DNA from: Octopus vulgaris
Lineage: Eukaryota
DNA: 64,000 nucleotides
Assembly: GCA_951406725.2 (NCBI GenBank)
Contig: OX597823.1
Coordinates: 81,530,001 to 81,594,000 of the forward strand
Direction: 5' to 3'
The position numbers and the translations under genes are program-made. The notes under the pieces are model-generated. The model was not told the origin of the DNA. It worked only from the letters and a program-made list of their open reading frames with translations, and searched no databases. Shown here piece by piece: positions 1-64,000 of this stretch. Position 1 is the stretch's first letter. Every line of letters begins with the position of its first letter.

Positions 1-39
1 AATTTTTGTTCACCATTTTTTTTTTACTGACTTTTTAAT

Positions 40-83
<44 letters not shown>

Positions 84-93
84 ATTAAAAAGT

Positions 94-493
94 CAGGAGT
101 GGCTGTGTGGTAAGTATCTTGCTTATGAACCACATGGTTCCGGGTTCATTCCCACTGTGTTGCACCTTGGGCAAGTGTCTTCTAGTATAGTCTCAGGCCA
201 ACCAAAGCCTTGTGAGTGGATTTGGTAGACGGAAACTGAAAGAAGCCTGTCATATATATGTGTATATATGTGTGTGTGCATATGTTTCTGTGTCTGTGTT
301 TGTCCACCCAACATTGCTTGACAGCCGATGCTGGTGTGTTTACATCCCCGTAACTTAGCGGTTCAGCAAAAGAGACCGATAGAATAAGTACTAGGCTTCC
401 AAAGAATAAGTCCTGGGGTCGATTTGCTCGACTAAAGGTGGTGCTCCAGCATGGCTGCAGTCAAATGACTGAAACAAGTAAAAGATTAAAGAG
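94..493 (+). mobile_element. tRNA-derived SINE family 1
   Basis: Head with A box TGGCTGTGTGGTAAG and B box GGTTCATTCCC, central TA/TG microsatellite, LINE-like 3' end with (AAAGAGT)-type tail; many copies in the window. Confidence 0.85.
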
Positions 494-933
494 TGTATAT
501 ATATATATATATATACACACACATATATACACACATATATATATATATACATATGTATGTATATTCACATATACATAGATATATATGTATTTATTTATAA
601 TATGTATGAAGGTGTGTGAGCTAGTGGCTAGGGTGCTATACTCACAACTCACACTTAGGAGATTGTGGTTTCCATTCCTGGACTGGGCAGTGCTTTGTGT
701 TCTTGAGCAAAACATGCAAGTATCATCTATGACAGGAAAGCCCATGATATATATGCATGTATGTATGTATGTATGCATGCATGTCTGTCAGTTTCTCTGC
801 ATATATATATTTATGTATATGTCTTTGTCTGTGTGTTTGTGTATATATATATATATATGTGTATGTATGTATGTATATAATCGAACACATATACACAATG
901 TATGTGCTTTGCTTGTTCACTCGTTGGCTCCAA

Positions 934-964
<31 letters not shown>

Positions 965-1150
965 TTGTCTTTGCATGTTTCTGTTTTTATGTCATTCTTT
1001 ACATTGATATTACTTTAAAAAAAATTGCTTTTTGTGTTTATGTCCCATAATTCATGATATGACCAAAGAGAAATTGCTAAAATGACATCGTGTGTATACC
1101 TGCCTGCATTTATGTCTGTGTCTAATGTGATCTTAATTATGCTTTTTCAG

Positions 1151-1359
1151 GTGCTGATAACGTGAGGATTTATTGGGATCGGTACCTTTCAGGTGTGGAT
1201 GCTTTGATTTATGTTGTGAACAGTGCAGATACTGCTGATAATCTTCAGCTTGCAAGCCAAGAATTGACACGAATATTACAGAATAAGCAACTCAATAATG
1301 TTCCACTTCTTCTAATGGCAAATCACCATGACATGGAAGATGCACGGTCCATGGACCAG
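1151..1359 (+). CDS. ARL15: ARF-like GTPase 15, internal coding exon (end of G3, switch II, G4 region)
   Basis: Acceptor ttttcAG at 1150 and donor GTttgt at 1360. Translates (G)ADNVRIYWDRYLSGVDALIYVVNSADTADNLQLASQELTRILQNKQLNNVPLLLMANHHDMEDARSMDQ. This matches the ARL15-type GGADNIRKYW motif and the atypical G4 ANHQD rather than ARF GGQDKIR/NKQD. Upstream exons are outside the window. Confidence 0.9.
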
Positions 1360-1379
1360 GTTTGTTTTTTTTTTGTTTT

Positions 1380-1778
1380 GTTTTATTTGTTTCAGTCATT
1401 TGACTGGGGCCATGCTGGAGCACCGCCTCTAGTCGAGCAAATCGACCCCGGGACTTATTCTTTGTAAGCCCAGTACTTATTCTATCAGTCTCTTTTGCCG
1501 AACCACTAAGTGACGGGGACGTAAACACACCAGCATCGGTTGTCAAGCAATGCTAGGGGGACAAACACAGACACACAAACACATACACACACATATATAT
1601 ATATATACATATATACGACAGGCTTCTTTCAGTTTCCGTCTACCAAATCCACTCACAAGGCATTGGTCGGCCCAGGGCTATAGCAGAAGACACTTGTCCA
1701 AGATGCCACGCAGTGGGACTGAACCCGGAACCATGTGATTGGTTAGCAAGCTACTTACCACACAGCCACTCCTGCGCC
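1380..1778 (-). mobile_element. SINE family 1
   Basis: Reverse-complement full-length copy about 20 bp downstream of the ARL15 donor. Confidence 0.85.
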
Positions 1779-2729
1779 TACAGAAATTCTCTTTTTTTCT
1801 GTTTTTTTAATTTTACTCTTGTCAGCCGAATACACTGTCATCGGTTAACGGTAAGCACCTAGCAAGCTGAGTTTGTGATGAGGTGGGAGGTTTCACCCCA
1901 GTTCACTTCTGGTCAGAGTGTTTCAGACATCACCACATTATCGTTTTATGGCAATGTTAGTTAATATCTCTTTTCATTTCCTAATACTCTTGGGTGCTAT
2001 TTGAAGGAAATTTTGCTGCTTTTCTAGCTAATAAATTAACCATGTGATGGCTTCCTTGTTTTGAATATGTAATGAAGTTTTGCTTCCTGATGGGACCGTT
2101 TTTCACTTTATTTGTTCTCAGTAACTTTAATTGTTTTGGCCTTATTCAATAAACATTGAGAAAAAATTCATACCTAGTTGACTTCCTTAGACCTCATCAT
2201 TCGAAGATGAAACCGTTAAAGATGAACCAACAACTTCTAAATGGTTATTGGATGTTTTCCCTTTTCATTTTCAAAGAAAAAAAGTTGTTGTTGTTTAGCT
2301 CTATTTTCATCAACGTCTTGTAATTTTGACCAAAGATGTTCCAACTGTGTCCATTCTAAGTTTTTTTCTTCTTTTTGGCAGAGGAGACAGTGTATCTAAG
2401 GACTAGATTATTTAGTGTATCCTGCCTTTCTTAAATTGGTGTAATTTGGTTGTAATTTGAGAAAGATTGGGCTGCTTTTACTAAGCAGTTGAGCAACCTC
2501 ATAAGTGCTCTTTCACTAGCTCAAAAAACAGTGGTTGTAGTCTAGACATGAGAAGGAAATCTCAGCTTTAAGAACATTTTGGTTTGCCAATTGTGACCTG
2601 TTGTCTTTTAAACTTTAGTGTTGTCAGCCCTGAGTGAGCAGATATGAAATATTTAAAATTTACTTCATTTTTAAAGCATTAGATATGTATTTTATTTCAA
2701 TACACACACACACACATATACAGACATAC

Positions 2730-2779
<50 letters not shown>

Positions 2780-2924
2780 TGTATTGATGCTTGTTTTTTA
2801 TGTTCAGTTATAATAAAAACAAGATTTACATTAATCTGAAGGGTTACTCCATACTTTCGTAGAGGACAAATTTATTATTCATTAACAAGAGTAGTACTGA
2901 CAGTTACTTCAGAGTTTACATATA

Positions 2925-2954
<30 letters not shown>

Positions 2955-2955
<1 letters not shown>

Positions 2956-3332
2956 GACTCGGCAAACCAAGTGAGACCATAACCTTGTGGCCTATGTCAG
3001 GAGTGTAACCAGCCCACTTAAGCGTACCTTCTCTTCATTGGACACTGCTTACGAAGACCTGTTGAGGCAAGTGAAATCGAAAGCAAATTTGATGACTGAC
3101 ATCCGTGCTAGTGAAGCACTAGGAGCACCATCCAAGCGTGATTGTTGCCAGGGTGGCTAACTTGCGTTCATGCCGGTGACACGTAAAACCACCCACTACA
3201 CTCTTGGAGTGGTTGGCCATCCAGCTGTAGAAACTCTGCCATCTGGTGCAGCCATCTGGTTCGCCAGTCTTTAGTCAAATCGTCCAACCCATGCTAGCAT
3301 GGAAAGTGGACGTTAAACTATGATGATGATGA
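2955..3332 (+). mobile_element. SINE-like family 2 with (GAT)n tail
   Basis: cacccactacactc..catccagctgtagaaac..ccaacccatgctagcatggaaa..gttaaac(gat)n. Other copies at 4424-4768 (-), 9298-9640 (-) and 60298-60570 (+). Confidence 0.75.
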
Positions 3333-3425
3333 TATATATATACACACACACACAAATAAAAATAATAAAATGTAACAATTGAAGAGTACTATAATGACAA
3401 CCTTTTACTGTTTGTTCTAAATTAT

Positions 3426-3471
<46 letters not shown>

Positions 3472-3915
3472 GAGTAGTCATATATTTATTACAAAGCTTT
3501 ATTTAAAGGTAATTCTTTTTACATCAAATTAAACATGGATGTCTTGTTAGAAAACCAAATACTGCTTTATTAGCCTTGAGAACTCTTCACATAGAGGCAC
3601 TTGGTGTATAAAAGCACACACATCGATCATGAGAGGATTTCTCAAGGCTAATAACACAGTATTCACTGTTCTAACAAGGAACCCATGTTAAGTTGGATGT
3701 AAAGATTACCTTTTGGTATTAAAACTGCTTCTGTCTCTAATAATTAATCTTTATTTAAAGATTATTGGATATTTGAATGAATTTGAATGCCAAACAATGT
3801 AATTTAATTAAACAAGCTTTATGATTTTTTGCTTGGATATTTTTTTCTATATCTAAAAGAACCTTTTGAAAAAGGTTCTTTTAGAAGTGAAGTTAGCTGT
3901 ACATAGATGTAGCAT

Positions 3916-3984
<69 letters not shown>

Positions 3985-4859
3985 TAATGAAGTAGACAAA
4001 CGTGTTAATAAAATATGACATTTTATTGTAAATGTTAAATTTTTACTATTTGACCTATAGCCATCATTCACATTTGTATGTGTGTACATAATGGTAGTGG
4101 TTGTGGTTGTGGTGGTGGTGGTGGGAAACTTGATGGTATGTTCCAAACTAAAATTTATTCTTTTAAGTAGCCATGTTGCTATGCACAGATGCCCTCTTGG
4201 CCCTTTCATGACCCAGCGGAATATCTAGGATTTGACAATCACAGTAAGAGAGGGTTGCACTCAATCTGGGTTGGCACTTTATTTATCAACCCTGAAATAC
4301 TGAAAGGCAAAGTTGACTTCAGCTGGATTTGAACTCAGCGCACAAAGAACTGGAACAAATATCACAACACCTTCTATCCATACTCCATTGACATGATAAT
4401 CAATCACCTTTCTGTTATGGTCTATCATCATCATCATCGTTTAACGTCTGTTTTCCATGCTAGCATGGGTTGGACGGTTCGTCCAGGGCCTGGAAGCCAG
4501 GAGGCTGCACCAGGCTCCAGTCTGATCTGGCAGTGTTTCTACAGCTGGATGCCCTTCCTAACGCCAACCACTCCGTGAGTGTAGTGGGTGCTTTTTACGT
4601 GCCACTGGCACAAGGGCCAGGGGAGGCTGGCAAACAGCCACGATCAGTTGGTGCATTTACATGTCGCCGACATGAACGCCAGTCAGGCAGCACTGGCATC
4701 TACCACGTTCGGACGGTGCTTTTAACATGTCACTAGCACGGGTATCTTAACTACAATTTCCATTTGATTATATAATAAAATATAGGTGTAAATTTCTGAT
4801 CAATAATGATTTCCTACATTTGGTATATAACTCATATATAACTCTTTCGAACAATCAAC

Positions 4860-5110
4860 ATACATATATGAACCACAAAAGCTTATATCAAATGTTAGCA
4901 TTTAGATATGAATCGCAAAAACTTATATGTCTACACCTGACATAGAAATGTGAATCACACCAGCTGATATGTCCAATGTTAGCATAGATATGTGAATTGC
5001 AAATTCATATGTAAATCACAAAAGCTTATGCCCAATGTTAGCATGTTGGTGTGAATCACAAAAACTCATATGTCCAGTACCAGGTAAACATGGGAATCAC
5101 AAAAGCAATG
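4860..5110. repeat. Degenerate minisatellite, unit about 40 bp
   Basis: Recurring tgaatcacaaaagcttat..ccaatgttagcat motif. Confidence 0.65.
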
Positions 5111-5145
5111 CCCATTGTTTGTATACAGATGTGTATTATAAAAGA

Positions 5146-5543
5146 GGCACAGGAGCGGCTGTGTGGTAAGTAGCTTGCTTACCAACCACATGGTTCCGGG
5201 TTCATTCCCACTGCGTGGCACCTTGGGCAAGTGTCTTCTACTACAGCCTCGGGCCAACCAAAGCCTTGTGAGTGGATTTGGAAGATGGAAACTGAAAGAA
5301 GCCCATTGTATATATGTATGTGTGTGTGTGTGTGTGTGTGTGCGTTTATATGTTTGTGTTTGTCCCCCAACATCACTTGACAACCGATGCTAGTGTGTTT
5401 ACGTCCCCGTAACTTAGTGGTTCGGCAAGAGAGACCAATAGAATAAGTACTAGGCTTAAAAAGAATAAGTCCTGGGGTTGATTTGTTTGACTAAAGGCAG
5501 TGCTCCAGCATGGCTACAGTCAAATGACTGAAAGAAGTAAAAG
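5146..5543 (+). mobile_element. SINE family 1
   Basis: Full-length copy. Confidence 0.85.
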
Positions 5544-6645
5544 ATATCTCTAGAGTGCTCAGCCACTTGCATGTTAATTTCACTAGCAGGCTGTTTCATT
5601 GATTGGATCACCTGGAATCCTTATTGTAACCAACAGAGTAGGGATTGAGTGAAGAACAGAGATGTTATTGACTGATCCCAAGGAGCATCACCTCTTTCTT
5701 TCCTTCTTCCTTATTCTCAGATAAAGAAAGAAACTGACTTATTAGATTCTTTACAATTTTTGACGACTGAACATACCAGATTCTTCTGTGATATCTCACC
5801 ATAGACTAGATGTAAGTTCTTACCTAGTCATACTAGCAGTCTAGTTTTAATTGGTAGTCGTAGCCATTTCCTTAGTTAAAAAATACTGGACAACCATTTG
5901 AAAAGTGGGTAGTTTCTATTCTACTATTTAGATTTTGCATTGTGTCTGGCGTGATTCTTAAATTTGAAGTGGAGCTGTCTGTCTAGTTGCAAAATGGCAT
6001 CTTCATCTCACTTACATTAAATAATATATTGGATTGAAGAAGGTATGAAGATCACAATATTTTATTTTTTTCAGTCTCTTATAAACAAATCTGAAAAAAA
6101 AAAAAAAAAAAAAAAAAAGAGAATTATATTTGCAGTTCTCCAAGATTTAGTTGTGCTTTTTTCATGATGCCTATTTACAAACATGGTGAACTTAGCCATT
6201 GAAAATTAAGCACCTTTGTTAAAAATGCAGACCATTGCTGCTGTTGGAATGTAAACCATGCATCTCCTGACTGCCAAGTTGGCAACATATTGACTTGGCT
6301 ATCTGCTGCCATCCTTCTCCATATACACTCTGCCTAATCAAAAGAAATTCATATTCAATAAAAGAAATGTTGAGGTGAAATGGCTAAGCAAATAGATATC
6401 AACTTGCAACTGGGATTCCATTGTGTTTCTGAGCAGTGTGCTTTATTCTGTATTGTCTTAATTCCTTTAGCTGTTGGAAATCATTGCCATTTCGAAATAT
6501 TATCTGCAGTAAAGTCATATTCTATCTAAAGAAGATTTATCTCTAATCTGTTTGAAACTATTATATCAGAGTTAAAGGTGGTGAGCTGGCTGAATTGTTA
6601 GCATGCTGAACTGAATGCTTTGTATCATTTCTTTTGGATTTATAC

Positions 6646-7352
6646 CAGTGCTTCTCAAGAATGGTTCAAACAGCCCTTGGAGGTCCACATGAGATGTTGT
6701 GGTTAAAATTTATACTCTTACTCTTACTCTTTTACTTGTTTCAGTCATTTGACTGTGGCCATGCTGCAGCACCACCTTTAGTCGAGCAAACTGACCCCAG
6801 GACTTATTCTTTGTAAGCCTAATACTTATTCTATCTGTCTCTTTTGCCAAACCGTTAAGTGACGGGGACGTAAACGCACCAGCATCGATTGTTAAGTGAT
6901 GTTGAGTGGGGGGGGGGGGCAAACACAGACACACAAACACATACATGCATACATATATATATATATATTTATATATATATATATACACATATATATGACA
7001 GGCTTCTTTCTGTTTCCCTCTACCAAATCCACTCACAAGGCTTTGGTTAGCCTGAGGCTATAGTAGAAGACACTTGCCCAAGGTGCCACACATTGGGAAT
7101 GAACCCGGAACCATGTGGTTCGTAAGCAAGCTACTTGCCACACAGCCACTCCTACGCCTATCTGCAATAAATTGCTTATACTTCTACAATACATATAATA
7201 TTTTTGCAATTTTTTAAAAATACAATTCCTAATGATATGTAATTATAAAAATATATCAGGATACTTTTTTAGACATTGAATGCCTTTGGTATCCACCTGA
7301 GTAAAATAGAAGTCATAGGGGTCCATAGGGAAAAAATAATTGAGAACCAATG
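6646..7352. mobile_element. hAT-like MITE interrupted by a SINE
   Basis: TIR CAGTGCTTCTCAA / TTGAGAACCAATG; SINE at 6713-7158 inside. Confidence 0.6.
6713..7158 (-). mobile_element. SINE family 1
   Basis: Full-length copy. Confidence 0.85.
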
Positions 7353-7678
7353 CTTTACATTCTGAGCTCAAATGCTGCCCGTGTCAATTTAGTTTTTCAT
7401 CCATTTTGGGTTTGGTAAAATAAGCACCACTTGAGCACTGAGGTCAATTACCAAAGTCTCACGCCTTGTATAGAGCTCAGAACTGTTTCTCTGGGATCAC
7501 AAGATGTTAGAAATAGGTACATTTAGAAATGTTACCTTAAGTAAAGTTGTATCCTTTATCTGCTTTTGTCTTTTATATCAGAGCTAAAAACTGTTTCTCT
7601 GAGACCACTAGAAGCTACTTGTGGTTTAAGAAGAATCTATTTTCCATTAGTATGTTTTGCTAGTGTTAATATCTAGTC

Positions 7679-7916
7679 CAGTGGTTCTCAACCATCCTTT
7701 ACCTATGGACTTCTTTGATGTCTGTTTTACTCAGGAGATGGGACCCTCATGGCTACTTGGTGTCTAAAAACTCCCATTATATTTTTATGATTAAATATTT
7801 ATAGGAATTGCATTAAAAAATATTTAGATATTTTGTGTGTCGTAGAAATATAAGGAGTTTATTGCAGATAAATTTTAACAACAAAATTTTAGATGGACCC
7901 CAGTTGAGAACCATTG
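7679..7916. mobile_element. hAT (Charlie-like) MITE
   Basis: TIR CAGTGGTTCTCAAC / GTTGAGAACCATTG; 8-bp TSD ATCTAGTC / ACCTAGTC. Confidence 0.8.
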
Positions 7917-8329
7917 ACCTAGTCCTATGTTAGCCCTTATTGAGCTGACCTGACATCAAAGATTTTCCAACTTTGGCCATTGCATGTTTTTGTATATCCA
8001 AGACTACAATATAAATTGTAAGGTTTGAATTGGCAGTCAGTAGAGCAACAGACAGAATTCCTTGCAGTATTTAGTTTAGATTTTTGTATTCTGAGTTCAA
8101 ATCCTGACGAAGTCAACTTTGATTTTCATCGTGTTGGAGTTGTTAAGTACCAGTCAGTACTGAAGGACGACTGTCTCTCTCTTTCTCTCACTCTCTTTCT
8201 CCCCTCTCTCTTTCACTCTTCCTCTACCTCTCTATTCTCTCTGCTCTCTCTCTCTCTCATACTATCTCTGTCTACTCTCTCTTACTATCTCTGTCTTCTT
8301 TCTTTCTCTCTCACATACTGTCTCTGTCT

Positions 8330-8369
<40 letters not shown>

Positions 8370-8981
8370 CTTTCCTCTTTCTCTTTATCCCTTCTCTCTC
8401 TCTTTTCTTAAGTAGATGAAATCAATTGTGGTTATACCTGGACAAGGATGAGCTCCACCAGGTTTTATAAATATCCCAGACATGTTGTATGCCACTCTAG
8501 GGCCCTCTTGTCTCCATCAGGAGCAGAAACCTCATGGAAAGTTGATATAAAATGTGTCTTCTTTTTCAAGACAGTTGAATTTGATTTAAAGGAAATTTGG
8601 TTGTTATTTCTAGCATTTCTAGCAACTGTGTAGAGGCTTTGTCATTAACTTAACATAATATGGTTGGTCAAATGATTTTTACTGAAAGGAAAAATTTACC
8701 TTAGCTGAAAAAGAGTTTTATATAGAATAGTAAGAAATATTTGAGAAGCAATATGGCCTATGAAATAATCTTCACTGCTGATTCACACAAAATTATATAT
8801 TTTCTTGTTTAGCTTTTAGTTTTTTGTTCTTAATAGCTAAAAGTGATTGAAAAGATGAAATTATGTTGGGATCAAAATAAAATCAGGATTGTGAGTAGAT
8901 AAAAACTAAAGCTTACTGAGAAATATATTTTTTTTATAACAGCAGAGAAGATTTGTATTTTATATATTATTATTATTATCA

Positions 8982-9037
<56 letters not shown>

Positions 9038-9694
9038 GGCAATAAACTGCTAAACTAAAATTACTCATAAAATGTCAGCCTTATATATACTATAGCATGT
9101 CTGAAGAAATCAATTTTATTTTGCCTGTGTGCCAAATCTGTATAAAGTTTAAATGAATAGTGGACTCTTTCAGATTACTAACAAAAAGGTTATGGAGTAG
9201 CAGTAGCATGCTAGATGTGGTTTCATCTCACAACGTTCTGAGTTCAAATCTCACTGAGGTTGAGTTTTTCTCATCTGTCTAAAGTTAATAAAATGATTCA
9301 TCATCATCATCATCATCATCATTTAACGTCCGCTTTTCATGCTAGCATGGGTTGGACGATTTGACTGAGGTCTGGTGAACCAGACTCCAATCTGATCTGG
9401 CAGAGTTTCTACAGCTGGATGCCCTTCCTAACGCCAACCACTCTGAGAGTGTAGTGGGTGCTTTTACGTGCCACTGGCACGAGGGCCAGTTTGGTGGTAC
9501 TGGCAACGGCCACGCCCAAATGGTGCTTTTTACGTGCCACCTGCACAGGAGCCAGTCCAGCAGCACTGGTGACGACCTCGCTCGAATGTTTCATGTGCCA
9601 CCAGCACAAGTGCTGGTAAGGCGATGTGGTAATGATCACGTTAGAATTATTTATCATAATTAATCAGCTTAGTTGAACTGATTACAATCATCCT

Positions 9695-9960
9695 TTCATC
9701 CATTTATCTTCTCTGCCCACTATTCTTTAGAGTGTCACGGGTTGAGAGTCCTCAGGCACCTCCTCCATAGGGTCCTATCAGAAGCAGCAATCATTATACT
9801 TTATGGCTGGATTCCCAAGCATGACCAACTGAATGAATGCATATTATCCGACCATCTTGTTCTTGGTTTATCTCTAGCTCTGCTGCCAGTTAGCTTGAAG
9901 AGCCTGTCTTGTGATTTTTTCCTACAACATTCTAATCACATGTCCAACTACAACCTTCTG
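9695..9960 (-). mobile_element. RTE-like LINE 3' remnant
   Basis: Minus strand GHVIRM...GSRARDKPRTRWSD...AASDRTLWR. Confidence 0.5.
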
Positions 9961-11044
9961 CTATGTATTGTGCCAATGCAGGAAATCTTCACCAGTGGAC
10001 TTGTTGTTGTTTTTATTATTACCAGCACTACAGTTATCATTGCCATTCATAATACTATTGGCCCCTTGTCATGTTGCCTCATGATACCGTTATTGCATCC
10101 AGTTAAATAATTCCTTCTATTGAACCATAACTCATGGTTTTTGATGAGGAGCATTTTGTACCTTCTATATAAAAGTTGATTTTCCTGGTTTTCAAAGCCT
10201 GTTCTTTGTATTGAGGCAACAATTTGTATATATATTCAAAACATGTTATTCAAAGCATGTTATTGTACATACAATCATGTAAACGACTTTTGCTTTTGGA
10301 TTTTGTCTTGGAGAATGACTTCTCACCATTGACTTTGTGTGCAAGCACCACACATGCTCCAAGTGATGTTGGCAGATTATTAGACACTGGTGTTTTGGTT
10401 TGATTTAGCCACCTCAATGATAGACACCATGTCAAACATTTGGAGCTAAACAGGAAGTATAAAAACCAGTAAATGAAATATTTGCCAATGCATGTGAAAG
10501 CCTACCTATGCTAAGGTTGAATTAATTTGTGCACAAAAAACAGTGAGAATTAAAGCAATGATAGTACATCTATTCTTGACACATTTTTAGACACATGAAT
10601 GTGAAAACAACTTTCATTGTTAGAGTTTGGTTCAGTGAACAAGTTCTCCCTACAGAATTTGTGTGTAAACATCAAATATAATTCAAATGACATCAGTAGT
10701 CCTCAGATACTGGTGTTTTGGTTTGATTTAGTATCTTCAGTGATAGATGCTGTACCAGACATTTGGAGCTAAACAAGAATGGGTTGTGAATACATGTACA
10801 GGTCATTGTTTTGATCCTTGATGTTTTGCATACACATAGGTTAATCTCATTTTGTATTGAGAACTTTCTGGAAAATTCTTGCTTAGTAAACATGTTTTCG
10901 GCACTGCGCCCACTCCTTGATTAAGATCAAGTTTTCATTGGTTTGCTCTCAAATTCTATGTCACTGTTCCCAAGGCCCCTGTGTTAACTTTTCTTGTTCC
11001 AGCTTTTGAAGATTTCATACTTCAAGCTAGCATTCTTTTATTCT

Positions 11045-11431
11045 TCTATTCTTATACTTGTTTCAGTCATTTGGATGTGGCCATTCTGGAGCACCACCTT
11101 GAATGGTTTTAGTTGAACAAACTGACCCCAGGACTTTTCTTTTAAGTCTAGTACTTATTCTGTCAGGCTCTTTTGCCGAAGTGCTAAGTTACGGGGAAGT
11201 AAGCACTCCAACACCTGTTATCAAGTGGTGATGGGAGTGGGGGGGGGGGGGCAAATACAGACACACACACACACATACATGGTGGGCTTCTTTCATTTTC
11301 CGTCTACCAAATCCTCTCATAAGGTTTTGGTTGGCCTGAGTCTATAATAGAAGACACCCAAGGTGCCATACAATGGGACTGAACCCAGAACCATGTGGTT
11401 GGGAAGCAAGCTTCTTACCACACAGCCATGC
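11045..11431 (-). mobile_element. SINE family 1 (older subfamily)
   Basis: Diverged full-length copy. Confidence 0.8.
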
Positions 11432-12849
11432 TCTTTTCTTTAAACTCTAGTATCAAATGGGCATGCTACATCAATTCAAATGCATAACTTCTTTTCAATG
11501 ATTACAATATTCAGTTTGTGGTGTTACAATCATCTTTCAGTTTGTATATGAAAATCCCATAACAACCTCACTTCCATAATTTCCAAGTGTTTTCCTTTCT
11601 ATTGCTCTTTTTTCTGTGCATGCGAAACCAAATTTCTCACAAAAGTTCCAGGGAATTATTGCAGCAACCTTATCATGCCTACACTTTTCGCATTCATTCT
11701 GAGCTAACTATGGACATTACAACACAAAGTCTCATCTAAATCATCACACATTCTACATTTGATTGAACACTCCTGCTCATCTGTCATTCTATTGATCCAG
11801 TTTACCCTTTGTGCCTGATACTGTGATGTGAAAATCATTCCTTTGGTCTCTGTCTTCAGTATTCCTTTCTTTAATCATAACCAGCTGTTCTTGTTATCCC
11901 GTATCTATTTCCTTTATTGGGAAAACACTGAGTGAAACTCTTTTCCTTCAAAATTTCATTTCCTCTTTTCTACATTTTCTCTTTTTGAGCTCCATTTAGG
12001 ATTAATTGAAACTGCTTTAACTGCGAAGTCCCAAGATATGCTCTTAGCTCCGCGAGGACATATTACATGCATTATTGTATTTGCTGCTTTTGTTGTTATA
12101 GCATTAAGTATCTTTCTTGAATACATTTAGTAGAAGGTTATGCTTTTATAGAACAGCTGAAGTAGATTGATTTGATCCAAAATATGTTACTGGTCATTGC
12201 TTAACTATTTTGATACCAACCAAACTGAACTAAAACTGTCTCTGAGTCTACGGTACAAAATTATTTGATTAAAAAATGCTCATAATTTAATTAAAACCTT
12301 TCAGAATTTTCATGCAAGAACCTTTAGTTAAGTTATGTTTAAACACTAGATTAATTATAAAAAAAATTAAATTACTTTATTAGATGCCTTAAAATTGTTG
12401 ATTAATTGTACAATTAATTGGAAAGCACAGTCAATGGTTTTCATCAGAAATATGTTCAAGAAAGGGTTATTCATTCTTGGAAAGATGAAAAGATTTGCTA
12501 ACTCCCAGAATTTGAGGTTAAAATATAAAAAAACAATACTGAATACTATAAAGTATTGCATCTAGTGTTCTACTGTTTCAGTTGCTCTGCTATATTTTCA
12601 GTGATTATAATGGTTTCTTACATAAGAACAGCACAAGGTCACAAATTTTAGTGATGGGTTATATTAATTATATCAACCCTAATACTTGGCAGATACTTTA
12701 TTCTATTGACCTTAGAGAGATGAATGATAAAGTTATCTTTGGTGAGGTTTTATCAATTCCAGAAAGAAAACTCAAGGAGGGAGTCACTGCTTGGCTACTT
12801 GTCTAAATTTCAGGGCTTTTTACCTATAATAGAAAGGATTATTATTATT

Positions 12850-13228
12850 ATTTTATTGTCTTTACACAGCTTCTAATGTTGGAGATGTACTATGGTGTCA
12901 GCTGTTCACTACCAGTGAACTAAGGTAACACTCCTTATTTTTCAAGCACCATCCTGAGCATTTGAACAGTTCCAACCAGTATTGTTTTCTGCAGGTGCTC
13001 CACCCTTATTTTAGCTCCTATTTGTTCCATGTACTCAAGATTTTTACTCACAGTTCCCAGGGCTCCGACAATTATTGACACTACTACCACCTTTTTCAGT
13101 GACCACAACTGCTTAACCTCCCAAGCCAACCTGTTATATCTATCGACTTTTCTTTCTTCCTTATTGCACATCTTGTTCTCAGCTGGGCATGCAGTATCTA
13201 TGACCCAGCATCGTTTGCTTTCTTTCTC

Positions 13229-13229
<1 letters not shown>
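12850..13229 (-). mobile_element. R4/Dong-clade non-LTR retrotransposon 3' fragment (restriction-like endonuclease C-terminus) in (TAA)n
   Basis: CWVIDTACPAE...KEERKVDRYNRLAWEVKQLWSLKKVVVVSIIVGALGTVSKNL...LQKT; short 3'UTR; (TAA)n on both flanks, the known Dong target. Confidence 0.8.
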
Positions 13230-13276
<47 letters not shown>

Positions 13277-14109
13277 GAGTGAGAGAGCAGTGCATGCCAT
13301 CAAAGTGATGGCATGTAGTAGTGCCAATTATTATTATCATCATCATCATCATCATCATCATTATTATTGTTATTATTACTATTATTATTGTATTTTATAT
13401 TGGCATAATGTCACTGAAATGCAGGAGAATGGTGTTAAAGCAATCTGATAATACGACAAATAATTGTTTTATTAACTCCCCCCTCCTCCTCCTCTTTCTC
13501 TTTTTGCATGGATGATGGAAAATGAAGTCAGAAACAACTGTGGATGTAGGACGTAAAAAGCATGACATTAAATAACTAGATACTTACCGTAAAACATTTA
13601 GACTAATGTTCTATAATTCATTATATCCCACCATCTTTTAAATACAAAAAGTATAACAACAACAAAAAATAGTTATAGTAAATAGCAATTTGTAAATGTT
13701 ATTACTAACATAAATCTTGTCAATTATTGGGAAAAAAATTCTCTCAAATCATCTCTTAAATTTTTCATTAAAAAATGAGTTGCCAATTAATAATTTTAGA
13801 GTATATTCCGAATTTTATTGCATTTAATGTAAAGTTAATGTAAATTAGGTTCTTATATTATATTTATACTTTTTCATCTTAATTTACACATGACCTTATG
13901 TATAATTATTGTAGATTTCTAGCTAAAAAAAAAAAGAAAACCTACAAAATATTAAATATAAACTGAAGTAAAAAAAATGACTCACAATTTAAAGGCAAAA
14001 TATTCAATACATAATTGCAGAGTGGATGTAGGTATTTAAAAAATAATGACTCTTGTAAAACAAGTTACATTTCCTTCTGTACAGTATTTAACCTTGTGTG
14101 CATGTGTGT

Positions 14110-14174
<65 letters not shown>

Positions 14175-14496
14175 TGTATGTATGTATATATCTGTTATCA
14201 TTGTTTCATCATTGCTTAATGCTGACTTTTTAATGCTTGCATGGGTCAGATGGGACCTGCTGGGGTGGATTTTCTACAGCCGGATATCCTTCATCATTGC
14301 CAACCCACACTTGTTTCCAAGCAAGGTAATATTTCCCCATGGCCAGACATGTTTCTCACAGAAGACTGGAAATGATTAAACTTGCCTGTATGACATCATG
14401 TGATGTCTAGATGAGGATGAACCCCTCCCACACATGCACACACATTTATACATACACACACACCCATACACATATATATCATGAGGCTTTCTATAA

Positions 14497-14969
14497 AGAT
14501 GAGTGGAAGGATCTATATGAGTTGTGTGAGAGCTGCAATGCTGTGTGGGAGTGAGACATGGTGTCTGAGGGAGAGAGAAATGGTAATTTTCAGAAGGACT
14601 GAGAGAGCAATGGTGAGAGAAATGTGTGGGGGTGAAGCTGTTTGCTAAGAGGAAGACTGAAGATTTGATGGGAATGCTGGGGTTGGAGGAATCGGTAGAA
14701 TGGTTGGAAAGGGTGAATGGAGTGCAGTGGAATGGGCATGTGTTGAGGAGGGTGATTGCATTTGAGGTAAATGGAGTGTGAAAGCAAGGTAGACCAAGGA
14801 AAAGGGGGAGGGGACAGGTAGAGGAGGAGATTGGGAGGGTTCGTTTGAAAAAGGAGGATGCAAGATGGCGAGATGGTGTAAGGGCAGTTACTATGGTAAT
14901 GAGCTAGATCCAGCCACCCTTGTTAATGGGGACAAAACCCAGATTTAAAACACTGGATGATGATGATGA

Positions 14970-14970
<1 letters not shown>
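14497..14970 (+). mobile_element. RTE-clade LINE 3' remnant with (GAT)n tail
   Basis: RIYMSCVRAAMLCGSETWCL and W.GHVLRR-type motifs, frameshifted; ends ggatgatgatgat. Confidence 0.65.
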
Positions 14971-15013
<43 letters not shown>

Positions 15014-15030
15014 GGAGTAAACACTTATTT

Positions 15031-15696
15031 CACTTTCCTGGAGGCTTTCTAACAAATTCTTACTTATTAGAAAGTGAAATGACCCACGTTACATGATGAA
15101 AACAGTGATGTTTGGGGGTAAGAATCTGATGTTTTAGGGATACATAAAAAGTGATGGTTCAAGAAAGTTGGTTAAAATTGATGGTAACTTGAATAGTGCC
15201 AAATACATCCAGTTGCTGAAGGACAATTTGATACCAGACTTGGATGAAGGTGAGATCTTTCAGCATGATGGAGCTCCATGCCACAGATCACGTGCAGCAC
15301 AACAGAGTCTGACTGATGAAGGTGTTACTGTATTGGAACATTGGCCAGCTCAGAACCATGACTTAAATATCATTGAGCAAATGTGGAAAGAACTAAAGAG
15401 AAGTGTTTGTCAGAAGAATCCACTCAATCTTGAAGAGTTGCAGGAGCTCAGCCACAGAGAATGTCATCTCATACCTGTGAAGATAGTGAAAGATGTGTAT
15501 GCATCTCTTCCTAGGTACATTAGAGCAATCATTCAAGCTAAGGAAAGCCACATGAAATATTAACAATGTACAGTAACTTTTTGAAATGAACATTATGTAA
15601 TAAATTTTTATTATCAACATTTTTCTATCTTAAAACTGTATCTTGATTGGTTTATGCGAGGTGGCTGAAAACTTTAGGAAAGCCACCTTTTGTGGT
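15031..15696 (+). mobile_element. Tc1-family transposon 3' remnant (DDE catalytic part)
   Basis: ORF 15168-15563 with IFQHDGAPCH and WPAQNHDLNIIEQMW (Tc1 QDNDPKH / SPDLNPIE equivalents); stop codon upstream. Confidence 0.85.
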
Positions 15697-17252
15697 CATC
15701 TTGCATCTTCCCCTCTCATTCATAACACCTACTACAAAATGTAATGATTAGGTATGGAAATGACTCCAACAGGGCCAATGTTTCATCTGTAAAAAGCACA
15801 ATGTGAAACAACATCCACTTATAAGTTGGCAATTAGCAGAAATTTACAATAGTTTAAAGTAGCCAAAGACAGTTGCACGATACTATATATATATGTGTGT
15901 GTGTGTGTATTTATATACGAGAGACAGAGAGAGATAGTTATGCAAATAAACAAATAAAACTGCTTGGGGTAGATATACAAAATATACATACATATCTACA
16001 TGTAAATGGAGAGAAAGCAAAAACTAGAAATTTTCAGATGATGAATATTCAAGTATAAATATCATCACCATCATATTCAAGTATAAATATCATCACCATC
16101 ACCTTGCTGGCATGGGTGGCATGGTTTGTCAGGGGCTGGTCAGGCAGAAGCCTGCACCAGACTTCTGTAACTGTTTTGGCAGGATTTTTATGCCTAGATG
16201 CCACTCGCATGGAAGGCGGATATTAAATGATAATGATGATGATGAAGATGCCCTTCCTATATTAACAGACCAAACTTACACAGAGTACAAAGACACAGAA
16301 AATTTAAGGGGAGAGGGTATGGTGTCACAGGCTCAACAGCTGTTTCATAATGTTGGCAGATGTAGTTCACAAAAATAAGCAACCAATAACGGAAGCCTAT
16401 AAACATTGGGTAAATGTCTTCAGGGTATAGAGATAAAAATCTAACCTTGGTTAGACTTTCTTTAGTTTCTTTCTACAAAATACACTGACAAATAATTTTG
16501 GTCAACCTACTGCTATAGGACATGAAAATTTCCCAAAGTGCCCCATAGTAGGACTGAACTTGAGATTGTGTAGTTAGGACATGATCTTTTTAACCACACA
16601 GCCAAGCCAGGCGCAAACACACACACACACACACGCACAAAATTAAAGCTAAGATAATTTTATAATTTTTTTCCTTTCTTTTCCCTAGTTTTCTTCCATT
16701 TCTTGCTCCTAATTTTTTCTTTATCTTTCTTCGAATTACTTTTCTCCGTTTTTATTTGACAGAAAACATAACAGTTACAACTCTGTATCTCTCTAAAATG
16801 TATGCAACAGCTACTCTGCTTTCCTTTCTATGAAAATTTTGTGAAACAGGGTTTTTTTTTATGTCACTGTTCTTATGTTCTTTACTCAAGACAGACAACA
16901 TTAATACGAAGCAAAAATTTTAATTTAAGCTAATTTTTTTCATTTTTTTGTTTTTGCCTCACTCAATTTTTTCCCCCCTTATCTTACTATAAATTATTAA
17001 TCTTTTTTTTATATCTGATTTGAAACTTAGCTGTTGCAAGTATACTTCTCTTTGACATGTGTGTACACGCGGCTTTGTTACAACCTCTGTGCAATGGCCT
17101 ATTGCACCCTCACTGCTACATTTTCCTCTGTTCACTGCCCTCTGTTAACTGTCTTCTGTCTGTGTACATATATATATATACCTATTCATAAGCAAACACA
17201 CACACATGTATGTATGTATGTATGTATATATATATGTCTATCTCTCTCTCTC

Positions 17253-17289
<37 letters not shown>

Positions 17290-17299
17290 GATGATATAC

Positions 17300-17339
<40 letters not shown>

Positions 17340-17343
<4 letters not shown>

Positions 17344-17550
17344 AGGTGTCTATATATGTATTACCTTTGCAATTTCAAAAGTTTAGTAAAAAATTTAAAA
17401 TGTGGATAACTCAGCAGAATTTATTGGAAAACAAACAAAGTTTTGTTAGAAACATAAGAACACTTCTGTGTGGGCACGCAACACATCTAGATGAGATGAT
17501 ACAATACAATAAATTGAGGACGTTGTAAAGATAATTTATGAACACCCTGT
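17340..17550. mobile_element. Tc1/mariner-like MITE remnant
   Basis: Ends TACAAGGTGT / ACACCCTGTA. Confidence 0.45.
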
Positions 17551-17989
17551 AACACAGATACACACACATATGCATGTGTGTGTCTGTGTGTAGTTGATAT
17601 GCTATCTTTCCAATCCTGTGGTCTCATTTTCTATCTCACTGTGCTGCAGTCTTATATTACCCCAGGCCAACAAAAGCCTTATCAATGGATTCGGTAAATA
17701 AAAATTGAAAGTAGCTCAATAGACACATGTACACACATATACACATGTATGTATATGTATATGTATATATATGTATATGAATATTATACCTGTGTGTGTG
17801 TGTTGTGTATGTACATCGGTGCCACTGGCAATATGAAATCCAGTGTACAGTGTACTCAATATCAGGTCTTTGGTGACTAAATCAGCTTCTCTATTAGGAA
17901 CACCTGTTGACATGGGTTTTGCTAGAAATCCTATAAAAGAAATACAGGACTTATAAAATGGCAGAGGAATCTACCATGAGGTGAATGAC

Positions 17990-19380
17990 TATATAAGAAA
18001 GCACACTTTTTTCGTTTTCAATGGTAATATCATTTCCAGTGTCTAACTGCATTTTTACTCTTATATTTTTAATTTTTACTTTTACAAATTATCTCTTTGT
18101 TATATTACCATTTTCTTTCGGTGACATACTGTTTGTTCCTTTTTCTTTGTTCCAACATTTTTTCATCTTGGTTTCACAGTGCATTTTCATTGTGTCCAAT
18201 TTTTCCATAATGGAAGCATTTCTCTTTCTTAAATGGATAGTTTTTCCTCAGGTGTAGACCTCCAAATGCAAAACATGGGATTTTTTCCTGATTCTTGTCC
18301 TGTTAGTACTGTATTTTAGTACACGCTTGATATCTATTCTGCCTATTTCACACTTGTTTCACTTGGGTGCAATCTTTATGCTCAATTTTCACTGTCTTGT
18401 CTTAAATTTACTATTCTTTCACACTCTTCTGACACTTGTTGTAAGGTTACAGCTTGGTTTTATTCCAGCTTAGCGAGACTTCTTGTTCTTACTTCCGTAT
18501 CTTTCTCTGCAGTTAGTCCCTGAGTAAATATCAGGCACTTGGACTGCTTGAACTTTTCACATTCCCTGTTAACTCTACCTGTATATGTGATGTACTCCTC
18601 CTCCTCCTCCTCCTCCTCATTCTTTTCTAGGTTCAAACAATTCCAATGTGTATTGAACAGTGAGCTTTTCTCACTAAAAATTTTACCCAGTATGTCTATT
18701 GAATCTTTAAAGTTTATGTCAGAAGGTTTTCTCAGGAGTATGTAATTGTTGTAACACTCATGCTCTCCTGCTGCCAGTTTTCGTAATATTAAATGTGTTT
18801 TTATATCGTCGTCCCAGTCTTTGCACTCTTTATTGAAGATTTGTTTGTATCTTCTATAGTAAGCCACGAAGGTAACTCCTTCATCTGGTTCATACTTAAA
18901 CTCTGTTATTGAGTTCACAACATAATCTTGTGAGAACATTTTTTCATTATTTCCTGACGACTTACTATTCATTAATTGCAGCATTTGTTGCTGTAATAGA
19001 AATTGTTGTTGTTGTTGCCTCTGCTGTTCTGCTTGCAGTTGTAGCTGCTGCTATTGTTGTTCTTTCAGTTATTGTTGTTACTGTTTTTGCAACTTGAGCA
19101 AACTAACCAACAAATTTTTCATAATTTTATGATTCTTTTTTTTCCTTGTGAGTTTGTTAATTCCTCATCACCACTGTTGTAATCCCTAATGTCAGATTGT
19201 TATAATGCTCACTCTGGTATAGCAGTGTAGTTAGTAAGACCAGTAAAAACATGACTATCTAGGACTGTCTACTTTGTACTCTCTTCTAATACTGACCGAT
19301 GTCAGCTTATCTGTAGTGACTAGGACATACCACTTGTGACACGGGAGGGGTGTATCATTATTACTATTATCCCCATAACA
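17990..19380 (-). mobile_element. Ty3/Gypsy (Mag-like) remnant: 5' LTR, PBS and decayed gag
   Basis: Putative LTR TGTTAT..ACAACA (19380-19175). PBS TGGTGATGAGGA at 19173-19162. Q-rich gag start, FKYEPDEGVTFVAYYRRY..LRKL domain, and two decayed zinc knuckles (PCFAFGGLH..KCFHYGKIGH). Confidence 0.78.
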
Positions 19381-19938
19381 CAAATCTACTCATAAGGTTT
19401 TGGCTGGCCCAAGACTATGAGGGAATAGTAGAAGATACTTGCGCAAGGTACCATGCAGTGGGACTAAACCTAGAACCATGTGGTTGGGAAGCAAGCTTCT
19501 TACTGTACACACAGCCACACCTGCATATTATAAATATGTATATATATATATATGACAGGCTTCTTTCAGTCTCTGTCTATAAATCCATTCACAAGGCTTT
19601 GTCAGCCCGAGGCTATTGTAGAAGACACTTGCCCAAATGTGTTACACCGTCTGATCTTGGAATCATGTGGTTGAAAAGCAAACTTCTTACCACACAGCCA
19701 CACCTGTGCATGATTTCCTTAACCACATAGCCATAGTCTAACTTTTGGCATGTACACAATAGAGAAATATTGATAATACAGTAAACCACCTACATATCAG
19801 TTGAATGTCCAGTATCATATCAAATCAATTGAGGCTCTTTAATAATAAAGAATGAAATCTTTATCACATGTCTGCCATCAGGAATGGCTTGTAGATATAT
19901 TTCACAAGTCATGTGACCAGCAATGCTTTATTATTATT

Positions 19939-19976
<38 letters not shown>

Positions 19977-20249
19977 TATTATTATTATTATTTTGCTAAA
20001 GATTAATGGAGTTAAACATCTAAATTTTTATCACTGTGATTTTTAAATGTTTTTTTTTTCTATTTTTGTTGATATTCTTTGCAAAATTTAAGGTCAAACA
20101 ACTATGGTTCTGACCTTTCCCACAATATATTTGGCAATTGTTCCAAATGAAAGGAAACGTTACTGCAAGTTACAAGTAACATAAATTGTACCTTTTCTCT
20201 CTTTGTCTCCCTCCTTCTTCACCTTCTGTCTCTCTTTCCGTTTCTCGTT

Positions 20250-20281
<32 letters not shown>

Positions 20282-20734
20282 TCTTCCGAATAGTTTCCAT
20301 GTAAATTTAGATCTGGCAAGCCACCTATTGGAATCAATGCATGTCTTCATATATCTTGATTTATATACATTGAAATTCCTGAAAACTTAACACGGCAATA
20401 AATCTTTTATTTTCTTTAACAATTAGACATTTTTTTATTTATAAACCAAAATAGAAAATAGAGTTGGCAAAATTCAATGCAAATTTTAATGCAATTTAAA
20501 AATGATTTCTTTCATTGGTTTACAAGTGAAAATTTGTAAAAGATCATTATATTCATTGAACTGACTCCAGTATATATATATGTCAGGTATTATTGCATTG
20601 AACCTGGAAGAAGATAAAGAAGAAGAAGAAGAAGCCGGAAAGATAATGATAACCTTAACAGAATTTAGTATCTAAATTTAGATGGATGCATTGAAATGCT
20701 GTCAAAACATTTGGTCTGCCATATCTGTCCAACA

Positions 20735-20912
20735 CCACTGCTGCCACCCCACCCCCATCATTGCCACCATCACCACTGCTGCCACCACCACTGCTGCCAA
20801 CACCACCACCACCGCCGCTGCCACCACCACCACCGCTGCCACCACCACCTCCACTGCCACCACCACCACCACTGCCACCACCACGCTGCCACCAAACCAC
20901 TGCCACCACCAT
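20735..20912. repeat. (CCA)n-rich low-complexity tract
   Basis: ccaccaccactgctg variants. Confidence 0.85.
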
Positions 20913-22258
20913 TAGTAGTCCAGTCATTGCACCATCCACAATTCAATTACAGTAACAGAAGCCATTGAAGGTACTTCCACGTGGTCACTCAGCAATGTTA
21001 GAAAATGCAGCCAAGTCACATCACAGACCACTTGGACTATTGGAGAAGCAGACATTGGATAATGTAGCCATAGATACACCATGCTATCAGAATAGTTTGC
21101 AACAATTATCAGTCTAATTATTTCGTGTGCTTCTCCACATACTCTAGAGAGGGAATACTCTAAATGGCTGGCATTGCCCTTCGCACATGTCATGAATACG
21201 AAACCTCTTAAGTGTTAACCAAACACCCAATTAACTCTATGACATCTAAATTATCAATATACAGAAATATCTGTTTATTGATTTTTTTTTTACTGTTTAA
21301 TTAAGGGTGTAGATTGTTTGTAAAATTTTTCTTGCTCACAAATATGTAGTCATATCTACTCTCACACATAAGTACACATAAACATATGCATGAACATACG
21401 TATACACACACCATGCACACTCACACTCATGCAAAAACACATACACACACACACGTAGATGGTATGTGCTTCCTGGACAAGCTGACAGTAAGAGAGAGAG
21501 ATCTGCAGCTTGAATGAAAGGAAGCAGTGTAGATAGGCTGACAGAGATGACATAATACAGAGGGATTGAAGGATAAGAAGATGCATAGATAGATGGCTAC
21601 ATAGATAAATGAATAGATGGACGGACGAACAGACAGAGAGATAGATAGATTGAGAGAGAGAGGGAAGGAGGGAGAGACAGAGAGATATATGAATATACAT
21701 AGAGAGAAAGGGTGCAGAAGATTGTTATAGTAGTTAGAACAAAACTAAATGTTTGAGAAAATTTGGTTGTGTGTGTTGGCAATCATCAGTGGAAGGAATG
21801 GGCACAAACAATCATTTGTGGTCATTCCTTACATTCATGATTGCTGAAGTACATAACCAATTATATATATATATATATATAGAAATTAAATATAAAATAT
21901 AAATTACAAAGTGGGACAAGAACGCAAAAACACACAAAGAGACGACACGAAAAAAACAGACGGGTCACTCAAAGCCTCTAATCTTCAGTCGGAACCGGAT
22001 CATCTTAGCAATTTCGGCTGTTTAATCTCGATATCACTCCGAACCGGCCAGCCCCAATGAAAAACTAAGCCACAGGCATTAGATTTCTTGGAAAGAGGAT
22101 CGAATGTATACGAAACAAAGACAGGGTGCCACACAAATATAAATACAAGAAACAAAAAATAGAAATAAAAAACAAGAATGGTAAGCAGGACAAAAACAAT
22201 TTAAAACTTATCTTGGCTGGCGTATTTGAAAAATGCCTTTGCGGCAAAACGATATATG

Positions 22259-22296
<38 letters not shown>

Positions 22297-22505
22297 AATG
22301 GTAAGGCAACAAAAGAATGATATTATGTAAATAGAGGAATTTATCTGTAAATATATGTGACAATTATTCGGTAGCCATAATAAGAGAAATTTTACTGATG
22401 GCCGGATAACTGAAGAGATGGTGGCGTGGATTTTCACCCCGACATCTGAAACTCAGAGTTTTATCATGGCTACTGAATAATTATCATATATTATATTTAT
22501 AGATA
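22297..22505 (+). mobile_element. Fold-back HHR-bearing element (family B)
   Basis: 22343-22383 is an inverted copy of part of 22451-22504. The same family recurs at 45537-45723. Flanked by TA/GA microsatellite. Confidence 0.7.
22401..22470 (+). ncRNA. Type I hammerhead-like motif
   Basis: GCCg-GATAA CTGAAGA GATG...CATC t GAAA CTC a GAG TT TTATC-at-GGC: stems I, II and III present with a GUU triplet. One extra or mutated base lies before GAAA (the sister copy has CATCC). Confidence 0.7.
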
Positions 22506-22510
22506 TATAT

Positions 22511-22914
22511 ACTCTTTACTCTTTTACTTGTTTCAGTCATTTGACTGCGGCCATGCTGGAGCACCGCCTTTAGTCGAGCAAATCGACCCCGGGACTTATT
22601 CTTTTGTAAGCCCAGTACTTATTCTATCGGTCTCTTTTGCCGAACCGCTAAGTGACGGGGACGTAAACACACCAGCATTGGTTGTCAAGCAATGCTAGGG
22701 GGACAAACACAAACATATACACACACACCCATACATATATATACATATATACGACAGGCTTCTTTCAGTTTCCGTCTACCAAATCCACTCACAAGGCTTT
22801 GGTCGGCCCAGGGCTATAGCAGAAGACACTTGCCCAAGATGCCACGCAGTGGGACTGAACCCGGAACCATGTGGCTGGTTAGCAAGCTACTTACCACACA
22901 GCCACTCCTGCGCC
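22511..22914 (-). mobile_element. SINE family 1 (young, CpG-rich)
   Basis: Nearly identical to the 1380-1778 copy. Confidence 0.88.
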
Positions 22915-23037
22915 TATATATATATATAAAATAGTAAATAAAAGAAACAAGGAACAAGGAACAAACACAAAATGACAACAATGCAAGTATGTGGTATATG
23001 TAAAGTATTAGCTGATGCTCAAGGAAGAAAAGAAAGG

Positions 23038-23075
23038 TGGTTTTATGTTTTGAGCAAAGCTCTTCTTCAGAAACA
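23038..23075 (-). ncRNA. Decayed minimal hammerhead (Penelope type)
   Basis: Minus strand GTTT CTGAAGA a GAGC ttt GCTC aAAAC aTA AAAC. It differs from GCTC GAAAC GTA only by two CpG-type G>A changes; probably inactive. Confidence 0.6.
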
Positions 23076-23271
23076 GAAGACAGAGGAAAATCCAATTGAA
23101 AAGGAAGATGCAGGAAACCAAATCGCCAATGATTCACATGTGGTTACATATATATATATAGCTACATATACAGATACACTGCCAGATATTAGAATTGTTT
23201 GCAGGCAATAATGTTGTTCAGTCTTAAAGAATCCTTGGAGTTTGTCCCAAATTTAAATTTAAATTTTGCTG

Positions 23272-23311
23272 TTCTCTGATGATGAAAGTGTAATATTCGA
23301 AGCGTTCAGAA
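23272..23311 (+). ncRNA. Decayed minimal hammerhead-like motif
   Basis: TTCT CTGATGA t GAA...TTC GAAgC GTTC AGAA: stem I TTCT/AGAA; one core mismatch relative to GAAACGTTC. Confidence 0.45.
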
Positions 23312-23946
23312 TTATTATCAATATGTATTATGTACCCAGAGTTTTTCAGTATTACCTCTACTGTTGTTGTTTACCCCCAAATCAACCGTAATCAGTCACT
23401 GCTATAATTAAAAACATCCCTTGGGTGACTACCCCATCACTTCATATACCCAGCACCACATTGCCCTGCATAGCCTTTCAATTTCAAGACAATAGGTGTA
23501 CTGTGAGGGAGATTTGGTTGCTATTTCACAAAAATTGAATTACTGCATGGAGTTTGTTGGCCTTTAAATAAGATTGGAGGATGTCATAATTGGTAGAGTA
23601 CAGTATTTGTCCCTTTATGTTTGATTTCAAATCCTGAAATCAATTCTGTTTATACTCATTCTAATTAGGTCAATAAAATAAGTACCAGTAATATATAGGT
23701 ATTTATTCAGCAACTCCTTATGGATTAGTGACATTATGCTAATGTATATAAGAAACCAATACAATTTCTGCATGATCTCTATAAGTCTATTTGAACATAA
23801 ATAATCAAAGCTACCTAACAATAATATTTCTAGTAATGAAACTGCCTCTATGTTATTACTTGAGTTGCTAGAAATGACAGCTAAATCTCTATCAGATAAC
23901 ACTCTACCATCTTAAAAAAAAAAGAAATGAAGGTTTTATTAACACT

Positions 23947-24106
23947 GGCACAGGCATGGCTGTGTGGTAAGAAGCTTGCTTCCCAACCACATGGTTCTGG
24001 GTTCAGTTCCACTGCATGGCACCTTGGACAAGTGTCTTCTATCAAAACCTCAGACCAACAAAAGCCTTGCAAGTGGATTCAGTCAAGGGAAACTGAAAGA
24101 AGCCTG

Positions 24107-24148
<42 letters not shown>

Positions 24149-24384
24149 TTGTATGCGTGTGTGTGTGTGTGTGTGTGTGTTTGTGTCTGTGTTTATCCAT
24201 CACCACCACCACTTGACAACCGGTGTTGGTTTGTTTGTGTCCTCATAACTTAGCAGTTTAGCAAAAATGGCTGATAGAATAAATAACAGGCTTAAAAAGC
24301 AAAGTACTGGGATTGGTTCATTCAACTAAAATTCTTCAAAGTAGTGCTCCAACATGACCACAGTCTAATAACTGAAAATAAGTA
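23947..24384 (+). mobile_element. SINE family 1 (older)
   Basis: Diverged copy with (TG)n centre. Confidence 0.8.
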
Positions 24385-24385
24385 C

Positions 24386-24438
<53 letters not shown>

Positions 24439-26173
24439 TGATAATGATAATGATAATAAAAGACAAAATGGCAACATTTTAAATACATTAATTATAGGTC
24501 TGTTCATAAGGGCTGATGTGGGGACCCATGGAACATACTTCTCCTATGTAGTTTCTCAACATGCTAAAGATAGCCAAATTGCATTCAGACTTCAGGTTTA
24601 AGAATGGATATACATATTGGGTAACATAGTTCTAGTTGCACTATGTCTGAGTAAAATGCAGGATGGACCATAGCTGGAACATATTTAACAGGATGGTCTG
24701 TGTCTGGTCTGGAGCTAAATAGAGCTGCTACAGCAGGGGCATATCTGGAACTAAGCAACAACGAAATGTTTTAATAAGTACCCTGTCACTAAATAACACA
24801 GATATGCTTGTAGTTCATGCAGGAAATCATGATTCATGACCTGTTAAATAGTTTCAATTGACTCTGACAGGAAACCGTTTTCAAACTTAGATTACTCTGT
24901 TCTTGAGTGAGATTAGGATTAGAATTAGTTTAGCACTTCATTATCATAGGTGTGGACATAGCTGTGTGATCAAGAAATTGGTTCTACAATCAAGTGGTTC
25001 TAGGTTCAATCACATTGTGTTGCACTTTTAACCTGTGTTTTCTATTGGCCTCAATTAAATCCAAGCATTGTAAATGAAGCTGGGTAGAGAGAAATGCATG
25101 TAAAACACATAGGCAATTCCTCAGTCTTAAACCAAAGCATGAAATTTTTTAAAATCTTTGTTATATAACACTGTGTAACAAAAAATTTATTCATTTTCTT
25201 TTTGTCATTGGTCAGTGAATGTTATTTCCAATTTGCTTCTGTCTAGAAATCAAAGGAAATGACTACTATTCCCTTCAAACTTTGCTTTTGTGACCTGGAC
25301 ATCAATGTTTTGAAACTGACCTATTTTCCATTACATTTCAGACAGATTCAGCACTGAGTTGCTGAAGCAGAAATATCATTATAGCAAATATTTGGCTCAA
25401 TGTCACTGATTTGTTTGTCAGTTGCTTGATCTTAACCAGACCTAGTGGCTGACACAATATGTGCATCTCTAATCATGAGCAGGAGGAATGGGAGAGCATC
25501 ATAGCCATGTGTTGAGAGGGATTCTTTGGGGTTTGAATAAATGTAACAAAAGCAAAGTTTGAAGAAAATATTAACCAGTTTCCATACTTTCTAAGGGTGA
25601 GCAAATAGGAAATAACAGTTGCTACCCAAGGACAAAAATCATGTTGCACAGGGTAATTTGAAATAAAGTACATATAGCATGTATGCAGAGCATCTTTAGA
25701 AGCGTTGATGGTCCCTGGGAAAATTATTGCACTGGGCCCTATAGTATTTATGTATTGACAACAAACTACAATATGCGTAGGTCTGAACTGGGCTCCGAGA
25801 CTTGTGGGGTCCCTGGACAACTGCCCAGCATGCCCATACCTGTAGATGGCTCTGCATGTTTGTATTCTTTTTTGAGCTGTATCATCATCATCATCATCAT
25901 CATCAACATTTAATGTACTCTTTTCTAAGCTTGCATGGATCAGGTGAAATTTGTTGTGGTAGGCTTTCTGTGGCTGGATGCCCTTCCTGTTGCCAACCCT
26001 CTCTGATTTCCAAGTAAGATAATATATATCTCCAATGCCTGACATGTTCTTTTATTGAAGACTGCAAGCAAACAACATTGCTTGTTTGATGGTGATGCTC
26101 ATTTACAACGATCACATGATATCAGGGCAAGGGTACTCCCACCTAAAACATATAACTCTCATCTCTCTCTCTC

Positions 26174-26698
<525 letters not shown>

Positions 26699-26848
26699 TA
26701 AAATAAATATAAGAGAGTGTTCACTATATTGATCACTCTAGCACCAGTTAATCCAAGAGGTTTCAACCACGAAAAATACATGTTTCCCATGAAAGCCGGT
26801 ACGACTGTTAGCTCACACGGACAGGGCAAATAAAAAATAACAAAAATA

Positions 26849-26942
26849 CAGATTATTTTGGGACAATTGTTTCGCTATTAATGAATTAAATGTAATATTA
26901 CTTACAGTAATCCATTTGTAGCTCTTCAGCCAAGACTATCTG
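26849..26942 (-). ncRNA. Type I hammerhead ribozyme (array copy 1)
   Basis: Reverse complement of the motif at 28422 (gggacaattgtttcgcta...tagctcttcagccaa). Confidence 0.9.
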
Positions 26943-27382
26943 GATGAAATCCACTCAATCACACGCCAGATTTTACCATAACGATAAATACGCGTGCGGT
27001 TCAATTGATTACATCGGACGTTATAATTCAAATGCCCCAACCAACAGCGCGCCAAACTCTCATGGAAAACAAATACAGCATTTAGAAATAAATGCAGCAT
27101 AATTATAATTAAATAATAAGGGTGAGAGAATTAGATACTAATTTAATAGTACATTTATTCCACACCAAGTGGCCTAGTGCTACGAGAAACCTGGATTATT
27201 ATAATATTTTATAACATATTATAATATTTTCACAAAATAAATATAAGAGAGTGTTCACTATATTGATCACTCTGGCACCAGTTAATCCAAGAGGTTTCAA
27301 CCACGAAAAATACATGTTTCCCATGAAAGCCGGTACGACTGTTAGCTCACACGGACAGGGCAAATAAAAAATAACAAAAATA

Positions 27383-27476
27383 CAGATTATTTTGGGACAA
27401 TTGTTTCGCTATTAATGAATTAAATGTAATATTACTTACAGTAATCCATTTGTAGCTCTTCAGCCAAGACTATCTG
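27383..27476 (-). ncRNA. Type I hammerhead ribozyme (array copy 2)
   Basis: Same motif, +534. Confidence 0.9.
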
Positions 27477-27916
27477 GATGAAATCCACTCAATCACACGC
27501 CAGATTTTACCATAACGATAAATACGCGTGCGGTTCAATTGATTACATCGGACGTTATAATTCAGATGCCCCAACCAACAGCGCGCCAAACTCTCACGGA
27601 AAACAAATACAGCATTTAGAAATAAATGCAGCATAATTATAATTAAATAATAAGGGTGAGAGAATTAGATACTAATTTAATAGTACATTTATTCCACACC
27701 AAGTGGCCTAGTGCTACGAGAAACCTGGATTATTATAATATTTTATAACATATTATAATATTTTCACAAAATAAATATAAGAGAGTGTTCACTATATTGA
27801 TCACTCTAGCACCAGTTAATCCAAGAGGTTTCAACCACGAAAAATACATGTTTCCCATGAAAGCCGGTACGACTGTTAGCTCACACGGACAGGGCAAATA
27901 AAAAATAACAAAAATA

Positions 27917-28010
27917 CAGATTATTTTGGGACAATTGTTTCGCTATTAATGAATTAAATGTAATACTACTTACAGTAATCCATTTGTAGCTCTTCAGCCA
28001 AGACTATCTG
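27917..28010 (-). ncRNA. Type I hammerhead ribozyme (array copy 3)
   Basis: Same motif, +534; one substitution in the stem II loop only. Confidence 0.88.
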
Positions 28011-28421
28011 GATGAAATCCACTCAATCACACGCCAGATTTTACCATAACGATAAATACGCGTGCGGTTCAATTGATTACATCGGACGTTATAATTCAAA
28101 TGCCCCAACCAACAGCGCGCCAAACTCTCACGGAAAACAAATACAGCATTTAGAAATAAATGCAGCATAATTATAATTAAATAATAAGGGTGAGAGAATT
28201 AGATACTAATTTAATAGTACATTTATTCCACACCAAGTGGCCTAGTGCTACGAGAAACCTGGATTATTATAATATTTTATAACATATTATAATATTTTCC
28301 GTGAGAGTTTGGCGCGCTGTTGGTTGGGGCATTTGAATTATAACGTCCGATGTAATCAATTGAACCGCACGCGTATTTATCGTTATGGTAAAATCTGGCG
28401 TGTGATTGAGTGGATTTCATC

Positions 28422-28515
28422 CAGATAGTCTTGGCTGAAGAGCTACAAATGGATTACTGTAAGTAATATTACATTTAATTCATTAATAGCGAAACAATTG
28501 TCCCAAAATAATCTG
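28422..28515 (+). ncRNA. Type I hammerhead ribozyme (array copy 4)
   Basis: Stem I CAGAT-agtc-TTGG / CCAA-aata-ATCTG. Core CTGAAGA at 28435-28441. Stem II GCTA..AATGGATTA.TGTAA[gtaata]TTACA..TAATTCATT..TAGC. GAAA at 28491. Palindromic stem III ACAATTGT. GUC triplet, predicted cut after 28502. Confidence 0.9.
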
Positions 28516-28955
28516 TATTTTTGTTATTTTTTATTTGCCCTGTCCGTGTGAGCTAACAGTCGTACCGGCTTTCATGGGAAACATGTATTTTTCGTGGTTG
28601 AAACCTCTTGGATTAACTGGTGCTAGAGTGATCAATATAGTGAACACTCTCTTATATTTATTTTGTGAAAATATTATAATATGTTATAAAATATTATAAT
28701 AATCCAGGTTTCTCGTAGCACTAGGCCACTTGGTGTGGAATAAATGTACTATTAAATTAGTATCTAATTCTCTCACCCTTATTATTTAATTATAATTATG
28801 CTGCATTTATTTCTAAATGCTGTATTTGTTTTCCGTGAGAGTTTGGCGCGCTGTTGGTTGGGGCATTTGAATTATAACGTCCGATGTAATCAATTGAACC
28901 GCACGCGTATTTATCGTTATGGTAAAATCTGGCGTGTGATTGAGTGGATTTCATC

Positions 28956-29049
28956 CAGATAGTCTTGGCTGAAGAGCTACAAATGGATTACTGTAAGTAA
29001 TATTACATTTAATTCATTAATAGCGAAACAATTGTCCCAAAATAATCTG
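28956..29049 (+). ncRNA. Type I hammerhead ribozyme (array copy 5)
   Basis: Same motif 534 bp downstream of 28422. Confidence 0.9.
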
Positions 29050-29489
29050 TATTTTTGTTATTTTTTATTTGCCCTGTCCGTGTGAGCTAACAGTCGTACC
29101 GGCTTTCATGGGAAACATGTATTTTTCGTGGTTGAAACCTCTTGGATTAACTGGTGCTAGAGTGATCAATATAGTGAACACTCTCTTATATTTATTTTGT
29201 GAAAATATTATAATATGTTATAAAATATTATAATAATCCAGGTTTCTCGTAGCACTAGGCCGCTTGGTGTGGAATAAATGTACTATTAAATTAGTATCTA
29301 ATTCTCTCACCCTTATTATTTAATTATAATTATGCTGCATTTATTTCTAAATGCTGTATTTGTTTTCCGTGAGAGTTTGGCGCGCTGTTGGTTGGGGCAT
29401 TTGAATTATAACGTCCGATGTAATCAATTGAACCGCACGCGTATTTATCGTTATGGTAAAATCTGGCGTGTGATTGAGTGGATTTCATC

Positions 29490-29583
29490 CAGATAGTCTT
29501 GGCTGAAGAGCTACAAATGGATTACTGTAAGTAATATTACATTTAATTCATTAATAGCGAAACAATTGTCCCAAAATAATCTG
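29490..29583 (+). ncRNA. Type I hammerhead ribozyme (array copy 6)
   Basis: Same motif a further 534 bp downstream. Confidence 0.9.
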
Positions 29584-29857
29584 TATTTTTGTTATTTTTT
29601 ATTTGCCCTGTCCGTGTGAGCTAACAGTCGTACCGGCTTTCATGGGAAACATGTATTTTTCGTGGTTGAAACCTCTTGGATTAACTGGTGCTAGAGTGAT
29701 CAATATAGTGAACACTCTCTTATATTTATTTTGTGAAAATATTATAATATGTTATAAAATATTATAATAATCCAGGTTTCTCGTAGCACTAGGCCACTTG
29801 GTGTGGAATAAATGTACTATTAAATTAGTATCTAATTCTCTCACCCTTATTATTTAA

Positions 29858-33099
<3,242 letters not shown>

Positions 33100-33863
33100 C
33101 TTAGATAATAAAACAAATAGTTTATTCCTGTAGCTTGATCCCCTTTGAAATTTTCGCAGAAATTTCAATGAGTTTCACAGGAGCAATGGTAATATACGTG
33201 TAAATGTTTGGTGAAGATCATAACAAATGTGCATGATTGAAGGTTCAGTTATATTGATTACTATCTATCCGTGTGAATCTCTTTGAAATTTCTTTGAACA
33301 TTTGAACATTTGATCACTTAAACTTGTTTTTCCAATTTTTGCCTTGTAACTTTAAACTCTCCTAAACCCTTTATTTATTTATTTATTTATTTATTTGTAC
33401 CATTGATAAGCAAAAAACTCGGACTATTTTATATTTGAATAAATTTATTACAAAATTTAAAAATGACTACATGGTTTGAGATTCAGGTGCATTTTCAAAC
33501 CCCAAAACAAATTATTCTTTATTTTTTCCTGTGGGCAAATACACTTCTCTCCAAATATATAAGTTTGGTACTTATTCTATCGGTCACTTTTTGCTGAACT
33601 GCTAAGTATTGGGGAGATAAACAAGCCAGTACCAGTTGTAAGTCAGTGAATGGAAGGAAACAAACACAATGCCATGCACATATACACATACACAGCTAGA
33701 TAGACAGACAGACAGACAGATAGACAGAGAGATATATTTCTGAATACAGAGGGGACAAATTACAAAGTAGAGCTTTTCTTTTTGGGGGAGGAAGAAAAAA
33801 AGTGGGGCAGGTTTTCGATCAATAGGGATCATAAAAAAGAAAGTAAAAAGATGATAAACAGAC

Positions 33864-33901
<38 letters not shown>

Positions 33902-34578
33902 ACAGGGAGAGAAAGAAAGAGAGAGAGAGACAGGCAGACAGATGTATAGACAGATAGAATGATAGATACTATCCAATGTGTCTCTCACTTTTCAAAATGG
34001 ATAGGGTGTAACTTGAGAGCGATATCACTGCTATTTCTAGCAGGGTGAGCCAGAAGTATGTAGAGGCATCCCTGTTGGTTCAACAACCATTTTCTATCCT
34101 AAGCATAGGTAGTTGGGATTTTATAATTTCTAGTTTTGCACATTATTCGAGCATCTGTGTTTTTACAGTTGGATGCTTTCACACTGCAAATCAGTCAAGT
34201 GTGAAATAGAATTGGGATTTATTGTCTGTTAGGGAGATCATGGAAGATGACAACAACAACAATGCTGTTTTCCAATAGCATCAACCAGTGTTGTCAGTGC
34301 ATTCATTATTCACCTGTGCTTCGTATGGTATATTATAATGTTTGTACGTATATATACACACACACACACACACATATATATAAACACATACATATAAATA
34401 TATATATATATATATATATAAGCCTGTGTATGTATGTATATATATATATATAAACATGTGCTTACATATATACGCATATATGTACATATGTACACACACA
34501 TATATATACATTCATATATGTATATATATAAACATGCACTTACATATATACACATATGTACATATGTACACACACACG

Positions 34579-34610
<32 letters not shown>

Positions 34611-34656
34611 AACATGCACTTACATATATGTACATATATACACACACATATATACA

Positions 34657-34696
<40 letters not shown>

Positions 34697-34789
34697 CCAA
34701 CACACCCACACACACAAATGAATGTATATTTAATTTGTGTCAGATTTTTTTTTAATGCTCATATATTTACCTTTTTTTGTTACTTGCAG

Positions 34790-34939
34790 CTGAAGCAGAT
34801 ATTTGATTGGCCGATAATATCAACCAATCGTCAATGCATCATTCACCCCAGCTCCATCAAGAATACAGACACCATTGAACAAGGTTTCAAAAAACTATGT
34901 GGAAAATTGCAGATAAATGCATCTAGTCCAGGAAAATAA
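34790..34939 (+). CDS. ARL15: ARL15 terminal coding exon
   Basis: Polypyrimidine tract plus ttgcAG at 34789; phase 0, compatible with the donor at 1360. Translates LKQIFDWPIISTNRQCIIHPSSIKNTDTIEQGFKKLCGKLQINASSPGK*, aligning by eye to the ARL15 C-terminus (IKKYFEL...WILQPCSL..MDALKDSF..L). Confidence 0.8.
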   Translation: MKQIFDWPIISTNRQCIIHPSSIKNTDTIEQGFKKLCGKLQINASSPGK

Positions 34940-36096
34940 GTAATGAAGTCATGAAAGTGTCTTAAAAATTGTAATTTTTCTCCACATTGGGGCAAGAATA
35001 TGTATTTATTTATTTGTGTTCATTATTGTCATTGGACGCAGTATCCAATATTTGATTAATTCACCAGATTTAATCAGTTTCTGTATCAGAATTTGATTAA
35101 TCCATCATGCATCTTATCACTCAATATATTCATTGGAAAAAATTTTATGCTCCTTGTAAGCGTATGTCTCTGACCTGATTTTCATTCCCAGTTATACTCA
35201 TCTCACTTCACATTCATCACTAATGCCTTGAATGTCACACAATTCTAATTTCTTCCGTCTTTTTAAAAGTAAGGCTGTGGGCCTACATAAAAAAAAAATC
35301 ATTATTCATTTATTCCACTAACCTCACAATCTATCAAAATTTTATTGTTGTATCTTGGGTGAGTCATAATTCCAATAATAAACACATGCATTGGTTCTAT
35401 TTCACTTTATTTGTCAATTGGTTAACTGACTAATTAACCACTCAGTCATTTGATTGATTGATTTACCAAATGATTAATCAAACAATTGATTAGTTAATTG
35501 ATGAAATAATGAACTGACTGATGAATAAATAATAAAGAAGTGAAATACGACCAGTGAGTGTGTGTGTGTGTCCTATGTAACATGTGTTTATTACTGGCAT
35601 AATGACCCTCCCAAAATGCTATAAAACATGCTTCAACTGATGAGTTCACATCAAAAATCTTGCAAACCAAATACAAAAATGACATTTTTATTTATTTATC
35701 TATTATTTTTTTTTCATTCTTCTTAAAATATTTAATATTTTCATTAAAATTCCTGGATGGGTGATTTGGCAGAAATAGTATGCAAACACTCTATGTGCTT
35801 TAGTTATAACTACTTGAGTGTCTTAATTTAATGAGGGTTGATGTTGATTTTTTCCATCTCAGTAATTCCCATCCCAACCAACAGATTATTTTATATATAA
35901 CACAGGACTGTTCCTCCACATAGTACCTATTTACATTGATGTGGTCTGAGCTATATGAAAATTTATTGTTTTTACTATGGGTTTACCATTGCCCTGATAA
36001 TAAGATATGAATAGTCAATCCTTTGGCTGGTGGACTAACAAACTTATTACAACCATCTGTAGCAAACAATAGATCTATATTTGGAGCAATAGGTAC

Positions 36097-36287
36097 ATCA
36101 TGCTCGGAATGGTCTGTGGCAAGAGAGGAAGAGGCCGACTATGAACCCGCTGGCGTGACACCATCAAGAGTGATACCGGAATGGACATAGCCAATCTGAA
36201 AGAAGCGGCCCAGGATAGAACTGACTGGAGGACACTGATCCATCAAGTAACCAAGAGTCGACTTCGACTGAGCGGATAAAGAAGAAG
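36097..36287 (+). mobile_element. RTE/BovB-like LINE 3' end
   Basis: MLGMVCGKRGRGR...LKEAAQDRTDWRTLIHQVTKSRLRLSG* followed by an (AGA)n tail. Confidence 0.7.
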
Positions 36288-36957
36288 GTACATGACTTAA
36301 CATCTAGTCATTTCCTTGAGTACATGAGAGTTGATATGGGAGTACAAAGGGCTTAGCAGTTAGGGTATTCAGCTTATGATCATAAGACGATGAGTTCAAT
36401 TCCCGGCAATGCATTATGTCCTTAAGCAAAACACTTTACTTCACATTGCCCCAGTCCACTCAGCTGTTCCTGTATTTCATAGGTCCACCCTTGTCACACT
36501 CTGTGTCATGCTGAATCTTCCTTAGAACTACATTAAGGGTACATGTGTCTGTAGAATGCTCAGCCACTTGCACGTTAATTTCATGAGCAGGCTGTTCCGT
36601 TAATCGGATCAACTGGAACACACGTCGTAACCAATGGAGTGCCAGTTTTTTTTTTTTTTTTTTTTTTATGGAACTACACAACTGCACAAGCTATCAACTG
36701 CAGTTTTATATCTAATGCATTATCATGAATAATATTTTACTTCAAAATCCCTTATATCCTTCCTCTCCATAAATATCCCTCTTCATCTTTCTGTTTAACT
36801 TAGCTGTAATAAGACCCACAGTATAGTTTAAAGTAGTTTATACATAATGATCATCACTGCTATAATTTACATAGAGTAATTATCGCTACTATTGTTACAT
36901 AAAATATTCATTGTCACTTTCATCATCATCATCATCATCATTCTATTATTCTATCAA

Positions 36958-37318
36958 GTTGAGCAATTCGATCCCAGGACTTATTCTGTGTAAGCCTAGT
37001 ACTTATTCTATCGGTCTCTCTTGCCGAACTGCTAAGTGATGGGGACGTAAACACACCAGCATCAGTTGTCAAGCGATGTTGGGGGGACAAACACAGACAC
37101 ACAGACATATACATACACACACACACAAACACACACACACACACACACACATATACGACAGGCTTCTTTCAGTTCCCGTCTACCAAATCCACTCACAAGG
37201 CTTTGGTTGGTCCGTGGCTATAGTAGAAAACACTTGCCCAAGATGTCACACAATGGGACTGGACCCGGAACCATGTGGTTGGTAAGCAAGCTACTTACCC
37301 CACAGCCACTCCTGTGCC
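36958..37318 (-). mobile_element. SINE family 1 (3'-clipped)
   Basis: Homology to the other copies. Confidence 0.8.
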
Positions 37319-38324
37319 TCATTATCATCATATAATGTTCACCTTTTCAATGCTTGCATAGGTCAGACAATTTGTTGAGGTAGATTTTCTACAACTGGAT
37401 GTCCTTCCTGTTGCCAACCTTCACCTGTTTCCAAGTAAGGTAATATTTCTCCATGGCCTGACATGTTTTTAAGGAAGACTGGAAATGAACCACATTATAT
37501 ACTGGTGATACTCACAATCATCACATAATATCAAAACACACAGACATACACACAGTCACACACACACACACATACACACACATAAGTACACAAATTCACT
37601 CACGAGGTCTTGTTCTACCTGGGACTATAGCAGATGACACTTGCTCAATGGGCTGCACAGTGGGACTGAACCCAAGACCTCATGGTTATAACTTACACAT
37701 TTTAGTCATTATATTTAATTATAATCATTATTACATCTGATGACTACTATATCACTGCAAAACTGTACAGCCTGATATGGTTAGGCTGATGGACTCATAA
37801 TTGTGAGGATTTGATTCACAGACTGAGAAACACACTGATTTCTTAGGCAAGGTACTTCATTTTACATTATCCCAATCCAATCCACTCAGCTAAAAATGTA
37901 TTATGTCAGCTGCTGAGTTGCTCCTTTACAGATTATTGGGCCATATTATTACAAATGCAAGATGTCAGTGACCCTTGATGGCTATGGAAGGTAAGTCATC
38001 ATAGCTATAGTTACATATATATACTAGTTACTCTAGCCATAGTTATTTTTAGTAACTTGAGTATGACTTTAAATTACATCTAATCATCGGGCCCTAGTTT
38101 GGGCATTCCAGAGTTTTGAGGAGTGTGGACCCACCTCTTAGCCACTATTGTTCCCATCTCTATTCAGACTTAGCGTAGTAACTACTGCCAAGGTCCCATC
38201 TATGGGTTAACTAGCATGTCGTGGAAGAAGGTCACAGACACCCTAGCAGATCCTGGGCAGATGAGGTCCTTCAGTTCTTTAGCTGCTTACCTAAGAGAAG
38301 GTAACTCTATACAAATCTCTCTTC

Positions 38325-38720
38325 TTTTCTACTCTAGGCACAAGGCCCAAAATTTTTTGGGAGGGAGCCAGTCGATTAGATCGACCCCAGTTCGCAATTG
38401 GTACTTAATTTATCGACCCTGAAAAGATGAAAGACAAAGTCAACCTTGGCGGAGTTTGAACTCAGAACATAATGACATACAAAATACCTATTTCTTTACT
38501 ACCCACAAGGGGTTAAACACAGAGAGGACAAACAAGGACAAACAAACAGATTAAGCCGATTATATCGACCCCAGTGCATAACTGGTACTTACTTAATTGA
38601 CCCTGAAAGGATAAAAGGCAAAGTTGACCGTGGCGAAATTTGAACTCAGAACGTAACGACATACAAAATACTGGTAAGCATTTCGCCCGGCACGCTAACG
38701 GTTCTGCCAGCTCGTCGCCT
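38325..38720 (-). mobile_element. SINE family 3 (partially dimeric)
   Basis: Minus strand ggcgacgagctggcagaaccgttagcg...gttctgagttcaaatt..gtcaactttgcctt; second half internally duplicated. Other copies at 48010-48248, 61797-61972 and 63457-64000. Confidence 0.75.
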
Positions 38721-39337
38721 TACAAATCTCTCTTCTTGATAACTACTGAGCTCATGTCACTTAGGACCAGGTCTGCTCAAACCATACCAACTATGATGAT
38801 ATTCATTGGACAGATTGTTCAGCAAACCAAGATACCAGTACCAACATTGTCACACTTTCTTCATACGTCCAGTGGCGATGAGGAGAGAAGAGATGGGAAC
38901 AAGTACAGGATGCTACTGCAAGTCTTCAGCTTTGATCCTACACACAGACGGCCATAGGGTAATGGTCTGCAATCCTACGATGTGCAGCTGTGTGTCATTG
39001 AGCTCACATTCATCAAAGCAACGAGAGAGACCATCAGCTTTTATTTAGTAGTCACCATAGCTAAAATAACACACACAAGACATGACAGTTATAGCTTACA
39101 TACTGTAGTCATCACTGCCACACTTTGCATAAGCATCATTGCTGCAGTAACATAAAATAGTCGTCTCTGCTTCCAGCAGTTATAGGTTTAGAAAACTTAA
39201 ATATAGATTTATGCTTTTGAAATGCATTTGTAACATACTGTTCACACGTTTTATAGAAACATCAATACTCATCTTTATCTTCTTGGTTATATCTTTTTTT
39301 ATATTTTTCATCTCATCATCATCATCACTGTCATCAT

Positions 39338-39369
<32 letters not shown>

Positions 39370-39411
39370 TCATTCTTGTTATTATTATTATTACTGTTAC
39401 TATTATTATTA

Positions 39412-39455
<44 letters not shown>

Positions 39456-40214
39456 GTCATTGTTATTATTGTTTTTATTAGGGTGGTAAATTCAGAAGCG
39501 GTAAAGTGAAGGGCAAAAATGCTTTTCAGTATTTAGTTGCATTCCTTTATGTTCCGCATTCAAATCCCTCTGGAGTTGATTTTTGTCTTTCATCCTTCTG
39601 ATGTCTATGAATTAAGTATCTCAGTCTACTTTGAGGATCAATAGTAAAGTCTATAACCTTCTCTAGAAATTTGTAGCCTTGTGCTTAAGTCAGACATCAT
39701 CATCATCATCATAGTCATCATCGTCATCATCATCATAGTCATCATCATCATCATCAGCATCATCATCAGCAACATCTAGAGCAGAAATAGTGGTGCATTG
39801 AACTAAATTCCTGAACATATTTAGTTATATTTCTCATTCTACAGTCTGTGTTCAATTCCTGTTAGGTTTCTTTTTAATTGTTTCCTTATGGGAGAAATAA
39901 AATAAGTTCTGATTTTATATTAGGAGTGATTCAGTCAAATATATCCTTGCTCCCCCAAGGATGTGTGGCCTCGTGTCAAACTGAAAAATTATTATTGTTG
40001 TTTATTGTGGTTCTTTACATTCTGGGTTCAAATCCTGCTGAAGTCAACTTTGCCTATTAATTCTCTTAGGTCATCAAAGGAAAGTACTAATCATGTCTTA
40101 GGATCATCTAAGCCCTTCCTCATTAAAACTTGCTGGCCTTGTGCCAAAATTTGAAACAACTATTTTTTATTATTATCAATTAAAAGCTATTAAATGCTAA
40201 TTTTATTAGCAGGA

Positions 40215-40545
40215 ATATCATCCTGAAGTTTGGTAACAACAAGTTTCCTCAGATGTCAAAAATCTTTCTTAGTATTCTTGCAGATGGCATTTTTCAGCAG
40301 GTCAGTGATATGAGCCTCAAGTCCAAAATCCCTCAGCCTGTTCGGTGGCAGTTTGGGTGTTGTGCCAAGTGTATGAATAACCACAACATCAAATGTCACC
40401 TTTGTCTTCCAAAATCTCTTCATGTCTCTGGCTAGGTCCTGATATTTCTCAAGTTTACCATTTTGTTTTTGGTGTCCACTCTTCTATCATATGGAATTTC
40501 AAAGTCCATGATCTTACATTGTATTTTTTCTTTCTTTTTTTTGTT
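40215..40545 (-). mobile_element. Degenerate R4/Dong-like RLE fragment
   Basis: Minus strand, frameshifted: CKIMDFEIPYD... KLEKYQDLARDMKRFWKTKV..VVVIHTLGTTPK. Confidence 0.65.
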
Positions 40546-41704
40546 CTTTGCTTGTTATCTTTTGGTCTCCTTGCTACAACAGTATGGATGATACTCATTT
40601 TCAGCTGACTGAACTGAGCAATGTTAAATGACATGCTTTGCCCTTGGCCAAAATGAACAACTGAGTCCAGGAGTTGAACCTACAACATTATAATCATGAG
40701 CACAACATTCTAACCGCTAGACCACATAATTGTTATGCTGTGGTTATTAAAGACTCTACAATTCTGTTTCCAGAGGCTTTTTCAGAGGCACATGGGTTAG
40801 TGATTAGGGGGATTTGGCTCACAAGTATAAGTTTATGAGTTTGATATCTGAAGGCACATTGTGTCTCTGAGCAAGATGCTTTATCTTTATTTAATGTTGA
40901 TCCATTTCACTCAACTGGAAAAAATGGGTAGTACCTGTATTTCAAAGGGCCAGCCTTATTACATCCTGTGTTGCACTAAATCTCCCTGAAAATAACATTA
41001 AGGGCATGCATATCTGTGGCGTGCTCAGCCACTTGCACATTATTTCATTATTTTTACAAGCAGGATCAACTGGAACCCTTGTCATCATAACCAATAGAGG
41101 GCCAGTTAGCTTTCTTGAGTAATCCTTACTAAATCTCATTGCCAATGTTTGTCTTTATTAAAATTTGGTGACATTCTCCAAAGTAGTGCTGTTTACTTTG
41201 ATTAGTGAAGCACATACTTAAGTGTTGGCTAGGAGTTACCAGCTCCAAAAGTTTCTCTGCTTAACATTCACTGGGGACGTTGGAGCAAAAGGTGGGAGAT
41301 TAAACTAAAACATAATGAAATATAGGTGAATCATGTATGTGATGAGTTTAATGGTCTGTTGTATGCCAACCATTAAGCACAGCAAAGATATGAGTTTCAA
41401 GTATGTGTCTACAAGAGAGCTGGACACCTGGATAACCTGGTGAAAATTAATGTATGTATATCAATATTAATATCAATATATATATATATATATTTATGAG
41501 AGGTTTTGGTATCCAGAAGACCCAAAATGGCAGGTAAGGCTATGTAAGTGTTATGGAAGGACTGTAGTTTAGTTTGACTCCTGGTTCAATAATAGTTTGA
41601 GTAAGGAGTCTAATGCAGGTTATGTGTATGTATATGTTAAATAAAATGAGACAACAAAGCCAAGGCAGTGTGAACTTTCTAGGACATTTATAAAGAGAAA
41701 GGTA

Positions 41705-41752
41705 GTCTTACAGTTGTTTCAGGTATATGAGGGATATCGCTTCATCAGAGAC
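41705..41752 (-). ncRNA. Inverted sister hammerhead (stem II with two mismatches)
   Basis: Reverse complement reads GTCT CTGATGA AGCGATAT ccctc ATATACCT GAAAC AACT GTA AGAC. Confidence 0.7.
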
Positions 41753-42015
41753 AATATGAAAGAGTCAAATAGAGGGAAATAGTAGAGTACAATATAAAAA
41801 GTTATTTCTTATTCTTTTATTCTCTTATTTCCGTTTATATTCTCTATATCTCTTGCTTCCCAAAACAGAGATGACGTGAGAGAGTTAAATAGAAGGAAAT
41901 AGTAGAGTTCAGTATAAGAAGTTATTTTTTACTCACCTATTTCCCTTTATACTCCCTTTCCAAAATAACTTCTTATATTGAACTACTATTTCCTTCTAGT
42001 TAGCTCTCTCATATT

Positions 42016-42063
42016 GTCTCTGATGAAGGGATATCCCTCATATCCCTGAAACAACTGTAAGAC
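42016..42063 (+). ncRNA. Minimal type I hammerhead ribozyme
   Basis: GTCT CTGATGA AGGGATAT ccctc ATATCCCT GAAAC aact GTA AGAC: full core, perfect 8-bp stem II, stem I GTCT/AGAC, GUA triplet. Confidence 0.85.
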
Positions 42064-42688
42064 TACCTTTCTCTTTATAAATTTCCTAGAAATTTAACAC
42101 TGCCTTGGCTTTGTCGTCTCATTTTATATAACACACACACACATACATATGTATACACATTTATGTACTCACACACTCACATATGTATATATGTTTAAAT
42201 ACGTATAGATATATATTTATGTATATATGCATGTGTGTGTATATATATACATATTATACATATCTGTGTTGTGTGTGTGTTCTTAAATGTCTCTTTACAT
42301 TTCACACCACTTGACAAGAAAAGTGTCCCATAACTTAGCAGTTCAATAAATAGAAATTGTTAAAATAAATACTAAATTAAAAGATATTAAGTATTGAGGT
42401 CAATATGATAAACTAAGATCACATTAAGGAAAGTGCTCCAACATCGCTGCAGTCAAAAGATAGAACCAAATAAAAGGGAATATATATGCATTTATAGAAA
42501 GACTTTTTTCCCCCTTCATCTGATATTATATTTATTTATTTATTTATTTGCAATCTCTCCTCTTTCTTTCTTTCCTTTTTTAGCACCCTTTCTCTTTTCT
42601 CCACTGCCAAATATCTGACCACCCCCTCCAACTCTTTATTCTGGAACCTAAAGATTTTCTCCTGCAATGCTTCATATTTATACCTATA

Positions 42689-43571
42689 TGAGGTCTGATC
42701 AATAAGTATCTGGACTGTTGCCATAGTAACGAAGCTAAAGCACACAGAGTAAAGCTGCTTGGCACAGATTGACCTTGAACTTTGCTGTGCATGCACACTA
42801 AGTTTTAACATTATAGCTCACTTCTGCTTTTTACAGCAGTGTTTGAAAGGAATGTGTGTAGCGTGTAATCGTCACATTGACCATGACAGAGAAAGTTGTC
42901 ATGGCGATACCTGCTCAGAGGCTTGCGCAAAGTTGTAGAAAGTATATGGAGAGGAGTGTATGAGCTGTACACAAGTGTATGAGTGGTTCAGATGTTTCCA
43001 AGATGGCTGAAAAAATGTTGGTAATGATGAATGTTCTGGGAGACCCACAAACAGCAGAACTGAGAAAAACATTGCAGAAGTGTGTGCAGCTGTGAAGGGA
43101 AATCGTTGAATCACCATCTGTGAGTTATCAGAAGATGTGCAGATTAGTTATGGTCCAGTTCAGTCCATTATCACTGAAGATTTGGGTATGAGACACATTC
43201 CTGTCAAGTTTGTGCCAAAACTGCTTTCAGCTGACCAGAAAGACCCTCAGGTTTCAGCTGCACAAGATCTCCCTGATTGTGTCAAGAATGATGAAAACTT
43301 TGCATAGGCCCCTGAACGGGTATTGCCAAGCTTTTGGCAAAATTTGGTGCAGATTCTTGCTCAACTTACTCCATCATAGTCAATGCAACAATCACACGCT
43401 ACACACCTTCCTTCGAAGAATTGCTGTAAATAGCGGAAGTGAGCTAGAATGTTAAAACTTAGTGCTCATGCACAGCAGAGGTCAAAGTCAATCTGTGCCA
43501 TGCAGATTCACTCTGCATGCATTAGCTTCGTTACTATGGCAACAGTCCAGATACTTATCGATCAGACCATG
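42689..43571 (+). mobile_element. Mariner-derived non-autonomous element with about 210-bp TIRs and TA TSD
   Basis: 42689-42898 and about 43362-43571 are inverted repeats flanked by TA. Interior encodes a decayed mariner N-terminus (VYEWFRCFQDG, SGRPT, LGMRHIPVKFVPKLL) and no catalytic domain. Confidence 0.88.
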
Positions 43572-43637
43572 TACATGTACGTGCATATACTTCCATAAGA
43601 ACATGCATGCATTTTTGCATGTATCAATACTAGTCAT

Positions 43638-43866
43638 TTAAACCTCTTAGCATTTAAACCAGCTACAAATGTCCTAAATGTTCTACCTGTTTTATGTTCA
43701 AACCAGCCAGATCCAGCCACTCACACCAATCCTACAATGCCATTCTAAAAACGAGCAATCACATAACCAAAATCTCAAAGCTATGAGACAATGCATGATT
43801 AATTTATAACAATGTGAATAAATAAACATTACATTTGACAGAATAATCTGAATGCTAAAGGTTTAA
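43638..43866. mobile_element. piggyBac-like MITE
   Basis: Ends TTTAAACCTCTTAGCATT / AATGCTAAAGGTTTAA with TTAA-like flanks. Confidence 0.6.
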
Positions 43867-44829
43867 ATAGATTTAATATATAAACTCAAGCATTATGAGT
43901 AAGAAATTCATAAAATCCATCCTCGTTACCAGTAATATTTCTATATATGTCGCATCTTCCACCATTAACACATCTTTAGTTTCATCATCATTGCAATCAT
44001 CTTCATGACCATCATTATTATCATGATTTTTCCATATCGTTTATATTGAAAGAGAAATTGAAAAGAAGAAATGTATTTAGCAAAACTTCAGTAAAAAAAC
44101 GATAATAACTTGTTTTTAATGTATGTAAATAGCACAGAAGAAAGAATGTTCAATGAAGAATCTGTTTTGTTTTGATTTTAAAATAATCTGTTTTTATTGG
44201 ATACAATGCCTGTCCTACGAAGATGCAAAGCTTGCCCATTGTATTGATATATTTATTCTCAACTGTAGATGTGAGCAATTTCTCAATAATTTTTAATGGT
44301 TTATATCTGCACAAAAATGTTATGATGTGCAAACTTTTCCCAGTGACAAAAATAATGGAAAAAGAAAAAAAAGGAAAAGGAAAAAAAATTGCATGAAACT
44401 GAAAAAATAATAAAATTTTGGTTGTGTATTTCATTTTTGGTTTATGAATTATATATACACATACATACACACACACATACATACATACATACATACATAC
44501 ATACATACATACATACATACGTGTGTATGTGCATATGTATGTGCATATATATATATATATAAATATAAAGCAACGTTTAATATATGTATATATATATATT
44601 TATCATTATTATCATCATATATGTATATGCATATAAATATCATGATATATATGTGTGTGTGTGTGTGTGTCTAAATGTTTATAAAATCACACAGACACAC
44701 ACTCATACATATATGAGTGTGTACATATATGTATATATATGTGTATATATATATGTATGTATATGTGTGTCTATATATATCTGTGTGTGTGTATGTATAT
44801 ATATATACACACACACATATATGGATGAG

Positions 44830-44871
<42 letters not shown>

Positions 44872-45536
44872 TATATATATATATTATAGGTATAATGTTT
44901 TGTTTGAAAAACCTTGTTTTAAAGATACAATGAAATCTATGACCCATGCATATATTTTGGACAAATGTATTAGTTTTTGGCATTATTATCATCTTTTTGT
45001 TTTATTTTATGCACAATTTAATCTCTTTTGTGTCTTGATTGTATAACATATATGCATGCACAGGTGAAGACAGCTTAAAGAGAATACTGGTTGTGAGTAA
45101 AACTATTTCCAAATATTGTATCAAACTCATAGGCAAATGACCTGAAAAATATTCTACTTAATAACTCAACTGTTTATTTCTGTTTTCTGTTTTTATTTGC
45201 TTTCATTTTTTTTTTGTTTTTGTTTTATACCTCATTTTTATCAGAGAGTATGTGTTGCACTGGTGGCCATCATAGCTTCAGGTCATCACAGTTGAGAGAT
45301 ATTTGTTCTACCATCTCTCACACCTGAGTCAAATGATTATTCATACACAAGTCTTTTTTAATCATAGCTGAACTCTTTGGCTGCTGTTTATAATTCACTG
45401 TATTTGTTGTTGTTGTTGTTGTTTGCCTTAGCTCAGCTCTGCTTATGCAGACATGTCAAAGGTGTTCCAGCCATGACCATCCCGCCTCTAAATACACACA
45501 CACACACACATATATATGTATATATATGTATATATA

Positions 45537-45723
45537 TCTGTAAATGTAATATGTGACAATTATTCGGTAGTCATAATAAAACTCAGAGTTTCGGATGTCG
45601 GGGTGGAAACTCGGAGTTTTATCATGGCTACCGAATAATTGTCACATATTACATTTACAGATAAATTCTGCTATTTACATAATATCGAGGTCTCTTTCAT
45701 TCTTTTGTTGTCTTACCATTTCT
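45537..45723. mobile_element. Fold-back truncated copy of family B (3' half of HHR, inverted)
   Basis: Arms 45537-45592 and 45606-45662 are near-perfect inverted repeats. Spacer ggatgtcggggtg is the reverse complement of the stem II 3' strand at 22435-22447. Flanked by (TA)n. Confidence 0.8.
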
Positions 45724-45727
45724 ATCA

Positions 45728-45765
<38 letters not shown>

Positions 45766-46377
45766 ATATACACACACACACACACAAATATATATTACGC
45801 ACACACTCACATGTATATGTATGTATATAAGGACTACTTGGTTCAATGTGCCCTTCTGTTTTTTCATGTGATAAGATGTTATTTGAGAGAAATTTGTGTG
45901 CTATTTCTAGCTAGACAAGTAAACATGTAGAAGCCCTCTTATCAGCTTAGTATGTTGCTCTTTGCTTTCATCAAATACTCTTGTTTATTGGGAAATATTT
46001 GAACCCTGTTCCTCTGATGGACCTCCTGATCCTGCAATTAGAAGCTATATTTTATGGTTAATATTTTTGGTGCCAAGAAACCCCAAAACAACCCCCAAAA
46101 AATATCTTCAGAAAATGTCTACTCACTGAAAATGTTTGTTTTTGTTCTATTCCATAACATTCTATAAAGTAAGATGTGTGGGTTTAGTTAACTATTTATT
46201 GTATACCTAAGCACTTTTGTTATGCCATGGGTATACTTGTCTGGTATAAAATGGTATTACACAAATAAATAGTTGGATGGGGTTGTCTAAAAGTAACCTA
46301 CTGCAGAGATGTATGTTAAGACAAAATGCACTCTGTACTACTTGAACATAGCTATGATACTCAGTATTCACTGTTCA

Positions 46378-46801
46378 GTGGAGTCACATAGCCTAGTGGT
46401 TAGAGTAGCGGACTCACGGTTGAGGGATTGCGGGTTCGAATCTCAGACCAGGTGATGTTTTGTTATGCCATGGGTATACTTGTCTGGTATAAAATGGTAT
46501 TACACAAATAAATAGTTGGATGGGGTTGTCTAAAAGTAACCTATCACAGAGATGTATGTTAACACAAAATGTGTTTATGGGTGAAACACCTAAGCTCCAT
46601 GCTGCTCCGGCAGAAGGTAATGGCGAACTTCTGCTGATCCTTTTGGCACAACATTCTTTCACTCTTTCCTCCTGCATCTAGCAGCTCACCTGTGATAGAC
46701 TGGTGTCCCGTCCAGGTGGGGAACCTATACACCAATGAAACCGGGAAACCGGTCCTTATGAGCCAGACATGGCTTGAGAAGAAACAAACAACAGCAACAA
46801 C
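46378..46801 (+). mobile_element. tRNA-derived SINE family 4 with 12-bp TSD
   Basis: A box TAGCCTAGTGG, B box GGTTCGAATCT, (AAC)n tail; TSD ATTCACTGTTCA (46366) / ATTCACTGTACA (46802). Confidence 0.8.
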
Positions 46802-47071
46802 ATTCACTGTACAACTACTGACTGTTAAACCAACACATGTCAAACTACGTGGTTAACCAGCACGGTTGAACTAAAACTCATCAACTACCCCTTTGATAAT
46901 TCACTCTGTTCTTATTTATTGTAATTCATCCCTATGTGACCTTCAGTCACATAGAGATGTTCAGGATTCTAAGCTCACTCTTATTTTATATTATTCCAAT
47001 GGATCAACAGTGGAAGCACAATGGCCCAGTAGTTATAGCAGCAGACTTGCAGTTGTGCGTGTTTATTGAGT

Positions 47072-47346
47072 GAAAACACCTATGTGTCTAACACACGTGG
47101 ACATGCCTACAAAGTCAGAAAACAACACAGCTCCCATGACTTTCGGAAACATTTTTTCACGCTCAGAGTTGCTGAAGCATGGAATAAACTGCCTGCGTCA
47201 GTTGTTGACTGCCATGACACTGCATCCTTTAAGGCCCTCATGCTTTCCGAAATCCGCCGAAACTACACCTGATTATATATACACTTTAGATGAGTTGTAG
47301 TGCACCTGAGCACTGTACACAATTATTATTATTATTATTATTATTT
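47072..47346 (+). mobile_element. CR1 LINE 3' fragment nested in a SINE
   Basis: TRGHAYKVRKQHSSHDFRKHFFTLRVAEAWNKLPASVV (CR1 C-terminus); 3' hairpin agtgc..gcact; (ATT)n tail. Confidence 0.8.
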
Positions 47347-48901
47347 AAAAGCTCCACGAGGCTCCGGCAAGGGGTGGTGGTGACCCCTGTTGCACTCTTT
47401 TGCCCCAACTTTCTCTCACTCTCTCTTCCTGTTTCTTGAGTAACGCTGCGATGGACTGGCGTCCCGTCCAGCTGGGGGGAACACATACGCCACAGAAACC
47501 GGGACACCAGGCCCATGAGCCTGGCTAGGCTTGAAAAGGGCACATAAATAAAATAAAAAATAAAATGGATCAACATTTTTTGAGATTACTTTAAAAGTAG
47601 ATATTGTCATCATCTTCACGCCCCCCTCACCATCACCACTATTATCGCTACCATCATCATCATCATCACCATCAGTTTATGTCTGGTTTCCATGGTGACA
47701 TTTGTTGACAGGATAGTGAAAGAATATTTTCCCCTGATGATTAAATTTTCTATTTAGACAGTTAAATAGTAAGATTATTAAAATAATCTTTATCTTCTGT
47801 CTTTCACTTGTTTCAGTCATTAGACTGCGGCCATGCTGGGGCACTGACTTGAAGAAATTTTAATCAAATGAATTTGAGCCCAGTGCTTATTTTCTATGAA
47901 ACCTGGTACTTATTCCATTAGTTTATTTTGCTGAACTGCTAAGTTGCAGGGACATAAACACACCAACACCAATTGTCAAGCAATAGTAGGAGACAAACAC
48001 TGGTTACTCAAAGGTAGTGAGTGGGCAGAATCATTGGCATGCTGGGTAAAATGCTGCTAAGCATTTGTCCATCTTCACATTCTGAATTCAAATTCCACCA
48101 AGGTAGACTTAGCCTTTCATCCTTTCAGGGTCACTAAAAAAAGCACCAGTTGAGCAATAAAATAAAGCACAGTTGCCTGTGGTCAATGTAATCAACTAGA
48201 CCCCTCCCTTAAATTTTCAGAATTTCTGCCTATAATACAAAGGATTTATATGGTTACTCACCTGCTAGAAATAGCTGTCAAATCTCACTTAAATTACACC
48301 TTACAAACATAAAAATTCAAGGAAGTGCACATTGAATAAAGACAGTCATAGCTACTCTATTTGTAAATAACTGACAGGATGTAAACCATTTTGATACTAA
48401 CCCCTTTGGGGCCACTCCTGGTTCTGTAATACAAATTTATTGTTTTAAAATGATCTGACTTAAAATCTTCCACCAAAAATTTTATGTTAATTTGTGCTGA
48501 ATGATAAGGGCAAAGTTATTTTAATAAATTCGTTATTATTTCCAAAATTAATAGACACAATGGATGTTTATTTCAACAGAAATATAAAAAAAACGATCAA
48601 ATATCTTCGATCAGAAATGTACTTCAGGGTGGATCTGGAGCTAAATGACACCAACAATAATAATAATAAAAAAAATTTTTAAACATTTATCCATGTTGTT
48701 TTCATATTTGTTCTGAAGTAGCACTGGTCTATAAATGTTTCTGCTTTTATACAGTGGCCCAAACATAAATACTGGGATTTTGTGAAAAGAAAAAATTCAA
48801 ATATTTGATATAGAAATGTTTGAAATTTGTTACAAGAGTGAGTTTGGCTCCGAGGTTGAACATAATATCTATTGAAGCATGAGAGTATTGGAATATCTTT
48901 A

Positions 48902-48941
<40 letters not shown>

Positions 48942-49199
48942 TCTTATCTTATATGTATTGCAATACATTTTTGCTATATACTACAACACATACATACAAA
49001 AAAAAAGAGGAGAAAATCGATAGGAATATTACAATATCTGAAAGCTGTCATGTCTCAGAAATATTGTATTTGTCTCTATTTTATGTAACTGTTTCCAATA
49101 GAGAATACAAAAACGAAGAAATTTCTGGTTGGTCATTTTTTCATGCTAGAAATAACAGTCAAATATCTTGCTTTGATTGCACCCTACTGTTTTAAGAAA

Positions 49200-49596
49200 T
49201 ACTCTTTACTCTCTCTTTTACTTGTTTTAGTCATTTGACTGTGGTCATGCTGGAGCACCGCCTGTAGTCAAGCAAATTGACCCCAGGACTTATTCTTTGT
49301 AAGCCTTGTACTTATTCTATCAGTCTCTTTTGCTGAAACACTAAGTTACAAGGATGTAAACACACCAGCATTGATTGTCAAGCAATGATGGGGGGACAAA
49401 CACAGACACACAAACATATACATGCACATATATATACAAATATACAACGGACTTCTTTCAGTTTCTGTCTACCAAATCCACTCACAAGGCTTTCGTTAGC
49501 CCGAGGCTATAGTAGAAGACACTTGCCCAGTGGGACTGAACCCGGAACCATGTAGTTTGTAAGCAAGCTACTTACCACACAGCTACTCCTACACCT
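49200..49596 (-). mobile_element. SINE family 1
   Basis: Copy with a small internal deletion. Confidence 0.8.
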
Positions 49597-50995
49597 ATAA
49601 ATATAGAATATTGGATAATGTGATTCTAGATAAACTGTTTCTAAAAAAAAAAAAGACAGGATAGTCATGGCTGGCATGATTGTTGACCATGCTAACTGCA
49701 ATCATCCTGCCTTTATGATTCTTGGTCATTGATCTGCTTGATCAAAGCTGACTTGGAACTAAACAATAATAAAAACAATAATGAAGTGGTCTTTGTCGGA
49801 CCACTAAACCTGCTAGAAATATCAGCCAAGTCTCTTTAAAATTACTTCACTACCAGTGCCATAAAATGGGAGGACACATCAAATAACGTAGTCTAAGATG
49901 CTTCTAAAATGATGATATGATCGAGGTTGGAGTGTATTGGGATCATAGGTATGCTGACATAGGGCTAAACAATATGGCGGATGTCATGGTTGGCTGGTCT
50001 TTGATCATAGATCTGCTGAATCTAGACTGTTCGGGGCTAAACAAAAGCAACAACAAAAAATTTGTTGCTTGAAAAATACAACTTTAACCTTCAGCATGCT
50101 GTAGACACATCATGTTGCCATATGAGTTTTCTCCCTGTAGCCTGGAGCTGAGGGAAGATAACTTGTATAGCACCATGATGCACCTAAGCATGTTAAAAGT
50201 TAATTAATTCATTCCAACTTGACAAAGCTTTTTGCTCATATGTTAGAATAACAAATATACCATTTGCTATTGTAATATAAGAGCAACCAGCTCTTAGCAG
50301 TCATGAAAAACAGCTGAGTATATGTAGTTGATGAAGTGCAACAATACAGAAATGCATGCATTCTACTGTCTGGTAACATCATTCATGGCCTATTAATGTA
50401 TCTACACCCATACATTCTACAAGGAGGATTCCTTCTCTTGAGATAGCTAGTGCAGTGTATTGTCTAGCCATATCTGATTGTAAATGAAGACTGTACATAA
50501 CTATAATTCATTCAGCACAGCTTAGTGTGCCTCTAATTTTTAATTACATTTCTTTGATAATAAAGATCACTAATGGTACTTGTGTGGTTATCTGTATGGT
50601 TCAAGCCACTGTTGTTCTTGTTATGGAGTGGAGTTCTGCCACATGACAACCAAGGTCGTCTGTTTCTAAACATACAAAACTAACTTATAGTCTTCTTTGA
50701 ATATAACTAATTAGTAGAGCTATTCTGTCAAATTTAATTAACTGATTTTTTTCCCTGCATAGCTACATCTTAAAAAGAAAAAATTGGTTTGGATTGTCTC
50801 ACTTTCTTTTTCACTTTCTCATTACAGGGAAAAAATATCAAAATAATTAAAAAGGAAATTGATTGAATGCTATTTTTTTCAATATTTAACTTTAAAGAAT
50901 TATTTTTAGCATTATGTCAAAAACTTGATCAAAAGAGATGAAAGGATTACCTCCCTTCGACATCAAATAAATAAAAATGCAAAACTTCATTTAAG

Positions 50996-51082
<87 letters not shown>

Positions 51083-51309
51083 CAATGGGTGATTAATTCA
51101 AAAGAAGTTATGTCTGGCCATTTAGAATAAAGAAATGAAAGATGTGTCTGAGAGCAAATAAACATTTAATCCATAATTGTTAGTCTGCCAAAATATATTT
51201 TATCAGACTAGCAATTATAGTGGATTAAATACATATATATATACATACATATATATACATATATATTCCTATTTAAATACAAATTTACATAGATATACTT
51301 TTCATACAC

Positions 51310-51358
<49 letters not shown>

Positions 51359-52519
51359 CATATGTGTATGGATGTGTTAACACATCTAGAGAAACAGAAA
51401 ATCTGGCAACATAATTTTTGCATGCTTTAAAAAAATGTATTATTATTATTATTATTGTTTTTCCTGACTGCTGATCACATAAATGTGAATTCTGCAGGGT
51501 TTCTTCATTTTCATTTTCATATTTTCATATATTATCTAACTTTAATCTGGTGATATTGACAGTGTTAAGATTCTTCTCATGGATGAATAGTTTTGAAATA
51601 AAACCATAAGTGTTGGACCACATATTCCTTTATCCTACAAGATCTATATTACTGATAAGATTTTGTTATTTATTTCATATAGATATTATTTGGTGTGTGT
51701 ATGTGTGTGTGTGTGTTTCACATGGAGTAGCCCCTGAGTTTTCTGTCCCTTGTCCCCTCCATGTATTTCAATGTAGCTTATACAGGTTTATACAGCAGAC
51801 CCAAAAGCACCCCTTCAATAGCAGCATTGCTTGGGACAAATTGATACCACTTCCTGATCCTAGATATGCTGCTATTAACTTTGGTTGTAATTTTGTATAT
51901 ATAAAACAACGACAGAAAGTGAATCTTTGGTGAGCTTAACAATAAGCCTTTTAACCTAATTTATGGTTGGCTTCTTAAATGTGTTTTTATTGTTATGTGT
52001 TATGCTTGAAACTGTTATGTTTAGTACAAGAAATATTTTCTTGAATTTTAGTTGTTCCATTCCATATAAATCTGATTAAGAAATGTGAAGTTATATTCTC
52101 AACAAATTTCTTTTGTAAATCCAGTTACTATATAAATATTTTCGAATATTTCTAAACAATAAAATAAATAAATCTGTCATATTTTAATACACTTCCAAAG
52201 ATATTAAGTTGTGATCTATGATTCATCTAGTAGCTATGCATAAATCAGTATTGAATATTGGTTCTGGATATGATAAGCTATAGAAATAAAGGTTATGTAA
52301 AATCTGAAAGAAGAGATTAGTTATGTTTTGGAAAGAGTCTATTCAATATAAGATGTTTAAAGTCATATAAGATTATACATGTTTGTGTGTCACAAGGAAA
52401 AGGTAAGATCTAAGTCTGTGAGATTCTACCTGTCATCAGAATTCTTCTCCTGAGGTTCTTTCATAATGTAAAGCACTGGCTAAAATGGTGGAATTTCCTT
52501 CTCTTCATGATGCATAACA

Positions 52520-52561
<42 letters not shown>

Positions 52562-52870
52562 CATTCTTTATATTTTATTATGACAGTCCACCTGAAATAT
52601 ATATGTGTGTATGTGTGTATATACACACGTGCACACAGGTGTCTGTGTATATATTCCATACTTGATGACATATATGATGCGCATTTTTTTCTCAAAAAAT
52701 ATCTAAAAAGTCAATCCAGATCCTTTATGTAAAGTTGGGCCTATATTACAAGCTTTAATGCACTAAAACCATGTGTGTGTGTGCATATATATATAAGTAC
52801 ACACACACATATACAAATATATATATATATATATGTATGTGTATATATACATGCATACATATATATATAC

Positions 52871-52935
<65 letters not shown>

Positions 52936-53231
52936 TACACACACACACACATATAAATATAAATATATGTATATGTAGAGTGTTAGGTATGATGTACAAA
53001 ATTGAATATTGAAAAAAGTCATCAGAATTTTGGAAAGAACTTTTTTTTGAGAGTAAAGATAGTATATCTTCATTTTCATATAAATATATGTATATATACA
53101 TATACACTCACATATATATATATACACACATATATACATATATATATACATAGATGTATTTACATGTATATATTGTACATATATACATATATATACATAT
53201 ACATACATACATACATACATACATACACACA

Positions 53232-53281
<50 letters not shown>

Positions 53282-53837
53282 CTGTGTGTGTATGTATGTA
53301 TGTATGTATGTTACTATTATTGGTCTTTTGTTAAGAACTGTAGAAATAGATATGCTGCATTCGTTTCTACAAACTGTTGACTGGAACATGATATGACTAC
53401 ATTACAGAAGTCATAGAAACTGATAAAGCTGTAGTATGTGGTTTATTTATTTATCTTATACTTTTTGTTTTTTCGTCTTGGCCATTTATCATCAGTAGCA
53501 GCAACAACAACAGTATAATTATCTTGAAGGTAAATTAACAATCGCCTGGTCTGTTCATAAAGAATGGCATGAGATAATTACCTTAAATAAAAAATTAAAA
53601 AACATTTTTTTAAAAAACCATTAGAAGATAAGGATGCTATCTGTTTTTTTCCAGATAGCTATTCAGTATTCAACTGTTTTGTATTTACCTAGAAGAGTAG
53701 CTAGGCTTTGAGCTTTAGACAAACATTTGGTTTCTGACTGTTAGTGGAGCTTAGTGCTTGAGTGTTTTTTATTTTCAAATTAAAGAAAGAAGTTATATGC
53801 ATTTATATATATGTATATAAATATGTATATATATATG

Positions 53838-53891
<54 letters not shown>

Positions 53892-53902
53892 GTATGTATA
53901 TG

Positions 53903-53941
<39 letters not shown>

Positions 53942-53985
53942 CATATGTATGTATATATATATATAAGCATATATATGTATGTATG

Positions 53986-54027
<42 letters not shown>

Positions 54028-54076
54028 CATATATATAAGTGTATATATAAATACATATATATCAAAAAGACTTCTG

Positions 54077-54109
<33 letters not shown>

Positions 54110-56211
54110 TATGTGTGTGTTATGTTCTATGTGGTTCCAAATGGTCTAAAATTGGTAAAATATGAATTTGACTACAATATTTTTCATTAACATTGGTGAA
54201 CATATTGCATTATATTTGATTCGGCCATTTCATCTTCTGTTGATTGCATTGTGTAGTGCATTTCTGATGTTATAATTATCTCTAAAGTTCTTCAATGCTA
54301 ACACAATAAATTTTCTGAATGGCTTTTGTCCGATTCACAGAATTAAAGCTATTGTTAGCAATCCCCACCCAATTTAGTTCTAGTTAATTGAACCCATAAC
54401 ATAAAAATAGACTATAAAATGTTTGAGCATTGCCTCACAACCACCACCATTTTAAGTCTTGGAAATGGGGGTTTTTTTTTTTTTTTTTTTTTTTTTTGTT
54501 TTTTCACACAATTATTAGATTAGACTTGATAGCATGACTATATATTATTCACTTAACGGCAAGAAGAGAAGCTCTCAAATTTAAACAATGCCGCTGGTTG
54601 CATTGTACAACCAGAAATATAATTTTCTATCATGGTTTTTTTTTTATTGTATTGATTATATCATAATATTTAAATGGTTCCTTGTAATGAATGTCTACAT
54701 ATTGATGTAAAAACTAGTACCATGTCTTGTTTAGTAGAGTAATGTGTACAAATATAAAGTTTTATAAACTGAATCGGAGTTCTTAATGCTTGCTTTCTAT
54801 AATAATTGAACCATGGATGTTTAAAAATCTTAGTGTCATTCAGTTTATTCTGCTTTGATGAAATTTAGATAAAATATTTATTTTTGACTTAAAAAGAAAA
54901 AAGATAAACCATTTCATCTGAGTTCCTTAGTATTGCCAAAATGTGAAAATTAATTTGCAATATTTGTGAACAATTATCAAAATGCAACTGCTTGTAGTTC
55001 TAAAATAAGTTTCTCTCAGTTCTTATATAATTGTTAGTAACTTCCTGTAGCATATTTGCGGAGAGAGTTGACTCAGACATGTCCAGATCAATACTAATTA
55101 AAATTTATAAATTGTATTATCATCCTATTTTGAACAATAAGATTTCAGATTGATTTTGTAATTCTGTGGAGAAAAAAAAAAAGTTATCTATGTAATGTTT
55201 TGTGACAAATTTTAATTCATGATTGTAAAACTTTTTCAATGCACTGATATTATTTTTTGAAATATTTATTCTTGTGTTGTTTTTCATTGAGATGCAAAAA
55301 GTATTTTTTAGTCAATTATGGAAGGAAGTTAATTAAAATGAAAAAGAAGAAAAAATAAAAATAAAATACTTTTACATCACTATGGAGAGTCTTGGTGATC
55401 TCAGAGTTCAGTTGTGGCAACAAAATGTTACATAATCCAATAGAACACCAATGAAAGATTCACCTTTATGTAATAATTCAAGAACGGATACACCAGAATG
55501 GTTTTTTGTTCTTATTTCAGAGTAGCAGAAGCAGGATTAAAGCTCATCACTGCCAGCTAATTAAGCACTCGTTAGTTATACAGTGCCTCTTCACTTAACA
55601 GCAGTGAACCGTACTTCACCATGGTACCTATCTTTAGCTATATAAGTTGGGCCTTTAAGAATTAAGGAAGTTTTTCACACACTGATGCTGATGATGGCAT
55701 ATTATTCCTAAATTTTCAGTTCTTTAAATCAGCCCACCGGAATCTAATGACTTTGGCCTGCAAGAACTTTTAAGATACAGAACAGTTATAATAGAGTCTA
55801 TATGCTCAGACCTACTGTAAAAGATTACATCGTGATCCCCAGACAAGGCATATTACTCTACATGCCCTTATTCTCTTCAGTAGGGAATGGTAAATTATTC
55901 TCTATTTGAAAAATTGATAAAAAAGCCTTAGAATTCACTTATATCACAGTCCTGCCAATAACAGAGGATAATGTACTGGTGGTCTTTCTTATGCTAAGTT
56001 AGACCTCATGGTGTAAAAAACAGTTTCTTATTACTGTCAGAGTATTATGAGCTAGAAATGTCAACCATCCCAATTACTCAATTAACAAACTTGTCTAATT
56101 ATTATTGTAATCTAGTGCCATTTACTTATGCCAATATTAAAATTTTCGTAACCACCCATACATGCTAGCATGAAAGAAACAAAAAACATGTTAAAATGTT
56201 TCTTTATTCAC

Positions 56212-56251
<40 letters not shown>

Positions 56252-57447
56252 CACATGCATGCAAATATATATATGCACATATATATATGTATATATACAT
56301 ACGTTTATATATATATGCAACAATATATATGTATGTATTTATGCATGTATGTGTATATATATGTGTATAAATTTATATATATATATAAATATATATATGT
56401 ATATGCATACATACATATATTTATTTTGGTCTTTACCCACATTATATTTTAAGCCTTATATTTGAAAACGAAAGTCAAATTGAACTTAATACATTTGTCC
56501 CTATCTCCAGTCAAGGAGACCCTGAAATGCACTGCACTGCTCCTGATCTTCAGACTGATTGGTTAAAAAACAAAATTCACAATTTATATGTAATTAAAGT
56601 TGATATTAACCATTTTTAATTTATTTCAGTCCATTTAAATTAAAATATAACTTTGTGAATGAGCTATTGTAATATAATGTTTTATTATATATATATATGT
56701 AATATAATATATATATTTTTAAATTATTCTGTTTTAATAAATTTCATTCTATTGCTTTTTGAAATGATCAATGTGTTTTATTCAGAATCTTTTTTACTTT
56801 TGTAATATTTTTCTTTATTTTTTTCCATTTATTTTTCTTCTTCTTCTTACTCTGTATTTTCAATCATAGAAATGTTTTATTCAAAGTCATTTTAAAATTA
56901 TCACACGGAATGTTATGATTGAATAATGAAGAGCAAGCTTTATTGAGCTGTCATAATTATTATTATCCAACAATTGACTGACAATTTAAAAAAGATCCGT
57001 AAGAACTAAAAACTCCTGAACTAAGAACTTCAATTATAAAAAAAAACAAAAAAACTGAGTACAAAACACATTGTGCATGTATAATATCTCTTTGTTTCTT
57101 TTCTGTTTGAGCAAAACATCCAATATCATTTGTTGTAAATATAATAAAGTTTGATAAGATGAAGTTGTGAAATAAACAAACCTGTGAACTGGCAAAGACC
57201 AAAGAAAATGTAGTTGTATGGATTTATATCTATATATTTTGCCTCATCTTTCTTTCTTTTTTCTCTTTTACTATATAAATGAAATTTTGTAAAACTTGTT
57301 TATGTTGAGAATAATTCTACAGTTATTATATAATTTAAAGATTTTTTTTCTTTTTAAAGTGTCACATTAAATGTTACGTACAAGCATTTCCCTTACATAT
57401 GCATCTATATTGTAAATGTCTGTTTATGTGTGTGTATATATACAAGA

Positions 57448-57487
<40 letters not shown>

Positions 57488-58084
57488 CATATATGTATGT
57501 ATATACATATATATGTATATGTTTATGTCATAAGAATTTAGAAGTTTTGAGTGATATGAATAAATTGTTTTTAATAATAGAACCTAATAATAGAAAAGTA
57601 GATAGAACTTTGAACAAAAGCATGTAGAATATTGAGTTAAATCCCTTGGATGAGAAAAAATGGCAAAAGCTGCTCATGGGACTCAATCCCACATCTTCTG
57701 TAAGCATGCTAAAAGTTCTACCAGATGTTCTAAATTCTTATGATGATAATATAATACTATTCTTGCTGGTAAGAACAATACTTCTAATATGGAGAAAATT
57801 TGAACTGTTACTTTGGTATAATGATAGAATGCTTTCTTGTTTACAGAAAATGTGAGTTCAAGTCTCACAGTCAGCTTTTAACTTTTTCCATCCAAAGGAC
57901 TTTTGAAACAACATTCTACATCCTATTATAGCTTTATCTACTTCAAGTTCACTGTTAAAGCCATATTATATATGTATGTATATATGTATACATATATATG
58001 TATATACATATATATATATATACATATACATATATATATATATATATACATACATATACATATATACATACATATACATATATA

Positions 58085-58236
58085 CGGCAGGAGGTGCAGA
58101 TGAGGGCAGCTGCATCGAACTCTCTCATGCACCAAATGACAATTGCTAAAAAGCATTCCTGAAGTAAAATCATGTAGCAACACCAAATGGCGGTGCCCCA
58201 GCATGGCCACAGCTTGTAAGCTGAAACTAGATAAAT
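58085..58236 (+). mobile_element. Short 3' fragment of the same CR1-group LINE family
   Basis: gagggcagctgcatcgaactctctcatgcaccaaat...caccaaatggcggtgccccagcatggccac matches the reverse complement of 30745-30890; embedded in (TA)n. Confidence 0.85.
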
Positions 58237-58309
58237 ATAAAAAATATATATATATTTACATATAAATATATACATATAAATATATATATACATATATATA
58301 TACATGTAC

Positions 58310-58340
<31 letters not shown>

Positions 58341-58360
58341 ATATATATACATGTACATAT

Positions 58361-58399
<39 letters not shown>

Positions 58400-58401
<2 letters not shown>

Positions 58402-58955
58402 CTACTAATATAGGATGAATTTTTTTTCTACGGAAAAAAATTCCATCAAAAAATGTGGCAGCATATTAAAATACCTGTACGGTTAAAATTATAAACAACT
58501 TATAAGTAAGGGCTAAAGAAAATTATTTCAATGCCAATATACTGATAACAGACTATTAGATCGTCAATTTCCACATATTATCTACCCGCTACAGAAAAAA
58601 ACATGAAGAACTGAAATCGGGGAAGCCGGCTGATAGAATTTTTTTTAAATGTTCGTTATTTCTATTGAATCAATTTCGGAATTAATCTCATAAAAGATTC
58701 TTTCCTCTTCAGTAGAACATACGAAAGGATATAAATAAGAAACTTACATGCGCCCATGGAAAAAAGCCGAAGCAAAACTCATGAGTACATATAAGTACCC
58801 CAGATATATCTAAAAATAAAATTCTTTGGTCAGCCTCAGCACAACGTGTTGACTGTTCTCCACTACAGGTTATAGTGGTTACCAGTCCCTATAGTGAGTA
58901 GTAATAAGTCTACTACTAATATAGGATGAAGTTTTTTTTCTACAGAAAAAAATTC

Positions 58956-58958
<3 letters not shown>
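58400..58958 (-). mobile_element. Terminally redundant 511-bp retrozyme-like monomer (family D) in (TA)n
   Basis: About 47-bp direct repeat at 58400-58446 and 58911-58958. Internal minus-strand motif TTCTA CTGAAGA GGAA..AATCT..AGATT..TTCC GAAA TTGATTCAA TAGAA at 58659-58717. No ORF. Confidence 0.7.
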
Positions 58959-59004
<46 letters not shown>

Positions 59005-59081
59005 TATGTACATATATATGTACATATATATATTATATATATATATATATGTACATATATATATTAATATATATATATATA

Positions 59082-59126
<45 letters not shown>

Positions 59127-59512
59127 ATATATATATTATGTATATATCTATATGTATGTATATGTATATATATATATATATGTGTATATATATATGTATA
59201 TATATATGTATATATATATATGTATATATATATATATAGATAGATTGATAGATATATAGATATATGTATATATATATAGATATATAAAACAGTTGGTATG
59301 TGGGCAAACAAATGACTAAAGTCTTTTAAAAATCAATGTTTATTTTGTTGAGTATTTTTGTAGGCATAAAGTGTTAGCTAAGCACTTTTCATTCATACAC
59401 TGTTATATTATAGCTACATCAGGGAACATTCTATATCTTTTTCAAGTTCTTCAACTAAACATTTTACATTAGTAGATTAAACAGGTATTCATACACACAC
59501 ACACATATATTA

Positions 59513-59635
<123 letters not shown>

Positions 59636-60714
59636 AATTTCACTGATGTCTTTGTGGGCTGGGAATTGATAATTCAAGTTTTAGGATAAAAAGAATTAAA
59701 GTGTTGCATTGATAAACAGATATACACAAACTTGTAACATAATGCTTACTAATAGCTAAACTGTGATAATATCATAGTTTGAATACTTAGTGATCAAACT
59801 TCAATGGACAGATTGCTATAAAACATGTCCAGAGGAAATTTATTTGACTGATTAGGTTTTTGAAGAGCTTATATGAAACCAGACTTAGTATTGTATGATA
59901 ATTTGTTGCCAAATTATTAAGGAAATGCACTCCCATATATTCTGATTAATTTAAAAATAATCATATTGATGAATTTAATAAAATAATACATTTATACCAT
60001 TATTGAGCTGGTGTTTGAAAGATAACCATTTACCATTTACTTGTTTCAGTTATTAAACTGTGACCATGCTGCAGCACTGCCTTGAAGGATTTAGTCAAAC
60101 AGATTGATCCAAGAACATGTCTGGTACTTACTCTAACAGTTTATATTGCTGAACTGCTGTGCTGTTGGTATGTAAAGAAGCCAACACTAGTTGTCAAGCT
60201 AGTGGGGGACAAACACCAAAAAAAATACACTCATATGCTTGCATACACACACAAACACACACACACACACATACACACACATACACACATGTTGACAAAT
60301 GACCGAAACCTTTGTTAATATGACATGCTTGATAAGAAGACCTAACAAGCCAAGTGAAATCGTAGTCATGGCAAATATTGATGTCAGGCAATTGGCACTC
60401 ATGCTGTGGCATGTAAAAGCACCCATTTCACTCTTGGAGTGGTTGACATTAGGAAGGGCTTCCAGCCATAGAAACCCTACCAAATCAGACTGGAGCCTGG
60501 TACAGCATACCAGCCCTGGTCAAATTGTCCAACCCATGCCAGCATGGACAACATGTTAAATGATGATGATACACACACACACATACAGTGGGCTTTTTTC
60601 AGTTTCTTTCTAGCAAATCCACTCACAAGGCTTTGGTTGGCCTGAGGCTAGAATAGAAGACATTTGCCAAAGGTGCCATGTGGTTGGACTGAACTTGAAA
60701 CAATGTGGTTGGGA

Positions 60715-61147
60715 TACTCTCTACTCTTTTACTTGTTTCAGTCATTTGACTGCCACCATGCTTGAGCACCGCCTTTAGTTGAGCAAATCGACCCCAGGAC
60801 TTATTCTTTGTAAGCCTTGTACTTATTCTATCAGTCTCTTTTGCCGAACCGCTAAGTTACAGGGACGTAAACACACCACCGTCGGTTGTCAAGCGATGTT
60901 GGGGGGACAAACACAGACACACAAACATATACACACACATATATACATACACACACATATATATATATATATATATACATATATACGACGGGCTTCTTTC
61001 AGTTCCCACCTACCAAATCCACTCACAAGGCTTTGGTGGGCCCGAAGCTATAGTAGAAGACACTTGCCCAAGGTGCCATGCAGTGGGACTGAACCTGGAA
61101 CCATGTGATTGGTAAGCAAGCTACTTACTATACAACTATGTCTGCAC
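60715..61147 (-). mobile_element. SINE family 1
   Basis: Full-length copy. Confidence 0.85.
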
Positions 61148-62531
61148 GTATAACTTGACAAAAGTTTCTTCATAAAATTCTGACAGAAGGTTTTGGAATA
61201 AATATGAACAACTTAAATTAATCCTTTTTGTATCATAGAACCAGAAGCTGCATACAATTTGGTATCATGTGTGAATGGTTTTATGCTATTTGATTTGTCT
61301 TCAATGCCGGCTCAGTAAATTTCAAGGAAGAGATATGATATGTACCTATAAGAACATAGCTGAGATTTCCATCTGTGATCAAGAAAAAAAGTTATATACA
61401 AAATACAGTATAACAACACTGCAAATATTGAACAATATTCCAATAAGATATAATTGATTATCTATGAAGTGTATTGAGTCAAAGGTAGTCAATTGATTTA
61501 AGGATTTATTTCATGTATAATAAGGAAGAATATTAAATTTCGAACATGTCTTTAATAAACTTTACAGATGAGTTGGAATTTGCAAATTTTATAATAAAAT
61601 AGGTACTGATATACTTGATTAAAAAGACAACAAAATTTAATTATCTAAAATTAATTTTAACTAACTAAAAATTAATTAACCCTAATGATGAGAATAATCC
61701 AAATTATTTATCCTGGTGGAAAGAAAAGAATAGGGGAGACAATCCTGGCATTTTAATTCATTAAAATTACAAGCCTTTTGCATTGAAATATAATAATGAA
61801 GGTAGCAAGCTGGCAAAGTCATAAGGATGCTGGGTAAGATGCCTAATGATATTTTGTCTGTCTTTGCATTCTGAGTTCAAATTCCACTGAAGTTGTCTTT
61901 AGCTTTCATCCTTTTGGGGTTGATAAAATAAGCACCAGTAGAGAACTGGGGTTGATGTAATTGACTTATCTTTCCTGAATTAAAATTGATTAAACATGAA
62001 TTAGTGTGTTGTGAGTCTCCTCTTTAGCAACATACCAACAACTCCAGGCATGTTTTGGTCTTATCAGACCTCACTAGCAAAACATAGTTTAACTATGGCT
62101 GTTTGATTTTAGAATGACTTACGATATACAGAACCATTGTGAACGAACACACAGCAGCATTATAAATTAAAAGAATAGTTTTAAAAAAAATACCCAGACT
62201 TTGGCAATTGTCCATAAAATAGCTGAAGTTATTATAAGAGAGTCTTAAAATAATTCTGAAGAAGTTCAGTTATTTACATTTTAGCTCCTCCCACTGATGC
62301 ATATATTTACCTCATCTTTTGATAATGTATCTACAAATACTCCTCAAATAAAATACTTTTCTTATTTCATGAAAGATATATTGTTTACATTAAAATGGAA
62401 GAAACACACTAAGACATCTCCTAAAGATGGGGTAGTTGAAAGTTCAAGTTTTTACTAATCTTAGATCTTGTTTTCTTGCTACTAACATCTTTCATTGTAT
62501 GATACTATTTTATATATATATGTGTGTGTGC

Positions 62532-62566
<35 letters not shown>

Positions 62567-62705
62567 CATATAATATATATATATGTGTGTGTATATATAT
62601 ATATGTGTGTGTATATATATATATATATATATAAATACATATAATATATATATATATGTGTGTATATATATATATATAAATACATATATATATATATATA
62701 TTATA

Positions 62706-62775
<70 letters not shown>

Positions 62776-62781
62776 CATATA

Positions 62782-62812
<31 letters not shown>

Positions 62813-62824
62813 CATATATATATA

Positions 62825-63012
62825 GAAATTAAATAAGGGTAGAAATTGATATTAATCAATTAAAACCAGTGGCCTAGTATATTTTTAAAAAATTGGAAGA
62901 TTAAAAATTTTTTTACACACAAAATTTAGAGGACTGACCACTAAAAGTGGACAGTCTATATGCTAGATGTAGACGTCAAATCACCACTTTTAGTGGTCAG
63001 TCCTCTAAATTT

Positions 63013-63015
<3 letters not shown>
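62825..63015. mobile_element. Short fold-back element related to the end of the 534-bp unit
   Basis: Start aaataagggt..aattgat...accagtggcctagta resembles ataataagggtgagagaattagatac...ccaagtggcctagtg in the unit. Perfect 32-bp inverted repeat at 62919-62950 / 62984-63015. TA on both flanks. Confidence 0.6.
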
Positions 63016-63046
<31 letters not shown>

Positions 63047-63134
63047 CATACTTATATGGTAACTGCTGCATTTGTTGAGTATATAAGCAGTTAGGCTGCT
63101 TATTTCTCTGAAGACTACCAGAATGATGTAGATG

Positions 63135-63175
63135 CCTCTGATGAGAACCCAATAAGGTTAAAAAATCGATTAAGG
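63135..63175 (+). ncRNA. Decayed minimal hammerhead-like motif
   Basis: CCT CTGATGA GAACC caataa GGTT aa AAAATCGATTA AGG: stem I CCT/AGG, palindromic AATCGATT; the C-G of CGAAA is lost. Confidence 0.45.
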
Positions 63176-63403
63176 TTGTTCATCGTTTTTTCAATCAGCA
63201 GAGAAATGGCTAAAATTTGCCCTGTTTATAATTATACCACATGTTACATATATATGTGTGTGTGTGTAAACTCAACTCAACAAGAGATTTCTCAGACATC
63301 TATCTCACAATCTGTGATAAGATGTTAATAAGGTCATCATTTTTCAAAATATTAACCGCACCTTTAGAGTTGAAGTTAAAAAAAATTTTCATTATTTATT
63401 TAC

Positions 63404-63440
<37 letters not shown>

Positions 63441-63857
63441 CATTATTATTATTATCAGCATGCCAGACAAAATGCTTAGTGACATTTCATCTGTCGTTAC
63501 TATGTGAGTTCAAATTCCACCAAGGTTGACTTTGCCTTTCATTCTGTCAGGGTTGATAAAATCAAATACAGTTAAGTACTCAAAATTTTTAGGCCTTGTG
63601 CCTACAGTAGAAAGAATTTTATTATTATTATTAAGGCAGCAGGCTGAAGAATCTTTGCCACATCAGACAAAGTGCTTAGCAGCATTTCTTTCAGCTCTTC
63701 ATGTTCCAAGTTCAAATACTGCTGAGGTTGACTTTAACTTTCATCCTTTTGGGGGTTGATAAAATAAGTACCAGTTAAGGACTGGGGTTGATGTAATCAA
63801 CTTATCCCCTCCCCTGAAATTGCTGGCCTTGTGCCAAAATTTGAAATCATTATTAAT

Positions 63858-63888
<31 letters not shown>

Positions 63889-64000
63889 AGGAAGTGTGCT
63901 GGCAGGATTGTTAACACACGGGGCAAAATGCTTAGTGGCATCTCATCTATCTTTATGTTCTGAGTTCAAATTCTGCTGAGGTCAACTTTACCTTTCATCC

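Follow-up and report, generated by a model that had tools for sequence, protein, structure and literature searches.

Two back-to-back arrays of a hammerhead-bearing 534-nt repeat in a (TA)n tract suggest insertion of a retrozyme-type parasite by a Penelope-like element enzyme

A 534-nt repeat occurs six times in the AT-rich 64-kb window that we analyzed (the whole stretch of Octopus vulgaris DNA, to which all coordinates refer), arranged as two back-to-back sets of three and enclosed by (TA)n, with the array measuring 3163 bp. We consider it probable, at roughly 0.6, that this is the array of a retrozyme-type parasite that arrived in one insertion event, during which the enzyme of a Penelope-like element (PLE) cut both strands of the target and primed from both sides. 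The array combines a signature known from PLE insertions with retrozyme-type units, in an unusually symmetric three-plus-three form, and we found no report of this combination. The inverted head-to-head layout within (TA)n is itself a published PLE hallmark, a point that a preliminary description of this locus had missed, and it likely links PLEs to suspected RNA parasites.

Until now, the movement of retrozymes from RNA circles via PLE enzymes has been argued from co-occurrence and from likeness to pLTRs, and the origin of the inverted head-to-head insertions of PLEs has been called unresolved in the available portion of PMC8557442 (here and below, papers are cited from the portions of their text available to us). 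Both questions could be tested from one long-read genome, since insertions of a very high-copy family record the number of laps, the junction, and the two points of priming. The features that carry the argument are given below, with unit positions numbered from the predicted hammerhead cleavage site.

26177 to 26699, no strand: left (TA)n tract, with G interruptions on the + strand and a TT slip at 26333 followed by a G 11 nt on
26700 to 28299, − strand: left arm, 1600 nt, or three units less 2 nt, from unit position 165 (at 28299) to 162 (at 26700)
27063, 27274, 27565, and 27966, − strand: transitions private to the left arm, from the comparison of arms
28138 to 28294, − strand: spacer, 157 bp of ordinary left-arm unit sequence (unit positions 170 to 326), unmirrored beside the junction
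28295 to 28299, no strand: head-to-head junction with microhomology TTTTC, unit positions 165 to 169 antisense and 327 to 331 sense
28295 to 29862, + strand: right arm, 1568 nt, or three units less 34 nt, from unit position 327 (at 28295) to 292 (at 29862)
29262, + strand: transition private to the right arm, from the comparison of arms
29863 to 30728, no strand: right (TA)n tract, with G interruptions on the + strand and, at 30098 to 30109, the same marker of a TT slip with its G 11 nt on

Judged by features at the level of sequence, the unit resembles the non-LTR retrozymes of animals. It has a GC content of 33.5% and a longest stop-free frame of 69 aa, and all six copies passed a descriptor of the hammerhead core plus stems. 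The motif combines a CUGAAGA core with a long stem II, the sequence GAAA, a minimal stem III of a single pair capped by a palindromic loop, and a GUC triplet where cleavage is predicted, and it lies at three sites in each arm:

26849 to 26942, − strand: type I hammerhead motif, core at 26929, predicted cleavage at 26862
27383 to 27476, − strand: type I hammerhead motif, core at 27463, predicted cleavage at 27396
27917 to 28010, − strand: type I hammerhead motif, core at 27997, predicted cleavage at 27930
28422 to 28515, + strand: type I hammerhead motif, core at 28435, predicted cleavage after 28502
28956 to 29049, + strand: type I hammerhead motif, core at 28969, predicted cleavage after 29036; the computed fold (z −2.7) contains both stem I and stem II
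29490 to 29583, + strand: type I hammerhead motif, core at 29503, predicted cleavage after 29570

Rfam returned no matches at gathering score for the 64-kb window and three chance matches by E-value, none of them a hammerhead; the long stem II is probably the reason for this miss. Folded as a predicted circle, the unit reaches −151.5 kcal/mol (z −6.5, with 0 of 40 shuffles as low) and leaves the hammerhead stems free. The antisense strand scores comparably as a circle (z −6.6), and the circular fold score therefore does not fix polarity. Since 534 equals 178 × 3, we considered an endless open reading frame on the circle and rejected it, as all six frames contain stops. An exact 24-mer pattern scan found no matches in metagenome contigs, and a pattern scan of viral contigs found none either. 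A looser hammerhead pattern gave 55 metagenome matches and 5 in prokaryote genomes; as the unit is absent from all 60 of these loci and none satisfies the descriptor, we regard those matches as chance.

The unit shares with described animal non-LTR retrozymes (PMC7229834; PMC7761336; bioRxiv 10.64898/2026.07.22.740005) its noncoding tandem repeats with one type I hammerhead motif each, a GC content below 50%, a self-paired predicted circle, few units per array, and, in relatives of the sampled animal, high copy number. At 534 nt it exceeds the 150 to 450 bp first described and falls within the 51 to 972 bp given in bioRxiv 10.64898/2026.07.22.740005. The available portions of PMC7229834 and of that preprint describe tandem arrays, without inverted double arrays, microsatellite targets, or junctions, and the available text of bioRxiv 10.64898/2026.07.22.740005 gave no match for “orientation” or “junction.”

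The preliminary description had placed an inversion junction with 5 nt of microhomology between the two arms, and this proved exact: TTTTC at 28295 to 28299 is common to both arms and is bounded by mismatches at 28294 and 28300. Its spacer of about 157 bp, measured from a mirror point near 28137, likewise holds, because the mirror point of 28295 is 28137 and 28138 to 28294 spans 157 bp. As it had also stated, hammerhead sense points outward on both arms, with cores on the − strand at left and the + strand at right, so that, read in the sense of the hammerhead, each outer end is a 3′ end, and these ends abut (TA)n at different points of the unit, position 162 at left and 292 at right, 130 nt apart in unit coordinates. 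Both positions end a 12-nt stretch of pure A/T, as 5% of positions do. The junction is not palindromic and contains no residual TA.

We are highly confident that the array and its junction are a real genomic structure. The competing possibility, that a fold-back read or a mis-join between repeats produced them during library preparation or assembly, draws on the presence of long repeats between long TA tracts and on the window's own junction, for which there was no bridging contig among those listed from four relatives' runs. Against it, the outer flanks are unique and different, the interruptions of the TA tracts are unmirrored, the arms differ in length and in variants, and a comparable joint, from 28213 to 28379 in reference coordinates, appears in two studies. 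Taken together, we consider an artifact extremely improbable.

The same asymmetries bear on whether one arm was copied from the other. It has been proposed that head-to-head Penelope copies arise by self-priming (PMC3846280), and here a single priming might have been followed by fold-back of the cDNA (or of antisense RNA, as suggested for rotifer Penelope) at TTTTC/GAAAA and by copying back with a slip between repeats. Fold-backs usually take this form, a spacer with a brief stretch of microhomology. However, the opposite arm offers only 1438 nt of template for the 1568-nt right arm and 1196 nt for the 1600-nt left arm. Because each arm is longer than the template available in the other, a one-step fold-back is excluded, an extra slip would be needed, and priming from both sides of a break in (TA)n becomes the best reading. 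In addition, only five differences, all transitions, separate the units over 3163 bp; every one is confined to a single unit, and none has a counterpart on the other arm. The junction lacks a palindrome, and other joints in the family show 0 to 3 nt of homology. The TA tracts are not mirror images, since the G interruptions lie on the + strand in both, and their outer flanks are different unique sequences, which also argues against a fold-back read. We therefore judge a fold-back with slippage very unlikely.

Priming from both sides is what would be expected from what is reported of PLE enzymes. An inverted copy is often found at the 5′ end of PLE insertions, for which (TA)n is a favored target (PMC8557442, PMC8969392), and head-to-head is the commonest PLE form, for which antisense self-priming has been proposed (PMC3846280). 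For an anole PLE, the purified protein, a predicted dimer, was shown to cleave AT-rich sites on both strands and to extend each of them (PMC11167929), and PLEs have been proposed to copy retrozymes from circles (PMC7229834; bioRxiv 10.64898/2026.07.22.740005). We think it quite likely that this retrozyme was moved by a PLE, and likely, with somewhat less assurance, that two primings took place. This is the part of the preliminary description's mechanism that survives, because a one-step fold-back is excluded by length, head-to-head joints recur, and the PLE protein extends both strands; its further claim that microhomology joins the two products does not extend to a rule, given the 0 to 3 nt found in 11 other joints.

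Under the reading we prefer, the unit would be transcribed, cleave itself, and circularize. The GIY-YIG/RT protein of an unseen PLE would then nick both strands of the self-complementary (TA)n, each 3′-OH would prime at an AT-rich point on the RNA (positions 162 and 292), and each enzyme would copy about 1.6 kb, or about three laps. Finally, the cDNA 3′ ends, TTTTC and GAAAA, would pair, each serving as primer for second-strand synthesis on the other; elsewhere in the family, the ends seem to have been joined blunt or with a few extra bases between them. Several observations count against this scheme. The outer ends lie 130 nt apart, compared with the optional PLE tail of 30 to 40 nt that separates two fixed RT start sites. 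In vitro, the anole PLE primes without target homology and prefers uncleaved RNA (PMC11167929). Among 92 stop-free frames of at least 75 aa in the 64-kb window, no Pfam match to a PLE RT or GIY-YIG domain was found, and we rejected an autonomous EN+ PLE as the identity of the element, which has no RT/GIY-YIG ORF.

The template is the least certain part of this reading, and we would place a circular RNA a little short of even odds. Both arms stop close to three whole laps, 2 and 34 nt short, which about 0.4% of independent random stops would do, and their lengths agree to within 32 nt, as in about 2% of independent uniform truncations; both figures are post hoc and come from one locus. Near-equal arms are expected from two enzymes on one circle. 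A dimeric PLE enzyme might have cut both (TA)n strands while its two RT sites chased each other round a single 534-nt ribozyme circle, yielding nearly equal arms whose 3′ ends annealed, a picture that we offer as a rather doubtful one. If true, it would make the array a genomic fossil of circular-RNA retrotransposition and would explain head-to-head PLE insertions. If instead a passenger element simply bears the usual PLE signature here, the array would still lend direct structural support to the PLE link and would be no surprise.

Alternatively, the same enzyme may have made two primings on a linear multimer transcribed from a tandem array, either a single RNA of at least six units or a pair of RNAs with about four units each. 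Relatives show abundant tandem continuity, the anole PLE works in vitro on unprocessed RNA (PMC11167929), and “dual priming” by two RNAs has already been proposed for L1 (PMC2837659). Yet three to six intact hammerhead motifs would have to stay uncut in such a transcript, and on one linear RNA the 5′ end of each arm should abut the other's priming site, from which it is instead offset by 165 and 127 nt. Moreover, no variant is common to several units here, though the family is diverse in relatives. Given these points, we consider a linear template unlikely.

Comparison with known systems helps to place the two-priming reading. Complex EN+ PLE insertions (PMC8557442, PMC3846280, PMC11167929) share the head-to-head inverted copy, partial tandems, a hammerhead near the repeat, a (TA)n target without a readable TSD, and AT-rich 3′ joins. 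The octopus array differs from them in having no ORF, in having arms that are both multi-lap and nearly equal in place of one short truncated copy, in its asymmetric junction without a palindrome, and in outer ends that differ by 130 nt, compared with the tail of 30 to 40 nt. The preliminary description had likened the locus to twin priming. That likeness extends to the two inverted fragments, to an internal 5′-to-5′ junction with short or no microhomology, and to outer ends that would be primed 3′ ends, as in L1 twin or “dual priming” (PMC2837659). L1 twin priming proper fails, since both arms repeat one sequence, whereas the fragments of an L1 are different parts of one linear mRNA, and since poly(A) is lacking; the locus also shows no L1 nick motif and no readable TSD. 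It stands nearer to “dual priming” or to a pair of enzymes sharing one circle. Nonautonomous PLEs of the Chlamys group such as MRC1 (PMC8557442) are also noncoding PLE passengers with multicopy insertions, and the group targets microsatellites; unlike the array, they are described as head-to-tail, come from an alga, and mostly lack hammerheads. Among the titles and abstracts listed in our literature searches, none dealt with head-to-head retrozyme arrays or with PLE twin priming, and the available portion of PMC9977147 holds nothing on head-to-head copies.

The target region is consistent with repeated use by mobile elements. A 5′-truncated LINE (30729 to 32561, − strand) occupies the same TA region; it has an open frame of 582 aa (RVT_1, E 1e-30) and an (AATC)n tail, its full-length relatives carry an endonuclease domain, and its closest named relatives are from the octopod Argonauta hians. 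We considered this LINE as a possible mobilizer of the array; it has its own (AATC)n tail, is separated from the array by TA, and nothing links the two, which leaves it an improbable candidate. The longest and purest TA tracts in the window (26177 to 26711, 29859 to 30728, and 32563 to 33099) flank these two young insertions, which would fit either an attraction of insertions to long TA or an expansion of TA upon insertion. The array has no readable TSD, and any TSD would be hidden within (TA)n. In each of its tracts, a long uninterrupted run occurs together with a TT slip that has a G 11 nt beyond it, and the two markers are oriented alike (26333 to 26344 and 30098 to 30109); they may represent a long target duplication, or may be due to chance.

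That one TA tract also holds a LINE might favor a different history, in which two independent insertions entered the hotspot in opposite orientations and were fused by a deletion at 5 nt of microhomology; microhomology-mediated deletions do occur in Penelope copies (PMC3846280). Against two insertions, the arms are 99.3% identical and equally young, no TA is left at the junction, and such joints recur at other loci. Had a simple inversion taken place within an array of six units, a further junction of tail-to-tail type should remain, and the locus has none. We find either route scarcely credible.

Copies in public sequencing runs from relatives show how far the family shares this structure. 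Part of the unit was found in 20 of the 24 public runs listed, from 10 studies, with a best share of 0.76; none of the 24 is on record as RNA, and these counts have no bearing on expression. We aligned four runs (X1, X2, X4, and X16) to window positions 28138 to 28666, which hold every unit position once together with the junction. Matching contigs in these runs numbered 2205, 399, 3106, and 21, with a summed depth of up to about 1e6 in three of them. The family is very large in relatives, to which alone these copy figures refer. Six near-fixed positions distinguish their copies from the window copy, and the runs therefore represent neither the same animal nor the same subfamily.

Both joints of tandem (head-to-tail) continuity were present in all four runs. 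A contig that jumps from the left part of this reference to its right part represents a head-to-head inversion like that in the window, and at least 13 distinct antisense-to-sense joints of this kind were seen at depths of 15 to 54 (six in X1, seven in X16, and none in X2). One joint from X1, the one at 28213 to 28379, also occurred in X4, which belongs to a different study. In the 11 rows with a value, microhomology was 0 in seven (five with letters between the two sides), 1 in two, and 2 and 3 in the others, no more than chance would give. The 5-nt microhomology is thus not a family rule. By chance, at least 5 nt would be shared in about 1% of random inversion joints of a 534-nt unit, and, from that per-joint figure, at one or more of 14 joints in about 13% of cases. 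Head-to-head joints recur in the family, and their breakpoints are scattered.

Some caution applies to how these joints are read. Their short sides are only 20 to 32 nt at 88% likeness, 3 of the 13 break within an internal palindrome of the unit, and one run contains a palindromic linker, so that ligation chimeras are possible in that run. No tail-to-tail joints occurred among the joints listed. However, about 18 strand changes within a half would be expected beside 13 joints across halves, and there were none of these among the joints listed either; the lack of tail-to-tail joints in that list therefore gives no measure of polarity. Across the 14 junctions (the window's and the 13 others), breakpoints were not close to one another in the predicted RNA fold (P 0.39). 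We also looked for clustering of breakpoints and found none (P 0.09 and 0.74), the pile-up near positions 161 to 165 not being significant.

The relatives also bear on where the outer ends fall. The preliminary description had expected circularly permuted ends, and the two arms of the window do end differently. Free permutation does not follow from this, as the one other TA-joined end among those listed, in one contig at a depth of 2.9, stops at position 162, as the left arm does, and continues in TA-like letters. This shared end is a weak hint of priming points that might be preferred and not freely permuted. Separately, X4 and X16 have a loose end behind window position 28542, 40 nt past the cleavage site, with the same divergent 22-nt continuation, which is either a subfamily or the point of parting from the pLTR of a related autonomous element.

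Several other elements were noted in the window. A second hammerhead element, unrelated and older, lies at 41643 to 42127, with inverted arms (41643 to 41807 and 41963 to 42127) that are 91% alike, cores pointing outward, and an additional inverted piece (41866 to 41957) in its spacer. Its two 3′ ends stop at a single point, next to TA/CA repeats; from its sequence it looks like an old head-to-head pair of solo pLTRs. This second case of an outward-facing inverted layout beside a microsatellite adds some support to the main reading. Beside (TTA)n, a frame at 12935 to 13327 (− strand) has only weak, unrelated matches in Pfam, and we take it to resemble the C-terminal restriction-like endonuclease of R4/Dong-type LINEs. 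There are also a piece of a DDE_3 transposase (15138 to 15563, + strand), a DUF7083 piece (18460 to 19050, − strand), and an exon of the Arf family (1126 to 1464, + strand). Finally, an element at 42681 to 43579 has 218-nt inverted arms that are 84% alike, and its inner frame presumably resembles a piece of a mariner-type transposase.
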